A stretch of DNA of 63,143 bases from Clostridia bacterium (GTDB lineage: Bacteria > Bacillota > Peptococcia > DRI-13 > DTU073): contig JAQUGH010000002.1 of NCBI GenBank assembly GCA_028684195.1, positions 1 through 63,143 of the forward strand, read 5' to 3'. A program made the position numbers and the translations under genes. Of the stretch, positions 1 through 63,143 are shown in pieces. A model generated the notes under the pieces. It was not told the origin of the DNA, did not search any database, and saw only the letters and a list, made by a program, of their open reading frames with translations. How positions within the stretch are numbered: the first letter of the stretch is position 1; each line of letters begins with the position of its first letter.

Positions 1-253
1 GAGGCTGAGGAACACGGACCAATATGGCGCGCTACCCAGGGCGGCGCGCGCCTTCGGCGCCGCTTGCCCTGGGCTATCATATTTCGCGCTTTCAGCGCTT
101 CTGCCGCTTTGCGGCGGAAATACACGACGAGAAAAGGCTGCTTGGTTGAAACAACAAGTACCATGGATACCGTTAAATGAAGAGCATCGGTTTCATCGGA
201 GCCATCGCTATTCGTTATCCCAGCGGTCTTTTTGATCGCCGTGCTGCAAACCA
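1..253. other. GC-rich hairpin-dense segment of unclear origin (foreign DNA, structured RNA or assembly chimera)
   Basis: By eye >55% GC against a ~30% background. Nested inverted repeats: CCCAGGGC(35-42)/GCCCTGGG(66-73) enclosing GGCGC(43-47)/GCGCC(57-61); GCGC(86-89)/GCGC(95-98); CTGCCGC(101-107)/GCGGCGG(111-117). Several frames are open, as expected for GC-rich DNA, so coding cannot be judged. Confidence 0.35.
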
Positions 254-1060
254 TCACTCTGTTGGCATTTGGACTCCAAAATGTCTTTCTCTTTTATCTG
301 AAAAACTTATTCTTGGAATTGTATAAGAGGTTCCTTCAAGGGTTGTAACAGCATTGATAATTTGCCCTACTTCTAATGCGGTATTACCCCAAATTGTCCC
401 AGTTCCTACGATCCCTGGACCCATAAGAACTATAATGATATGGGCTTGTAATATTTCTTTTGCTGCAATAATACCACTGTAAAGATTTATAGCTTCTAAA
501 TCCCCTCCATACGAATGACCAACTGTTACAGTTCCACAAAGATATTTATGTACCTTTAATTTTCTTACAGCTTCACTTATCTTAATAGGAAGTGCACCAC
601 CATCAGTCATAATATAACCAATTCTAAGTGCATTATTTACAGATTTAATACCGCAAACACAAGGAATGAGCATACTATGAAGAGAGCCGGCAATTACTGG
701 TACTCCTTTTATACTTGTTACTCCCAATATTTTATTTTGATAAGGGCTATCTTCTTCTTCCACAGCACATACTTTGAGTTGAAAAGGTGTATAACGAAGT
801 TTCATTATGTGACCTTTTCCAATATATTTTATCATATTAGAAGAATAACGTCCCATAATAAAATGAAATCCACCACTACCTAAACATAGATCTACAGCAG
901 TTGTATTTAATATTACCTTATCATTAGTAATAATATGACCTACTTCTTTTGGAAAAGAATATGCTTTAACTTCAATTTCATCAACTAGAACAGAACATAA
1001 TTCTAAATCATCTTCAATTTGTATAACTTTAATTACAATTCCTAGAGCTCTATTAATCAT
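254..1060 (-). CDS. DUF3866-like protein, apparently truncated at the 3' end
   Basis: 268-aa ORF with GSGGFHF and GHSYGGDLEA motifs that I associate with DUF3866 proteins of Clostridia. The ORF stops exactly where composition switches to GC-rich. Family members as I recall them are roughly 350 aa. Confidence 0.45.
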   Translation of the reverse strand: MINRALGIVIKVIQIEDDLELCSVLVDEIEVKAYSFPKEVGHIITNDKVILNTTAVDLCLGSGGFHFIMGRYSSNMIKYIGKGHIMKLRYTPFQLKVCAVEEEDSPYQNKILGVTSIKGVPVIAGSLHSMLIPCVCGIKSVNNALRIGYIMTDGGALPIKISEAVRKLKVHKYLCGTVTVGHSYGGDLEAINLYSGIIAAKEILQAHIIIVLMGPGIVGTGTIWGNTALEVGQIINAVTTLEGTSYTIPRISFSDKRERHFGVQMPTE

Positions 1061-1063
1061 TGT

Positions 1064-1870
1064 TTACACCTGACCTAAACGGTCTATTTTTTTTAGTAGA
1101 ACAGAGTGTTCTATAAGATCGGAAAATGAATATTTTTCAGCAATAATTTGGAGCATAACAAAAGTAAAAAAACAAATAATTCTTGTTATAAATGACGTTT
1201 CAATTAGCATTAATCCAACAATCATTCCTAAAGTATTAGAACCAACGTCACCAAGCATTGTTTGTCCTTTTAAATCATAAGGAGCATAAGCAAAAATAAT
1301 ACCTAACGTAGAAAATATTAATACCATTCCTCTAACTTGCATGATAATTGGTACTAAAAGTAAAACAACTGTTCCTTTAAGTGCTCTTCCAGGTCGTAAA
1401 TCTAACAAATTAATCAAATTAACACTTAAAATAAGCAAAAACCAATTTATTATCATTTCGCTTTTTGTTGTTGCTATATTAATAACAACCCATGCGGATA
1501 TTATACTTGTACACACCGCTTTTATTACTCCAGTGCTTAATTTTCTTTTTACAAATAATAGTTTAAAATGCTGTTTTAATCCTTTTTGCATTGAGTTACC
1601 TAGCGTATCGTCCAATAGTCCCAATAATGCGATACCGTAGATAGCAAATAAATAAACAATTAGCATGCTGTCTTTATAAAAAAACTGGTACATCAGCATG
1701 GTTGTACTTAAAATTAATGGGAAAATTATACCCGCAATAGTTGGTACGGAATCACCTAACCAATTTTTTTTCATAAAAGCCTCACTGCTTATCAATTCAA
1801 CAGAATATGGAAGTATCTTAAAAGCAATTACATAGCTTATTATAGTAATAATTATAATATTCATTTCCAT
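1064..1870 (-). CDS. MraY/WecA-like (glycosyltransferase family 4) polytopic membrane transferase
   Basis: Multi-TM ORF with LGLLDDTLG and DLRPGRALK motifs. GGAGAG RBS lies 5 nt before the ATG at 1870. Start overlaps the upstream GT2 stop. Confidence 0.5.
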   Translation of the reverse strand: MEMNIIIITIISYVIAFKILPYSVELISSEAFMKKNWLGDSVPTIAGIIFPLILSTTMLMYQFFYKDSMLIVYLFAIYGIALLGLLDDTLGNSMQKGLKQHFKLLFVKRKLSTGVIKAVCTSIISAWVVINIATTKSEMIINWFLLILSVNLINLLDLRPGRALKGTVVLLLVPIIMQVRGMVLIFSTLGIIFAYAPYDLKGQTMLGDVGSNTLGMIVGLMLIETSFITRIICFFTFVMLQIIAEKYSFSDLIEHSVLLKKIDRLGQV

Positions 1871-2529
1871 AATTTCTCTCCAATAGTTGTACATATATTA
1901 TAAAACTGTTTTCCCCTATGAATAAAACCATTTACATTTCGACCTGGGGAACAATGAGTCAAATTCAAAGGCATTTCTATAATTCTATAACTTTTTCTAA
2001 GAGCATCTATAGTCATTCCAACCTCTATCCCAAATCCAGGAGTTAAAGGCAATAAATCTGCTAATACTTTTCTTTTTAAAGCTCTTTGTCCTGATAAGGG
2101 TGCATTTAGTGATTTTTTAGTTAACAATTTTATTCCTACTTGAGCTACATATCGTGCAATTCCAAAACCAGATCCCCTTTTATCAGGAGGAAAAACTGCA
2201 ATAACAAGATCTGCCTCATTTTTTAGGATAGGCTCAACAAGAGCTACTGTTAATGAAGCACTTTCTTGTAAGTCTGCATCTACTAGTATTACAATATCCC
2301 CTTTAACAAAGGAATATCCTATTGTTAAGGCTTTCCCTTTACCAACATTTTTTTTCGAACAAACAACTCTTGCTCCATATTTACTAGCAACTATAGCTGT
2401 ATCATCAGAGGAACCATCATCAATAACTACTATTTCTTCAATTTTATTAGTGTTCCATAAGGCTTTTATGGTAGTGGCTAATCTTTCCCCTTCATTATGA
2501 GCAGGAATAAGTACAGAAATAGTGTTCAT
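1861..2529 (-). CDS. Family 2 glycosyltransferase
   Basis: ISVLIPAHNE, VIDDGSSDDT and VDADL motifs. GGAGGAAAAAAC precedes the ATG at 2529; the longer ORF-track start has no RBS. Confidence 0.7.
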   Translation of the reverse strand: MNTISVLIPAHNEGERLATTIKALWNTNKIEEIVVIDDGSSDDTAIVASKYGARVVCSKKNVGKGKALTIGYSFVKGDIVILVDADLQESASLTVALVEPILKNEADLVIAVFPPDKRGSGFGIARYVAQVGIKLLTKKSLNAPLSGQRALKRKVLADLLPLTPGFGIEVGMTIDALRKSYRIIEMPLNLTHCSPGRNVNGFIHRGKQFYNICTTIGEKLWK

Positions 2530-2542
2530 GTTTTTTCCTCCT

Positions 2543-3190
2543 TCAATCAAGTGTAGGTAAAAAATCAATATTGTTAAGTATATATTCAGGCGTACAGTTT
2601 TTTGCAATGTTTAAAATCACAGAAACTTGTCTCGGCACATTTTTTAGGGAATCGGAATTTTTTTTTGTATTAAAGATATAAACTTGTATTCCTTTATTAT
2701 TTAATTGAGTAACAATATCATCATTAATCTCATTTTCTCCAAGTACAATAATAATATCTGCTTTTTTTTGTACATCAATCATACTCTTTTCAAAACCACA
2801 GTAAACCTCTTGAATACTGGGGCTATACGTGACCATTGCTCCTGCAATTTCCAAAGAATTTATAAACTGTTGTTGATTTTCATTATCAAATGGTGTATCA
2901 ATAATTATATTAATTTTCTTTTCTTTCAATTTATCACCAATAATATAGGGGAGTGATTCTTCTATATAACGTGTATTATAATTATTTAACTTTTTTTGGT
3001 CATCTATTTCTTGTTTTAACACATTATAATCAGACTCTAAACGTTTTATAATATTGTCTCTTTCTATCATTATATTATCTATTAAACCTTCTCCTACCAT
3101 TGAACTACCAATAAAAATTCCTAAACCAAGAGCCATAAATATTGCAACTAGAGAGGTAATATGGTATTTAAAATCTATTATCATCTTCAT
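2543..3190 (-). CDS. MctB-like (DUF3186, annotated copper transporter family) membrane-anchored protein
   Basis: N-terminal FKYHITSLVAIFMALGLGIFIGS anchor typical of this family. Sits next to a SteA-like gene. Confidence 0.45.
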   Translation of the reverse strand: MKMIIDFKYHITSLVAIFMALGLGIFIGSSMVGEGLIDNIMIERDNIIKRLESDYNVLKQEIDDQKKLNNYNTRYIEESLPYIIGDKLKEKKINIIIDTPFDNENQQQFINSLEIAGAMVTYSPSIQEVYCGFEKSMIDVQKKADIIIVLGENEINDDIVTQLNNKGIQVYIFNTKKNSDSLKNVPRQVSVILNIAKNCTPEYILNNIDFLPTLD

Positions 3191-3195
3191 TCCCC

Positions 3196-4326
3196 CTAAA
3201 ATCCGAGAAAAAGTTTAGCTTTGAGTAATAAAAGCCTACCAAGTTGTGAAAAAATTGTAGATGTTGAAGCAATAACAATAAATGGTACAAATGCAGCTAT
3301 AACTATATTAAAAACAGACTTAAAATTAATTCTTTTACTGTAAAGCTTACTAACACCTTTTGCATCGACTAAAATCTTGCCAATCATTATCCTAGTTAAA
3401 AGTGTACTTGCCATACCTAACCGTCCTTTTTCTAAAAAATCTATCATATTTGTGTGAGTACCTACAGCAACAATTAATTCGGTTTCATAATGATAAGCAA
3501 GTAGCATTGCTGCATCTTCACTTGTACCTTGAACAGCAAAAGTATTGGCATTCAATCCCAGTTCCTTTACTCTTTGCATACCTGGAGCAAATCCATTAGA
3601 ATAAGCGTGGACTACCAATTCTGCACCACATTTAAGTGAACTATCAGTAATGCTATCCATATCACCGATAATAATGTCAGGTATATAGCCACATTCTCTT
3701 AAAGCATCTGCTCCACCATCAACCCCAACAAGAACCGGTTTTATGTCATTTATATAAGATTTAATTGTTCCTAAATCTTCTTGATATCCTTGTCCCCTCA
3801 CAACAATAAGCGTATGCTTACCCATTATTTTGGTATTTAAGTTAGGAACAGTTAAGTTATCTAAAATTAAGTTTTTTTCCAAATTAGCATTAAAAAGAGT
3901 ATTATCTATAAAATCGTCAAGATTATTTTTAATATTTTTTTTACTATTCTTCAATATTTCTTGAAGGCTTTTTAAAGTTTGTCTAGTGCCTGTGGCGTAC
4001 ATATTATCATTAACGTAAATTGTGTTTTCATAAATTTTAATAATTAGTCCATCTTTAAGCTCCATAATTGAAGATCCAACATTATCCAAAAGTGGGATAT
4101 TGTTTTTTAGCAAAGTTAAAGGTCCTAAATTAGGATATTTTCCTGTCATGGAAAGGTTTGCATTAATAACAAATTTTACTTTTGCTTTGATTAAGGATAT
4201 TGCTGCTAATTCATCTAAATCCTCATGATTAATTACCGCTATTTCATGCGGCTTTATTCTTTTAACAAGGTTTTTAGTTTTGTTGTCTACTTTAATTTTT
4301 CCTATTAAAAAATTATTTTTTCTCAT
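3196..4326 (-). CDS. steA: SteA-like protein (thiamine pyrophosphokinase-like domain plus C-terminal TM)
   Basis: 376 aa with the GDMDS motif, a C-terminal hydrophobic helix and N-terminal similarity to SteA-family proteins as I recall them. Confidence 0.55.
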   Translation of the reverse strand: MRKNNFLIGKIKVDNKTKNLVKRIKPHEIAVINHEDLDELAAISLIKAKVKFVINANLSMTGKYPNLGPLTLLKNNIPLLDNVGSSIMELKDGLIIKIYENTIYVNDNMYATGTRQTLKSLQEILKNSKKNIKNNLDDFIDNTLFNANLEKNLILDNLTVPNLNTKIMGKHTLIVVRGQGYQEDLGTIKSYINDIKPVLVGVDGGADALRECGYIPDIIIGDMDSITDSSLKCGAELVVHAYSNGFAPGMQRVKELGLNANTFAVQGTSEDAAMLLAYHYETELIVAVGTHTNMIDFLEKGRLGMASTLLTRIMIGKILVDAKGVSKLYSKRINFKSVFNIVIAAFVPFIVIASTSTIFSQLGRLLLLKAKLFLGF

Positions 4327-4454
4327 ATATTTTACCTTGCTAATTATTCTCTGATTCTTATAATTAGTATGTTCTACTTAATTTATTTTTTGCTCTGTAA
4401 TTATTGGTAATATTTTATTTGAAGAGCTAACGTCATAAATTGACATTTCTTCTT

Positions 4455-4498
4455 TAAAAAAATAATTACAGGATCACATTGAAATGTGATCCTGTAAT
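4455..4498 (-). terminator. Rho-independent terminator after spo0A
   Basis: 15-bp perfect stem ATTACAGGATCACAT(4465-4479)/ATGTGATCCTGTAAT(4484-4498), followed on the minus strand by a T-run. Confidence 0.8.
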
Positions 4499-4550
4499 AT
4501 AAAAAAATCAACAAGTAGATAGTTTAAAAGGAACTGCTTCAATATTAAAT

Positions 4551-5342
4551 TTAACTTGCTTTATTTCCCAAACGTAATTTATCAGCTATCATAGCTATAA
4601 ATTCTGAATTAGTCGGTTTACCACGCTGAATATTTATGGTATAACCAAAGAACTTATTCATCATTTCCACATTACCACGTGCCCACGCCAACTCAATAGC
4701 GTGACGAATGGCACGTTCTACACGACTGGGTGTAGTATCATATTTTTCAGATATTGCAGGATAAAGTTCTTTAGTAACTGCACCTAAATAACTAATTTCA
4801 TTAACAACTAATAATATTGCATCTCGTAAATATTGATATCCTTTGATGTGAGCTGGTACTCCCATTTGATGTATAATGTTTGTCACTTCAAGATCTAAAT
4901 TTCTAGAATGCATCAATGGTTGTTGATAACTGTTAATAGAATTTGTTGGTTTAACCATTTTTGTACTACTAAGTAATTGACGTATTCGATTGGCAAGCGT
5001 ATCTAAATCAAATGGTTTTAAAATAAAATAGTCTGCTTCAAGCTCGACTGCTTTTTGGGTCATAGCTTCTTGACCAAATGCTGTTAATAATATACTCTTG
5101 GGTTTATTAGGTAAATCCTGCATTGCTAGTTTTTCTAATACACCAATACCATCTAAATGAGGCATTATTATATCCAGTACTATTACATCAGGTTCCTCAC
5201 TAGATATTAATTCAAGCGCCTCCAACCCGTTATAAGCTGTACCGACAACATTTATGTCATCTTGTCTGTCAAAATAATCATTTAAAATATCAACAAATTC
5301 TCTGTTGTCATCGGCAATAAGAATTTTAATCTCTTTGCACAT
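4551..5342 (-). CDS. spo0A: Sporulation master regulator Spo0A
   Basis: Receiver domain plus the hallmark [15 protein letters not shown] helix. GGAGG RBS. Confidence 0.95.
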
Positions 5343-5385
5343 TATTTAACCTCCTTATAATAATAATTTCTCTGTTAAATATTAT

Positions 5386-5392
5386 TTCGACA
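5386..5392 (-). promoter_or_regulatory. Candidate 0A box (TGTCGAA) upstream of spo0A
   Basis: Exact TGNCGAA match on the gene strand, 44-50 nt upstream of the spo0A ATG. An AGGAAAT element (5403-5409) lies 14 nt upstream of cGAAAT, loosely resembling a sigma-H promoter. Confidence 0.4.
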
Positions 5393-5547
5393 ATTGACTT
5401 ATATTTCCTTCTTTTATATAAAATAAATTTTTTTATTTTATATAAAATTTAGATATATTAATTCTTTATTTTGCATATATGTTTATAAAATTTATTTATT
5501 CAACATATATCTACATTATTTGATATTATAATGTAATAAAGTGAAAG

Positions 5548-6939
5548 TTAGTTGAATCTATATAAAGCTAGCGACGTCCAGCTATGCGGATAAATAAACA
5601 AGCCTTGGGAATAATATTCCAAGGCTTGTTTATTATTTTTAGTAAAAACATCTGCTTCAAGAAGCATATTTTCAATAAACACTCCATATCCTCTGGAAGG
5701 ATCATTAATAAATACATGTGTAACTGCTCCAGCTAATTTACCATTTTGTAAAATAGGACTACCACTCATTCCTTGAATAATTCCACCAGTTATTTCTAAT
5801 AATCTTTTATCAGTTATACGTACGATCATGTTTTTACCATCAATTCTATTAGAAAGAACCTTTTCAATCGAAATATCATATTTTTTTACTTCTTCTCCTT
5901 CAAGCACAGTTAAAATCTGAGCCTTTCCGCATTTAATTTGATTGGAATATAGAATGGGGATTGGTTCTTCGAAAAAAGTATTTTTTATATCTTTTTTTGA
6001 AGTACCATAGATACCACAGGTATCATTTTTTTCTATATTACCAAATTCGGTATTTTCAAGAAATAGTCCTACTTTTTCTCCGGGTTCTCCGGTTCTACCT
6101 TTTTTAACATCTTCTATAGATGCGTATAAAATTTTGCCTTGTCTTATATTTAACTTTTGATTTGTTTCAGTATCTGTGATCATATGACCTAAAGCTCCAT
6201 ATTTTTTTGATATGGGATCATAAAAGGTTAACGTTCCAATTCCCCCCGCATTATCTCGGACAAATAATCCAATACGATAAGATTTAGTATCATTACAATA
6301 TTGTGGCTGTACTACTCTTCTTAATTTTTTACCATTTCTGGTTACAGCTATTGTAAGACATATATTTGACTGACTGGATTTGCTAATAATATTTTTCACC
6401 TGATCATCATTAATAATGTTAATTCCATTAATATTAGTGATGATATCTCCCACCCTTATATCTGCGTCTCGTGCTGGGAAATGAGTCTCATTATTTTTAT
6501 CAAGTACAGGTGAAAAGCCGACAACTAGGACACCATCTGTTCTCAGTAACACACCGATAGAATGTCCTCCAGGTGTAAGCGTTATATCAGGTGTTACATC
6601 GATATTAATTATTTTTAGAGGTATTAATCCAAAAAGTTTTAATTCTAAGCTTACATTTCCTGGCTTAACACCAATGGGGGAAGTTACTCCTAATACATAT
6701 TTTCCTTGCGTTAATTCCTCTCCTTCCATTGTCAATATTTTTTCACTATCGTTTACATAAACATCAATTGCCTTTAATATGCTAGGCGGCAACCTTAAAA
6801 AAAGTTCTAATGGCTCTCCGACTGAAACACGTTGTTTATCATGCAAATTATAATAACTTTGAACTTGTGGTAACATAAAAGCGGCAAGAAAAGCAATTGT
6901 TATAAACACACCAAGAAGTAGGTTCTTTTTTCGCCACAT
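5548..6939 (-). CDS. spoIVB: SpoIVB signalling serine peptidase (S55)
   Basis: N-terminal anchor, PDZ-like region, GMSGSPI catalytic serine motif, and position next to spo0A. Confidence 0.9.
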   Translation of the reverse strand: MWRKKNLLLGVFITIAFLAAFMLPQVQSYYNLHDKQRVSVGEPLELFLRLPPSILKAIDVYVNDSEKILTMEGEELTQGKYVLGVTSPIGVKPGNVSLELKLFGLIPLKIINIDVTPDITLTPGGHSIGVLLRTDGVLVVGFSPVLDKNNETHFPARDADIRVGDIITNINGINIINDDQVKNIISKSSQSNICLTIAVTRNGKKLRRVVQPQYCNDTKSYRIGLFVRDNAGGIGTLTFYDPISKKYGALGHMITDTETNQKLNIRQGKILYASIEDVKKGRTGEPGEKVGLFLENTEFGNIEKNDTCGIYGTSKKDIKNTFFEEPIPILYSNQIKCGKAQILTVLEGEEVKKYDISIEKVLSNRIDGKNMIVRITDKRLLEITGGIIQGMSGSPILQNGKLAGAVTHVFINDPSRGYGVFIENMLLEADVFTKNNKQALEYYSQGLFIYPHSWTSLALYRFN

Positions 6940-7085
6940 TTATAAATTTCCTCCTTATTCTGGCAAAGCCTCCCTTGCGTAATTTTAATTTTACAAGCTT
7001 AACTTAACCGAAAAGAAAGTATTTTATGTTTTAGATATCGTCATAATTAGTCCCTCTTACGTCAATTTTCTCCACTAAAATGAAA

Positions 7086-7126
7086 ATAAAAAAAAAGAGT
7101 TTCTTATTAGGGAAACTCTTTTTTTA
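7086..7126. terminator. Bidirectional-type terminator hairpin
   Basis: AGAGTTTC(7096-7103)/GAAACTCT(7112-7119), flanked by an A-run and a T-run. Confidence 0.65.
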
Positions 7127-7212
7127 TCCTGGTATTATTTTTCATTTTTTAAAAATAATATTTCATATAACCTAATAATTTTAAAATTAATTAGTCAAAG
7201 CATTTGCTTCAC

Positions 7213-7863
7213 TTAATTAATTTCTGTTCCACCCCATTCAACAACACTGAAACCTTTTCTTTCAAAAGAATCTAATTCCTGTTTTTCAATTTTCATGTAT
7301 TCATCTAAAGGCTTATATACCATAAATACTCTTAACATAGAATCGGGTTTAGGACTAATATCAAGAGGTGCTATTTCTTCATAATCTTGTCCTGCAAAGT
7401 AGATAAGATTATATTTATTATCTTGCATTAAAGGCAACCAATACACTATAAACTCATTGTATTCTTTTTCATTCAAGCCTATTTTTGCTAATGTTTCTTG
7501 TAAGAAATCTTTAGTTTTACTGCCCTCAATCACAAAACCTTTATCTATTGTCCATTTTTTATCACTTTGCCCTTCCCAAAATAAATATGAAAATTTTCTA
7601 TTATCATCTAGGTTATAGATTGAACCATCTGGCTGAGCAATAACGTTCCATCCATTTTTATATTCAGGATATGTACAAGTTAATTCACCTTGAAAATCTA
7701 ATTTCACATCTACCTGTTGTTCTTTCTCTGGATATAAATATATTACTGGCTTTTCTTTTGTTGTCAGTTGATTATCTAAATAATTTAATCCAAGTAAAAT
7801 TCCACCAGTCACAAGAAAACCGACAAATCCCAACAGTAATACTTTACTACACATTTTTTTCAT
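7213..7863 (-). CDS. Membrane-anchored or secreted hypothetical protein
   Basis: GGGAGG RBS 8 nt before the ATG at 7863. N-terminal MKKMCSKVLLLGFVGFLVTGGILLG anchor. No family recognised. Confidence 0.55.
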   Translation of the reverse strand: MKKMCSKVLLLGFVGFLVTGGILLGLNYLDNQLTTKEKPVIYLYPEKEQQVDVKLDFQGELTCTYPEYKNGWNVIAQPDGSIYNLDDNRKFSYLFWEGQSDKKWTIDKGFVIEGSKTKDFLQETLAKIGLNEKEYNEFIVYWLPLMQDNKYNLIYFAGQDYEEIAPLDISPKPDSMLRVFMVYKPLDEYMKIEKQELDSFERKGFSVVEWGGTEIN

Positions 7864-7963
7864 TTTTATTACCTCCCAATTAATATTCAAATATCTTTTT
7901 ATTTATATAGTAAGACGTATATTATTATATAAAGTTCCCAAATATAATGATAAATTTTAGTAT

Positions 7964-8022
7964 AAAAAAACTTCAAAATTTCGAGAAGTTTTTTTAATAC
8001 AGATACTACTATTAGTAGTATC
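7964..8022 (-). terminator. Two hairpins directly after the ATPase gene
   Basis: AACTTC(7969-7974)/GAAGTT(7985-7990) with flanking A7 and T7 runs. A perfect 10-bp inverted repeat GATACTACTA(8002-8011)/TAGTAGTATC(8013-8022) abuts the stop codon at 8023. Confidence 0.6.
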
Positions 8023-9411
8023 TCATTTCATTATGTCCGCAAAGTTTATCAGTGCAACGTTGCCTAGTTCTTTTGCTTTATCTATACAACCTTTTGTAAA
8101 ACCTGTTTTTGCGAAAAGATAAAGATGGATATTGGTATAGTGAAACAATTTGCTTCTTGAAATAAGTGTGTTAAGAATGGCTGTATTGACTTTTTCATTT
8201 GTCCATTTGCATTCACAGAAAATAGCAGATTTATCATCGGCTGTCCCCATAATATCAATTTCAGTTTCGCACTTATTCTTCGGATCGTTACCCCACCAAC
8301 GTCCTAAGCTTGTGAAAGTTAGAGCTGCCTCGCCTTTTTTGTTGAGCTTCCACAAATACTGTTTACAGATTTCTTCAAATACAGCACCCATATAGGTGGA
8401 AAGCTGTTCCTCAATATTTTTAAATGCTAAGTCTGTCATTTCGTTTTGAATAATAGAAATGTTGGATGGAACAAAGCGATACCAAAAACGAAATAGATTG
8501 TCGGCAATGACGTATATCGTTTTCTTTGTTGACTTTTCAGTCATTGGAGTTTCCTTTTTAACTATTCCGAGCGAAATAAGATTTTTTAAATATGTGGAAC
8601 AGGCACTAGTTTCTTCTCCAACTTTGTTTGATATTTCCGACAGCTTGGAGCTTCCTGTTGCAATAGCGGAAATAATAGCATTGTATATGGCAGGTGCACG
8701 AACCTCCTGTTGTAATAAATTATTAGGTTCTTCAAATAAATATGAGGTTTTATTCATAAAGCTGTTTTTAATGTTATCTTCAATCGATAAGTCGTCGTTC
8801 ATCTGAAACAGATATTGCGGTGTTCCACCTACAATACCGTAGATGATTGCCATATTGACATCCGAGAATTTCTTAAAATACTTTCTACTTTCAAAAAAAT
8901 CAAATGGCAATATTTTAAACTGAGACGTTCTTCTTCCATAAAGCGGACTTTTGTAGCCAAGCACCTGATTTTCCATAAAAGACATAGACGAACCACAAAG
9001 AATTAGGAAAAGCTTTGATGTGTCCTTATGTTTGTCAATCTCTACTTGTAGGATAGAAGCTAATGCTTTATATGCTTTTGCCACATAAGGGTACTCATCT
9101 ATTACAAGGACAATTCTCTTATTTTCTGCAAGGTCAAAAATATATTCCAAAGCTTCCTGAAAAGATGAAAAAATCGGTGCTTTGGTTAAACCGTCTGTGT
9201 AGATAAAGATGCTTTTACTTAAATTTTCAAGATTCTGTTTTGCATTTGTTTCAATTCCGGTAAAAAAGATTGTATCTTTGCCCTTCACAAATTCATTTAT
9301 AAGTGAAGTTTTACCCACACGTCGTCTACCATAAATTACTGGAAACTGGAATTTATGGGTGTTATAAAGTTCATTTAGTTTTTGCAGTTCACGTTCACGA
9401 CCTATAAACAT
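8023..9411 (-). CDS. AAA+ ATPase (archaeal-ATPase/COG1672-like) with C-terminal DUF234 / PD-(D/E)xK-like domain
   Basis: FIGRERELQKL then Walker A GRRRVGKTS and Walker B LVIDEYP. C-terminal EIDIMG...CECKW resembles a restriction-endonuclease-fold motif. GAGGCGG RBS precedes the ATG at 9411. Visibly higher GC than its neighbours. Confidence 0.7.
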   Translation of the reverse strand: MFIGRERELQKLNELYNTHKFQFPVIYGRRRVGKTSLINEFVKGKDTIFFTGIETNAKQNLENLSKSIFIYTDGLTKAPIFSSFQEALEYIFDLAENKRIVLVIDEYPYVAKAYKALASILQVEIDKHKDTSKLFLILCGSSMSFMENQVLGYKSPLYGRRTSQFKILPFDFFESRKYFKKFSDVNMAIIYGIVGGTPQYLFQMNDDLSIEDNIKNSFMNKTSYLFEEPNNLLQQEVRAPAIYNAIISAIATGSSKLSEISNKVGEETSACSTYLKNLISLGIVKKETPMTEKSTKKTIYVIADNLFRFWYRFVPSNISIIQNEMTDLAFKNIEEQLSTYMGAVFEEICKQYLWKLNKKGEAALTFTSLGRWWGNDPKNKCETEIDIMGTADDKSAIFCECKWTNEKVNTAILNTLISRSKLFHYTNIHLYLFAKTGFTKGCIDKAKELGNVALINFADIMK

Positions 9412-9576
9412 AGCTTTACCGCCTCTCAATTTACTAATATACATGTTACTTAATCATATCTTAGCAAATCCAATTTGTCAACAAAAATACTTGTGATGAG
9501 GTTATGCAGTAGCCATAAAAATAAATGTAATGGTTAAAATTTAAAAATTAACTTTAAAAACTGAGTTATCATATTG

Positions 9577-11256
9577 TTATTTCTTCTTTAATATGCTCAT
9601 AGCATGTTTTTTTAAATCTGATGAAGGATTTTCTCCCCCTAACATTCTTGCTATTTCATTCACTCTATCCTCTTTTTTTAATACAGACACTACTGTTTTA
9701 GTTCTTCCAGCTACAGTTTGTTTATCTAACAAAATATGATTATCTGCAAGTGCAGCAATAAATGGAGAATGTGTTACACATATAACCTGTTGACTTTCAC
9801 TTATTAGTTCAAGCTTTTCTGCCACCTTTTGAGCGGCTTTTCCCCCAATTCCTGAGTCAATTTCATCAAATATCAAAGTACCAATATCATCTATCTTAGC
9901 TAATATTGTTTTTAATGCCAACATTATTCTTGACAATTCACCGCCAGAAGCAATTTTAACTAAAGGTAATAATGGTTCTCCAGGATTAGGTGAAATTAAA
10001 AATTCGATTTGTTCAAGACCCTGATAGGTTGGTTCACAAGACGAAAAACTAACTAAAAATTGGGTGTGTGGCATAGCTAATTCTACTAATTCATTAACTA
10101 CCTTCATTTCTAAAATTTTAGCTAACTTTTTTCTAGCCTCTGATAAATATTGTGCTGACGTCATAAAGTCATTCAGTTGATTTTCTAAGGTTATTTCCAG
10201 TTCTTTCGTTTGTTCAGAGCTAGACATTAATTTTTCTAATTCGTCTTCTGACTGATGAGCATATTCTAATACATCTTCTATAGTTGAACCATATTTTTTA
10301 CATAAATTCTTAAGAAGCTGTAATCTTTTATCAGTTTGTTCTAATCTTTCAGGAGAATATTCAATATTATCAATATAATTTCTTATCTCAATGGCAATGT
10401 CTTCTAACAAATACAAGGAAGGTTCTAATTGATCAGCCATTTTTTCAAGAGATGAATCCATTTTTTTTATTTCATTAAGATTATCTAAGGCTTTACTTAA
10501 TAGTTCATAGGCTGAACTACCCCGATCTTCAGCAAAGAGCTGAAGATAAGCAAAATTCAAATGTTCACTTATCTTTCCTGCATTTGCAAGTAAATCAACT
10601 TCTTTTGTTAAGCTTTTAATTTCGCCTTGAGTTATATTGGCTTGTTTTATTTCTTCTAAATTATATTTAAGGAAATCCATTTTCTGTAATCGTGCTTTTT
10701 CACTTGTTTTTAATTCGTTCAATTTATTTTTAGTGTTAATATATTTATCATATTTTTCTTTTACAGTTTTCGTTAGCTTTAAATGAGATATACCACCAAA
10801 CTTATCTAAAAAATTAATATGTTTATTTGATTGAAGAAGATGCTGATGTTCGTGCTGACCATGAATATCAACGATATTTATACCTAATTGCCGATATTGT
10901 CCCAACGTTAAACTTCTTCCATTTACGCGGCAGATATTTCTACCATTTAATGAAAGTTCTCTATTCATAACTATAACATAATCCTCACAATCAACTCCAA
11001 TTTCCTCTAGAAAGCTCCATACGGTATGATTATTAGGAAGATAGAACGTTCCTTCTATAAATGCTTTCTTAGTTCCTGAACGGATGAATTCAGCTTGTGC
11101 TCTTCCTCCTAATAATACTGATAAAGCATCAATTATTATAGATTTTCCCGCACCTGTTTCACCTGTAAGTACATTGAAGTTTTCGGAAAAGTTAACACTT
11201 AAATCTTCAATTAGTGCAAAATTTTTAATAGAAATATTATCTAACATATTTAACAC
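9577..11256 (-). CDS. recN: DNA repair protein RecN
   Basis: 559 aa, Walker A GETGAGKS, long coiled coil, C-terminal SGGE signature and DEIDSGIGG. Confidence 0.95.
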   Translation of the reverse strand: MLNMLDNISIKNFALIEDLSVNFSENFNVLTGETGAGKSIIIDALSVLLGGRAQAEFIRSGTKKAFIEGTFYLPNNHTVWSFLEEIGVDCEDYVIVMNRELSLNGRNICRVNGRSLTLGQYRQLGINIVDIHGQHEHQHLLQSNKHINFLDKFGGISHLKLTKTVKEKYDKYINTKNKLNELKTSEKARLQKMDFLKYNLEEIKQANITQGEIKSLTKEVDLLANAGKISEHLNFAYLQLFAEDRGSSAYELLSKALDNLNEIKKMDSSLEKMADQLEPSLYLLEDIAIEIRNYIDNIEYSPERLEQTDKRLQLLKNLCKKYGSTIEDVLEYAHQSEDELEKLMSSSEQTKELEITLENQLNDFMTSAQYLSEARKKLAKILEMKVVNELVELAMPHTQFLVSFSSCEPTYQGLEQIEFLISPNPGEPLLPLVKIASGGELSRIMLALKTILAKIDDIGTLIFDEIDSGIGGKAAQKVAEKLELISESQQVICVTHSPFIAALADNHILLDKQTVAGRTKTVVSVLKKEDRVNEIARMLGGENPSSDLKKHAMSILKKK

Positions 11257-11709
11257 CTACTTCATTAAGCTATCTAATTTCCCGAGTATATTTTCAACTT
11301 CTTCCAGTGGTTTTATTATTAGAATAATTGTATCATCTCCAGCCAGTGTACCTATAACATGTTGCCAATTGGATCCATCTAATAAAGATGCAACTCCATG
11401 GGCATTCCCAGGATATGTCTTAATCACTACAATATTTTCACTATGATCTATTCCTATCACTAATTCCTGCATCATCATTCGTAATCGTTCTATGCTATGT
11501 AGTATAGGTTGCTCCTTGGGAAGTCCATAAAAATATTTATTATCATTTTTTGAAATCTTAATTAACTGAAGCTCCTTAATATCTCTAGATATTGTTGCCT
11601 GTGTTACATCAAAACTTGCTTTACTTAAAGCTTCTGCTAATTCTTCTTGGGTAGATATGTTGTTGTTTTTTATTATCTCAATAATTTTTTTTTGTCTAAG
11701 AGATTTCAA
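11257..11709 (-). CDS. argR: Arginine repressor ArgR/AhrC
   Basis: 150 aa, winged-helix QATISRDIKEL, C-terminal GTLAGDDT oligomerisation motif. TTG start after a G7-containing RBS. Confidence 0.9.
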   Translation of the reverse strand: MKSLRQKKIIEIIKNNNISTQEELAEALSKASFDVTQATISRDIKELQLIKISKNDNKYFYGLPKEQPILHSIERLRMMMQELVIGIDHSENIVVIKTYPGNAHGVASLLDGSNWQHVIGTLAGDDTIILIIKPLEEVENILGKLDSLMK

Positions 11710-11777
11710 GGATTCCCCCCCTTACTAAAACTAATATACATTTAATTGCAATTACCTAATAAAAGATATGTACATTA

Positions 11778-12359
11778 TTATTTTTTCTTATGTAAAAAAA
11801 ATAGATAAGGCGACTTATTATAAACTTCATTTTCTGTATTCCATTTCATAACATCCCAAATTTTATAGGACAGTGATTTTAAATAAGACTGTACACATAT
11901 AGCCTCTTCTAATCCTCCGGGATGTCCTGGATATACAATTATCGAAATTACTCCACCTAAACTTAACAAGTTAATACCTTTTTGTATCGAAAAAAGTGTG
12001 GTTTCTTTTTTAGTAATGATATTTTTGTTACCACCCGGAAGATAACCTAAATTATAAACTATTGCTTGTACGGGATTATTTACATGTTTATCCATATTTT
12101 CATGACCATCATGAATGATCTTGACCTGATTTAAGCAATTATTCTTTTTTAACAATTCACTTGTTTCTTTTAAAGCATTTTCTTGTAAATCAAAGGCATA
12201 CACCAAACCACTTGTTCCAACAATTTTAGATAAGAACAATGTATCATTACCATTTCCTGCGGTCGCATCTACTACAGTTTGACCACTAACTAAAAATTGT
12301 TCTAATAGAAAATGAGATATTTTAATTGCTCTTAAAACATCAATCATAATGACTATCAT
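11778..12359 (-). CDS. Class I SAM-dependent methyltransferase (YtqB-like putative RNA methylase)
   Basis: VVDATAGNGNDT SAM-binding motif, ~190 aa. Exact start uncertain (overlaps the nadK end). Confidence 0.6.
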   Translation of the reverse strand: MIVIMIDVLRAIKISHFLLEQFLVSGQTVVDATAGNGNDTLFLSKIVGTSGLVYAFDLQENALKETSELLKKNNCLNQVKIIHDGHENMDKHVNNPVQAIVYNLGYLPGGNKNIITKKETTLFSIQKGINLLSLGGVISIIVYPGHPGGLEEAICVQSYLKSLSYKIWDVMKWNTENEVYNKSPYLFFLHKKK

Positions 12360-13212
12360 CTTTTGTATTTAATTTTTCTCTTAGTATTGAAAAAAAATGT
12401 TTTTCTTTTATTCTTATCAATTGAACAGGATAAGGAGCTTTAGAAATAATTATTTCATCTCCTACTGCTAATTCAAACCCTCTTTGTCCATCAATAGTAA
12501 CCATTGACTCAGCTTGATTTATGACAATTACTCTTACCGTTTTGTAAGAAGGAAGTACAATAGGTCGTGCATCAAAGGTATGTGCACAAATAGGAGTAAT
12601 AATAGTAACCTCAAGTTCAGGATAAACAATAGGACCACCGGCTGATAATGAATACGCAGTAGAACCTGTTGGTGAAGCTAATATGACACCATCCGCCTTA
12701 TAAATTGTAACAAATTCATTATCAACATATATTTCTAAAGTAACGATTCTCGATAAAGGTCCTTTATTAATTACAACATCATTTAATCCTCTATAAGTTT
12801 TTACAATTTGTTTATTTCTAATAATCTTAGCTTCAATCATCATTCTATCTTCTGTCCAAAAATCTCCAGAAATAAGCTTCTCTACAGCTTTATCAATTTC
12901 ATATACTTCAATTTCAGTTAAAAAACCAAGTGTCCCCATATTTATACCCAAAATTGGCACACCATAATAAGTCACATATCTTGCTGCTCGTAAAAAGGTG
13001 CCATCCCCACCTAAGGTAATAACGCACTGTACTTTTTTCCCAAGTTCAGATGAGATGTGTTCTGAATCCATCTCCAAAACTTTTCCGTCATTTTCAGGTG
13101 CATACACAGCAATACCCATTTTTTCAAACCGTTGAAGCAATTTTTTCCCCATTAATATGGATTGCTTTTTACGATAATTAATAATTAAACCAATCGAATT
13201 GATCATAATCAT
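12340..13212 (-). CDS. nadK: NAD kinase
   Basis: GGDGTFL and the NDVVI...ASPTGSTAYSLSAGGPIV motifs. Confidence 0.9.
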   Translation of the reverse strand: MIMINSIGLIINYRKKQSILMGKKLLQRFEKMGIAVYAPENDGKVLEMDSEHISSELGKKVQCVITLGGDGTFLRAARYVTYYGVPILGINMGTLGFLTEIEVYEIDKAVEKLISGDFWTEDRMMIEAKIIRNKQIVKTYRGLNDVVINKGPLSRIVTLEIYVDNEFVTIYKADGVILASPTGSTAYSLSAGGPIVYPELEVTIITPICAHTFDARPIVLPSYKTVRVIVINQAESMVTIDGQRGFELAVGDEIIISKAPYPVQLIRIKEKHFFSILREKLNTKDDSHYD

Positions 13213-13736
13213 CCTCCAAAAATAATCTTATAAAGTATAAATCCAAAAAGCAACCCTATTATTGCAATTATACCATACATATAAAAAGTGGATAATTCTC
13301 TTTTCTCACTTATAACGGAAAGAAATATTTTTTCTATTTGTTTTTTCCTCACATCAACTAAAAGAAAGCCATAGGGTTGAAATGCTAGATAATATTCCAT
13401 AAGTTGGCTTCGTATATCAACAATTGCTAACTTAGTATCTGTATTTCCTGTTTTAACTATTGCTAGATAGGTATGACCCCTTTTCTTGACAAGAATACTT
13501 GCTTTTACTTTGTTTTGATATTCTTTTCCGTCAACCCAAGTAATAATAGTTTTGGTTTCCTGTATACTAGATATAGAATACCCTTCATCTTCTAAAAAAT
13601 TAACTACTTTTTGGTTCGCTCTTTTTACAGTATTTAACTTATGTTGAATACTGCGATTTTTAATTTTTTTATTTAGGTAAATCAATAGCACTCCAACGAT
13701 TAATATACCTAAAATAACGGTATCTATCTTTGTCAT
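13209..13736 (-). CDS. Hypothetical protein with N- and C-terminal TM helices
   Basis: 175-aa ORF in operon context, hydrophobic termini. No family recognised. Confidence 0.5.
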   Translation of the reverse strand: MTKIDTVILGILIVGVLLIYLNKKIKNRSIQHKLNTVKRANQKVVNFLEDEGYSISSIQETKTIITWVDGKEYQNKVKASILVKKRGHTYLAIVKTGNTDTKLAIVDIRSQLMEYYLAFQPYGFLLVDVRKKQIEKIFLSVISEKRELSTFYMYGIIAIIGLLFGFILYKIIFGG

Positions 13737-13855
13737 ATAGGATCCTCACTATATTAATTAATTTTAAAAATAACAAACATCACATAACTGCCCATCTGTT
13801 ATTTCTAACATTTCAGCTACACTTACAGAAACAGCAGAATTTGGTGTTCCTGCAG

Positions 13856-14659
13856 CTATATGAAATTATGAGCATTATTAACTAATTCTTTAATATCTAC
13901 GCTAAAACTATTTTCGGTTAAATTATTGCCTTTTTGTAACCATATTAAAAATTCAATATTACCTTTAGGACCTTTAATTGGGGAATAAGTTAACCCACGT
14001 AAAATGAAATTCATGCTTGTACTAAAATCAACTATTTCACTAATTACTTTGCAGTGAACAGCAGGATCTTTGATGACCCCGTTTTTACCAACAAATTCTC
14101 TGCCTGCTTCAAATTGAGGTTTTATCAGTGCTATTACATATCCATTATGATTTAATAGTTTATACAAAGGTTGAAGTATTTTTTTCAAAGAAATAAAGGC
14201 GACATCAATTGTAATTATATCTACATTTTCGGATATATTTTCATGTGTAAGAAATCTAGCATTCGTTCTTTCCAATACAACTACTCTTGAATCTTGTCGA
14301 AGTGACCAATCTAATTGTCCATAACCTACATCTACCGCATAAACCTTTGAAGCACCGTTTTTTAAAGCACAATCTGTAAATCCACCTGTAGAAGCACCAA
14401 CATCAATCATGATCTTATTATGTAAATCAATATGATATTCAACTAAGGCTTTTTCTAATTTCAATCCGCCTCTGCTTACATACGGTAACAGATCACCTCT
14501 AATTTCAAGTATATTTTCATAAGTTACACTTGTACCAGGTTTATCAATTTGTATACCATTTACATAAACCTTACCAGTCATTATTAATGCTTTACCTTTT
14601 TCACGACTGGTTATCATCCCTTTGTTTACAAGCATTTGGTCTAGTCGACATTTTTCCAT
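13856..14659 (-). CDS. tlyA: TlyA-family rRNA 2'-O-methyltransferase
   Basis: S4-like N-terminus, VGASTGGFTDC SAM motif, 267 aa. Terminates with TAG. Confidence 0.9.
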   Translation of the reverse strand: MEKCRLDQMLVNKGMITSREKGKALIMTGKVYVNGIQIDKPGTSVTYENILEIRGDLLPYVSRGGLKLEKALVEYHIDLHNKIMIDVGASTGGFTDCALKNGASKVYAVDVGYGQLDWSLRQDSRVVVLERTNARFLTHENISENVDIITIDVAFISLKKILQPLYKLLNHNGYVIALIKPQFEAGREFVGKNGVIKDPAVHCKVISEIVDFSTSMNFILRGLTYSPIKGPKGNIEFLIWLQKGNNLTENSFSVDIKELVNNAHNFI

Positions 14660-14694
14660 AAATAATTTCCCACCATTTTAATAATTTCAAATAC

Positions 14695-16646
<1,952 letters not shown>

Positions 16647-16679
16647 GTTAACACCTGCCTAGTTATACTGAATTAATTG

Positions 16680-17123
16680 TTAAAAGATAGAACCAATAAA
16701 TATACCCAAAACAGAACCAGCGAGTACTTCAATAGGAGTATGTCCTATCAATTCCTTTAATTTTTCTTGAGAAATTTGAGTGCCATGATAGATATCATTA
16801 ATTATTTGGTTCAGTACTTCAGCTTGTTTCCCACTTGCTCTACGCACTCCTGCTGCATCATACATTACTACAAATGCAAATATCAAAGTAACCGCAAAAA
16901 GAGAAGACGTCCATCCTTGCATTCTTCCAACATAAACGGATAAGGATGTAACTAGAGCGGAATGGGAACTTGGCATACCACCTGAACCAAGTAAACGAGT
17001 AATATCTATTTTTTTATTACTAAACAAATTAAATATAAATTTTAAAATTTGAGCTATAAGCCATGCTAAAAAAGCTACCCGCAGGGTATCATTTTCTATA
17101 ATACCATTATAAATGTTATTCAT
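16680..17123 (-). CDS. Divergent PAP2 (YuiD/DUF212-like) membrane protein
   Basis: 147 aa, GGMPSSHSA motif, multi-TM. Confidence 0.75.
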   Translation of the reverse strand: MNNIYNGIIENDTLRVAFLAWLIAQILKFIFNLFSNKKIDITRLLGSGGMPSSHSALVTSLSVYVGRMQGWTSSLFAVTLIFAFVVMYDAAGVRRASGKQAEVLNQIINDIYHGTQISQEKLKELIGHTPIEVLAGSVLGIFIGSIF

Positions 17124-17124
17124 A

Positions 17125-18018
17125 TTACGATTCCCTTGAGTATAAATATCGTACCATAAGCTCTAAAGGTAATACATAACCAGACAAACATTTTAAAGCC
17201 TCAATAGCTTCATTAATTGCTTGCTGTGCTAATTGCTTAGACTCATCTAATCCGTATAGTGCAGGATAAGTTGCCTTATAATTTTTTGCATCACTACCTA
17301 CAGATTTTCCTAATTTATCTTCTTCTCCTATAACATCTAAAATATCATCTGTAATTTGAAAAGCAAGACCAAATTTTTCAGCATAAATCGTCAGATTTTC
17401 CAAGTCTTTTGTTTTGGCACTTGATAGAATAGCGCCAGCCCTCAACGCTACACGAAAAAGTGCTCCTGTTTTATGGGTATGTACATAAGTTAAACATTTC
17501 TTATCGATAGCAATGTTTTTTCCTTCTGATTGAATATCTACAACTTGTCCACCAATCATGCCCATTGTTCCTATTGAATTTGCAATTTCACTCATTACTT
17601 GTAATGCAGACTGCTTATCAGAATAATTCTCACTAAATCTTGATAATATTTCAAAAGCATAAGTTAAAAGAGCATCACCTGCTAACACAGATATACCCTC
17701 TCCATATATTTTGTGGTTAGTCAATTTACCACGTCTATAATCATCATTATCCATAGCAGGAAGGTCATCGTGAATTAACGAATACGTATGAAGCATTTCT
17801 AGAGCACATGCTACCGGAAGCAATGATTCATATTTTTGTCCAACAGCCTCAGCCGCAGCCAAACAAAGTATTGGTCTTAACCTTTTTCCACCAGCAAATA
17901 AACTATACCGCATAGCTTTATGAATAACAGACGGATAAATATCTTCACTTGGCATGATTTTTTCAAGTTCAGATTCTACTAAAGAAATTCTTTCATATAA
18001 GTACGGTTTTAATTCCAT
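17125..18018 (-). CDS. ispA: Farnesyl/geranyl diphosphate synthase
   Basis: LIHDDLPAMDNDDYRRG and FQITDDILD aspartate-rich motifs. The ATG at 18018 sits one nt after the xseB TAG. Confidence 0.9.
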   Translation of the reverse strand: MELKPYLYERISLVESELEKIMPSEDIYPSVIHKAMRYSLFAGGKRLRPILCLAAAEAVGQKYESLLPVACALEMLHTYSLIHDDLPAMDNDDYRRGKLTNHKIYGEGISVLAGDALLTYAFEILSRFSENYSDKQSALQVMSEIANSIGTMGMIGGQVVDIQSEGKNIAIDKKCLTYVHTHKTGALFRVALRAGAILSSAKTKDLENLTIYAEKFGLAFQITDDILDVIGEEDKLGKSVGSDAKNYKATYPALYGLDESKQLAQQAINEAIEALKCLSGYVLPLELMVRYLYSRES

Positions 18019-18019
18019 G

Positions 18020-18244
18020 CTAATCAGCCCCATCTTCTCCATCTAAATCTACTAATTCACCTTTTTGCAGTACCTGAACTTTTTTTGCTACTCTATCTAA
18101 CTTATTTTGACAACTTTTTACTAGAATAACACCTTCCTCAAAAAAGGACAATCCTTCTTCCAAAGTTATTTCACCTTTTTCAAGACGACCAATTATTTCT
18201 TCCAGTTCTTTTATGTTACTTTCATAACTATCCCCTTGACTCAT
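18020..18244 (-). CDS. xseB: Exodeoxyribonuclease VII small subunit
   Basis: 74 aa, LEEIIGRLEKGEITLEE motif, overlaps the xseA end. Confidence 0.9.
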   Translation of the reverse strand: MSQGDSYESNIKELEEIIGRLEKGEITLEEGLSFFEEGVILVKSCQNKLDRVAKKVQVLQKGELVDLDGEDGAD

Positions 18245-19451
18245 TAGATTTATCCCCCTTTTCTAAAACTTCACATCTTAAATTTCCTGAATACAGTTGA
18301 ATATCTATTTTTTCACCAATACTTATTTTTTGTAGATCTTTCAAGATCTCTTCTTTTTCATTTTTACATATACTATAACCTCTTGCTAATGTAGCTAATG
18401 GACTAAGAGAATGTAATTTACTAGCATTCAACGAAATACTATATCTGTAATTATCAAGGGTAGTATTGATAACTTGATATAATTTCTCCTCTTTTTTACC
18501 TAAATCATCACGATATCTATCCAACCAACGATCAGGTCTTTTTAAAAATCCTGATTCTGATAAATATTTTATCCTCATTCGTTCTTTGTCAATATAGTTA
18601 TTTATTAACTGAAAAAGTCTATTCCTTTGCTTATTTAAAATCATTTTAATATCATCTTTAACAGGTACAGCAAGTTCTCCAGCCATAGAAGGCGTTGCTG
18701 CCCTAATATCTGCTACCATATCTGCAACAGTAAAATCTATTTCATGTCCAATAGCTGAAATCACTGGATAGTTTGAATCAAAAATAGCATCTGCCACTTT
18801 TTCAGAATTAAAAACATTTAAATCTTCTGAAGACCCGCCCCCTCTTGTAACCACTATTACATCAATATCCTTACGTTTATTCAACTCTCTAATTCCCTCT
18901 ACTACTGTATCCACTGCTTTCTCCCCTTGAACAAGAGTAGGATAAAGAATCACTGGCATACCTGGATAGCGACGTCTAACGACCCTACTGATATCTCTTA
19001 TTGCAGCACCTACAGGAGAACTTACCACACCAATACCTATTGGCAATAACGGTAAATCTTTTTTTCTTTCATTTGCAAAATACCCTTTTTTTTGAAGCCT
19101 CTCTTTTAATTCTGCTAAAGCAATGCTTTGCAATCCAATACCAGATGGTAGTATTTCTTCCACATACAATTGAAGAGAGGTTTCCTTAGCGTAAACAGAA
19201 ACATATCCTCTAACTAAACAATCTAAGCCATCCTTTGGTTTAAAATTCAATTTTAAAGCCCGACTTTTAAACATAACGGCTCTAACATTACTATTTTGAT
19301 CTTTTAAAGAGAAATATAAATGTCCTGAACTATGACATTTAAAATTAGCTATTTCTCCCCTTACCCACAGACTTGATAAGATTGGGTGATCATCCATAGT
19401 TTCCTGAACTATTTTACTCATTTCACTTACGGAGTAAATTTTCTTGTTCAT
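18228..19451 (-). CDS. xseA: Exodeoxyribonuclease VII large subunit
   Basis: 407 aa, OB-fold N-terminus (VRGEIANF), RGGGS motif. Confidence 0.9.
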   Translation of the reverse strand: MNKKIYSVSEMSKIVQETMDDHPILSSLWVRGEIANFKCHSSGHLYFSLKDQNSNVRAVMFKSRALKLNFKPKDGLDCLVRGYVSVYAKETSLQLYVEEILPSGIGLQSIALAELKERLQKKGYFANERKKDLPLLPIGIGVVSSPVGAAIRDISRVVRRRYPGMPVILYPTLVQGEKAVDTVVEGIRELNKRKDIDVIVVTRGGGSSEDLNVFNSEKVADAIFDSNYPVISAIGHEIDFTVADMVADIRAATPSMAGELAVPVKDDIKMILNKQRNRLFQLINNYIDKERMRIKYLSESGFLKRPDRWLDRYRDDLGKKEEKLYQVINTTLDNYRYSISLNASKLHSLSPLATLARGYSICKNEKEEILKDLQKISIGEKIDIQLYSGNLRCEVLEKGDKSNESRG

Positions 19452-20286
19452 AAACAGCCTCCAAAGTATTTTGAAGAAGCATTGTAATAGTCATTGGACC
19501 AACTCCACCTGGCACAGGTGTTATCCATCCAGCAACCTTAGCAACAGAATTATAGTCAACATCTCCAGCCAATTTTCCATTTGCTAAACGATTCATTCCC
19601 ACATCTAAAACAAGCGATCCGGGTTTAACCATATCCCCTGTAATAAAGTTCGGCTTTCTTATTGCAACAACTAAAATATCAGCACTACGAGTGATGTTAG
19701 CAAGATTTTGTGTATGGGAATGACATATAGTTACAGTTGCATTCTCCTTTAATAATAAAACCGCCATTGGCTTACCTACAATATTACTACGTCCCACCAC
19801 AACAGCGGTTTTCCCCTCAATTTTATAACCATAATGTTCTATTAATTTCAAACAACCATAAGGTGTACAAGAAATCAAATAGGGATTTCCTGAAAGAAGT
19901 TTACCCACATTTTCGGGATGAAAACCGTCCACATCCTTAAGAGGATTAATTCTTTCTATTACTTCTTTTTCATTAATATGATTTGGAATAGGAAGTTGAA
20001 CAAGAATACCATGAATATCTTTACGTTTATTTAGTTTTTCTACCACATCCAAGAGCTCATCTTGTGATGTTGAGTGAGGCATTCTAATTACTTCGGATTT
20101 AATACCCATATCTTGACAAGCCGTAGCTTTATTTTTTACATATATTTTGGAAGCAGGATCTTCTCCAACCATTACTACAGCTAGACCAGGAACAATCCCC
20201 TGTTCTTTTAAGGCATTTGTTTTATTAAAAATCTTCTCGCGTAAGACTTTAGAAACAGCCTTACCATCAATAATTTTCGCAGACAT
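19423..20286 (-). CDS. folD: Bifunctional methylenetetrahydrofolate dehydrogenase/cyclohydrolase
   Basis: 287 aa, VGRSNIVGKP and PVPGGVGPMT motifs. Confidence 0.95.
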   Translation of the reverse strand: MSAKIIDGKAVSKVLREKIFNKTNALKEQGIVPGLAVVMVGEDPASKIYVKNKATACQDMGIKSEVIRMPHSTSQDELLDVVEKLNKRKDIHGILVQLPIPNHINEKEVIERINPLKDVDGFHPENVGKLLSGNPYLISCTPYGCLKLIEHYGYKIEGKTAVVVGRSNIVGKPMAVLLLKENATVTICHSHTQNLANITRSADILVVAIRKPNFITGDMVKPGSLVLDVGMNRLANGKLAGDVDYNSVAKVAGWITPVPGGVGPMTITMLLQNTLEAVYEQENLLRK

Positions 20287-20398
20287 TTCCTTATCAAACC
20301 TCCCAGTAGATTCATTTGAAATTTATCACTATTATTAAAGCGTCATTTGAGAGAAACATAAGCTTCTAACACTCATAATACTAGTAAGATTTTTTACA

Positions 20399-20431
20399 TC
20401 ACAAAACAGGGCTGTGATTATCTCAGCCCTT
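20399..20431 (-). terminator. Candidate terminator after nusB
   Basis: AGGGCTG(20408-20414)/CAGCCCT(20424-20430), followed on the minus strand by GTTTTGT. Confidence 0.5.
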
Positions 20432-20492
20432 GCCTTCAATTAATTACAGAAATAATAAATTGTTTACCACTTAGTAATACTTCGCTTTCATT

Positions 20493-20507
20493 CATAGCTA
20501 ACACTAA
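20493..20507 (-). repeat. Degenerate fourth copy of the 26-nt intergenic motif
   Basis: CATAGCTAACACTAACTTT resembles AATAGCTAACCACCGCTAACTTT at 27326. Lies about 40 nt after the nusB stop. Confidence 0.35.
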
Positions 20508-20547
20508 CTTTCTTTACTAATTTAACATTTTCAATCACCCTATGTTT

Positions 20548-20970
20548 TCACTGCATAGTATCCTTTAAAGTAGATAAATTTCTAATCACGTTACCAAGAA
20601 TCCCATTAATAAACTTGGCAGATTCTTCTCCACCATAATTTTTAGCTATCTCAATAGCCTCATTTACGGCAACAGCACCGGGGACGTCATCAGAATATAA
20701 CATTTCGTAAATTGAAATACGTAATATATTTCTATCCACGACAGCTATTCTGTCTATCTCCCACTCAATAGCATATTTTTTTATAATATCATCAATCAAT
20801 AAAAGATTTTCTATAACACCATTAACCAAATAGCTACTAAATTCCTTAATATTGGAGGTCACCTTTCCTTCTTCACAAAGTGATGAAACTATCTCACTTA
20901 TTTCATTATTACCAACCTCATGGGCATAAAGTGCTTTCATTGCTAATTCTCGAGCTATTCGTCTTACCAA
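20548..20970 (-). CDS. nusB: Transcription antitermination factor NusB
   Basis: 140 aa, RELAMKALY start and AVNEAIEIAK motif. Confidence 0.9.
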   Translation of the reverse strand: MVRRIARELAMKALYAHEVGNNEISEIVSSLCEEGKVTSNIKEFSSYLVNGVIENLLLIDDIIKKYAIEWEIDRIAVVDRNILRISIYEMLYSDDVPGAVAVNEAIEIAKNYGGEESAKFINGILGNVIRNLSTLKDTMQ

Positions 20971-20992
20971 AAAGCAACCCCCTTTTTACAAA

Positions 20993-21220
20993 CTATTTAT
21001 TTCTTAGAATACGATTCATTACTTCCTTTAAACTTTCATTATCATCAATACGTTTACCAATAATGTACCCAATATATATACAACAAACTATAAATATTGT
21101 TTGTAAAAATCCAACAATAATCACAAGTATACCAAAAGCAAGTCCTGATAAAAAGCCAATTGTTTTGCCTCTATGATTTTGAAATAATTCTAAAAATATC
21201 TTTTCTAATCTTTCTAACAT
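20993..21220 (-). CDS. DUF2273 small integral membrane protein
   Basis: 75 aa, two TM helices, located in the asp23/amaP cluster. Confidence 0.7.
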   Translation of the reverse strand: MLERLEKIFLELFQNHRGKTIGFLSGLAFGILVIIVGFLQTIFIVCCIYIGYIIGKRIDDNESLKEVMNRILRNK

Positions 21221-21232
21221 GGTCCCAGCCTC

Positions 21233-21775
21233 CTATTCAACACGACTGACTTTTGTATCCCAACTTATTCTTGTAACTTGTATCTTTATTTCTTCTGCAC
21301 TAGTACCAGACGTATTCAAAAGATATTCTTTAATGGTTTCTTGTAATTCTTCAGTAAGCTTTGAAATATTAATATCAGGTATTACTTGAATTTTTACTAA
21401 TATAGAAATACCTCCTGCTACTGTCTTGATAATAGGTTTCACATCACGAACTCCCTGAATAGATTTACTAGCTTTAAGAATAAGTTGTTCGAGAGCTGAC
21501 AATGTTATATTAACTTTACCAAGTTTTGTTTCTTTAATTACAGCCATTTTTGCAGGTTTAGCCTTAAAACTGCTTAGGAATAGTGTAAATGTCACAATAA
21601 AGAGAAATGTTGAGGTCAAACCTAAAATCCATCTGTTATTTACATTTACAAAATAATCTTGAATAAAATCAATTGAGCCTGGCCATCCTAAGGCAATTAC
21701 TGTTAAAAGCACAGAAGCAAAAACATATCCCAATGACAGAATCCCAATAATAAATCTGTCCCCAAAATTAGTCAT
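21233..21775 (-). CDS. amaP: Alkaline shock response membrane anchor protein AmaP
   Basis: 180 aa, N-terminal TM pair, located directly downstream of asp23. Confidence 0.7.
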   Translation of the reverse strand: MTNFGDRFIIGILSLGYVFASVLLTVIALGWPGSIDFIQDYFVNVNNRWILGLTSTFLFIVTFTLFLSSFKAKPAKMAVIKETKLGKVNITLSALEQLILKASKSIQGVRDVKPIIKTVAGGISILVKIQVIPDINISKLTEELQETIKEYLLNTSGTSAEEIKIQVTRISWDTKVSRVE

Positions 21776-21802
21776 AATAATCCTCCTCGTTCTTAAAAAG
21801 CT

Positions 21803-22204
21803 TTACTTAACCTTACAGTGGTCTTGTTCTTTATCTTCACTGGAAAAAGTAACACCCTGTACATGTACATTTACTTCTACAACTAATAAGCCGGTCATTT
21901 TTTCAATTGAATTTTTTACTTCACGTTGAATTTCTTGTGCAACTTCAGGTATTCTAACACCAAACTCCATTATAACATATATATCTACTGCAGTTTCTTT
22001 TTCTCCTACTTCAACCTTAACACCTTTAGAAGGACTCTTTTTTCCTACAAATTCTGAAATGCCACCAACAATGCCTCCGCTCATTCCTGCAACTCCTTTA
22101 ACTTCCGTAGTTGCTAAGCCGGCAATTATTGCTACAACCTCATCAGCAATTTTCACAGTACCTTCCTCAGTACGAATTACATTTTCCTGTACGTTCTCTT
22201 CCAT
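21803..22204 (-). CDS. Asp23/Gls24 family envelope stress protein
   Basis: 133 aa, IAGLATTEVKGVAGM motif. Confidence 0.85.
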   Translation of the reverse strand: MEENVQENVIRTEEGTVKIADEVVAIIAGLATTEVKGVAGMSGGIVGGISEFVGKKSPSKGVKVEVGEKETAVDIYVIMEFGVRIPEVAQEIQREVKNSIEKMTGLLVVEVNVHVQGVTFSSEDKEQDHCKVK

Positions 22205-22330
22205 TTGTACACTCCTCCTCTTATATCTTATTTATTATAACAGAATACCATTTGTTTAACAAACATTGGTAAGTATTTTTTTTAAAATCTTCTTGAATTT
22301 CTATACATTAACATTACTTATACGCTGATT

Positions 22331-22906
22331 TTATTCGGTTCTAGGTATGATTATTACATCTTCTATTCTACAACCAGCTATTTTAACAACCATATCCGAA
22401 ATCCTAATAATTTCATCTTGACGAATTTCTTTTGAAGGCATAATGATCATTACTGATTGAGATTGCACAACTGCTATCGCTCTTTTATAGCCTTTTGCAA
22501 TTAAAGTATTTTCAATTTTGGATTCCTTTTCCATAACGTCCGTAATGTTCAATAATTTTTGTTGAGCCTCTATTTTAAATTGTGATGTAGAATTAGGATT
22601 ATTAACTAAATCGTTCAATATTTCCACTTGTTCACTTCTCATTTTATCCCTATCCAAACAATATTCAATAAAAAAATCATCTTTATTTATTTCTGCATTT
22701 TCCTCTTGAGTAACAATACTAACAAGTGGTTGAGAAACTTGCTGATTTTCTGTAATAGAGGGAATACTATTATTTGTTAAATCATCTTTGCAAAGTGTAA
22801 CTTCTCTAATATTTAATGACGTTATGACAAACCACATGAATGATATACTTAAAAACATCAAACCAAAAAGTAATATGTTTTTGAAACGAATAAATATAGT
22901 CATCAA
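22331..22906 (-). CDS. spoIIIAH: Stage III sporulation protein AH
   Basis: 191 aa, N-terminal TM, last gene of the spoIIIA series. Confidence 0.8.
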   Translation of the reverse strand: MMTIFIRFKNILLFGLMFLSISFMWFVITSLNIREVTLCKDDLTNNSIPSITENQQVSQPLVSIVTQEENAEINKDDFFIEYCLDRDKMRSEQVEILNDLVNNPNSTSQFKIEAQQKLLNITDVMEKESKIENTLIAKGYKRAIAVVQSQSVMIIMPSKEIRQDEIIRISDMVVKIAGCRIEDVIIIPRTE

Positions 22907-22912
22907 AAGATA

Positions 22913-23500
22913 TCACCTGCTTTCCTTGGGAAGTATTGTAACCTTATGTGCCGGTAAATCAAACATTGACTGCACTGCCCTACTTAATGTTGCTTTTATA
23001 GAAACATCTTTTGCCCCATCAGCCACAACCAAGATTCCTTTTACTTGAGCCCCTTTTTCTTTAAGTATTAGAGGTTCACCCTGCCCTTGTGTAAAAACAA
23101 ATTCTGATTTTTCATCAGTTTCATTTGTTATGCGAGTTCCTCCCCCACTGTCTTGTTCTTCTATTGTGGATTTTTGATTCGTTATATTTTTTGCATAATC
23201 ATGCTCAGGACCTGATGCCATGGTAATAAATACTGAAACATTACCAACTCCCTCAATTTGGCTTAATATAGACGTAGCTCTTTTAGCCAAAGAATTTTCT
23301 ATATTAACTAAAGAATTTACAGTCACGTCTATATCTTCAGACAAAGATTTATCAGCTTGTTCCTGAATAGGATATTCAGTTTCTTTTATAAACAAGCTTG
23401 GTAAAACCATTAATGTTACACCAATAATAATTATTGCCACAATACCCCACATACCAAATTTACCTTTAGGATCCAATAATGATTTATAGATTTCTTTCAT
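22913..23500 (-). CDS. spoIIIAG: Stage III sporulation protein AG
   Basis: 195 aa, N-terminal TM, VKGILVVADGA motif. Confidence 0.85.
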   Translation of the reverse strand: MKEIYKSLLDPKGKFGMWGIVAIIIIGVTLMVLPSLFIKETEYPIQEQADKSLSEDIDVTVNSLVNIENSLAKRATSILSQIEGVGNVSVFITMASGPEHDYAKNITNQKSTIEEQDSGGGTRITNETDEKSEFVFTQGQGEPLILKEKGAQVKGILVVADGAKDVSIKATLSRAVQSMFDLPAHKVTILPKESR

Positions 23501-23549
23501 ACTTTCACCTTCCTTTTAAAGCTATCGTTATACCTTGTTATTAATTTAC

Positions 23550-24221
23550 TTAAGAAAAGATTACTGAAATTTGAGATTCTCTTAACCCAAAATAGTAGCA
23601 CAAGGTATCAAGAATATCGCATTTAATGGTTTCTTTCTCTTTGTCTAATACCATATTTTTATTCATTTGTTCATTTTCGATTTTTGCAATACTCGACTGC
23701 TCCTTATTTTCACCCTCCTTTTTAACTTCAACTACTTTAATTTTTATGGTTTCAACAAATTGGGGTTCTAATCTTTTATCTTCAATTTTAGAGCCAATAA
23801 TTACAGTGACTTTACTAATTTGTTCACAGGGGTTGTCTTTATTATTTGTACTATCAAATTTAACTTGCACCTCAACCTTATTTACATCCTTTATTAATTG
23901 CACCAAAGTCTTCATCTGTCCCTCAATTCTCTGTTTATAGTTTTGCCTTAATAATTTCTCATTTACTTCCTGTAATTTCTTGCTTTGCTCCAATACACTA
24001 TTATTCTTCGATAAGTTATTATATTGCCAAGTAAAGGTCTCGAAATCTTTATCCTCTGAAATAATATTTATAATAGGATTTAGTAAGGAAACCAAAACAA
24101 ATAGCCCCATAATTACTTTTATAAATCTTTGCATACTGTTAGAAGGTAAGATCATATCTAAAAAGGTTGTTAAGAGAATAATTACTACTACATTACGAAC
24201 CATGTCAATCAAAACATTCAT
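23550..24221 (-). CDS. spoIIIAF: Stage III sporulation protein AF
   Basis: 223 aa, two N-terminal TM helices, operon position. Confidence 0.8.
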   Translation of the reverse strand: MNVLIDMVRNVVVIILLTTFLDMILPSNSMQRFIKVIMGLFVLVSLLNPIINIISEDKDFETFTWQYNNLSKNNSVLEQSKKLQEVNEKLLRQNYKQRIEGQMKTLVQLIKDVNKVEVQVKFDSTNNKDNPCEQISKVTVIIGSKIEDKRLEPQFVETIKIKVVEVKKEGENKEQSSIAKIENEQMNKNMVLDKEKETIKCDILDTLCYYFGLRESQISVIFS

Positions 24222-24229
24222 AATTTCAC

Positions 24230-25411
24230 CTACCTAAGCATCACTGTAAAATTAGCTGCTCCCACGATTATTGTTATTGTCATGAAAAACATGATAGCTA
24301 CAGAAGCAACAGCCGCAAATGTCAAAAATAAACTACTGGACATATCATCTAATACTTGTGCTATTTGAGAATTACCGAGAGGTTGCAATAAAGCTGCTGC
24401 TAAATGATAAATCACCGCAATAGCTATTATTTTTAACACAGGAAAAATAACAATAATAGCTAACACAAGTACCCCTGTAATTCCGATGGCGTTTTTTAAC
24501 AACAAAGAACCACCTATAACAGCATCTAAAGCATCAGCAAACATACTTCCTGCAACGGGAACGAATGCTCCCGTTACATATTTAGCTGTTCTTAGTGTTA
24601 CCCCATCGACTACTGAACCCGCAACCCCTTCAACTGTAATTACACCAATAAAAAGTGTTAAGACCAAACCAATTCCCACTTTAGTTAATTGTTTAAAAAG
24701 GCTGGCAATCTTTGACACCTTAAAATTATCAGAAATATCATTTGCAATAGCCAAAACTGCTGTTAGAAATATAAATGGAAATATTATATTTTGGGTAAAT
24801 GCTGACATAAAGCTGAGAAATAACAAAAGAAATGGTTGAAGAAGTGCAACAGTTGTCAATCCACCCATTGCCGTCAAAAGAACCAGGAGTACAGGTAGAA
24901 GTAATTCCATAAAACTTACCATTTTTGTTATTGCAGCAAGTCCAATATCAATTGCAAGCTTAAATGATCCGATAGCTAATGTAATAATCACTAAATAACA
25001 AACAAAATATGCTAGCTTTGCAACTGTACCTTTTTCAAAAGCTGCTTGTAATGTTTGCAGTATAGAACATATCACAGCAATAATGATAAGCTTTCCAAGA
25101 AGGGATAAATTTGCTGCTACTTCACGTAAAAAATATGAAAATATATTTTTTATTACATCTTGAGGTGAAACATTCAATTCTCCACTTTTAAACCCTTCTA
25201 ATATTCGGGAGAAAGATATATTTGATAAATCAGGACTAATCTCACGGTTAACCTGGTGAATAAACTCTTCTAATCCTTCTAAATTTAAATTATTTTGCTG
25301 CTCTTCTAAAATTTGTTGAGGAGTCATATTCATTTCCTCATCTTGTGCAATTACTATTTCGGGAAATAATATTCCACACAAAACAATATATAAAATAATA
25401 ATTTTTTTCAT
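24230..25411 (-). CDS. spoIIIAE: Stage III sporulation protein AE
   Basis: 393 aa, signal peptide plus a polytopic membrane domain, operon position. Confidence 0.9.
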   Translation of the reverse strand: MKKIIILYIVLCGILFPEIVIAQDEEMNMTPQQILEEQQNNLNLEGLEEFIHQVNREISPDLSNISFSRILEGFKSGELNVSPQDVIKNIFSYFLREVAANLSLLGKLIIIAVICSILQTLQAAFEKGTVAKLAYFVCYLVIITLAIGSFKLAIDIGLAAITKMVSFMELLLPVLLVLLTAMGGLTTVALLQPFLLLFLSFMSAFTQNIIFPFIFLTAVLAIANDISDNFKVSKIASLFKQLTKVGIGLVLTLFIGVITVEGVAGSVVDGVTLRTAKYVTGAFVPVAGSMFADALDAVIGGSLLLKNAIGITGVLVLAIIVIFPVLKIIAIAVIYHLAAALLQPLGNSQIAQVLDDMSSSLFLTFAAVASVAIMFFMTITIIVGAANFTVMLR

Positions 25412-25422
25412 AATTAACCACC

Positions 25423-25809
25423 TTATGGTAAAAGACTAAGAACGGATTCTAATATTGCCACAATAATAGGTAAAGCGAGAACCATTACCAATAATTTAGC
25501 TGCAAATTCAACCTTTGTGGCTGTTGAACCTTCTCCTGCATCACGACATATTTGCGATCCGAATTCTGCAATATAAGCAATACCCATGATTTTCAAGACG
25601 GTTGTAAGATAAACAATATTAATATTAGCCTTGGAAGCAAGCTAGTTAAGAACATTTATGATTGAACCAACTTTACTTAATGTAAAGATAAAAATAATTA
25701 TTCCTGTAGTAAGACTAATTAAAACTGCCACTTCTTTGTTTCTTTCTTTAACAAATACAGCAAGCACAGTACCTATTAAACCAACTCCTACAACTTGAAG
25801 AATCTCCAT
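25423..25809 (-). pseudogene. spoIIIAD: spoIIIAD interrupted by an in-frame TAG at 25642-25644 (codon 56 of 128)
   Basis: Hand translation gives MEILQVVGVGLIGTVLAVFVKERNKEVAVLISLTTGIIIFIFTLSKVGSIINVLN*LASKANINIVYLTTVLKIMGIAYIAEFGSQICRDAGEGSTATKVEFAAKLLVMVLALPIIVAILESVLSLLP. The conserved GIAYIAEFG block is in the same frame downstream of the stop. The ORF track has no ORF here. Confidence 0.85.
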
Positions 25810-25839
25810 AACCCACCTCATATAATTTTAAAATTATGT

Positions 25840-26037
25840 TTAATACAAAAAAAACACCCCTTTTACTTCAGAAAATAATTTACCCAAAAGCTGTATTACC
25901 ATTATTAAGGCTATCGCAACACCGGCCAAAGTAGCTATAAATGCGTACTCTTCTTTTCCTGCTTGTTTTAAAAGTGTATGAAAAATGGATGTAAGAATTC
26001 CTATTCCGGCAATTTGAAATATCAACTCAATATTCAT
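25840..26037 (-). CDS. spoIIIAC: Stage III sporulation protein AC
   Basis: 65 aa, two TM helices, typical SpoIIIAC sequence. Confidence 0.85.
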   Translation of the reverse strand: MNIELIFQIAGIGILTSIFHTLLKQAGKEEYAFIATLAGVAIALIMVIQLLGKLFSEVKGVFFLY

Positions 26038-26082
26038 AGCAATGCTCCTCTTTTGTTCATTAAATATTAACGTCTACCAACA

Positions 26083-26138
26083 TTTTAATAACTTGACCAT
26101 GTAATACATTATATTGTCCAATTTTCATTTTTATGCAT
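26083..26138 (-). promoter_or_regulatory. Duplicated promoter-like block upstream of spoIIIAC (copy B)
   Basis: About 80% identical over ~56 nt to 28975-29030, which lies upstream of spoIIIAA. On the gene strand it reads GCATAAA-N13-CAATATAAT, loosely sigma-E-like. Confidence 0.4.
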
Positions 26139-26172
26139 AAAAAAGAAGAGGGAGTTTTCCCTCTTCTTTTTT
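26139..26172. terminator. Terminator hairpin between the inserted cassette and spoIIIAC
   Basis: GAAGAGGG(26145-26152)/CCCTCTTC(26159-26166) with flanking A and T runs. Confidence 0.75.
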
Positions 26173-26267
26173 AAATAGCTTCGATTAATTCCTAAAAAAA
26201 TTTAAATAATTTTATAGTATTCCATATTAATTTATAAGCTAAAATATTAATAATATGACTATAAAAA

Positions 26268-26306
26268 CATCATGTTTTTCAGCAATAGCTGATAGCTTTT
26301 CACAAC
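26268..26306 (-). pseudogene. Remnant of a paralog of the 26422-27120 gene
   Basis: The gene-strand sequence GAAAAGCTATCAGCTATTGCTGAAAAACATGATG aligns with GAAAAGCTATCAAAGATTGCTGAAAAATATGGTG inside the intact gene (about 26650-26690). It would read CEKLSAIAEKHDVF.. and then stop. Confidence 0.55.
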
Positions 26307-26354
26307 CTTATGGGAATCGTATGAGTTATAAAATTATAAAAGCCTGACCCTCTC
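26307..26354. repeat. 48-bp direct repeat, copy 1
   Basis: CTTATGGGAATCGTATGAGTTATAAAATTATAAAAGCCTGACCCTCTC; 45 of 48 nt identical to 27165-27212. Confidence 0.9.
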
Positions 26355-26421
26355 AAACTCTCAAATTACAAAAGAAATAAGAAAAACGATAATCCTACTA
26401 TCCTCATCTGTTTGACACTAT

Positions 26422-27120
26422 CTAAAGTTGGTGATCACACTCACTTTTCTTATGTGCTTTCCCTTTGGGGTTACTCTGACTCTTAGGAGTAGGTGGTTTT
26501 TTTATAATAGCTCGTAGTCTATCACCTAGTGGAACTTTTGTTTTTCCCTCTATATCGCTATTAATACTCTTAAGCAAAGCTTCTTTAAAATCTTTAATAT
26601 CTTCATTACGCAAGCCGTTATTTTCATCTAGTCTTATTACAGCACCATATTTTTCAGCAATCTTTGATAGCTTTTCACTAGTTAAGGTACGATTATATGG
26701 AGAGTCTCCTTTTTCATGACTAACAAGTACGTCAATTTGATTATCATATTCTGACCATTTTTTATGTGTTATTTTTTTATCTTGAAAAGCTTTGTATATT
26801 TTGCTTTTTATGTCAGACCAATAATCTTTGCTTTCAATATGTTTGTTAATTAATTCAGGAACAATTGTATTAAAATCATTTTTAAATCGTAATAAATCAT
26901 TAGTCTTTTCCTTAAAAGCATAAGGGGATTTATTATTTCTTTTTGCAAATGAGTTCGCAAAAAATTGCAAATCATTTAATGCGAGACCTTTGATATCACT
27001 GTTATCCGATTCTTTTAGTAAAACAGCTACTCTTTCAGTATAAGAAAAGCCCTGAGTTTTTAAATCAGTTATTATTCTATCCCAAGGATTTACTTGTGTA
27101 CGAGAATCTTTACTTTCCAA
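26422..27120 (-). CDS. Orphan lysine-rich protein inserted inside the spoIIIA operon (gene X)
   Basis: ORF-track ORF 26422..27150. GGAGG lies 10 nt before the in-frame TTG at 27120, so the start is uncertain. No family recognised. Basic C-terminal tail KKPPTPKSQSNPKGKAHKK. Confidence 0.55.
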   Translation of the reverse strand: MESKDSRTQVNPWDRIITDLKTQGFSYTERVAVLLKESDNSDIKGLALNDLQFFANSFAKRNNKSPYAFKEKTNDLLRFKNDFNTIVPELINKHIESKDYWSDIKSKIYKAFQDKKITHKKWSEYDNQIDVLVSHEKGDSPYNRTLTSEKLSKIAEKYGAVIRLDENNGLRNEDIKDFKEALLKSINSDIEGKTKVPLGDRLRAIIKKPPTPKSQSNPKGKAHKKSECDHQL

Positions 27121-27164
27121 TATTGTAGAACCTCCCTCTGCTTTACACAAAAACTTTTATCAGT

Positions 27165-27212
27165 CTTATGAGTATCGTATGAGTTATAAAATTATAAAAG
27201 CCTGACCCCCTC
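27165..27212. repeat. 48-bp direct repeat, copy 2
   Basis: CTTATGAGTATCGTATGAGTTATAAAATTATAAAAGCCTGACCCCCTC, immediately upstream (gene sense) of gene X. Contains TATAAT on the gene strand. Confidence 0.9.
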
Positions 27213-27277
27213 GTTTACCTTTATTCATTTTCATAATATAGATTAATAATATTTAGTTAAATATATCATATTTTAGT

Positions 27278-27320
27278 TATAAAATGCAAGTGAAATTTTG
27301 CTCATTTCACTTGCATTTTA
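27278..27320 (-). terminator. Terminator after spoIIIAB
   Basis: 15-bp perfect stem AAATGCAAGTGAAAT(27282-27296)/ATTTCACTTGCATTT(27304-27318), followed on the minus strand by TTTTAT. Confidence 0.75.
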
Positions 27321-27343
27321 TCTGAATAGCTAACCACCGCTAA
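27318..27343 (-). repeat. 26-nt intergenic motif, copy 1
   Basis: Plus strand TTATCTGAATAGCTAACCACCGCTAA; gene strand TTAGCGGTGGTTAGCTATTCAGATAA. Lies 28 nt after the spoIIIAB stop. Confidence 0.8.
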
Positions 27344-27370
27344 CTTTGCACAGATTCAACAAATTTCACT

Positions 27371-27889
27371 TTATAGCAAGATGAGTACAATTACAGCACC
27401 CGTACATATGCCTAAGTACTGCCACATTTTTTGATTTTTCTTTTGTTCTTCTTCCACTGATTTTTCTACCATATACAATTGTTTTTTTGTTAATGCAATA
27501 TTTTTAAGCTGTTCCTCTTTATCAGAACATCCTAATCCGTGACCAAAAACATTTAATAATTCTTTTTCTTCCTTTGTTAAAGGTACTTTATTGGACAGTG
27601 TTATAATACCTTCATTCCATGCTTCACTGGCAGTTATTCCATTTTTCCTATGTAACATTGTAGCTGCTTTTGCAAATAAGGAACCGCAATCCTTGTTAAT
27701 CTTCATTCCTACTCTTTCCAATGCCAAAGGTAAAGGAGTAGAAGAATAGTTTATTTCAGTTTCAAGTAAAGAAAATCCGTTTTGCAAAAAACGAAATAAT
27801 TCAACCCTTTTACTATAGATATGGGCAATTTTAAAACCAATATAACCACAACCACCAATAATACAAAAAGCGCCAAACATTTTTAACAC
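27371..27889 (-). CDS. spoIIIAB: Stage III sporulation protein AB
   Basis: 172 aa, N- and C-terminal TM helices, follows spoIIIAA. Confidence 0.85.
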   Translation of the reverse strand: MLKMFGAFCIIGGCGYIGFKIAHIYSKRVELFRFLQNGFSLLETEINYSSTPLPLALERVGMKINKDCGSLFAKAATMLHRKNGITASEAWNEGIITLSNKVPLTKEEKELLNVFGHGLGCSDKEEQLKNIALTKKQLYMVEKSVEEEQKKNQKMWQYLGICTGAVIVLILL

Positions 27890-27893
27890 GAGA

Positions 27894-28961
27894 TCAGATC
27901 CCCTCTAATGTTTTCCCATCAATAACAGTTTCTAATGTTCCTACACCTTTTCTTCTACTCAATACAATAATTCTGTCAAAAAACCTCCAATTTATCAGCT
28001 CCTTGAGATTAGGTCTTCCCTTTATTTCCTCATAATTTCCACCATGTACAGTAGTAATAACAGTTACTCCTGCTTGTAAGGCATTATATATTGAATCAAT
28101 ATCTTCTTTCTTCCCTATTTCATCAGTAGCAATAACTCGTGGTGACATTGATCTTATTAACATCATCATGCCTTGAGATTTTGGACAAGCATCTAAGATA
28201 TCTGTTCTTAAACCAATTTGGAATTGTGGTTTACCTTGATAAACACCAGCTATTTCTGATCTTTCATCAACAAGCCCTACATTTACTCCTTGAAACCCAA
28301 TTTTACTAATTCCATCACTAATTTGCCTAACAATATCTCTAAGAAGAGTGGTTTTTCCACATTGAGGCGGTGAAATAATCAAAGTGTGATAAATTTGGTC
28401 ATTATTAATAATATGCGGTATGATTTTATCGGCACATCCTAGTACCTGTCTACCTATTCTATAATTTATACCTGAGATATCTTTTATTGTTTTGATATTT
28501 CCTTTATCTAAAACACATTTTCCAACAAACCCAACTCGATGACCACCAGGTATTGTTATATATCCATTTTTAAATTCATCCTCCCAAGCGTATAGTGAAT
28601 TTTGACTCAGTAACTGTACCGTTCTGTCAATTTCCTCCTTGTTAATCAAATATCCCTTTTCAAGATTAAAAGTTAATTGTTTTTGAGATGTTACAGTCAT
28701 TTCTTTTAAACCTGTCCGAAAAATAATAGGTTGATTAATTCTTAATCGAATTTCTTCAAATTCTCCAATAAAAGATTGTAAACAGTCAATAACTAATTCT
28801 TGAATATTAGGAGATAGTGCCTGAAACCAACTTAGTGAATATATTTTAAGAGGTGACACAGATATAATACTTTTCTTAATTTCAGTAGGATGTGTAGTAA
28901 CATTTTCCTTGTTTATACTTTCTTTAATATCAGCATCTTTGTTAATAAATACTTTTGCCAT
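27894..28961 (-). CDS. spoIIIAA: Stage III sporulation protein AA (secretion-type ATPase)
   Basis: 355 aa, Walker A PPQCGKTTLLRD, Walker B IATDEIG. Confidence 0.9.
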   Translation of the reverse strand: MAKVFINKDADIKESINKENVTTHPTEIKKSIISVSPLKIYSLSWFQALSPNIQELVIDCLQSFIGEFEEIRLRINQPIIFRTGLKEMTVTSQKQLTFNLEKGYLINKEEIDRTVQLLSQNSLYAWEDEFKNGYITIPGGHRVGFVGKCVLDKGNIKTIKDISGINYRIGRQVLGCADKIIPHIINNDQIYHTLIISPPQCGKTTLLRDIVRQISDGISKIGFQGVNVGLVDERSEIAGVYQGKPQFQIGLRTDILDACPKSQGMMMLIRSMSPRVIATDEIGKKEDIDSIYNALQAGVTVITTVHGGNYEEIKGRPNLKELINWRFFDRIIVLSRRKGVGTLETVIDGKTLEGI

Positions 28962-28974
28962 TAGAATCGCTCCT

Positions 28975-29030
28975 TTTTAACAACTTGACCAAGTATTATA
29001 ATATATTGTCCCATTGCTATTTTTATGCAA
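28975..29030 (-). promoter_or_regulatory. Promoter-like block upstream of spoIIIAA (copy A)
   Basis: Gene strand GCATAAA-N13-CAATATATT followed by GGTCAAGTTGTTAAAAAGGAG and the ATG. Duplicated at 26083-26138. Confidence 0.4.
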
Positions 29031-29032
29031 AT

Positions 29033-29068
29033 AAAAAAACAAGGGGAATTATATTTCTCCTTGTTTTT
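29033..29068. terminator. Terminator hairpin after gene Y
   Basis: ACAAGGGGA(29039-29047)/TCTCCTTGT(29056-29064) with an A-run and a T-run. Confidence 0.7.
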
Positions 29069-29094
29069 GAAAATTAATATTGTATTATCGTAAG

Positions 29095-29868
29095 TTATTT
29101 TTCATTTTTTATATGATGTATTTTTGGCTGTTTAGCTTTATGTCTTCCTCCTCGACCAAAAATTCTTGATGTAAATACACCTCCGTTATTTTTAAATTCG
29201 TTTTGAATATGATTTATCACCATTTGTACAAACCTAGTTAAATTTTGCGGATTACTCTTTATATCAAGATTTCCATATTTTTGAGCATACATTCTTAATC
29301 TTTCAGTTTCTTTTGGATTAAGATTATTCATATCACCTTTGTCACCGTTGCATTTTTCCAGTAATTTTATTATTCGCCTTTGCTCTGTATATTGTGTTAC
29401 ACTTATTGACCTATTTTTCATACTGTCATACAAAGTATTAGTGCTAGTGCTAATAACAGATAATAATTTATTATTATTTAATTTACATCTTACTCTACGC
29501 CAATCAATTTTATTTCTAGTATTCGCTAGAATAATATTAACCTTTTCTTTAAGTTCTTTTTTATAGTACTTAAGACGTGCATTATCATAAGTTGTTACTT
29601 TAATACCATATTCTTTTTTACACTTAATATATTCATCAATCATGGCACGATTTTTTCTTATAATCCATTTGCATTTTTCTGTTTTGAATTCATTTACAGA
29701 TATCCCACGTTCATTACAAAACTCTTTTATATCAGCTTCGGTTGAAAAATCATTAAAATTAATCATATATGGATTTCTTAACTCATAATATTTTGCTAGT
29801 TTTTCATATTTCTTTTCTAATGATATTTTAAACTGTAATCGATCCCCAAAGTATACAGGGTTTTGCAT
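29095..29868 (-). CDS. Orphan lysine-rich protein upstream of spoIIIAA (gene Y)
   Basis: 257-aa ORF with terminators on both sides. No family recognised. Basic tail GRGGRHKAKQPKIHHIKNEK. Confidence 0.55.
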   Translation of the reverse strand: MQNPVYFGDRLQFKISLEKKYEKLAKYYELRNPYMINFNDFSTEADIKEFCNERGISVNEFKTEKCKWIIRKNRAMIDEYIKCKKEYGIKVTTYDNARLKYYKKELKEKVNIILANTRNKIDWRRVRCKLNNNKLLSVISTSTNTLYDSMKNRSISVTQYTEQRRIIKLLEKCNGDKGDMNNLNPKETERLRMYAQKYGNLDIKSNPQNLTRFVQMVINHIQNEFKNNGGVFTSRIFGRGGRHKAKQPKIHHIKNEK

Positions 29869-29961
29869 TTAAAATCATACTTCCTTCCATTTATTATATT
29901 AGAATGTATTTTATCACTTATAGATCAATATTTCTATATATTTATAACAATAACTTTTGAA

Positions 29962-30000
29962 AATAAAACCCCCAATATGTAAACATATTGGGGGTTTTAT
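29962..30000 (-). terminator. Terminator after the CD1247-like gene
   Basis: AACCCCCAATATG(29967-29979)/CATATTGGGGGTT(29984-29996), followed by a T-run. Confidence 0.85.
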
Positions 30001-30004
30001 TTTC

Positions 30005-30463
30005 TTATTTTTTCCCCTTATCATCATCATTAAGATATATTACTTCATTGCAATTAGGGCAACTAACTTCTATAACATCATCATTATCCAATATACTTGA
30101 TTCATAATGAACAATATTATGACATTTAGGACATTCTAATTCTACAAAATTACAATCGCATTCCTCATCATTACAATCACAGTCACATTCGCAGTCACAT
30201 TCGCAGTCATCATCGTCGTCGTACTCATCATCATCATCATCACCGTAGATATCGTCTTCCATATCACCTAAATCTTCATCCAATGCTTCTAAATAATTTT
30301 CAAATTCCTTCTGATTAGTAGATACTTCTTCAATAGTTAAAGTGATTTCATTAAGAACATCAATTACCGTAGAAAACATTTTACCTTCCTTACTCTCCTT
30401 ATCAATATCAAGTCCCGCAGCAAGCCCTTGCAAATATGCAACCTTTTCCTTTAATTCACTCAT
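30005..30463 (-). CDS. CD1247-N-terminal-domain-like protein with acidic CxC-repeat linker and C-terminal zinc ribbon
   Basis: MSELKEKVAYLQGLAAGLDID N-terminus, DDDDDEYDDDDDCECDCECDCDCNDEECDC linker, and CPKC...CPNC ribbon. Confidence 0.65.
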   Translation of the reverse strand: MSELKEKVAYLQGLAAGLDIDKESKEGKMFSTVIDVLNEITLTIEEVSTNQKEFENYLEALDEDLGDMEDDIYGDDDDDEYDDDDDCECDCECDCDCNDEECDCNFVELECPKCHNIVHYESSILDNDDVIEVSCPNCNEVIYLNDDDKGKK

Positions 30464-30561
30464 TTCTTTTCCTCCTTTTAATTTATAATATTATTATACC
30501 TTTTTAGGTTAAATATTAAACACTTTTAAAATAAATATTAGCACTTTTGCCTGCTATATTA

Positions 30562-31119
30562 TTATGCTCTACCCACATATTGCCCTGTACGAGTATCTAT
30601 AATAAGCACTTCTCCATTGGTTATAAAAAAAGGTACTTGAACAGATAATCCTGTTTCTAATGTTGCGGTTTTACTTCCTCCTGACGATGTATCACCTTTT
30701 ATACCTGGCTCAGTTTCTGTTACCTCAAGCTCGACTTGCTTGGGTAGATCAATACCAATAACCTGTCCCTGATAAAACAAAATACCAGTAGTCATGTTTT
30801 CTTTTAAATATTTTGGTGCTTCCTCAAGTGTATCTTCAAGCAGTGAAACTTGTTCATAATTTTCGGTATCCATGAAGTTCCACGCATCACCATCTTTGTA
30901 AAGATACTGCATTTCTTTTCTTTCAATATGTGCTTTCGGAAATTTTTCTCCAGGTCGAAAAGTTCTTTCTACAACTGATCCTGATTTTACACTACGTAAT
31001 TTACAACGTACAAAAGCAGCTCCTTTTCCGGGCTTAACATGTTGAAATTCTATAAGCTGTACTACATCATTATCCAATTTAAATGTTAGACCAGTCCTAA
31101 AATCTGTTGTTGATATCAT
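30562..31119 (-). CDS. efp: Elongation factor P
   Basis: 185 aa, [16 protein letters not shown] motif. Confidence 0.95.
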
Positions 31120-31150
31120 ACTACTACCTCCCCTATATTCTAACTACTAT

Positions 31151-32212
31151 TTATGTACAAAGTACTTTAGGTGTATTATTTAATACTTCGCATCCCTCAT
31201 TTGTAATAATAATTATATCTTCTATCCTAACACCACCCCAATCTGGAATATAGATACCAGGTTCATCAGTTACAACCATGCCTGGTTCTAAAATAGTTTT
31301 ATTTCGTGGAGATAAAATAGGTTGCTCATGAATCTCCAAACCTACTCCATGACCTAATCCATGACCAAAATTATCTCCATATCCAGCATCTCTAATTATT
31401 TTGCGAGCTATTTCATCAGCTTCACAAACCTTCATACCTGGTTTGATTTTTTCAATAACTTTCATTTGTGCCTTACTAACAATATCATATATTTCTCTTT
31501 GATGTGCTGTTGATTCCCCTACTACTAATGTTCTTGTCATATCCGAATGATATCCTTGATAAACTGTACCAAAATCCATAGTAACAAATTCACCATAATT
31601 TATTACTTTATTTGAAGCTACACCGTGCGGAAGAGCAGAGCGTTTACCTGAAGCAACTATAGTCTCAAAAGCATTTTTGCTACCACCAAGTTTCCGCATA
31701 AAATGCTCCAATTCTAGTGCTACTTCCATTTCTGTTAATCCCGGACGGATATATTCCATAATATGCAAATATGCTTTATCAGCAATTTCAACTGCTTGTT
31801 TCAATAATTTTAATTCTTGAGCAGACTTTACTTTTCTTAAATTATTACAAGGATCTTCTTCCGGAACAAATATAACCTCAGAAACATATTCATTTAATTT
31901 TTCATATAACGCCAATGTAACATCATCTTTATCTAAACCGATTACTTTTAAATTATTTTTATTGAAAACATCTATTAAACTTTCAAACAGACCATTTTTA
32001 TAAATTATAACATCACAATCGTTTGCCTGTTCATTTGCCTGTTCTTTGTATCTGAAATCAGTTAAAAGATATTTATTATCAGAGGTTAGCAGTAAATATC
32101 CGTTAGAGCCAGTAAAACCACTCATATAATATCGATTTACTCCTTTTGTTATAAGAAAAGCATCTAATCCTTTTTCCTTTAGCCATTCTTGCACTCTAAC
32201 AAATTTGTTCAA
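31151..32212 (-). CDS. M24-family Xaa-Pro aminopeptidase
   Basis: 353 aa, HGLGHGVGLEIHE and the DEPGIY..GGVRIED metal-ligand motifs. Confidence 0.9.
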   Translation of the reverse strand: MNKFVRVQEWLKEKGLDAFLITKGVNRYYMSGFTGSNGYLLLTSDNKYLLTDFRYKEQANEQANDCDVIIYKNGLFESLIDVFNKNNLKVIGLDKDDVTLALYEKLNEYVSEVIFVPEEDPCNNLRKVKSAQELKLLKQAVEIADKAYLHIMEYIRPGLTEMEVALELEHFMRKLGGSKNAFETIVASGKRSALPHGVASNKVINYGEFVTMDFGTVYQGYHSDMTRTLVVGESTAHQREIYDIVSKAQMKVIEKIKPGMKVCEADEIARKIIRDAGYGDNFGHGLGHGVGLEIHEQPILSPRNKTILEPGMVVTDEPGIYIPDWGGVRIEDIIIITNEGCEVLNNTPKVLCT

Positions 32213-32373
32213 TAAGCTTCCTCCTTAAAAGAATACGTATATGTATTTATGCTTAGTCTGAGATATGAATCATATCCATCATGACATAAATACCCATGTT
32301 TAATAAATTAATTACCATTTGAAGTTTAACATAAACACACTACATTTTCTAGTCTTTTATCGATTACTTTTCT

Positions 32374-32666
32374 TTATTTACCACTCACAGTTATTCCTTG
32401 AATCCTCACCATTGGTGAACCATTTTCTGCATAAAAAGTCAAATCATCACCTATAGCATCAATTTCCCATAACAAATTAAAGCAACTTCCTCTACTTTTT
32501 TAGCCGAGCTTATTTTTTTTCGATAGGTATTATAAATAGCTCTTTCAATTGCTTTTTTTTTACTATCAGAAAAATCAGAACTAAATGTATAACCTATTCT
32601 ATTTTAGAAATTTGGATTTTTATTCAATTATTAAATTTACAGAAGACAAAGGAGTATTAAAATCAT
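32374..32666 (-). pseudogene. Decayed small gene (signal-peptide-like start, multiple stops and a frameshift)
   Basis: AAGGAG lies 12 nt before the ATG at 32666 (MILILLCLL*). Downstream fragments read NRIGYTFSSDFSDSKKKAIERAIYNTYRKKISSAKKVEEVALICYGKLML* and, in another frame, EIDAIGDDLTFYAENGSPMVRIQGITVSGK*. A9 and A8 homopolymers lie in between. No ORF of 60 aa or more in the track. Confidence 0.4.
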
Positions 32667-32734
32667 TAACTTTGTTAACTCCTTGATTTTTTTGCTCCCT
32701 TTCCCGCTAAATCAGCAGTTTCCAACACTTATAA

Positions 32735-33010
32735 TTATTCTAAATGATGCGGATTCTTGCTTATTTTATTAATTGCATTTATAACTTCAGCCAAAATTTC
32801 TGTTCTATCCTGTTGATCCAATATTTTTGATTTTGCATAAACATATCCATGCTTATTTACTACATAACTCGGTTTTATCTTGTTAGCAGCATACGCTATC
32901 ATATCATTTTTACACTGTTCACAATGGCAAATATCAGAATAGTTTTCTAATACTTCATCTAATATTTTACTAATCCAGTTTAATGTATAATTAATGGGTT
33001 CCATAATCAT
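32735..33010 (-). CDS. comFB: ComFB-family protein
   Basis: 91 aa, ICHCEQCKNDMIAYAANKIKPSY cysteine motif typical of ComFB. Confidence 0.75.
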   Translation of the reverse strand: MIMEPINYTLNWISKILDEVLENYSDICHCEQCKNDMIAYAANKIKPSYVVNKHGYVYAKSKILDQQDRTEILAEVINAINKISKNPHHLE

Positions 33011-33049
33011 TCCTCCTCAAATATTATCACAATACCTTTGAAGATTCAG

Positions 33050-33805
33050 CTAAAACAAAGACCAATATAGTGTTAATATTTCCTTTTGAAAGAAAAATGT
33101 TACAAAAAAGCCAAGTACTAAAAATGGTCCAAAAGGGATAGGCTCTTTTCTCTGTCTGATCTTTGTTACAATTAGTGTAATGCCTACAATACTTCCAACA
33201 AAAGAGCTTAAAAAAAGAGCTAAAAATACACCTGGTAATCCTAGCCACATGCCAATAGCAGTACACAATTTAATATCTCCACCACCCATTCCACCTCTGC
33301 TTATAAGAGCCAAAACAAAAGGAATGGTAAATCCAATAACAGTTCCTAATAATATATTTATCAAACTTAAATTTCTTGAAACAATATGATATATAATACC
33401 TGATAATATTAAAACTAAAACTAAGCTATCTGGAATAATATAATGTTCCAAATCAATTGAAGCAATTACTAAGGAAAGGGAAAATAATATTATTCCTACA
33501 AATCCTTGTATGGTTACTCCATAATTTAAAATTATTACACTCCAACCTAAACCATTAATCATTTCTATAACCGGATATCTCCAATGTATTTTCTCCCCGC
33601 AATATCGACATTTTCCTTTAAGAAGCAAAAAACTCATCACAGGAATCAAATCTTTTGGACGAAGTCTATTTTGACATGATGGACAATGTGAAGGTGGGAA
33701 AACTATATTTTCATTCTTTGGCAAACGATAGATACATACATTTAAGAAACTACCAATTATTATACCGATAAGAAAGAAGAAAATTACTATTTCAACAATA
33801 TACAT
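33050..33805 (-). CDS. pilD: Prepilin peptidase (A24)
   Basis: CPSC...CRYCG zinc motif, GGGDIKL catalytic Asp motif, polytopic. Confidence 0.9.
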   Translation of the reverse strand: MYIVEIVIFFFLIGIIIGSFLNVCIYRLPKNENIVFPPSHCPSCQNRLRPKDLIPVMSFLLLKGKCRYCGEKIHWRYPVIEMINGLGWSVIILNYGVTIQGFVGIILFSLSLVIASIDLEHYIIPDSLVLVLILSGIIYHIVSRNLSLINILLGTVIGFTIPFVLALISRGGMGGGDIKLCTAIGMWLGLPGVFLALFLSSFVGSIVGITLIVTKIRQRKEPIPFGPFLVLGFFVTFFFQKEILTLYWSLF

Positions 33806-33825
33806 TACAAAACTCCTTACTTATA

Positions 33826-33955
33826 AAATGAAACTTCTTTCAGTGAAGTTTTTTATCTCCTATTAAATTGGAGACATACCTGTCTTGAAATAGAAGCTAG
33901 TATTTTGCAGGTGTGTCCCCATGCCTACTTTGAAGTACCAGTATTAGCTTGGTTA
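33826..33955 (-). promoter_or_regulatory. Structured leader between pilT and pilD (candidate cis-regulatory RNA)
   Basis: 13-bp long-range helix 33870-33882/33908-33920 with one mismatch. AAGCTA/TAGCTT pairing potential between the loop and 33944-33949. Alternative TCTCC(33856-33860)/GGAGA(33870-33874) pairing. AT-rich hairpin AAACTTC(33831-33837)/GAAGTTT(33845-33851), followed by CATTTTAT just before the pilD RBS. Confidence 0.35.
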
Positions 33956-34009
33956 ATTATTCGGATATATAATATACTCTATTGTATCAATAAATATTAG
34001 GAAGAATTA

Positions 34010-35086
34010 TTAATATCCATCAGAATTAATAAAACGACAAAAATTCTCTTTATCATTCACATATTTCAACGCAGTATCTAAAGTAACAGTTCCGGATTTC
34101 ACTAATTCTCGCATGGACATATCCATAGTTTGCATACCCCATCGAGCACCTGTTTGTAAAACAGTAGGAATTTGATGAGTTTTACCCTCCCTTATTAAAT
34201 TGCGAATAGCAGGTATAGAAATCATTATCTCAGCTGCTAATACTCTGCCATGATCATCAGCTCCAGGTAATAATTGTTGTGTAATTACCCCCTGTAAAGT
34301 TGATGAAAGTTGTACCTTTATTTGTTCCTGTTGACCGGCAGGGAAAACATCTATCATTCTATCTACAGATTGTGAAGCACTATTTGTATGTAATGTGGCA
34401 AACACAAGATGACCAGTTTCTGCTGCTGTTACAGCTGTAGATATGGTTTCAAGGTCACGTAGCTCCCCTATTAATATAACATCAGGATCTTGTCGTAAAC
34501 AAGAACGCAATGCACCTGATAAGGAACGTGTATCACTTCCTAATTCTCTCTGATCTACAACACTTTTTTCATGACGATATAAATATTCAATAGGATCCTC
34601 TATCGTAATTATATGAAATTCCTTTTCTTTGTTAATTTTGTTTATCAAAGCAGCAAGTGTAGTCGATTTTCCACTTCCAGTAGGACCGGTAACAAGAACT
34701 AATCCGCTACTTCTATTAGTAAGATTAACAAAAGATGAAGGTACACCTAAATCTTCAATATTAGGTATTTGATATGGAACTGGACGTATAGCTAAACTTG
34801 GACACCCACGTTGACGATATGTATTCACTCTGAAACGACCCACACCTGAAACAGAATAAGAAAAATCGAGATCACCTTTACTTTGCCAATCAAGATATTG
34901 TTCCTCATTCATTAACGTACGTGCAATTTCTACAGTATCATCTCTTTTTAGCATACCAATTTTACCATTATTTGTCCATTGTGTTAATTTACTAGACATG
35001 CGAAATATTGGTGGGGCACCAACAGAAAAATGAATATCAGATGCACCAACTTCAATAGCTGTTTTTAGTATCTCAACGACGTCCAT
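34010..35086 (-). CDS. pilT: Type IV pilus retraction ATPase PilT
   Basis: 358 aa, GPTGSGKST, AHLVFATLHT-type motif (GHLVFATLHTN). Confidence 0.9.
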   Translation of the reverse strand: MDVVEILKTAIEVGASDIHFSVGAPPIFRMSSKLTQWTNNGKIGMLKRDDTVEIARTLMNEEQYLDWQSKGDLDFSYSVSGVGRFRVNTYRQRGCPSLAIRPVPYQIPNIEDLGVPSSFVNLTNRSSGLVLVTGPTGSGKSTTLAALINKINKEKEFHIITIEDPIEYLYRHEKSVVDQRELGSDTRSLSGALRSCLRQDPDVILIGELRDLETISTAVTAAETGHLVFATLHTNSASQSVDRMIDVFPAGQQEQIKVQLSSTLQGVITQQLLPGADDHGRVLAAEIMISIPAIRNLIREGKTHQIPTVLQTGARWGMQTMDMSMRELVKSGTVTLDTALKYVNDKENFCRFINSDGY

Positions 35087-35262
35087 GACACAATTCCCCC
35101 TTAGCTATTCTTTTTAATTAAAACTTAATTTAAATTGTAAAACTTACTTTATTCACATTACATATGGTAAAAATTCGACATAATTCAGTAAATTCCTTTT
35201 TTATTTAATTAAAAATAAAAAATTATTAAGCTGTACTTTGTTTAATAATTTTACTCTATGAA

Positions 35263-35820
35263 TCATTTTAAAAATGAGCTAATTATATCCCCTTGCAAGG
35301 TAATAACAGTAATAACCATTTCTCCCTGAATATTAACTCCAGATTCCCTAATTATTCTAAGGCTTGTTAAATAAGCATAACAAGAATACTCTTCTAAACT
35401 TTTAATAAATGACAAGATGTTTTTATAATCACCTTCAAATGCTAAGCTAACCTTTTTTTCCAATAGTTCATTATGTTCTTCTGTTGATACAAAAGAAATG
35501 ACATCTATATTAATTTTATTTAATTCACTCCTATTAATTAAAGCTCGTACGATATTAGCTGATGTTGAACCGATACTTACTTCAGTTCCTGTATCATTAT
35601 ATTTTTCTATCAAGGAATCTACATTTTGATAATTCCTTGATTTAGTATGAATCACTTGTATTTCTTTATCTAGATTAGCTATTTCACTGACAAGATTTTT
35701 TTTATATACAAATTGAGGATGCAAAAAAACAAAATAAAGTAATAATACAAATCCAATTATAACAAAGAGAGCTATAACTTTATTGCGAATTTTAGTATTA
35801 GTATTCACCAGGGTTAGCAC
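35263..35820 (-). CDS. pilO: PilO-like pilus assembly protein
   Basis: 185 aa, single N-terminal TM plus coiled coil, position after pilN. Confidence 0.55.
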   Translation of the reverse strand: MLTLVNTNTKIRNKVIALFVIIGFVLLLYFVFLHPQFVYKKNLVSEIANLDKEIQVIHTKSRNYQNVDSLIEKYNDTGTEVSIGSTSANIVRALINRSELNKINIDVISFVSTEEHNELLEKKVSLAFEGDYKNILSFIKSLEEYSCYAYLTSLRIIRESGVNIQGEMVITVITLQGDIISSFLK

Positions 35821-36352
35821 CTCTTTCTATAAAAACAGCAATAATCTCAAATCTAAAAATTCCATCCTCTTTTTTTACAATACTTTTTATATCAATAGTT
35901 TTACAGTAAGATAAATTTTCCAAATCAAATACATATTTTACAATATCAAGTTTTTTTGTACTTTCACCTTGTATTTCTAAAATTTTCTTATCATGTATAG
36001 ATATACAATTAATATCTATATTTGAAGATGATACTTCAATTATATTATCTAACACATCTGACCATAAAATAATTTTATTTTTATAATCTAAACTTATCCG
36101 ATTATATTTTAAAATTTCACTTTCTAATTCACTAATTCTATTTAAACTTTTTTCAACACTAACAAGCTGTTCCTTATTTGTCCTTAAATACTGCACATGA
36201 CATTCCAATAAATTTATATGCTGATAATATTTATAGTTTAATATACCAAATAAAATTATAACAATAATAATAAAAATACAAGTTGCTATTTTTTCTTTAC
36301 TAGCATTAAATTTTGATCGATAAGTTAATGGCATAAGATTTGGTTTAAACAC
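35798..36352 (-). CDS. pilN: PilN-like pilus assembly protein
   Basis: 184 aa, N-terminal cytoplasmic peptide plus TM, position after pilM. Confidence 0.55.
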   Translation of the reverse strand: MFKPNLMPLTYRSKFNASKEKIATCIFIIIVIILFGILNYKYYQHINLLECHVQYLRTNKEQLVSVEKSLNRISELESEILKYNRISLDYKNKIILWSDVLDNIIEVSSSNIDINCISIHDKKILEIQGESTKKLDIVKYVFDLENLSYCKTIDIKSIVKKEDGIFRFEIIAVFIERGANPGEY

Positions 36353-37290
36353 TATGATACCACCTCACGTAAAGATAACCCCAAAGCATAAGCAATTTCA
36401 TCCTTTAATAAAGATTCAGACGTTTCAAACACATTGTTTAATAAGCTTAATTTTAGATTATAAATTGGGAATTCAAGTTTTCCCTGTAACCTAGATAATA
36501 TTTTTTCAGCATCTTTACCCCATATATAAATCGCTTGTGTTTTCTCTTTTTTGATTTGATTATGATAATAATTAAGGGAGCGTTGCAGTTCCCTAATTAT
36601 TTCTTCTTCATTATTTATAATATTATTTTTTTTAATTGGAATAGTGTGAACAAATTGTAATACATCTCTTTGAAAAAATGATACAGATGTACAAGAATTG
36701 CCAATAGCTACGCTTGTCCAAGCTTTTTCTAATTCTGACCAAACATTATTTAGGTAAGCAAATTTACGTAGATAAAGATAAGCCATCACTTCTAAATCAA
36801 TTGATTTAATTTTCAAACCAGATTTTTTAACAAGCGAACTAAATTTTTGCAATACACCATTTTTTGCTGCAATCATAAGTAGCTCCAAATATGTTGTACC
36901 ATCAATCTCCTTTTCACTCAACTTATTATAGTCCATCGTGAAAGAAGTGTTGCTTAATGTAATATATCTAGAAGCTTCCCATTCAAGTGATTTCAATATA
37001 TCATTTTTTGGCATTTGAGGTAAATTTACACTTCTTATAATAGCTTGGCGTGGACTTATTGCTATAACGGTAGGTACTCCTGTTAATTTACTGAGCATCA
37101 CAATTTGGGTTAAATCTTTAATTAATTCGGTTTTGTGTACTATATCACCATCAAAGATTGCACCCGGAGGCGTTATGAATTGTTTAACTTCATTTATTAT
37201 AAATTTATTCCCTGCTTTTCTCTGTATATGAACCAATATTGTTACATCATCTTCTATAGATAACCCAATAATACCCTTGCGAGTAATCAT
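36352..37290 (-). CDS. pilM: Type IV pilus assembly protein PilM (actin-like ATPase fold)
   Basis: About 312 aa. AAGGAG lies upstream of the ATG at 37290. Cluster context. Confidence 0.7.
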   Translation of the reverse strand: MITRKGIIGLSIEDDVTILVHIQRKAGNKFIINEVKQFITPPGAIFDGDIVHKTELIKDLTQIVMLSKLTGVPTVIAISPRQAIIRSVNLPQMPKNDILKSLEWEASRYITLSNTSFTMDYNKLSEKEIDGTTYLELLMIAAKNGVLQKFSSLVKKSGLKIKSIDLEVMAYLYLRKFAYLNNVWSELEKAWTSVAIGNSCTSVSFFQRDVLQFVHTIPIKKNNIINNEEEIIRELQRSLNYYHNQIKKEKTQAIYIWGKDAEKILSRLQGKLEFPIYNLKLSLLNNVFETSESLLKDEIAYALGLSLREVVS

Positions 37291-37327
37291 AATTAAACGC
37301 ACTCCTTAATTTCAAACATAAATGTTT

Positions 37328-37353
37328 TTATCTGAATAGCTAACCGTCGCTTA
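37328..37353 (-). repeat. 26-nt intergenic motif, copy 2
   Basis: Plus strand TTATCTGAATAGCTAACCGTCGCTTA; gene strand TAAGCGACGGTTAGCTATTCAGATAA. Its first three nt are the stop codon of the 37351-38442 gene. Confidence 0.8.
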
Positions 37354-38442
37354 TTTATAACTTATTAAACTAACTGATATTGTACCTAGCTCACTTGGAA
37401 GGATAGGAATATTATAACTATCATCAATAATAATTTTACTATGATTATCCATACTTAAATATTTGCAGATCACATTTCCATTAATCGTGGAATTATTAGA
37501 TATTTCTATGTTCTGACGTGCAATTACAACACCTGTTAAATTTAATGTATTATCAAATTTAATTTTCCCATTGCTATAAAGTAATATATTATTAGCATCA
37601 ATGTTATTATTAAAAGTTATATTATTTCCAACCATAACAATATTCTTTAGTTCTGTTTTATTTGCTACATTTATGTCATTATCAGTTACAAAAACGATTC
37701 CTTCAACTTCAATATTACCAGCAATGAGTATATTCCCTTTAACTTCTATAATAACATTATCTAAAATAAGATTCGTTTTACTCGTAAAATTCAAATCACC
37801 ATTCACATAATAATATTTTTCACCAGTTTTAAAATCATTTTCAGAAGCGTTCCCATATATGATTTTATCAGGGAGTTCTCTTCCTGTATTATTATACCAA
37901 TCCGAATCAAATTCAGGGAATTCAAGGACTTCGTCAGTAAAATGCACCCCATTTAATTTAGCGTGATTATTAATCGTATATTTATGGTTGATTAGATAAT
38001 CTCCTTCAACCATAGAGTTATTATCAAATACGCTTTCTAGATCACTACCACACCCATAAGCAGTTAAGGCATGTGAAGTAAACCCCTTGCTATTTTTCAC
38101 TTCCGCTATAGCCTGTAAAGTATATTTACTATCATTTACGAAACCAATGGATGTCAATTTTATATTATGATTTTCACTTGATGTAACATTAACTTGGTTT
38201 GTTCCAATTTCCATGGTCATAGTGGGAACTATACCTTTAAATTCTGGATGTTGCTTTATATATACTAAAGCTTCTTCAATACCAGCCTCTGCAACATAAA
38301 ATGACTGAAGCTTATGCAACTGTTTACTGGAAATATTCGAATTAAGTGTGGTTATTTGCATAAAAGCCATACTAACCGTTAGTAATACCAACATAGCTAA
38401 CATAGCATATAAATATGCACTGCCATTTTTATTTCTTAGCAA
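37351..38442 (-). CDS. PilX-N-like pilus-associated protein with repetitive beta-rich C-terminal region
   Basis: N-terminal GSAYLYAMLAMLVLLTVS helix and the AEAGIEEAL motif typical of the PilX N-terminal domain. TTG start after GGAGGTG. Confidence 0.55.
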   Translation of the reverse strand: MLRNKNGSAYLYAMLAMLVLLTVSMAFMQITTLNSNISSKQLHKLQSFYVAEAGIEEALVYIKQHPEFKGIVPTMTMEIGTNQVNVTSSENHNIKLTSIGFVNDSKYTLQAIAEVKNSKGFTSHALTAYGCGSDLESVFDNNSMVEGDYLINHKYTINNHAKLNGVHFTDEVLEFPEFDSDWYNNTGRELPDKIIYGNASENDFKTGEKYYYVNGDLNFTSKTNLILDNVIIEVKGNILIAGNIEVEGIVFVTDNDINVANKTELKNIVMVGNNITFNNNIDANNILLYSNGKIKFDNTLNLTGVVIARQNIEISNNSTINGNVICKYLSMDNHSKIIIDDSYNIPILPSELGTISVSLISYK

Positions 38443-38448
38443 CTCAAA

Positions 38449-38982
38449 TCACCTCCGAGGCAAAAACTTTCCTCGCAATACTGTACTAGTGTTTAATTGT
38501 ACAACTCCTTGGTTTAATAAATCTCTTTTTAAAAGAACATTTACTACCTCGCTATAATTTGGAGATATCTCATTATTATTTGCTTTATATATAAATTCTA
38601 ATGTATCTATTTCACCTGCCACCACATAAGAATTCTCAGATAAAATCGTTACTAATGTATCATCTGTATATGTAGTTATCTTCCTTTCAACTTTATTATC
38701 ATAAAGTTTATATAAAACAATCTCTGTATCAGATACCCTTAACTTTAATTTTTCAGATGTAGAATCAGCCAACACGCATTTAGACAATCTTATATCATGG
38801 CAAATTTTATTCATTGCTAAATTAAGGTTTTGCTGAGCTTCAATATTTTTCTCTCCTCTTGCCCAAGCAATAATACCACCATCTAACAAATTACCCACTG
38901 CAACTATAAGCAAACTTAACACAACCATACCTATCATAATTTCTATTAATGTGGTACCTCTATTTTTATAATTCATTGCCAA
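38449..38982 (-). CDS. Minor pilin (prepilin-type N-terminal cleavage/methylation domain)
   Basis: NRGTTLIEIMIGMVVLSLL class III signal. Confidence 0.75.
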   Translation of the reverse strand: MAMNYKNRGTTLIEIMIGMVVLSLLIVAVGNLLDGGIIAWARGEKNIEAQQNLNLAMNKICHDIRLSKCVLADSTSEKLKLRVSDTEIVLYKLYDNKVERKITTYTDDTLVTILSENSYVVAGEIDTLEFIYKANNNEISPNYSEVVNVLLKRDLLNQGVVQLNTSTVLRGKFLPRR

Positions 38983-39368
38983 TCTCCCATTTTGGTAATA
39001 AGCTCCACATGACGTTCTTGTTCAGAAATATTGTAATAAACTGTAACCTTTACTTTAAGTAATCTATTTATTTGAGTACCACCAATACTTTCAACTAATT
39101 CATCAATAATATTAATCTCATATTCAAAATCCGTATGTCCTTGGATAAGCTTTCTATCATCAGACATTAAGATCTCTTTATTTAAATTTTTCGCCTTAAG
39201 ATTCTCCATTATTTCTTGTGCCAGCCCTATAGCTTCTGTTTTATTTGCATTATACTTCACAGTAATAGTTTGACTTGAGAAAGCATTATACATAGGAACT
39301 AAAGCAATTCCTAATATTAAAAGAGATATCATTATTTCTAATAAAGTAAAACCCTTTTCATTATTCAT
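38973..39368 (-). CDS. Minor pilin (PilV-like)
   Basis: MNNEKGFTLLEIMISLLILGIAL class III signal from the ATG at 39368. Confidence 0.75.
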   Translation of the reverse strand: MNNEKGFTLLEIMISLLILGIALVPMYNAFSSQTITVKYNANKTEAIGLAQEIMENLKAKNLNKEILMSDDRKLIQGHTDFEYEINIIDELVESIGGTQINRLLKVKVTVYYNISEQERHVELITKMGDWQ

Positions 39369-39408
39369 CTTTAACACCCTGCTTATTAATGTTGTTGCTA
39401 ACAGTACC

Positions 39409-39870
39409 TTAATAACCTTCTTCAATATATACTCTTCCCGAACCAGAAGAGACATGAATATTTGATTTCATGGACTCATTTCCTAAAATGCCGATAATAA
39501 CTTGTCCTCCTTCAGAAGGAGCCCCACTCTCATCAAAAATAAAACTATTTCTAGGAAAATCAGTTCTAAACAATTCTATTCCTTTTGAAAATTTTTGTAG
39601 CTTTTGTTCCAATATAATATCTTCACGTTTAATCTCAATTGCATAATAATCAGGAGTATCCTTACAAAAAGTTATAATTGCTTGAGCTTCTGCTGATACA
39701 GCCTCTTCTTGTGCATACCTAAAAAGTGAAACCATAGATTTTGCAGTTACTTGTAATTCTTTTTTTTCAATAACAGCAGATACAGCAGGTATTGTAATTG
39801 CAGAAATAATACCAATTATCACTAAGGTAATAATTATCTCTAAAAAGGTAAATCCTTTATTGTTAAACAC
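39409..39870 (-). CDS. Minor pilin (GspH/FimT-like)
   Basis: MFNNKGFTFLEIIITLVIIGII class III signal. Confidence 0.75.
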   Translation of the reverse strand: MFNNKGFTFLEIIITLVIIGIISAITIPAVSAVIEKKELQVTAKSMVSLFRYAQEEAVSAEAQAIITFCKDTPDYYAIEIKREDIILEQKLQKFSKGIELFRTDFPRNSFIFDESGAPSEGGQVIIGILGNESMKSNIHVSSGSGRVYIEEGY

Positions 39871-39913
39871 AGTATCCTCCTAAAGCATAACTTAATAAAA
39901 CAAATTTCAAAAT

Positions 39914-39947
39914 ATAAAAAGCGACCCCTATTAGGGGCACTTTTTTT
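39914..39947 (-). terminator. Terminator or attenuator directly after pilA
   Basis: GC-rich hairpin around CCCCTATTAGGGG (39925-39937) with A and T runs on either side. Overlaps the pilA stop. Confidence 0.7.
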
Positions 39948-40353
39948 ATAAATTAGCTGAATTACAAATAAAATCATATGCTTCATCAGACAAATCAAAT
40001 TCATAAACATCAGTAACATCACTAGTAGCTGCTAATACTATATCTGTACCTGAAATCATATAACTATAACCAGCTACAGGAGATGAGGGCTTTTTTTTTA
40101 AATAACCATTAGTAACTAATGCCGCAATATCTGCTGGAGCAGATTCTTTCTCTATTTTATTTATAGAATATGCAGATTCTATAATTCTCAAATCAGCCTT
40201 TACCTTAGCAACCTTAGCTTTATCCTTCGATTCTCCACCATACGTCATTATAGCTATACCTGATAATACACCTAAAATAACTACAACAATCATCAATTCA
40301 ATAAAAGTAAATCCCTTACGATTCATTAATGTTTTCCTAAAATACTTCAGCAT
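39946..40353 (-). CDS. pilA: Major type IV pilin
   Basis: AGGAGG RBS, leader MLKYFRKTLMNRKG followed by FTFIELMIVVVILGVLSGIAI. Confidence 0.85.
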   Translation of the reverse strand: MLKYFRKTLMNRKGFTFIELMIVVVILGVLSGIAIMTYGGESKDKAKVAKVKADLRIIESAYSINKIEKESAPADIAALVTNGYLKKKPSSPVAGYSYMISGTDIVLAATSDVTDVYEFDLSDEAYDFICNSANL

Positions 40354-40387
40354 AACATTTCCTCCTTTAATTTTAGTAAGTTCTTGT

Positions 40388-41599
40388 TCATATATTGCTC
40401 ATTACACTAAATATTGGAACATAAATAGACAAAATAATAAATCCAACAATACCTCCAATCACTATTAGTAAAAAAGGCTCTAATATCTTAGCTAATCGCT
40501 CAGACATTTCATTAACCTCTCGTTCGTAATAAGAACTCACTTTAAGTAGCATTTTATCTATATTTCCCGTTTCTTCACCAATTTGCATCATTTGTACTAC
40601 CAATCTTGGAAATACAGATGACTTTTCAAATGTACTTGTAATAGTATCACCATTTTTTATTGATTGCTGTGATTGTAGGATTACGTCTTCAAAAACTACG
40701 TTATTAACTGCCTTAGCCACTATCTCCAATGCCAATGTAATAGGAACTCCTGTATTCATTAAAACACCCAAAATTCTTGTAAAACGACTCATGATAACTT
40801 TATGAATAAATTTTCCATAGCCTGGTATTTTAAGTATTAAGCTGTCTTTCATTCTCCTTCCCCACGTGGTTTCTATACAATTTTTAATTCCAAAAACTAA
40901 TAAACAAAAAATAAATACAATTACAGACCAATAATTATTTATGATAGCACTGATATGAATTAATATTTTCGTGAAAATGAAAAGTTTCACATCCATATCC
41001 TGTAATACGGTCACAAATTTAGGTATAATATAAACAAGAACAAAAACAGTAGCAGTAAGCGCTACAAATAAAATCATTAATGGATATAACATTGCAGTTT
41101 TGATGTTTTCTTTTATTTGTTGTTCCCTTTCATAATGTTCTGCCAGATTCACCAAAACACTATCTAATACTCCGCCCATTTCACCTGCTGTAACCATGTG
41201 AATAAAAATCTTTCCAAAAAGCTTTTCTTGTTTTGATGCAGCTTCTGATAATGTTTTACCTGCTAAAATATCATCAATTAGATTATTAAATGCGAAGCGA
41301 AGCGAAGAATTTGTTTCTTGTTCTATTATCTGTCGCAATCCTGTAATAATTGGGACACCGGTTTCAAGTATTACGGCTAGTTGTCGACAAAACATAGCCA
41401 TTTTATTATTGTCAATTTGCCTAGAAATAGTAAACTTCATAAATAAATTTTTTAATAAAGGTGCTTTTTCTTGGATCTCAACAATAAAATTTCCTTCTTC
41501 ACGAAGACTTACCGCAATTTGATTAATATTGATACCTATTTTGTTTCCTTCAATTTCCCTGCCTCTTTTATCACGAACTCTGTAATAGAATGTTTCCAT
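40388..41599 (-). CDS. pilC: Type IV pilus platform protein PilC (GspF family)
   Basis: 403 aa, duplicated T2SSF domains, three TM segments. Confidence 0.9.
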   Translation of the reverse strand: METFYYRVRDKRGREIEGNKIGININQIAVSLREEGNFIVEIQEKAPLLKNLFMKFTISRQIDNNKMAMFCRQLAVILETGVPIITGLRQIIEQETNSSLRFAFNNLIDDILAGKTLSEAASKQEKLFGKIFIHMVTAGEMGGVLDSVLVNLAEHYEREQQIKENIKTAMLYPLMILFVALTATVFVLVYIIPKFVTVLQDMDVKLFIFTKILIHISAIINNYWSVIVFIFCLLVFGIKNCIETTWGRRMKDSLILKIPGYGKFIHKVIMSRFTRILGVLMNTGVPITLALEIVAKAVNNVVFEDVILQSQQSIKNGDTITSTFEKSSVFPRLVVQMMQIGEETGNIDKMLLKVSSYYEREVNEMSERLAKILEPFLLIVIGGIVGFIILSIYVPIFSVMSNI

Positions 41600-41635
41600 A
41601 ACTAATCACCTAATTATTTTTCTCATTTTGACATT

Positions 41636-43333
41636 TTAATTCACTTCATATGTAACCCTTAATAATTCATCAACCGTAGTAAATCCCAGTTTTACTTTAT
41701 TTACACCATCCAAAAACATACTATTCATTCCGTTAGATACTGCCAAATCCAATATTTTCTTTGCAGAATATTCTTTTATAATTAGATCTTGGATTTCAGA
41801 ATTTATAATTAACAATTCATGTAAAGCTAATCTACCTTTATAACCTGTAAAACCACAATTTGCACATCCTTTCCCACGTTTTAATTTAAAAGGGATTTCC
41901 TCTGAAACCCCTAAAATCATACGTTCTTTATCCTTTAGTGCTATCTCATATTCCTCAATACAATATGGACATATACTTCTCACCAGTCGTTGGGCAACCA
42001 CTGCTATAACAGAAGATCCTACTAAAAAAGGCTCTACTCCCATATCAATTAAGCGTGTGATTGCACTAACCGCATTATTTGTATGCAAAGTACTAAATAC
42101 TAAATGCCCAGTATTTGCGGCTCTAACTGCAATTTTCGCAGTTTCATTATCTCTAATTTCTCCTATCATTATAACATCAGGATCTTGACGCAAAATAGAA
42201 CGAAGCCCTTTAGCAAAATCCATACCCGCTTTTATATTTGTTTTTATCTGCGTTACTCCAGGCAAAACATATTCAACAGGATCTTCAATTGTCACTATAT
42301 TTCTTGATGTATCATTAATTTCATTTAACGAAGCATAAAGAGTAGTTGTCTTACCACTTCCCGTAGGACCCGTTATCAAAATTACGCCATATGGCACTTT
42401 TAAAAGTTTTTTATATTTTTTTAATAGTTTAGGATGAAACCGTAATTGATCTATAGTTAAAAATGCATTCTCATTATCTAGTATACGAATAACAATCTTT
42501 TCACCAAATATAGATGGTATACTAGAAACACGTAAATCAATATTCTTTTCATTAAATTTTATTTGCATCCCACCATCTTGCGGTAATCTTTTTTCTGCAA
42601 TATCCATTTCAGCCATTATTTTAATACGAGTAACCAAAGCAGGATGTATTGTATTTGCCATAAATAATATTTCCCTCAAAATGCCATCTACTCTTAACCT
42701 AATTCGCAAATCTTTTTCTCTTGGTTCTATATGAATATCACTAGCACCTTCCTCAACTGCCTTTTGCAGAATTGTATTTACTGCTTTAATAACAGGAGCG
42801 TCATTGTCCCTACTAACAACATTATTTACATAAGTTAGTTTATCAGCATCGCCTTTTTTTATGTCAAATTCTGCTGTAAGGGCTTCCGATAAACCATAAT
42901 ATCTCTGAATAGCATTTGTTAGTTCATGTTGACTAGTTATTACAGGTTCGATATCTTTACCTAAAATAAATTCCAAATCTTGTATTGCAACTAAATTTAG
43001 AGGATCACTCATAGCAACAATAACTCTATTTCCACTAAATGCGACAGGAAATAGTTGATGTCTACGTATAAGTGTCTCCGGTACTTTATTGATAAGCTTC
43101 TCATCAGGGATTAACTGACTTAAGTTTACTCGTTTTATACCAAGCTGATATTCTAATGTATTAATAATATCCTCTTCATTAACAAAATTATTATCTACTA
43201 ATATTTGTCCTAATTTATAGCCTGTTTTTTTTTGTATCTTTAGAGCATCCGTAAGTTGTTGCTCCGTAAGTATCTTTGCATCAACCAACAAATTCCCCAT
43301 ACGTTTTCGTTCATTTATAATCATAGTCACCAC
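41636..43333 (-). CDS. pilB: Type IV pilus assembly ATPase PilB (GspE family) with N-terminal MshEN-like domain
   Basis: 565 aa, GPTGSGKTTT, tetracysteine CPYC...CANC, N-terminal RMGNLLVDAKIL... repeats. Confidence 0.9.
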   Translation of the reverse strand: MVTMIINERKRMGNLLVDAKILTEQQLTDALKIQKKTGYKLGQILVDNNFVNEEDIINTLEYQLGIKRVNLSQLIPDEKLINKVPETLIRRHQLFPVAFSGNRVIVAMSDPLNLVAIQDLEFILGKDIEPVITSQHELTNAIQRYYGLSEALTAEFDIKKGDADKLTYVNNVVSRDNDAPVIKAVNTILQKAVEEGASDIHIEPREKDLRIRLRVDGILREILFMANTIHPALVTRIKIMAEMDIAEKRLPQDGGMQIKFNEKNIDLRVSSIPSIFGEKIVIRILDNENAFLTIDQLRFHPKLLKKYKKLLKVPYGVILITGPTGSGKTTTLYASLNEINDTSRNIVTIEDPVEYVLPGVTQIKTNIKAGMDFAKGLRSILRQDPDVIMIGEIRDNETAKIAVRAANTGHLVFSTLHTNNAVSAITRLIDMGVEPFLVGSSVIAVVAQRLVRSICPYCIEEYEIALKDKERMILGVSEEIPFKLKRGKGCANCGFTGYKGRLALHELLIINSEIQDLIIKEYSAKKILDLAVSNGMNSMFLDGVNKVKLGFTTVDELLRVTYEVN

Positions 43334-43391
43334 GCCTTTATTATATTTTTATTTATTCTACACTTTACTTGAATATCCTTTTTTTTTGAAT

Positions 43392-43418
43392 AAAAAAAAA
43401 GCTAAAAATAGCTTTTTT
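43392..43418 (-). terminator. Terminator after aroK
   Basis: AAAAGCTA/TAGCTTTT hairpin with an A9 run and a T run. Confidence 0.6.
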
Positions 43419-43462
43419 AACAATTAGTTATTGTTATGACATTTTATATCTTATATTATGAT

Positions 43463-44017
43463 TTATATCTCTTTACTTAAGGGAATATCTTCATTTGTAT
43501 TTTTATGATCTTGTAAGATGGAAATGATTTTATCAATTATTTCTTGAAAATCCATGTCCGAAGTATCAATACAATAATCAGCATAGTTGTATAATTCTTC
43601 TCTTTCCTCCATTAAATCAAGTATAGTTTGATATAGATTCCCCTTGCTCAATAAAGGTCTATTATTTCTTCTTTTCACTCTTTCAAAAATAACATCTGGT
43701 CTTGCAGATAAACAAATTACGATCCCTTTTTCTGCAAGTAATTTAATGGTTTTTTTATCCAAGATAAATCCCCCACCTGTTGCAAGAATACAATTTTCTT
43801 TTTTTACTAAACGTTTAATAGCAAGATTTTCTTCTGAGCGGAATCTCACCTCTCCATATTTGTTAAAAAGCTTAGAGATTGTCATACTTGTAACAGCTTC
43901 TACCTCTTGATCACTATCATAAAAGTCTTTATTTAATAATGTGGCTAATCTTTTCCCTACTGCAGTTTTCCCAGTACCCATAAAACCTATAAGAATAATA
44001 TTAAAATCAACTTTCAT
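43463..44017 (-). CDS. aroK: Shikimate kinase
   Basis: GFMGTGKTAVG Walker A; 184 aa. Confidence 0.85.
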   Translation of the reverse strand: MKVDFNIILIGFMGTGKTAVGKRLATLLNKDFYDSDQEVEAVTSMTISKLFNKYGEVRFRSEENLAIKRLVKKENCILATGGGFILDKKTIKLLAEKGIVICLSARPDVIFERVKRRNNRPLLSKGNLYQTILDLMEEREELYNYADYCIDTSDMDFQEIIDKIISILQDHKNTNEDIPLSKEI

Positions 44018-44046
44018 ACTATTTACCCCCTAATCATAATATATAT

Positions 44047-44072
44047 TCATCTAAATAGCTTACCGTCGCTAA
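44047..44072 (-). repeat. 26-nt intergenic motif, copy 3
   Basis: Plus strand TCATCTAAATAGCTTACCGTCGCTAA; gene strand TTAGCGACGGTAAGCTATTTAGATGA. Lies about 30 nt upstream of the aroK start. Confidence 0.8.
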
Positions 44073-44182
44073 GCTCAGTGTTACATTCAGTAGAGACTAA
44101 CGAACAATTTTGTGAGCATTACTATTGTATCAATGAACCAATTAAACTTAAGTAGGCGATAAAAGATCTCCACTGAAATAAG

Positions 44183-44677
44183 TTACACTTTATTTACAGT
44201 ATTATTATTAATAATTTTTTCAAATAAACGCAAGATCTTAGTACCTATAAATTCCCTTTTTGAAATAGCAGGTACCAAAATTGTGTAACATCCTGCAATA
44301 TTCCCTCCTAATATGTCCGTAAAAATTTGATCACCAATTACAATTACTTGATGGGGCTTTAATTCCATCAAATCTAGTGCTTTAAGATATACACTTTTCC
44401 TTGGTTTAATAGCATGTGCAATATAAGGAATTCCATATTGATTAGCTATATCTTGAGTCCTTATTTCCCCTGCATTTGTTAAAATAAATATTTTGTAATG
44501 ACAAGTAAGTGCCTTAATTAGTAAATTATGCGCATCTTCATTAACTATACTATTATCCCATGGAATAATAGTATTATCCAAATCAATAATAATTCCTCTT
44601 TTCCCTGTTAACCAATAACTATCAAGATCTATATTACTGATTGAAGTAACTACCTTTTTAGGTTTTAAAATATCCAT
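44183..44677 (-). CDS. YqeG-family HAD-IIIA phosphatase
   Basis: IIDLDNTIIPWD and VIGDQIFTDILGGN motifs; 164 aa. Confidence 0.8.
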   Translation of the reverse strand: MDILKPKKVVTSISNIDLDSYWLTGKRGIIIDLDNTIIPWDNSIVNEDAHNLLIKALTCHYKIFILTNAGEIRTQDIANQYGIPYIAHAIKPRKSVYLKALDLMELKPHQVIVIGDQIFTDILGGNIAGCYTILVPAISKREFIGTKILRLFEKIINNNTVNKV

Positions 44678-44879
44678 AATTATCCTTTGCTTTACTTTAT
44701 TATATTATGCTTAAATAATAATTAAACTTGCTACATATTAAAATGTCTATGTAATATATTACCATAATAATAAAATAACACAAGACTAAGAATGTAAATA
44801 AAAAATATTTTATTTCTGTAACGGTAAATTATTTTTATTTGCTTGTTTACTTAACAGCATTACTAATATATAATTAATA

Positions 44880-44935
44880 TTGAACTTATATCTTTCCTTC
44901 TTATATATTTATTTTCTTTGACTCCGTGAGGAGTC
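44880..44935 (+). promoter_or_regulatory. Candidate sigma-A-type promoter followed by a 5' stem-loop, upstream of the coiled-coil gene
   Basis: TTGAAC(44880-44885), a 16-18 nt spacer, then TATATAT. GACTCC(44920-44925)/GGAGTC(44930-44935) hairpin. Confidence 0.3.
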
Positions 44936-45041
44936 ATCTTTTTATATATTTTTGCTTTATTAATTGTTTATTGTGGCTTATACTTAAGAAGTGATTCCAA
45001 AGATTAGAAAAGAAAAGTTCAACGATAAGGATGGTGAGTAA

Positions 45042-45347
45042 ATGGAAAATGAAGTTTTCCAAAGTAAAGTTCTTGATTATCTAGCTAATCAGACGCAAGA
45101 AATAACCGAAATGAATAGTAAATTTACACAAGAAATGACCGAAATGAATAGTAAATTTACACAAGAAATGACCGAAATAAAAGATAAACTTAGCTCAGTT
45201 GAAAAAATTGTTATAAACATTGAGCAAAACCATAGTAACAAACTTGGTATTCTCTTTGATGCAATTGAGCAACATTCTGAACAACTTGACAGAATCGAAA
45301 AAAACGTCAGTTTGCATGAAGAATACATTATGAAACGTATTAAATAG
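45042..45347 (+). CDS. Small coiled-coil protein with an in-frame 33-bp tandem repeat
   Basis: 101 aa, GGATGGTGAG RBS region, heptad-like sequence. No family recognised. Confidence 0.6.
   Translation: MENEVFQSKVLDYLANQTQEITEMNSKFTQEMTEMNSKFTQEMTEIKDKLSSVEKIVINIEQNHSNKLGILFDAIEQHSEQLDRIEKNVSLHEEYIMKRIK
45096..45178 (+). repeat. 33-bp tandem repeat, about 2.5 copies, in frame
   Basis: CAAGAAAT(A/G)ACCGAAATGAATAGTAAATTTACA at 45096-45128 and 45129-45161, plus a partial copy. Encodes the QE(I/M)TEMNSKFT repeats. Confidence 0.9.
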
Positions 45348-45391
45348 AAAATGCCGAACCAAGCCCGAATACTGGGAAGGATAGTGAGCAA

Positions 45392-45613
45392 ATGGATAAT
45401 GAAGCATTTTAAGGTAAAGTTCAAGATTATTTAGCAAATATGTCTCAAGAACTGACAAATGTTAAATCAGAACTAACTGATGTTAAATTAGATCTTACTG
45501 ATGTTAAATCTAAAGTAACAAATATTGAAAAATTAACTACCACTATGGAACGTGTCGAGGCAAAAGTTGATGTACTTCAATTAGAAACATCTCATATACG
45601 AAGGATTAAATAA
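45392..45613 (+). pseudogene. Tandem paralog of the coiled-coil gene with TAA at codon 7 (or a shorter 57-aa product from the ATG at 45440)
   Basis: The upstream region and first codons parallel the 45042 gene: AAGGATAGTGAGCAAATGGATAATGAAG versus AAGGATGGTGAGTAAATGGAAAATGAAG. CAA in the first gene corresponds to TAA at 45410-45412. The frame stays open to 45613. Confidence 0.55.
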
Positions 45614-45632
45614 CATTTCTTGCATAATACAA

Positions 45633-45670
45633 AAGACTACTAACCACAAAGGATAGTAGTCTTTTTTTTA
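45633..45670. terminator. Bidirectional terminator between the coiled-coil genes and sigK
   Basis: AGACTACTA(45633-45641)/TAGTAGTCT(45654-45662), followed by T8. Confidence 0.8.
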
Positions 45671-45684
45671 TATATGAAAAATAT

Positions 45685-46383
45685 TTAACTTAAATTTTTT
45701 ATTAGTTTCTCAAGTGCCTTTTTTTCTATTCTAGAAACATATGAACGAGAAATACCTAATATTTTTGCAATTTCCCTTTGCGTTTTTCTTAAACCGTTAA
45801 AAATTCCAAAACGCATTTCTAGTACCTTTCGTTCTCTAATATTTAAATATTTTATTTTTGAAAGCATTTCCTGATATTCCACATTAGTTTGCACGATATC
45901 AGGAACTATATCTGGATGAGTACCTAATATATCTATAAGTGTTATCTCATTTCCTTCTTTATCTATACCTATAGGATCATACAAAAACACTTCTCCTTTA
46001 CTCTTTTTAGTAGATCTCAAGTGCATAAGAATTTCATTTTCAATACAACGTGCCGCATAAGTAGCAAGTTTTGTACCTTTTCCCGCATTATATGTATTTA
46101 TTGCTTTAATCAGCCCTATTGTGCCAATTGAAATTATATCCTCCTTATCATCACCAGCACTCTCAAACTTCTTCCCTATATGAGCAACCAATCTTAAATT
46201 ATGTTCAATTAGAATATTTCTAGCATCACTATCACCTTTAGAAGCCTTGTTTAAGTACAATTTTTCTTCCTTCTCTGAGAGTGGATGTGGAAAAGCATTG
46301 TTATTAAGATAATATGCAAAAAATATTAGACTATTAATAAGTGTTACAGCAGTTATAATTAATGTACCCAATCCCATTATCAT
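45685..46383 (-). CDS. sigK: Sporulation sigma factor SigK (pro-sigma-K), uninterrupted
   Basis: [13 protein letters not shown] pro-sequence junction, [45 protein letters not shown]. Confidence 0.85.
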
Positions 46384-46566
46384 TCACCTCCATTTTTTTA
46401 TGTAATCATTCTAAATTGTATTTAACTAGCACACAAAATGTGCATGGATACATAAAATAAATATTATTAATTAACATAAATGTAAAAATCTTTATTGAAT
46501 ATCTTTGCCTTAATTACAGAAAATAGAGATGTTACAAAAATAATTACAAAACAAGGAGGAATTAAA

Positions 46567-46776
46567 ATGTCTCGTAATACTAATAAAACTGCTGTTCAAG
46601 GTGCAGCTAATTATCTTGATAATATGAAATATGAAATGGCTGGAGAGTTAGGATTAAATAATTATGCCAATATTGATAAAGGAGATTTAACTGCACGTCA
46701 AAATGGATATGTAGGCGGTTCGATGACAAGAAAGCTTGTACAATACGCTGAGGAACATATGAAAAATCAGCAGTAG
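46567..46776 (+). CDS. Alpha/beta-type small acid-soluble spore protein
   Basis: AAGGAGG RBS. KYEMAGELGL and GGSMTRKLV signature motifs. The true start is the internal ATG at 46567 of ORF 46495-46776. Confidence 0.9.
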   Translation: MSRNTNKTAVQGAANYLDNMKYEMAGELGLNNYANIDKGDLTARQNGYVGGSMTRKLVQYAEEHMKNQQ

Positions 46777-46802
46777 ATATTAAGACTGTAATATGTTGTA
46801 AA

Positions 46803-46846
46803 GCAATAAAAACCGTGTAGTTTTAAAACTACACGGTTTTTATTGC
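46803..46846. terminator. Bidirectional terminator
   Basis: Long inverted repeat GCAATAAAAACCGTGTAGTTTTAAAACTACACGGTTTTTATTGC. Confidence 0.85.
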
Positions 46847-46859
46847 TTTGTTAAAATTA

Positions 46860-47189
46860 TTAAGCATTTTTAGTGTCTGATATACTTTTAATACTTGATG
46901 TACCTTTAGTATTTTCTGTACACTTGTTATCCGATGTCGTTTTAGTATCCGTTTTTTCAGTAGTAGCAGTTTTACTATCACTTTTATTATTTACATCTAG
47001 GTTGCCTGAATTAGAATGGGTATCCTTACAATAAAATCCAGAACATTTATATATAACATTAACATTCTTACTAATTATACGTTTTACAGAAGAACCACAA
47101 GTTGGACACTCTACCAGAGCCTTCTCTATAATTCTTTGATTTATTGTAAATACACCACATTTAGGACAACGATAGTCATATGCTGGCAT
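46860..47189 (-). CDS. FmdB-family zinc-ribbon protein with Ser/Thr-rich tail
   Basis: MPAYDYRCPKCG...CPTCG motif. Confidence 0.8.
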   Translation of the reverse strand: MPAYDYRCPKCGVFTINQRIIEKALVECPTCGSSVKRIISKNVNVIYKCSGFYCKDTHSNSGNLDVNNKSDSKTATTEKTDTKTTSDNKCTENTKGTSSIKSISDTKNA

Positions 47190-47327
47190 CTATTCCACCT
47201 CCTCAACAAGAAGCCCTATTAAATATAATTTTAAAAATAATCTACTCTAAAATGCTACGTTATTAATTGTAGTTCCATAATATAATGCTGTCAAGACATC
47301 TTCTGAAAAACATGACATAGTCATTTT

Positions 47328-47831
47328 TTACTTCGTATTTTTAAGATAAGAAAGAAGATATTTTGCTATATAACCTGTTATTAAGCCTGTAGGTAATCCT
47401 GTTATAAGTAGAATTGGCAAATAAAAAATGACATATTTTGTTTTAATTAATAAAATAACCATTAGAACTTGTCCTATATTATGAGCTAATGCTCCAGCTA
47501 TACTAATCCCAATAATACTAAAAACTACTACATATCTTTTCAAGAAAGACATAATCAATGTACTTAGGATAGCTCCTGAAAGACTAAGAAAGAAGCTCAC
47601 AGAAAGAAAAGTTCCAGCTAAAAAGGATACAAAAAACACTCGTAATAATGATACAGTGATCCCCTCTTTTAAACCATATAAATAGATTACAAGAAGAGTT
47701 ACGATGTTTGCAAGTCCTAACTTAATTCCAGGTATTGGCATGGGATATGGCATCATCATTTCTATAAATCCTAGAGCCGTAGCAACCGTAACCAAGAGAG
47801 ATAGGTAGACTAATTTTTGTGTTTTAACCAT
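47328..47831 (-). CDS. Gx transporter family membrane protein
   Basis: 167 aa, polytopic, position after a NusG-domain-II gene. Confidence 0.6.
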   Translation of the reverse strand: MVKTQKLVYLSLLVTVATALGFIEMMMPYPMPIPGIKLGLANIVTLLVIYLYGLKEGITVSLLRVFFVSFLAGTFLSVSFFLSLSGAILSTLIMSFLKRYVVVFSIIGISIAGALAHNIGQVLMVILLIKTKYVIFYLPILLITGLPTGLITGYIAKYLLSYLKNTK

Positions 47832-47848
47832 AATTAATTCTCCCTTTT

Positions 47849-48223
47849 TTAGCGAGTTATCGCATCAGGCAATTCTTCATTATCAATATAAACCACTACT
47901 TCATTTGGAACACATACTATAGACTGTCCAGGGTTTTTAATCCAACCTTGTTTAATACATATTTTTTCCGGACAAGTAGATTCGACCATTCGCACCATAC
48001 CATCTTTTATTTCAATTATCGACAAACCAACTTTGCCTTCAATTTCGAGACGCTGAACATTTTCGTCATTTTGCAGATGTATATATTTTACAATTTCACC
48101 TTTCGACTTAACTATAACTTGTCCTTTAGATGGAGCATGATTAAAATACAATTGAATTAAGGCATACGTAAATAAACTCACTATAAAGATGATTATCAAT
48201 AATCGTTTATCTGCTTTTGTCAT
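47849..48223 (-). CDS. NusG domain II-containing (DUF1312) protein
   Basis: 124 aa, N-terminal TM, CPEKICIKQGWI motif. Confidence 0.65.
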   Translation of the reverse strand: MTKADKRLLIIIFIVSLFTYALIQLYFNHAPSKGQVIVKSKGEIVKYIHLQNDENVQRLEIEGKVGLSIIEIKDGMVRMVESTCPEKICIKQGWIKNPGQSIVCVPNEVVVYIDNEELPDAITR

Positions 48224-48228
48224 AATAA

Positions 48229-49266
48229 TTATTTAATCACTACCTTTTCAATAAGACCAGAAGTCATAAGTATTTCTTGATCCGCATTAACAAGGACAGC
48301 TTCTATCCCTTCTAACTCTTCAGCTAGAGCCAAAGCCTGTTGAGATTTCATAAGAAATAATGCTGTGGAAAGAACATCTGCTGTAAAAGCATCTTTAGTA
48401 ATAACGGTCACACTCATATTATCACCAACTGGAAATCCTGTTTTGGGAGAAATTATATGGTTATATGTTCTACCATTAATTTCAATACTACGATAATAAT
48501 CACCCGATGTTACTGCAGATTCATCCACCAAAGAAAGTATACCTACTAAAGAAGAAGTATCTCGGGGATCTTGTATTCCCACTTTCCATGGTTTCTCGTT
48601 ATCCTTTTTCCCTAGAACTCTAATATTTCCGCCTGCATCGATTAATGCACTTTTTATACCCTGATTTTCTAATATATTAACAGCTTTTTCTACAGCATAA
48701 CCCTTAGCAACAGCCCCTAGATCAAGAGACATACTTTTTTGGGACAAATAAGCAGTACATAAATCTTCATTTAAGATAATTTTTTTACTATCAACAAGCT
48801 CAAGCACTTTTTGGATTTCTAATGAATTAGGCACTTTTTGTTTTTCTTGACCAAAACCCCATAGATCCATTACTGGCCCAATTGTAATATCAAAAGCTCC
48901 ATTTGTTAGTTCAGTATATTCTTTTGCCAATTTCAATATATTAACTACATCTTTATCAACAGTAACTGGTTCTATCCCTGCCATTTTATTAATTCTACTA
49001 ACATCACTTGCATTACATGCTAATGAATCGCCTTCCGAAAAACGATCAGTTAAATCAGCAATACGGCGCATTTCCACAAAGGCTTCTTCTGTAGCTAGTT
49101 TTAAAAGGTCAGTATCAGTACCATATGTACTGATACTGACCAAAGTATCCATAAGAAATTCTTCGCTTTGATACTCACAAACTTGCTGACTTCTCATAAT
49201 ACGACTACCAATAAACATGACTAAAAAAAATAATACAATTGCTATAACAAAACAATTCTTTTTCAT
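48229..49266 (-). CDS. apbE: FAD:protein FMN transferase ApbE
   Basis: 345 aa, lipoprotein-like N-terminus, DLGAVAKGYA motif, follows the rnf genes. Confidence 0.85.
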   Translation of the reverse strand: MKKNCFVIAIVLFFLVMFIGSRIMRSQQVCEYQSEEFLMDTLVSISTYGTDTDLLKLATEEAFVEMRRIADLTDRFSEGDSLACNASDVSRINKMAGIEPVTVDKDVVNILKLAKEYTELTNGAFDITIGPVMDLWGFGQEKQKVPNSLEIQKVLELVDSKKIILNEDLCTAYLSQKSMSLDLGAVAKGYAVEKAVNILENQGIKSALIDAGGNIRVLGKKDNEKPWKVGIQDPRDTSSLVGILSLVDESAVTSGDYYRSIEINGRTYNHIISPKTGFPVGDNMSVTVITKDAFTADVLSTALFLMKSQQALALAEELEGIEAVLVNADQEILMTSGLIEKVVIK

Positions 49267-49267
49267 A

Positions 49268-50152
49268 TTACTTACATAATCCGCAATTATTACAAGCTAC
49301 AGAACTTTGAGTATTATTCGTATCTTCTTTATTAATTGCTTCAATATTTATTGGCATAATTTTTTCAATTGCGTTTGTAGGACATTTATTTACGCAGATA
49401 CCACAATTAGTACACTTAGAATAATCAATTTCAGCTAAACCACCTGCTCCATTATCTACTACAGCAATCGCACCCTCAGGACAATTTTTTTCACAAAGCT
49501 TACATTTAATACAAGCAACTTGGCAAGCTTCTTTTGCTAACTTTCCCTTATCTCTATTACTACAACGAACATGGACAAGTTTAGATGCGTCTATCAACTG
49601 AATAACACTCTGTGGACAATATTCCACACATTTATTACAACCTACGCAAAGGTCATAATCAATTATCGGTAAATGATTATCGCCCATTGTAATGCATCCA
49701 AACGGACAAGCATCAATACAACTACCCAAACCAATACAACTATAACTACAAACTTTAGGTCCGCCAAACATTGTTTTTGCGGTGTAACAATCCAGAATGC
49801 CTTCGTATTCATAAAGGGATACAGCTTTGTCCTGTCCTCCATTACACATAAGTTGAGCTACTTTACGTTCTTTGCTTTCGCCTACATCTGCTCCCATAAT
49901 TCCAGCGATTTTTTTACGCACCTCGTCTTTACCTGGACCACAAGCAGCAAGTGGTGCTGTTCCAACAACAATAGCTTCAGCGTACCCACCACAACCCGGG
50001 AAACCACATCCGCCACAGTTAGCTCCAGGTAAAGCATTTGTGATAGCTTCTACACGTGGATCAATGTCCACGACAAACTTTTTATTAGCTATACCTAGAA
50101 TTATTCCAAATATAGCACCCATAACAGCTAAACTAATAATAGCATTTATCAT
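49268..50152 (-). CDS. rnfB: Rnf complex subunit B
   Basis: N-terminal anchor, CGGCGFPGC motif, several 4Fe-4S CxxCxxCxxxCP motifs. Confidence 0.9.
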   Translation of the reverse strand: MINAIISLAVMGAIFGIILGIANKKFVVDIDPRVEAITNALPGANCGGCGFPGCGGYAEAIVVGTAPLAACGPGKDEVRKKIAGIMGADVGESKERKVAQLMCNGGQDKAVSLYEYEGILDCYTAKTMFGGPKVCSYSCIGLGSCIDACPFGCITMGDNHLPIIDYDLCVGCNKCVEYCPQSVIQLIDASKLVHVRCSNRDKGKLAKEACQVACIKCKLCEKNCPEGAIAVVDNGAGGLAEIDYSKCTNCGICVNKCPTNAIEKIMPINIEAINKEDTNNTQSSVACNNCGLCK

Positions 50153-50173
50153 AAATTAATACCTCCGTACTAT

Positions 50174-50749
50174 TTATTGAAGTCCAGTGAAGCCCAAAAA
50201 GGCTATCGACATTAAAGCGGCAGTAATAAGAGCAATCGGCATACCCTCAAAGCATTTTGGAACATTCGCATCTTCTAGTCTTTCCCTAATTCCTGCAAAT
50301 AAAATTAGTGCCAAAGTAAATCCTAAAGCGTTAGCAATACTATTTGTCAAAGTTTGAGCAAATGTATAGGACTTTTGAATATTGATAATAGCAACACCTA
50401 GCACTGCACAATTAGTCGTAATCAGCGGAAGATAAACCCCTAATGATTTATATAAATCAGGACTGGTTTTGCGAATAACCATTTCCACAAACTGAACTAA
50501 AGATGCAATAACTAATATAAAGGCTATCGTTTGTAAATATTCAATCTGCATTTTTTCAAGAATATAACGCTGTATTAGCCAAGTAAGAGCAGAAGCCAAT
50601 GTCATAACAAAAGTAACAGCCATTCCCATACCGAGGGCAGATTTTAATTTTTTCGAGACACCTAGAAATGGACATATACCAAGAAATTGAGATAATACTA
50701 TGTTATTAACCAAAACCGCTCCAATAATAATCAACATCATTTCGCGCAT
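50174..50749 (-). CDS. rnfA: Rnf complex subunit A
   Basis: 191 aa, polytopic, [16 protein letters not shown] motif. Confidence 0.9.
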
Positions 50750-50765
50750 TTGTCAGCCTCCTTTA

Positions 50766-51365
50766 CTAGCTATTAACCGAATGCTTAGTTCGGTTTTGTA
50801 TTTTGTTAAGAAAAGCAAGTACACACCCCAATGTAATAAATGCTCCTGGGGGAAGAATCATAATTAATGCTGATTGACCAAATATTGCATATCCTAAAAA
50901 TGTTCCTGCACCAAGAATCTCTCTAAAGGTACTAACTACAAGTAACGCAAGTGTATATCCTAATCCCATCCCTAACGCATCCATAATTGAAGGTGCTAGA
51001 GAATTTTTATTTGCAAAAGCTTCAGCACGTCCAAGAATTATACAATTAACAACGATAAGCGGAATAAATATCCCTAAACTCTCAAATAATTCTGGCGTAA
51101 AAGCATGCATTATCATTTCTATCATGGTAACAAAGGTAGCAATAATAACAATATAACACGGGATGCGTATGCTATCAGGAATAACCTTACGGAGTAATGA
51201 AATAACAATATTAGAAGCAAGAAGTACAACGGTAAAAGCAATTCCCATTCCAAGCCCATTAAAAACTGATGTAGTTATAGCAAGAGAGGGACACATTCCT
51301 AAAGTAAGACGAAATAATGGGTTTTCGCTTAATATCCCTTTGCTGAATTCTTTCCCCAAATTCAT
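50766..51365 (-). CDS. rnfE: Rnf complex subunit E
   Basis: 199 aa, polytopic, NPLFRLTLGMCPSLA motif. Confidence 0.9.
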   Translation of the reverse strand: MNLGKEFSKGILSENPLFRLTLGMCPSLAITTSVFNGLGMGIAFTVVLLASNIVISLLRKVIPDSIRIPCYIVIIATFVTMIEMIMHAFTPELFESLGIFIPLIVVNCIILGRAEAFANKNSLAPSIMDALGMGLGYTLALLVVSTFREILGAGTFLGYAIFGQSALIMILPPGAFITLGCVLAFLNKIQNRTKHSVNS

Positions 51366-51421
51366 AGTAACAATTTACCTCCCATTTTAAAATTGTCATG
51401 TTTTTTTAAAAAGACAATTTT

Positions 51422-51997
51422 TTATTTTGCAAAATTACTTATAAAGTGTTGCCTAGCTACATTTACACCACTTGCAACGGCTTTAGAAGTAATAGTTGCA
51501 GCAGTTATAGCCAAAACCTCATTATCCTGTACAGACTCTTTTTTTACTATTTCAATAGAACTTTCAGCATTTAATCCTTTAAATCGATCGCTGAAAAAGC
51601 TTTCCTTTGAATTAGCTCCTAAGCCCGGTGTTTCTGATTGACTCAATATTTTTATTGCAGTTATTTTTTTACTATTGATATCAAATCCGACCAACATCTC
51701 TATTTTCCCATTATAGCCATTAGGTTTTACAGTATAGATAACTCCCACTGGAATATTGCTTTTATATGCAATATTTACTTCCTTAACAACTTCATCAGAA
51801 TCATTTGTGATATATTTCTTACTTTCATCTTTAACATCATCTGCCCCAGGATATACATCATTAAAACTGCTTTGCTTTTTTTCTGCATTTTGTTGTTCTA
51901 TTAAGGGATCAGTTATGCCATTTACATAAGAAATAGAAAATCCAGCAATACTCGCTACGATTAATAAAAATAAACTAAGCTTTAATACTTTACGCAT
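51422..51997 (-). CDS. rnfG: Rnf complex subunit G (FMN-binding)
   Basis: 191 aa, N-terminal anchor, AITAATITSKAV FMN attachment motif. Confidence 0.85.
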   Translation of the reverse strand: MRKVLKLSLFLLIVASIAGFSISYVNGITDPLIEQQNAEKKQSSFNDVYPGADDVKDESKKYITNDSDEVVKEVNIAYKSNIPVGVIYTVKPNGYNGKIEMLVGFDINSKKITAIKILSQSETPGLGANSKESFFSDRFKGLNAESSIEIVKKESVQDNEVLAITAATITSKAVASGVNVARQHFISNFAK

Positions 51998-52949
51998 GTT
52001 GTCTTACACCCCCTAATACACGGGCTTTCGTATAGCGATCAATCAAAGGAGTTACCATATTCATCAACAATATAGAATAACATACGCCCTCTGGGAAACC
52101 ACCTTTCAAACGAATAAGAACTGTCAACAAGCCACAACCAATACCAAAGATAATCCTACCTTTTTTCGTTATCGGACTGGTTACCCAATCGGTTGCCATA
52201 AAGAATGCGCCCAGAAGCAATCCCCCGGCAAAAAGGTGATACAAAGGAAACCAAGACCCTTCTCCATTAGCTACACCAACTATAGCAGTTAGAGCAAAAA
52301 CTGTACCTAAATATGAAAATGGAATTCTCCAGTCTATATGACCTTTAACTAGCAGATAAAGACCACCAATAATTAAAGCCAAAGCACTTGTTTCTCCTAT
52401 ACATCCTCCTATATTACCCATAAACAATTGGCTTATAGAAGGTAATTCTTGCACAACTGATTCTTTAATCATTCCTAGTGGTGTTGCAGTTGTTACCCCA
52501 TCAAATGGTGCAGTCCAATTAGTCATAGCCACAGGCCAAGATGCCAAAAGAAAACCTCTTCCAATTAAAGCTGGATTAAAAATATTATTGCCAAGCCCAC
52601 CAAACATTTGCTTGCCAATTATGATAGCAACGGCTGAACCAATTGCTGCAATCCATAGAGGAATAGAAGGTGGTAAACAAAATGCTAGTAATAATCCAGT
52701 TAAAATAGCACTACTATCTTTAATAGTTATATCCCTTTTCATCATTTTTTGCGATATATATTCACTTATAATAGCTACAACAATACAAGTTACAATAACC
52801 TTCAGCGCTGCAAAATGGAAATAATAAAGTGCAGCAATTAAAGCAGGTATAAGTGCCACAATAACATCTCGCATTGAATTTGAAACATTATTACTACTGT
52901 GAATATGTGGTGACGAGGATACCACAAGTAGATTATCTTTATTTGCCAT
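51990..52949 (-). CDS. rnfD: Rnf complex subunit D
   Basis: 319 aa, polytopic, SSPHIHS start region and FFMATDWVTSP motif. Confidence 0.9.
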   Translation of the reverse strand: MANKDNLLVVSSSPHIHSSNNVSNSMRDVIVALIPALIAALYYFHFAALKVIVTCIVVAIISEYISQKMMKRDITIKDSSAILTGLLLAFCLPPSIPLWIAAIGSAVAIIIGKQMFGGLGNNIFNPALIGRGFLLASWPVAMTNWTAPFDGVTTATPLGMIKESVVQELPSISQLFMGNIGGCIGETSALALIIGGLYLLVKGHIDWRIPFSYLGTVFALTAIVGVANGEGSWFPLYHLFAGGLLLGAFFMATDWVTSPITKKGRIIFGIGCGLLTVLIRLKGGFPEGVCYSILLMNMVTPLIDRYTKARVLGGVRQHA

Positions 52950-54301
52950 TACTTTTTACCTCCATTACTTCTAGCTTTAGCTCTAGCAGCTCCGATGGCC
53001 AGCTTAGCCCTTCTAATATATTGAACAAGAGGAATGCTTGCTGGACAAACATAAACACATGAGCCACATTCAATACAACTCATTATATTATTTTTCTCAG
53101 CTTCTTCCCATAATCCACGTTTTGCCAGTTTAACAATAGTAGTAGGCTCCAAAAACATAGGGCAAGCATCAACACACTTTGCACAACGAACACAATTATA
53201 CTCTTTTCCATCTACTCCAAGCTGTTTTTTAAGTACAACAATTCCCGAGCTACCCTTAACAATCGGAATATCATCAGTAAATACTGTTTTACCCATCATC
53301 AGTCCGCCGGAAATAATTTTATCAATATCACCGGTAAAGCCACCGCTCTCTTCAATCAAATCACTAAACAAAGTTCCAATTCTAACCAAATAATTAGCAG
53401 GTTTTTTGATTCCATCACCACTAAGAGTGGTAATACGTTCAATAAGTGGTATTCCTAATTCAATAGCATCAGCAACTGCGACTGCTGTTGCTACATTATT
53501 AACAATAACACCTGCATCAAGTGGTAATCCACCTACAGGAACCTCCCGCCCTGTACAAGCAAAGATTAATTGCTTTTCAGAACCCTGAGGATACTTTTCT
53601 TTAAGTGCAATAACCTCAATGTTTTCCTCTAGTTCACAAAGCTTAGTCAATTTTTCAATAGCATCAAGTTTATTTTCTTCAATAGCTATAATTCCTTTTT
53701 TACAGCCAGTGCTCCTTAATTTATAACGAAGCCCAGCTATAATACGTTCTGGCTTTTCTAACATAATTCGATGGTCAGCCGTTATATATGGTTCACACTC
53801 AACTCCATTTAATATAATAAATTCAGCCTGTTTGTTTTCTACAGGCGCATACTTAACATGGGTAGGGAACGTTGCTCCACCCAATCCAACTATACCAGCC
53901 TCAAATACTATCTTTCGTATTTCTTCAGAGCTAAGTTCTTCGGGATTTGAATTAGGCTGTACAGTAACTGCCCACTCTTCTTTTCCATCATTCTCAATAA
54001 CAATGCAATTCACAAAATTACCACCAGGATGTTGCTTTTTCTCAATAGCAAGAACCTTTCCACTAACGCTGGAATGAATTGGTGCTGTCACAAAACCTTT
54101 TCCTTCAGCAATTTTCTGTCCTTTTTTTACTTCATCGCCAATCTGTACCAATGGAATACAAGGTGCCCCAATATGTTGAGAAACAGGAATATACAACTTA
54201 TTAGGAATCTTTGCTGGAATTGTTGCTAAGCCTTGAGTTAACTCCTTATATCCAGGTACGTGTGTGCCCCCTTTGAATGTGCTCATGTTCATCCTTTTCA
54301 C
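52949..54301 (-). CDS. rnfC: Rnf complex subunit C
   Basis: 450 aa, GLGGATFPTHVK, two CxxCxxCxxxCP ferredoxin motifs. Confidence 0.9.
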   Translation of the reverse strand: MKRMNMSTFKGGTHVPGYKELTQGLATIPAKIPNKLYIPVSQHIGAPCIPLVQIGDEVKKGQKIAEGKGFVTAPIHSSVSGKVLAIEKKQHPGGNFVNCIVIENDGKEEWAVTVQPNSNPEELSSEEIRKIVFEAGIVGLGGATFPTHVKYAPVENKQAEFIILNGVECEPYITADHRIMLEKPERIIAGLRYKLRSTGCKKGIIAIEENKLDAIEKLTKLCELEENIEVIALKEKYPQGSEKQLIFACTGREVPVGGLPLDAGVIVNNVATAVAVADAIELGIPLIERITTLSGDGIKKPANYLVRIGTLFSDLIEESGGFTGDIDKIISGGLMMGKTVFTDDIPIVKGSSGIVVLKKQLGVDGKEYNCVRCAKCVDACPMFLEPTTIVKLAKRGLWEEAEKNNIMSCIECGSCVYVCPASIPLVQYIRRAKLAIGAARAKARSNGGKK

Positions 54302-54463
54302 TCCTAGCTTTAAATGATTTTATTTTTTGCCTAATGCTTTTTTATTTACATAGACACACGCTCCTAGTTTTCTTATTTTCTACTTTATTTTATAAGAACA
54401 TGTCTATTTTACAACATATTTCGCATATAGTGAAAGTAATTTTAATAAAAAAATTATAAAAAT

Positions 54464-54483
54464 TATGTTATATATATAACATA
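54464..54483. promoter_or_regulatory. Perfect 20-bp palindrome upstream of the rnf operon (candidate operator)
   Basis: TATGTTATAT/ATATAACATA. The inner ATGTTA-N6-TAACAT resembles Rex-type TTGTTAA-N4-TTAACAA half sites. Lies about 165-180 nt upstream of the rnfC start. Confidence 0.3.
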
Positions 54484-54528
54484 TCACGATACTACCCTTA
54501 TTGGCTAAGGTAATTTTTTTTTCAATAT

Positions 54529-56283
54529 CTAATTACAAAAAAAATAATTACCATAATCATCCAATTCTAATATCTTTTGAGCTATTTCTTTGAACATTGG
54601 AGCTGCAATATCTCCACCAGTCAAACCTTTTGAAACTCCACTTTTATTTTCTTCTACCATAACAGCAATTGCAATACGTGGTTCTTCAAGAGGAGCAAAT
54701 CCCACAAACCAAGCAATAACCTTTCCGTTAATATTAATCTGAGCAGTACCCGTTTTACCAGCACTTCCTATTCCCTCTAGCCATGCTTTACGACCTGTCC
54801 CATCACTAGTTGCTTTAGCTAAAGCTTCCTTCAATATATTACAAGTTGATACCTTTAATACTCTTGTCGATATTCTATTGGGAAAATCCTGTATTATTTC
54901 TCCTTGACTGTTACGAATTTGAGAAATGATTTGATAAGGCCTATATATTCCATTTCTAGCGATTGTCGCATATAAATTTACAATTTGAAGAGGACTTACT
55001 AGTACTCCTTGCTGACCTATAGACGCATTTCCAACCAGAGCGAGCGGTGACTGGTCGTCAACTTTTATTGTAAAGCCTAGTTTTTTTGCATAATTTTGTA
55101 ACCTCGTACTACCAAGTCTTAATCCTAATTGAATAAACGTACTGTTACACGATTTTATTATTGCTTCTTTTAAATTAATTTCTCCATGCTCATGTGAACA
55201 ATTGATTTTTGTATCATCTGGGAAAACATATGCTCCTGTACACGTAAAAACTTCCCCAGGCAAAACCAGATTTTCCTCTAATACCCCTGCAGCTACTACC
55301 ATTTTAAAAACTGAACCAGGATAAAAAGCAACTCTTTCTGTTCTATCAATAAGCTCATCTATACCTGAAATACAACTTCCCATTGCATTCTGGTTAAAAT
55401 CAGGTCGACTGGCAAGGGCTAACACATTACCACTAGGAATATCAAGTACCACAACAGCACCACGATTAATGTCCTTATCCATTACCATTTCCACTATTTC
55501 TTGACATTGCCTGTCCAAAGTGAGGACTAAATGATTTCTCCAACCATCTATTTTCCCCTTCTTAGATTTATATCCTAAGCCTTCTATAAGTTTACCATTA
55601 GCATCGGCAATACCAATTATTTCATTTTCTGAGTAAGCCCCTTTTAGCACATTTTCATATTCCTTTTCCAAACCTGCTACACCAATTTTATCAGTAATCT
55701 TATAGGCAGACGCTAAAAATTCATTTGTTTCTACCGTCTTTTTCTCCTGAGACAACTTTTTCCAACATGCTACATCAATACTATTTAAATATCCAACCAA
55801 ATGCTTGGCTAAAGAATTGGGACCATACCTTGTCTTAACTGGTATAATTGCTATTCCAGAAATCATATTACTATAACACTTTTTTATATCTTCTGATGAT
55901 AAATTTGCTTTTAAAATAAGGGGCATACGATTGCCATACGTTTCTTTACTTCTTTTAATATTCATTAGTGTTTTTTTTGCAGGCAACCTTAATATTTGTT
56001 CCAATTGTTTACTTGTTTCTTCAACATTATTTATACTACTTGGAAAAGCTACTAATGTTGGTCTTATTCCACTATCAGTTATAGACAATAAATTTTTATC
56101 TAAAATTTCCCCACGATAATACTCTTCACCAGACATACATTGACTTCTTATCTTCAATGCTTTTTGGGCTAAATCCTTACCTGAGTATATTCCATCTACA
56201 ACCTGCAAATAAAACAATTTTCCTAAAACAAGCAAAAATAAAAACGCAAAAGAGAACATTACAATTATAACTCTATTTTTCAT
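54529..56283 (-). CDS. Class B penicillin-binding protein (SpoVD/PBP2-type transpeptidase, no PASTA tail)
   Basis: 584 aa, N-terminal anchor, SVFK, SCN and KTGTA motifs. Confidence 0.85.
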   Translation of the reverse strand: MKNRVIIVMFSFAFLFLLVLGKLFYLQVVDGIYSGKDLAQKALKIRSQCMSGEEYYRGEILDKNLLSITDSGIRPTLVAFPSSINNVEETSKQLEQILRLPAKKTLMNIKRSKETYGNRMPLILKANLSSEDIKKCYSNMISGIAIIPVKTRYGPNSLAKHLVGYLNSIDVACWKKLSQEKKTVETNEFLASAYKITDKIGVAGLEKEYENVLKGAYSENEIIGIADANGKLIEGLGYKSKKGKIDGWRNHLVLTLDRQCQEIVEMVMDKDINRGAVVVLDIPSGNVLALASRPDFNQNAMGSCISGIDELIDRTERVAFYPGSVFKMVVAAGVLEENLVLPGEVFTCTGAYVFPDDTKINCSHEHGEINLKEAIIKSCNSTFIQLGLRLGSTRLQNYAKKLGFTIKVDDQSPLALVGNASIGQQGVLVSPLQIVNLYATIARNGIYRPYQIISQIRNSQGEIIQDFPNRISTRVLKVSTCNILKEALAKATSDGTGRKAWLEGIGSAGKTGTAQININGKVIAWFVGFAPLEEPRIAIAVMVEENKSGVSKGLTGGDIAAPMFKEIAQKILELDDYGNYFFCN

Positions 56284-56327
56284 AAAATAAATCCCTCCAG
56301 CTTTATTTTTGCCAGAGAAAATTCTCT

Positions 56328-58064
56328 TTAAACATTTATATTATATCTCCAGTATTTTTGAAAATCAGGACCTGATGAATCAGGTCTGAATGTGGGTATT
56401 TGAATTTTCATTGTCACTGGTATAGGGAAATCCACCCCAATAACAATTGCCTCACCAGGTAATAAATTCGGCAAAAATGAGGTAAGTGTTTTATTGAATT
56501 CTCCACACGCTTTTTCAATAACTTCTCTATCATTGTCATTGATAAGACGATGTACTAAAATAGTGCCCATCTGACTTAATACCCCTTCGGGAATATCTCT
56601 AGGTTGCTGTGTTGCAAGACAAATATTTAAGGAAAACTTTCTTCCTTCCTTTGCTATTAATTCAAATGAATTTAATCTATTCTCATTATGATCATTAGTA
56701 AATTTATTCAAAAAATGATGAGCTTCATCTAAAAATAAAACCACAGGGTTCATTAAAAAGCATCCTTCTCTAGCTTTTGCAAGAATATATCTTCCAATTG
56801 CATTGGCAATTACCTCACGTGCATTATGAGAAAAAGAAACATTTTCAAGAGAAATCCTAAGTATTCTAACATTATCATTGGAAATAAAATTATCTATCTC
56901 GGTAAGCACTGACCTTTTTCCACGTACATTAAAGATACAAGAAAGCTCCGGAGAACTTAAGACATCTTCTATTCTAGACAATAAAGATACACATTCACTT
57001 CTTTGTTCATCATTATATCCTCCCCACCTTGCAGGAAATGTACGATTAGAACTCCATACACATTCTTCCTCAATCTGATGGTTTAATTTTGTTATATCAA
57101 AAAGTGCAACTGGACTATCAATAATACTTGAATATTGGCGATATAACTGTTCAAATTTAGTTTTTTGCTGATTTGACTTAATAATAACGCCTTCTTTTGT
57201 TAACCACGGTTCAAGACGTGCTAGTTTTAAACTTTTCATAGCAGCACGAATCTTAGGAATTTGTTGACCACTAGGATTAAATATAGAAAAAAGATCATTT
57301 TCATTCAAAGATGTATATGGAAGAACTATTTCTTTAGCATTTTGACTAATACTTTCCTCTTTTCCAAATTTCAAATGAACAACATCTTTGTCCATAGTGT
57401 GAAATTCACCACTTGGATCAAATAAAATTACTTTAGACCTATATTTAATTGTCTCCTCAATTAATTTTGCTATCGTCCAACTCTTACCTCCACCTGTTGT
57501 TCCCAAAATTGCACAATGTCTACTAAACATTTGTTCAGGTAATAATTTCACTGGAGTATCAGTATAGTCTTGAAGATTTGCAATATTTAAAGTCAAATTA
57601 TCAGCATTATTACCTACCCTTGAATTTGATTCTGCAACCCAAGTAATTAACTGAGGATGCGCAGAATACGTTTTACTCCCCACACATGGATAAATCTTTA
57701 CTCCTCTTCCAACGTTCCAATTTTCAGTATCTACTGTTGCTAACATTTGAACTGTACTTATCATATTATAATATTTGTTTTCTGCAAATTTTATATCAAT
57801 GCCTCGTGTATCCTCTCTAGGCAATTTTACCGAGGTAACTCTTCCAAATATGACACATTTCTTGCATTCAATTATGATAAATTCTCCAACCTCAAAACCA
57901 TATGAATTATCATCCTTTAAATAATGCCCTTCAGGTAAACTATTGATCTTCGGCATATATATTTTTACAAAACTTGGTGTAACTTCAACTACATTTCCAA
58001 TATAACGTAATGGGTCAAGAGGACATTCTGGTAACATTTTTATTATAAACTCCTTTACTGTCAA
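56328..58064 (-). CDS. HerA/FtsK-superfamily (DUF87-like) ATPase
   Basis: N-terminal barrel-like region, Walker A GTTGGGKSWT, Walker B VVLFLDEAHHF, ATQQPRDIPEGVLSQ. The start may be the ATG at 58037, which has AAGGAG 12 nt upstream. Confidence 0.75.
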   Translation of the reverse strand: MTVKEFIIKMLPECPLDPLRYIGNVVEVTPSFVKIYMPKINSLPEGHYLKDDNSYGFEVGEFIIIECKKCVIFGRVTSVKLPREDTRGIDIKFAENKYYNMISTVQMLATVDTENWNVGRGVKIYPCVGSKTYSAHPQLITWVAESNSRVGNNADNLTLNIANLQDYTDTPVKLLPEQMFSRHCAILGTTGGGKSWTIAKLIEETIKYRSKVILFDPSGEFHTMDKDVVHLKFGKEESISQNAKEIVLPYTSLNENDLFSIFNPSGQQIPKIRAAMKSLKLARLEPWLTKEGVIIKSNQQKTKFEQLYRQYSSIIDSPVALFDITKLNHQIEEECVWSSNRTFPARWGGYNDEQRSECVSLLSRIEDVLSSPELSCIFNVRGKRSVLTEIDNFISNDNVRILRISLENVSFSHNAREVIANAIGRYILAKAREGCFLMNPVVLFLDEAHHFLNKFTNDHNENRLNSFELIAKEGRKFSLNICLATQQPRDIPEGVLSQMGTILVHRLINDNDREVIEKACGEFNKTLTSFLPNLLPGEAIVIGVDFPIPVTMKIQIPTFRPDSSGPDFQKYWRYNINV

Positions 58065-58097
58065 TATATTTTTAAAATATTACTCTACAAAAATTAA

Positions 58098-58283
58098 TCA
58101 GTTAAAAAATAATAATTTAAACAAACTACCGCACCCATAGACGAACAAGATTACTCCAATTATCCTTAATATAATTTTATGTTTAATTATATTACCTCCT
58201 AATAATTGGGGTTTAATTATGATAATTACACCTCCAAGCATATATATTATAAATTCAAATATATTAAACATTGTTTTTCCCAT
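58098..58283 (-). CDS. Small two-TM membrane protein
   Basis: 61 aa, GAGGGA RBS 9 nt upstream, strongly hydrophobic. Confidence 0.45.
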   Translation of the reverse strand: MGKTMFNIFEFIIYMLGGVIIIIKPQLLGGNIIKHKIILRIIGVILFVYGCGSLFKLLFFN

Positions 58284-58365
58284 TAACGATCATCCCTCTC
58301 AGTTTCAATTATAGCTTCAGTTAATATTAGTTATACAAATAGTTCAATTGCATTAAAAATTCTCA

Positions 58366-58500
58366 TTATACCTTTAATACTACTACGAGTAAAAATCCAA
58401 TTACACCAGCAACTAACCATGAAATTGATATCATTTCAAAATAAAACAAAGTAGCAACAATTGCTACAGATAACAAAAATAAGAGAATTTTTCCCAACAT
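58366..58500 (-). CDS. Small two-TM membrane protein (not in the ORF track, under 60 aa)
   Basis: GGGGAGG RBS then ATG. Reads MLGKILLFLLSVAIVATLFYFEMISISWLVAGVIGFLLVVVLKV. Confidence 0.35.
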   Translation of the reverse strand: MLGKILLFLLSVAIVATLFYFEMISISWLVAGVIGFLLVVVLKV

Positions 58501-58807
58501 AGTCATAGCCTCCCCTTTATCACATAAAATCATCTTTTATCTTAATTATATTTCTATAATTTCTTTTAATGGATAGTATATATATTATATCTCTTTATTT
58601 ATTTAAAATCTTACAACTACTTTTTTGAAAAATAAACTTATACTGTAAACTTAATTAAAAAAGTAATAACTAAGCATTATAAGAAAATTCAACAATAATA
58701 TTATATAAAATAATATTGAATACTGCAACAACATAATTTTTAAGATAAATGCTTTTTCTGTAAAATTAATTTGTATATTTAAAATATTTCCTTTTTAATT
58801 ATAAACA

Positions 58808-59335
58808 TTACATCAATTCTGTTAAAATGTTAATTATCATAAATATTAGTCCAGGTAATATCATAAATATAATAATTATCCACACCCTATTTTTCCGAGT
58901 ATTTTTAATATGATTTGTATTGAAATTACTCACTGAAATATTATTATCATTTGTATGCTTATTATTTAAAATTGTAATGTTACTATCATGTAGATTCACT
59001 TTATCAGGTATTATTAAAGGTTGTGCTTCTTTAAGATACAACTCTGGCACATAAATATCTATTCCCATAGTTGTCATACCCATATATATTTTCAAGTACC
59101 CACCAGCTCCTCTATCTTTACGTAATGTTGGGATACCTGAAGATTTCAGAAGAGAATCAATCACTTCTGCTTCATTTTCATTATTTGTTTGAAATAGCAA
59201 TACCCATTCACATTCCTGAATTTCATCTTCGTTATTTTCATTTAGAATTAGATGTTCAACAAGGATTTCACTACAATCTGCACATTCTTTGAAGCCTTCC
59301 CTGTATTCAGTTTTACATTTTGGACACCAAGGCAA
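58808..59335 (-). CDS. Zinc-ribbon plus DUF2007-like domain protein with C-terminal TM
   Basis: WCPKCKTEY...CADC ribbon, PII-like middle domain, C-terminal WIIIIFMILPGLIFMIINIL. AGGAAGGGG RBS 9 nt before the TTG at 59335. Confidence 0.6.
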   Translation of the reverse strand: MPWCPKCKTEYREGFKECADCSEILVEHLILNENNEDEIQECEWVLLFQTNNENEAEVIDSLLKSSGIPTLRKDRGAGGYLKIYMGMTTMGIDIYVPELYLKEAQPLIIPDKVNLHDSNITILNNKHTNDNNISVSNFNTNHIKNTRKNRVWIIIIFMILPGLIFMIINILTELM

Positions 59336-59670
59336 TATTATTATCCCCTTCCTAAGTGTTCTTAAACAAATCATTTAACAATATTTAACTTAATTAGTGA
59401 CATGCAGAAAACAAAATGTTTTTATTTCCGTTCCCCCAAAATTCTTAAAAGCTCTAAAAACAAATTAACAACTGACGCCAGTATTATAACAATAAGTCCC
59501 ATAAAACACAAATTACCTATACTAGTATTTTACGTTTCCACTTTCATTTTATTTAGCAAATATATTAAATTATTGTTTGAGCTTATAAATAGCTAATTAT
59601 TGCTTATTGTGATATACTTTTTAAATGTTTCTTAAACTAATAATTATTAAAGTGAAGGATGGTATGAAAT

Positions 59671-61260
59671 TTGATTAGTACAAGTAATATCGGCTTAAGG
59701 TATGGTGAACAAAAATTGTTTGAGAATGTTAACATTAAATTTTCTCATGGAAACTGTTACGGACTAATTGGTGCTAATGGTGCAGGTAAGTCAACATTTC
59801 TGAAGATACTTTCTGGAGAAATTGAAGCTAATACAGGTGAAGTAAACATTACACCTGGTGAAAGATTAGCTATATTAAAACAGGATCATTTTGAATTTGA
59901 TGAGTATGAAGTATTAAAAACTGTAATAATGGGACATTCAAAGCTTTATTCAATTATGGAAGAAAAAGATGCCCTATATGCAAAAGAAAATTTTTCTGAT
60001 TCAGATGGTATGAAGGCAGCTGAGTTAGAATTTGAATTTTCCGAGTTAAATGGTTGGGATGCTGAATTTGAAGCCGCCTCCTTGCTTACTGGGTTAGGAA
60101 TCGCAGAAGACCTCCATAATAAGAAGATGCAAGAATTGAACGGTACTGAAAAAGTAAAAGTATTATTAGCACAAGCATTGTTTGGTCATCCTAATATACT
60201 ATTATTAGATGAACCAACAAATCATTTAGATATAAAATCTATCAAATGGTTAGAAAATTTCTTGCTTGATTTTGAAAACACAGTAATTGTCGTATCCCAC
60301 GATAGACATTTTTTAAATAAAGTCTGTACACATATTGCAGATATAGACTATGGGAAAATAAAAATATTTGTAGGAAACTATGATTTTTGGTGTCAATCAA
60401 GCGAGTTAATATTACAGATGGCAAAAAATAAAAATATAAAGATGGAAGAGAAGATAAAAGATTTACAAAATTTTATTGCTCGTTTCAGTGCTAATGCTTC
60501 TAAATCAAAGCAAGCTACATCTCGTAAGAAACAGTTGGAAAAATTGAATTTAGAAGATATACAACCATCTTCAAGGAAGTATCCATATATTGCATTTAAA
60601 CCTGAAAGAGAAGCGGGGAATGAGTTGTTAACAGTCGAGAATCTTACTAAAACTATTGATGATGCTCGTATACTAGATAACATTAGTTTTAGGATAAATA
60701 AAGGAGATAAAATTGCTTTAGTTGGTTCTGATGGAATTGCAAAGACTACACTTATGAATATTTTAATGGGCGAACTTGAAGCAGATAGCGGAGAATACAA
60801 ATGGGGAATTACAACTTCACAATCTTATTTTCCAAGTGACAATACTAGATACTTTAACGATATTGAATTAAATCTAATTGACTGGTTACGCCAATTTTCC
60901 GTGGAAAAATCAGAGTCCTTTATACGAGGATTTCTAGGTAGAATGCTTTTTTCTGGAGAAGAAACACTTAAAAAAGCTAAGATACTTTCAGGGGGAGAAA
61001 AAGTTCGTTGTATGCTTTCTAAGATGATGCTTAGTAACGCAAATGTTTTACTTCTTGATGAACCAACAAATCATCTAGACCTCGAATCAATAACTGCATT
61101 AAATAATGGTCTGACAAGTTTCACTGGTACAATTCTTTTTGTATCTCATGATCACGAATTTGTTAATACAATTGCTAACAGAATTATAGAATTTACCCCT
61201 AATGGAATAATAGATAAAAAATTAACCTATGATGAATATTTAGAGAGTAAAGCTTTATGA
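59671..61260 (+). CDS. ABC-F family ATPase (two ABC domains, no TM domain)
   Basis: GANGAGKST and GSDGIAKTT Walker A motifs, LSGGEKVRC signature, two LLLDEPTNHLD Walker B motifs, inter-domain linker. TTG start. Short leader, so it is probably a housekeeping type. Confidence 0.85.
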   Translation: MISTSNIGLRYGEQKLFENVNIKFSHGNCYGLIGANGAGKSTFLKILSGEIEANTGEVNITPGERLAILKQDHFEFDEYEVLKTVIMGHSKLYSIMEEKDALYAKENFSDSDGMKAAELEFEFSELNGWDAEFEAASLLTGLGIAEDLHNKKMQELNGTEKVKVLLAQALFGHPNILLLDEPTNHLDIKSIKWLENFLLDFENTVIVVSHDRHFLNKVCTHIADIDYGKIKIFVGNYDFWCQSSELILQMAKNKNIKMEEKIKDLQNFIARFSANASKSKQATSRKKQLEKLNLEDIQPSSRKYPYIAFKPEREAGNELLTVENLTKTIDDARILDNISFRINKGDKIALVGSDGIAKTTLMNILMGELEADSGEYKWGITTSQSYFPSDNTRYFNDIELNLIDWLRQFSVEKSESFIRGFLGRMLFSGEETLKKAKILSGGEKVRCMLSKMMLSNANVLLLDEPTNHLDLESITALNNGLTSFTGTILFVSHDHEFVNTIANRIIEFTPNGIIDKKLTYDEYLESKAL

Positions 61261-61299
61261 TTATGATTCTATTTTTTACACTATTTCAATGGTATCAAG

Positions 61300-61342
61300 A
61301 AGCTAGTTGACTAAGTAAAGATTTTACTTAGTCAACTAGCTT
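61300..61342. terminator. Bidirectional terminator between convergent genes
   Basis: 18-bp inverted repeat AGCTAGTTGACTAAGTAA(61301-61318)/TTACTTAGTCAACTAGCT(61324-61341). Confidence 0.85.
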
Positions 61343-62229
61343 AAAATATTGGACACCCGCATATAAAATTTTTCTGGTTCTTCTAATGACAACCAGACCT
61401 GTTTGATATCTGAGTAATCCTTTACTAATCCTTGAAATGTTAATGCTTCCTTTAACTTAATTTTTACATTGCAGTTCTCACCAGCGGAAAGATACAGGTT
61501 TTGAGGCTCTTTTTTTGAAACTACAGGAGCTAATGAAAATTCTGGAACAACTTTTCTAATTTGATGAACAGAACTAATTAAATCTAACGGTATAAATTTA
61601 GAACACCTTATACCCATCTGTAACATACAGCCATTACTTCTGAACTCATGTGTATAGTACTTCATAGCATTAAAATCGGCGATTAACCATAGAATCGCCC
61701 ATACCCCTAAGATTAAATGAATCATTTTGCAATACCACCAGTTATCTGGTATTACAAAATTAACCGCTACTATTTCAACTATACATAAGGGAATAATTGC
61801 CTTCAAGAAAAAGCTGTAATTATTTAATTTACTTGTGTATTTGTCCTTATTCAGTCGATTTGCTTTACCCTTTAACGAAAGATAGATGGTGTAATATAGC
61901 TTAAACTCAGCTGTTGCTAGTTTAGCCACTAACTTCGGAACTGCTTCTTCCAAGGCTATCTGTAAGGATTCAAATCCTGAATAGCCTATCGCTTTTGTAA
62001 TTCTATAGCACTTAACAATTTTTTTTAGTTTCATAAATACAGAAAAGAAAAACATTAATTCAATTGCCGCTGCAAACCAAATAAAAAACCACATATATTG
62101 TTTTGGAATTATACCAAAAGCAGTCAATATAATATTAGCTATTACTAAAACTAAAAGTATTTTTATAAAATTTTGTTTTACTTTTTTAAAAGTGCTAATA
62201 GTAACACCTCCAATAATACACTGAATCAA
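61336..62229 (-). CDS. Hypothetical polytopic membrane protein
   Basis: 297-aa ORF with four or more hydrophobic helices. No family recognised. Confidence 0.5.
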   Translation of the reverse strand: MIQCIIGGVTISTFKKVKQNFIKILLVLVIANIILTAFGIIPKQYMWFFIWFAAAIELMFFFSVFMKLKKIVKCYRITKAIGYSGFESLQIALEEAVPKLVAKLATAEFKLYYTIYLSLKGKANRLNKDKYTSKLNNYSFFLKAIIPLCIVEIVAVNFVIPDNWWYCKMIHLILGVWAILWLIADFNAMKYYTHEFRSNGCMLQMGIRCSKFIPLDLISSVHQIRKVVPEFSLAPVVSKKEPQNLYLSAGENCNVKIKLKEALTFQGLVKDYSDIKQVWLSLEEPEKFYMRVSNILS

Positions 62230-62302
62230 AAATATTATATTAAGAATACTATAAATTGCTATTTCAGTTAATTAATATAGATTAATAATGTAAGTGATAA
62301 AA

Positions 62303-63007
62303 CTAAACTCCATATGCAAATAGATTATGAATTGTGTGTGCTATAATTAAAGCTGTAGAATTTTTAAACTTCATGTAATACATAGAATAAATAAAACTAC
62401 TGATTGCAAGACTTATATATAATAACCATTCTTGACCGTACAATAATGTATGGTAACTAATTTGAATTATTACACTTAAGAAAACTACTATTAATTGAGC
62501 TTTAAACCTATTTAAAAATGTATAAAGGAAGAACGTTCTAATAACTAATTCCTCAAATATTGAATTTAAGATAATTAGTAATACAATCCATAATGATAAT
62601 GAAGCTTCTAGATGAGATTGACTGGATAATTCCATGATGAGAAAACCTAGCCCCAAAATATCAACTGATAAAACAAAAACTAAAAAAAATAATAAAATCA
62701 CCAATTCTGAAAATATTAAAATACCTATTCCATGAATTATTCCTGTCCGATTTAGTTTTAAACCAATATCAAAAAAACTTAAATTTTGTTTTCTAAGAAC
62801 AGCATAAACAACTATAAAAGAAACTATCCAATGAAAAATGAGTAGCAGATCTTTAATTAAATGAATGCCAAAAGGTTGTTGTTCGACCGATATAAATCCA
62901 CTAAGCAGAAAAATATTCAAAAGAAAGCAAGGTATTCCTACAGAGATAATAAGAGCTATTAATGCACCTCTTACATTTAGTGATCTTTTCTCAATAATAC
63001 TCTTCAT
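62303..63007 (-). CDS. CPBP-family intramembrane glutamic endopeptidase
   Basis: FEELVIRTFF (EExxxR) and AHTIHN motifs, polytopic. Confidence 0.8.
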   Translation of the reverse strand: MKSIIEKRSLNVRGALIALIISVGIPCFLLNIFLLSGFISVEQQPFGIHLIKDLLLIFHWIVSFIVVYAVLRKQNLSFFDIGLKLNRTGIIHGIGILIFSELVILLFFLVFVLSVDILGLGFLIMELSSQSHLEASLSLWIVLLIILNSIFEELVIRTFFLYTFLNRFKAQLIVVFLSVIIQISYHTLLYGQEWLLYISLAISSFIYSMYYMKFKNSTALIIAHTIHNLFAYGV

Positions 63008-63143
63008 TCATATTACCTCCACAAATACGTATATCATTTAACGGAAACATTTCCCGATGTCCCTCGATATTAAGGTGATGACTAAATCTAAGTTATCGCT
63101 TAACTTACTGAGTCTAAGCGAGCCGGGTCATGTTTTTCTTAGA

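Follow-up and report, generated by a model that had tools for sequence, protein, structure and literature searches.

The eight-gene spoIIIA operon is a signature operon of endospore formers and is taken as contiguous when sporulation capacity is predicted from genomes. The locus described here raises the question of what has interrupted this operon, and of how the genes on the two sides of the interruption could still be expressed together. The host is an uncultured, spore-forming Firmicute from landfill with a repeat-rich genome. The window, that is, the whole stretch of DNA that we analysed, is 63,143 nucleotides long. Unless marked otherwise, all features given below lie on its minus strand, which is the strand of the spoIIIA genes.

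A lineage-specific insert divides the spoIIIA operon

The window contains spoIIIAA to spoIIIAH, eight genes in the conserved order. Pfam matches were found in the window for AA, AB (Spore_III_AB, E 1.4e-50) and AC (SpoIIIAC, E 1.7e-17) and in the identical contig for the families of AD, AE, AF and AH, while AG matches relatives by tblastn. None of the eight ORFs is truncated, their identity to those of relatives is 45-86%, the genes downstream of the insert, from spoIIIAC on, match relatives, and the adjacent sporulation-context genes are intact. The genes are not contiguous. spoIIIAB (27371-27889), the last gene of an upstream unit spoIIIAA-AB, and spoIIIAC (25840-26037), the first gene of a downstream unit AC-AH that reaches to 22331, are separated by a spacer of 1333 bp (26038-27370), which holds two predicted hairpin terminators and an unrelated ORF. 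The original prediction had described this spacing and the features inside it, and we found all of them in place. Its view that a normally contiguous operon had been split agrees with the AB-to-AC gap elsewhere, which is 15-104 bp in 30 other spoIIIA loci in which both genes were located, with one outlier of 267 bp. The spoIIIAA end and the spoIIIAC start are 1860 bp apart here; the corresponding distance is 545-727 bp across all 39 non-self loci, apart from the outlier with the 267-bp gap, where it is 1132 bp.

The insert is not an assembly artefact, as other, independently made assemblies of this species also have it. Among them, an ENA contig (L037) matches all 1333 bp without a difference, and the rest of the aligned stretch differs by 3 SNPs, placed at the AA-AB junction and inside spoIIIAB. 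The insert is also covered by Logan contigs from landfill metagenome runs. A search of the landfill runs for an empty-site allele or read-through joints returned only spurious joints of 20-24 nt. Comparison of the spoIIIAB-spoIIIAC junction in relatives, which had been proposed as a check, showed that none of the other spoIIIA loci examined has the insert, those of the nearest relatives (SpoIIIAA 61-77% identical) included. No intermediate state was found among relatives, because the closest SpoIIIAB outside the species is only 71% identical. The insert is a lineage-specific mosaic of about 1.3 kb. Its order on the gene strand is a dispersed element of about 50 nt, a hairpin (T1), repeat A, an orphan gene (ORF232), repeat B joined to a remnant of that gene, a second hairpin (T2), and a promoter copy (P').

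Predicted terminators and a duplicate of the spoIIIAA promoter

Hairpin T1 (27279-27321), which is predicted to close the spoIIIAA-AB transcript, has perfect arms of 18 nt (RNA dG -22.5 kcal/mol, z -6.9), and UUUUAU ends its 3' arm. Hairpin T2 (26138-26173), also a predicted terminator, has perfect arms of 16 nt (dG -22.1 kcal/mol, z -6.5), and its T-run passes straight into the -35-like TGCATA of P'. From these structures we infer that both hairpins terminate transcription, and the insulation that had been suggested for the insert is supported by its being bracketed by two strong hairpins (dG about -22 kcal/mol; z about -6.5 to -6.9). A scanner for sigma-70 promoters and terminators counted as many promoter-like sites as expected from shuffles and missed T1 and T2 because their stems absorb the T-run. 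An Rfam search gave sub-threshold hairpin matches only.

The terminator-plus-promoter module of spoIIIAA has a paralogous copy in the final 95 nt or so of the insert, just before spoIIIAC, a feature that the original prediction had missed. The source of this copy lies at 28975-29071, upstream of spoIIIAA, where the hairpin has a dG of -12.2 kcal/mol (z -4.1). Positions 26083-26152 and 28975-29044 are 80% identical over 70 nt (blastn E 2.7e-4 within the window), and the duplicated module as a whole is short, 70-95 nt at 77-80% identity. T2 is homologous to the terminator preceding the spoIIIAA promoter, both here and in relatives. P' (26083-26137) reads TGCATAAAAAT-N6-TGGACAATATAAT...GGTCAAGTT and has the spoIIIAC start codon 45 nt downstream. 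The motif of the spoIIIAA promoter occurs in the 63-kb window only at 26110-26136 and 29002-29028.

The spoIIIAA promoter is conserved in seven relatives (L001, L003-L007 and L055), with TGCATA and GGACAATATA present in all seven and in both copies of the window. P' is nearest to the copy in its own genome (77%, versus 48-71% to relatives), and both window copies have the derived GGTCAAGTT in place of the GTCCAAGTT or GTTCAAGTT of relatives. P' also retains, at the same spacing, all positions that are invariant in the promoters of relatives (TGCATA, GGACAATATA, CAAGTT). This conservation suggests that P' may be active; a search for RNA runs found none. We also compared the 45 nt between P' and spoIIIAC with the 5' end of spoIIIAA. 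A remnant there, if real, would speak for a tandem duplication of [P-AA-AB] with later deletion. Of 300 shuffles, 51 reached the score of the local alignment, and we rejected this candidate.

In Bacillus subtilis and Clostridioides difficile, spoIIIA depends on sigma-E, is repressed by SpoIIID, and has two sigma-E promoters, one before spoIIIAA and one before spoIIIAG (PMC3789822, PMC4605598). By analogy, the promoter described here is probably sigma-E dependent and modulated by SpoIIID. Its -10 region, CAATATA, differs from the textbook sigma-E CATACA-T, and the sigma factor is therefore assigned from the orthology of the operon. As a terminator-plus-promoter copy precedes spoIIIAC and its promoter is conserved in relatives, the operon probably consists of two units, AA-AB and AC-AH, and the orphan ORF232 is probably insulated between them.

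ORF232, its remnant and ORF257

ORF232 (26422-27120) starts with a TTG at 27120 after GGAGG and encodes 232 aa; an alternative start at 27150 would give 242 aa. The protein is lysine-rich, predicted to be all-alpha, and has a basic C-terminal tail. The gene is coding-like, as its codon usage resembles that of the window genes (0.28 bits/codon in frame, versus 0.34 +/- 0.07 for the window genes; off-frame at most -0.77). Database searches with the 232-242 aa protein, which had been proposed earlier, confirmed an orphan that belongs to no known family. Among 5.8 billion clustered proteins it found itself alone. In a library of 1.8 billion representatives it found itself and, as sole non-self match, P0002, a repetitive 1680-aa protein in which a 44-residue stretch was matched many times and which we regard as spurious. 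Searches against Pfam, PHROGs, NCBIfam, PADLOC and PDB gave nothing past a curated cut-off or at a significant E-value, and neither ORF232 nor the cassette matched the plasmid and phage collections. Gene and cassette DNA are single-copy everywhere searched, and ORF232 is identical in every sampled population. A single-sequence AF2 model (pLDDT 49) was uninformative.

A remnant of an ORF232-like gene lies at 26260-26303. It is 82% identical to 26635-26678 over 44 nt, encodes EKLSAIAEKHDVFIV versus EKLSKIAEKYGAVIR, and is joined to repeat B via the microhomology (G/C)TGA(A/T)AAAG. The duplication and decay that had been read from this arrangement are supported, in that the second repeat is fused to a 44-nt piece of the gene.

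Another orphan gene for a lysine-rich protein, ORF257 (29095-29868), which had been overlooked, lies between a CD1247-like gene and spoIIIAA and matched itself alone in the protein database. It occupies the place that hydF has in most relatives; these carry a GTPase of about 405 aa at this position, with Pfam HydF domains recorded in L055, and hydF was not found in the window. Paralogy of ORF232 and ORF257, if real, would mean that an entire [ORF-terminator-promoter] unit had been duplicated. The BLASTP E value was 0.009 for the pair alone and about 1 against all window ORFs, and we do not consider it significant.

Dispersed repeats in and around the insert

The stretch from the spoIIIAB stop codon to T1 is filled by a dispersed intergenic element of about 50 nt (27317-27370), GTTAGTTGAAyC...AGCTTAGCGACGGTTAGCTATTCrGATAAA. 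A 26-nt motif noted earlier belongs to this family, which has further copies in the window at 37326-37351 (near-identical), 44046-44070 and 5570-5594(+), and is also present in L043, L046, L047 and L048 (two copies in L048).

Repeat A (27154-27212) lies 33 nt upstream of the ORF232 start and consists of a 27-nt core, GGGGTCAGGCTTTTATAATTTTATAAC, at 27183-27209 and an extension of about 30 nt. Repeat B (26296-26354) has the same core with 1 mismatch at 26325-26351, followed by the shared extension, which is common to A and B only. The original prediction had reported a 48-bp direct repeat as the boundary of the cassette. The pair is real: 27165-27208 and 26307-26350 are 95% identical over 44 nt (E 2e-14 within the window), and the similarity stretches to 59 nt at 88%. 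It is not a cassette boundary. The junctions of the insertion are about 160 and 260 nt outside the 59-nt repeats, and the core, which contains TATAAT, is non-palindromic and dispersed in tens of copies. Exact matches to it lie at 16 sites, spread over 14 unrelated JGI metagenome loci; diverged copies occur at additional sites, and viral contigs lack the 27-mer. Its summed k-mer depth is about 400, versus 6-8 for the flanks, in landfill run X1 and about 94, versus 4-5, in landfill run X2. One 27-mer locus (L043) has a single-copy depth equal to that of the window contigs. Folding of the two strands gave minimum free energies of 0 and -0.2 kcal/mol, no better than shuffles. Other loci with at least two solo 27-mers also have them in direct orientation, for example around the riboflavin operon of L041 and the ABC transporter of L051. 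Since A and B share an extension past the core, and the ORF remnant has a microhomology junction, the repeats indicate a local tandem duplication of [27-mer + leader + ORF232] followed by deletion.

Elsewhere, inverted 27-mers flank a gene for a protein with Y1_Tnp and HTH domains. Two copies of this arrangement are in L042, at 7378-7404(+) / 8317-8343(-) and 11168-11194(+) / 12107-12133(-), and one in L050, at 52-78(+) / 1184-1210(-). The protein matches Pfam Y1_Tnp with E 7.5e-17, and its best NCBIfam match is the 'REP-associated tyrosine transposase' (REP_Tyr_transpos) at 69-73 bits, below the cut-off of 80. The window itself contains no transposase or integrase, as had been noted before, and within about 5 kb on each side of the insert we found no integrase-like gene; the ORFs there are spoIIIA, efp, Asp23-type and similar genes.

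A model for the split operon

Based on these data, we propose that a mosaic insertion split the eight spoIIIA genes between two transcription units with the same promoter, an account that we consider reasonably likely. In this model, the AA-AB transcript would start at the conserved spoIIIAA promoter and end at T1. ORF232 would sit between T1 and T2, behind the 27-nt element with its TATAAT and before its own decayed, partial tandem duplicate. Past T2, P' would restart transcription for spoIIIAC-AH, so that mother-cell co-regulation of all eight genes may have survived the insertion.

The model also addresses the order of events. We suggest that the terminator-plus-promoter module of about 95 nt was duplicated into the AB-AC spacer first, which would have created a harmless intergenic 'safe harbour', and that ORF232 and the short dispersed repeats accumulated there later. 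This order seems the most economical to us; the nearest sequenced relatives, at only about 70% identity in protein, limit how closely the order and age of the events can be fixed.

It could instead be argued that the cassette is a small non-autonomous element moved in trans by the RAYT-like Y1 (HUH) transposase, as are derivatives of IS200/IS605. Y1 transposases act on ends that share one strand, and two direct 27-mers do flank ORF232; moreover, the 27-mer is multi-copy and exactly conserved, and it borders the Y1_Tnp genes of L042 and L050 in inverted orientation. However, we found no sign of movement of the cassette. ORF232 and the cassette DNA occur nowhere else, the landfill runs yielded no empty-site allele, the window lacks a transposase, and the 27-mer has no hairpin. 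Direct pairs of solo 27-mers also surround housekeeping operons, the junctions lie outside the repeats, and the extra 30 nt shared by A and B, together with the ORF232 remnant, are what a local tandem duplication would leave. We therefore did not uphold the earlier idea of direct repeats bounding a mobile cassette, and we regard a mobile origin as improbable. A different possibility is that ORF232 encodes a sporulation protein particular to this lineage, such as an accessory of the SpoIIIA-SpoIIQ channel or a mother-cell protein, that was recruited and kept by selection at a position that matters for its function. An intact gene with a ribosome-binding site and native-like codon usage, invariant among the sampled populations and located within a sporulation operon, would fit this explanation, as would a second orphan, ORF257, immediately upstream of the operon. 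Yet two strong predicted terminators insulate ORF232 from operon transcription and no spoIIIA-type promoter copy is upstream of it, no other spore-former has a homologue, its partial duplicate was allowed to decay, and structure prediction was uninformative. For these reasons a sporulation role seems rather doubtful to us.

Insertions with terminators are polar, and the operon might be decaying in a lineage that is losing sporulation, with P' as a non-functional relic. The loss of hydF from the neighbourhood would agree with such decay. It is hard to reconcile with eight full-length spoIIIA ORFs that are 45-86% identical to those of relatives, with the retention in P' of every invariant promoter position and the spacing, and with intact neighbouring sporulation-context genes, and we consider it highly improbable. 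More speculatively, the 27-mer and the RAYT-like Y1+HTH protein may form an undescribed REP-like system of Peptococcia-type Firmicutes that seeds operon boundaries, with ORF232 captured between direct copies as a Y1-mobilisable unit; or ORF232 may be a new partner of the SpoIIIA-SpoIIQ channel, confined to this lineage, with the promoter duplication having allowed its insertion to be tolerated. We think that this pair of ideas is unlikely to hold.

If the split-operon model is correct, this locus is a clear natural example of an operon divided without loss of co-regulation, through a copied terminator-plus-promoter module. Judging by the intact genes and the promoter copy, spoIIIA can be interrupted and still function, and a locus of this kind would be mis-scored by automatic annotation pipelines and by ortholog calls that rely on synteny. 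The insulated slot, with its relative-less gene, is a candidate for studying how new genes appear. The locus also brings to light two short dispersed repeat families in this uncultured Firmicute from landfill, one of which is linked to a RAYT-like transposase.

Comparison with known systems

The 27-mer resembles the elements of REP / RAYT (REPIN) systems (PMC2817692, PMC3116915, PMC5581495) in being short, extragenic, multi-copy and exactly conserved, and in flanking a Y1 transposase-like gene as inverted copies. Unlike these elements, it is non-palindromic (dG 0), forms no hairpin, has no GTAG or CGTC at either end, and is mostly solitary and not arranged in inverted doublets. The Y1 protein falls below the family cut-off (69-73 versus 80 bits) and carries a DnaA-C-type HTH, and its gene is IS-like in having two identical copies in L042; it is seen in other loci and not in the window. 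The insert also differs from an IS200/IS605-type (PATE-like) cassette, as it is single-copy, lacks hairpins at the repeats and has its junctions about 160 and 260 nt outside them, and from an integron gene cassette, as the repeat does not fold into an attC-type imperfect palindrome and no intI-like integrase is nearby.

As to the operon itself, spoIIIA of B. subtilis and C. difficile (PMC3789822, PMC4605598) has the same eight genes in the same order, mother-cell sigma-E control, SpoIIID repression and more than one promoter of the same class. There, however, the operon is contiguous and free of insertions, and the internal promoter precedes spoIIIAG. The present locus is broken between AB and AC by a stretch with a foreign orphan gene and two predicted terminators, and its second promoter can be recognised as a paralogue of the first. 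For spoIIIA, we found no account of such a duplication of the operon's promoter and terminator in the literature consulted.

Splitting by gene insertion is a recognised step in the 'life-cycle' of operons. The locus is like such cases in that a conserved operon is broken by a lineage-specific ORFan and its downstream part gains a promoter of its own. It is unlike them in that the new promoter was duplicated, along with the preceding terminator, from the promoter that the operon already had, an arrangement that would preserve co-regulation.

Results

The spoIIIA genes of the window lie on the minus strand in two groups. spoIIIAA (27894-28961) and spoIIIAB (27371-27889) are separated by a 1333-bp spacer (26038-27370) from a stretch that begins with spoIIIAC (25840-26037) and ends with spoIIIAH (22331-22906). 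Every element that the original prediction placed here (the spacer, two hairpins, a direct repeat, a remnant and an ORF) was found. On the gene strand, hairpin T1 (27279-27321) has perfect 18-nt arms (RNA dG -22.5 kcal/mol, z -6.9) and hairpin T2 (26138-26173) perfect 16-nt arms (RNA dG -22.1 kcal/mol, z -6.5). The insert is real and no assembly error, because it is identical, with zero differences, in an independent ENA contig and is also covered by Logan contigs of landfill metagenome runs. The ENA contig differs from the window by 3 SNPs, at the AA-AB junction and within spoIIIAB.

This spacing is unusual. We compared it with 39 spoIIIA loci of other organisms, the nearest being Peptococcia and Peptococcaceae MAGs (SpoIIIAA identity 61-77%). 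The interval between the spoIIIAA end and the spoIIIAC start was 545-727 bp in 38 loci and 1132 bp in the other, versus 1860 bp in the window. Among the 30 loci in which spoIIIAB was also located, the AB-AC gap was 15-104 bp with a sole outlier of 267 bp, versus 1333 bp. That outlier, the only other enlarged gap, is a GC-rich, apparently non-coding spacer in the distant Clostridia genome UC5.1-1D2 (L034, 7513-7782). The collection of 5.8 billion proteins contains no SpoIIIAB closer than ~71% identity; because the nearest is this distant, no intermediate state of the insertion was found among relatives and the event cannot be dated.

The original prediction missed a duplication before spoIIIAC. 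Positions 26083-26152 are 80% identical over 70 nt to 28975-29044, upstream of spoIIIAA (E 2.7e-4 within the window). Seven relatives share a strongly conserved region before spoIIIAA: the T-run of a hairpin terminator leads directly into TGCATAAAAAT, then 6 bases, then T(T/G)GGACAATATATTAT, which in several of them forms a perfect palindrome, TTGGACAATAT/ATATTGTCCAA. The pattern GCATAAAAAT-N7-GGACAATATA matches the window only at 26110-26136 and 29002-29028 (0.04 expected by chance). The copy before spoIIIAC (P') retains the spacing and every invariant position of the relatives' spoIIIAA promoters. It is most similar to the spoIIIAA promoter of its own genome (P; 77%, versus 48-71% to relatives), and the two have a derived GGTCAAGTT in common where relatives show GTCCAAGTT or GTTCAAGTT. 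Because the hairpin preceding P' is also homologous to that preceding P, we take the duplicated module to be a terminator plus a putative promoter, ~95 nt in all.

The spoIIIA operon of B. subtilis and C. difficile depends on sigma-E RNA polymerase, which reads it from two promoters, before spoIIIAA and before spoIIIAG, and SpoIIID represses it (PMC3789822, PMC4605598). The TGCATA element of P and P' is compatible with the sigma-E 'ATA' -35 motif; their -10 element is not canonical for sigma-E, and the assignment is putative. The GGACAA core resembles the SpoIIID box. In relatives L003, L005 and L006, TTGGACAATAT-N3-ATATTGTCCAA overlaps the -10 region and looks like the site of a dimeric regulator, possibly SpoIIID-like (GGACAA). 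Its second half-site is degenerate in both P and P'.

The ORF in the insert, ORF232 (26422-27120 or to 27150, minus strand; 232 or 242 codons), has GGAGG before a TTG at 27120. Chance is a very unlikely origin for it: a stop-free stretch of this length in 31% GC DNA has an estimated probability of ~1e-9 to 1e-8, and the codons of its own frame score 0.28 bits/codon (window genes 0.34 +/- 0.07; other frames -0.77 or lower). The predicted protein is lysine-rich with a basic, proline-containing tail; a single-sequence AF2 model was all-helical but unreliable (pLDDT 49). Searches of 5.8 billion clustered proteins and 1.8 billion representatives returned only ORF232 itself, apart from a repetitive protein among the latter that we regard as spurious. 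Nothing exceeded the curated cut-off in Pfam, PHROGs, NCBIfam, PADLOC or PDB, and phage and plasmid collections gave zero matches.

A second lysine-rich orphan, ORF257 (29095-29868), lies between a CD1247-like gene and spoIIIAA, at the place that hydF, which encodes the GTPase of [FeFe]-hydrogenase maturation, occupies in most relatives. hydF is absent throughout the 63-kb window, and ORF257 matched only itself in 5.8 billion proteins. Its similarity to ORF232 was not significant. Between the CD1247-like gene and ORF257, a perfect hairpin with 22-nt arms (29959-30004; RNA dG -31 kcal/mol, z -8), flanked on both sides by A- and T-runs, resembles a bidirectional terminator; sub-threshold Rfam matches to ohsC and the His leader are probably hairpin artefacts.

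Direct repeats A (27154-27212) and B (26296-26354), both on the minus strand, are 59 nt long and 88% identical (95% over a 44-nt core). Their 48-bp portion had been proposed as a cassette boundary, a proposal contradicted by the dispersal of the core. Logan unitigs end at the repeat, and the summed depth of the 30-mer 27180-27209 is ~400 in landfill run X1 (flanks 6-8) and ~94 in run X2 (flanks 4-5). Scanning JGI metagenome contigs for a 24-nt part of the core gave 16 exact sites in 14 loci. Conservation extends over the 27 nt GGGGTCAGGCTTTTATAATTTTATAAC, with unrelated flanks on either side, and the sites are intergenic, beside ordinary genes (riboflavin operon, tryptophan synthase, ABC transporters, ToxN genes). 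Solo 27-mers in the multi-copy loci L041, L044 and L051 are in direct orientation, as in the window; thus, direct orientation around ORF232 is no evidence of mobility. Loci L043 and L046 plausibly come from the same genome as the window, because their flanks match those of the 27-mer in the landfill runs and the single-copy depth of L043 equals that of the window contigs in all three runs (7, 4-5 and 2-3). This would imply tens of 27-mer copies.

Several loci have short tandem duplications of the flank and first core bases immediately before the GGGGTCA end of the 27-mer (L041 4994-5040, L047 7325-7349, L048 1162-1190, L049 169-200, just 5' of the core), for example GACGGGGTCAaGACGGGGTCAGG, CGTTAAATCGTTAAATCGGGG and, three times over, GTGCAAACAAGG. 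These may be footprints of the insertion mechanism. ToxN-family (type III toxin-antitoxin) genes lie 0.3-1.5 kb from 27-mers at L044 2247-2783 and L048 402-845, and in L040 the 27-mer lies between long arrays of tandem CGTTAAAC-type units.

Inverted 27-mers (GGGGTCAGGCTTTTATAATTT(T/G)...) enclose a RAYT-like gene for a 290-317-aa protein with Y1_Tnp (IS200-like) and DnaA-C-type HTH domains, twice in L042 (7378-8343 and 11168-12133) and once in L050 (52-1210). In NCBIfam this protein most closely matches 'REP-associated tyrosine transposase', scoring 69-73 bits where the cut-off is 80. The L042 copies, 3.8 kb apart, are 100% identical and so behave like an IS; the L050 protein shares only 50% identity, and its flanking 27-mers are 1 mismatch from the core. 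Structure prediction gave no fold for the 27-mer, and it has no GTAG tag.

The 26-nt motif of the original prediction belongs to a second dispersed, intergenic family of ~50 nt (consensus GTTAGTTGAAyC...AGCTTAGCGACGGTTAGCTATTCrGATAAA). One element (27317-27370) occupies the whole stretch from the spoIIIAB stop codon to T1. Others lie at 37327-37375, 44046-44095 and 5545-5594 (plus strand), and at L043 3707-3780, L046 11064-11113, L047 5164-5213 and L048 231-280 and 986-1035. In L043, 150 nt around the element, including an inverted partner (AGCGATGCTAAGCT), have a k-mer depth of 60-140 versus 7 for single-copy sequence.

The duplication and decay proposed originally was borne out. Repeats A and B have ~30 nt beyond the core in common that occur at no other 27-mer locus, and repeat B is joined through the microhomology (G/C)TGA(A/T)AAAG to an internal piece of ORF232 (26260-26303, minus strand; 44 nt, 82% identical to 26635-26678). 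Repeat B and this remnant appear to be what is left of a tandem duplication of 27-mer, leader and ORF232, the second copy of which was then mostly deleted.

Discussion

We propose that spoIIIA probably now consists of two transcription units read from paralogous promoters. The first would run from P through spoIIIAA and spoIIIAB and terminate at T1, and the second from P' through AC-AH, with ORF232 insulated between T1 and T2. In the most economical history, the terminator-plus-promoter module would have been copied into the AB-AC spacer first, because an insertion made first would be polar on six essential sporulation genes. Copying of the module would be neutral and would yield a true intergenic region, which may then have gathered both an orphan gene and some of the dispersed elements in which this repeat-rich genome abounds.

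Other origins of the insert can be considered. ORF232 might be a recruited sporulation gene, which we regard as unlikely. A cassette mobilized by a Y1 transposase seems more doubtful still, as the insert is single-copy in the collections searched, its junctions lie outside the repeats and it bears the signature of local duplication. Decay of the operon is very improbable, since P' and every spoIIIA gene remain intact.

There are precedents for promoters inside operons, for operons split by an inserted ORFan and for REP/RAYT-type repeats. What is unusual here is that the highly conserved spoIIIA operon is interrupted and that a recognizable copy of its own terminator-promoter module accompanies the break. 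As a side finding, an uncultured Firmicute carries a 27-nt dispersed element tied to a RAYT-like gene. This element can be described as REP-like in its dispersed distribution and its association with a transposase gene, yet, unlike REP, it is non-palindromic.
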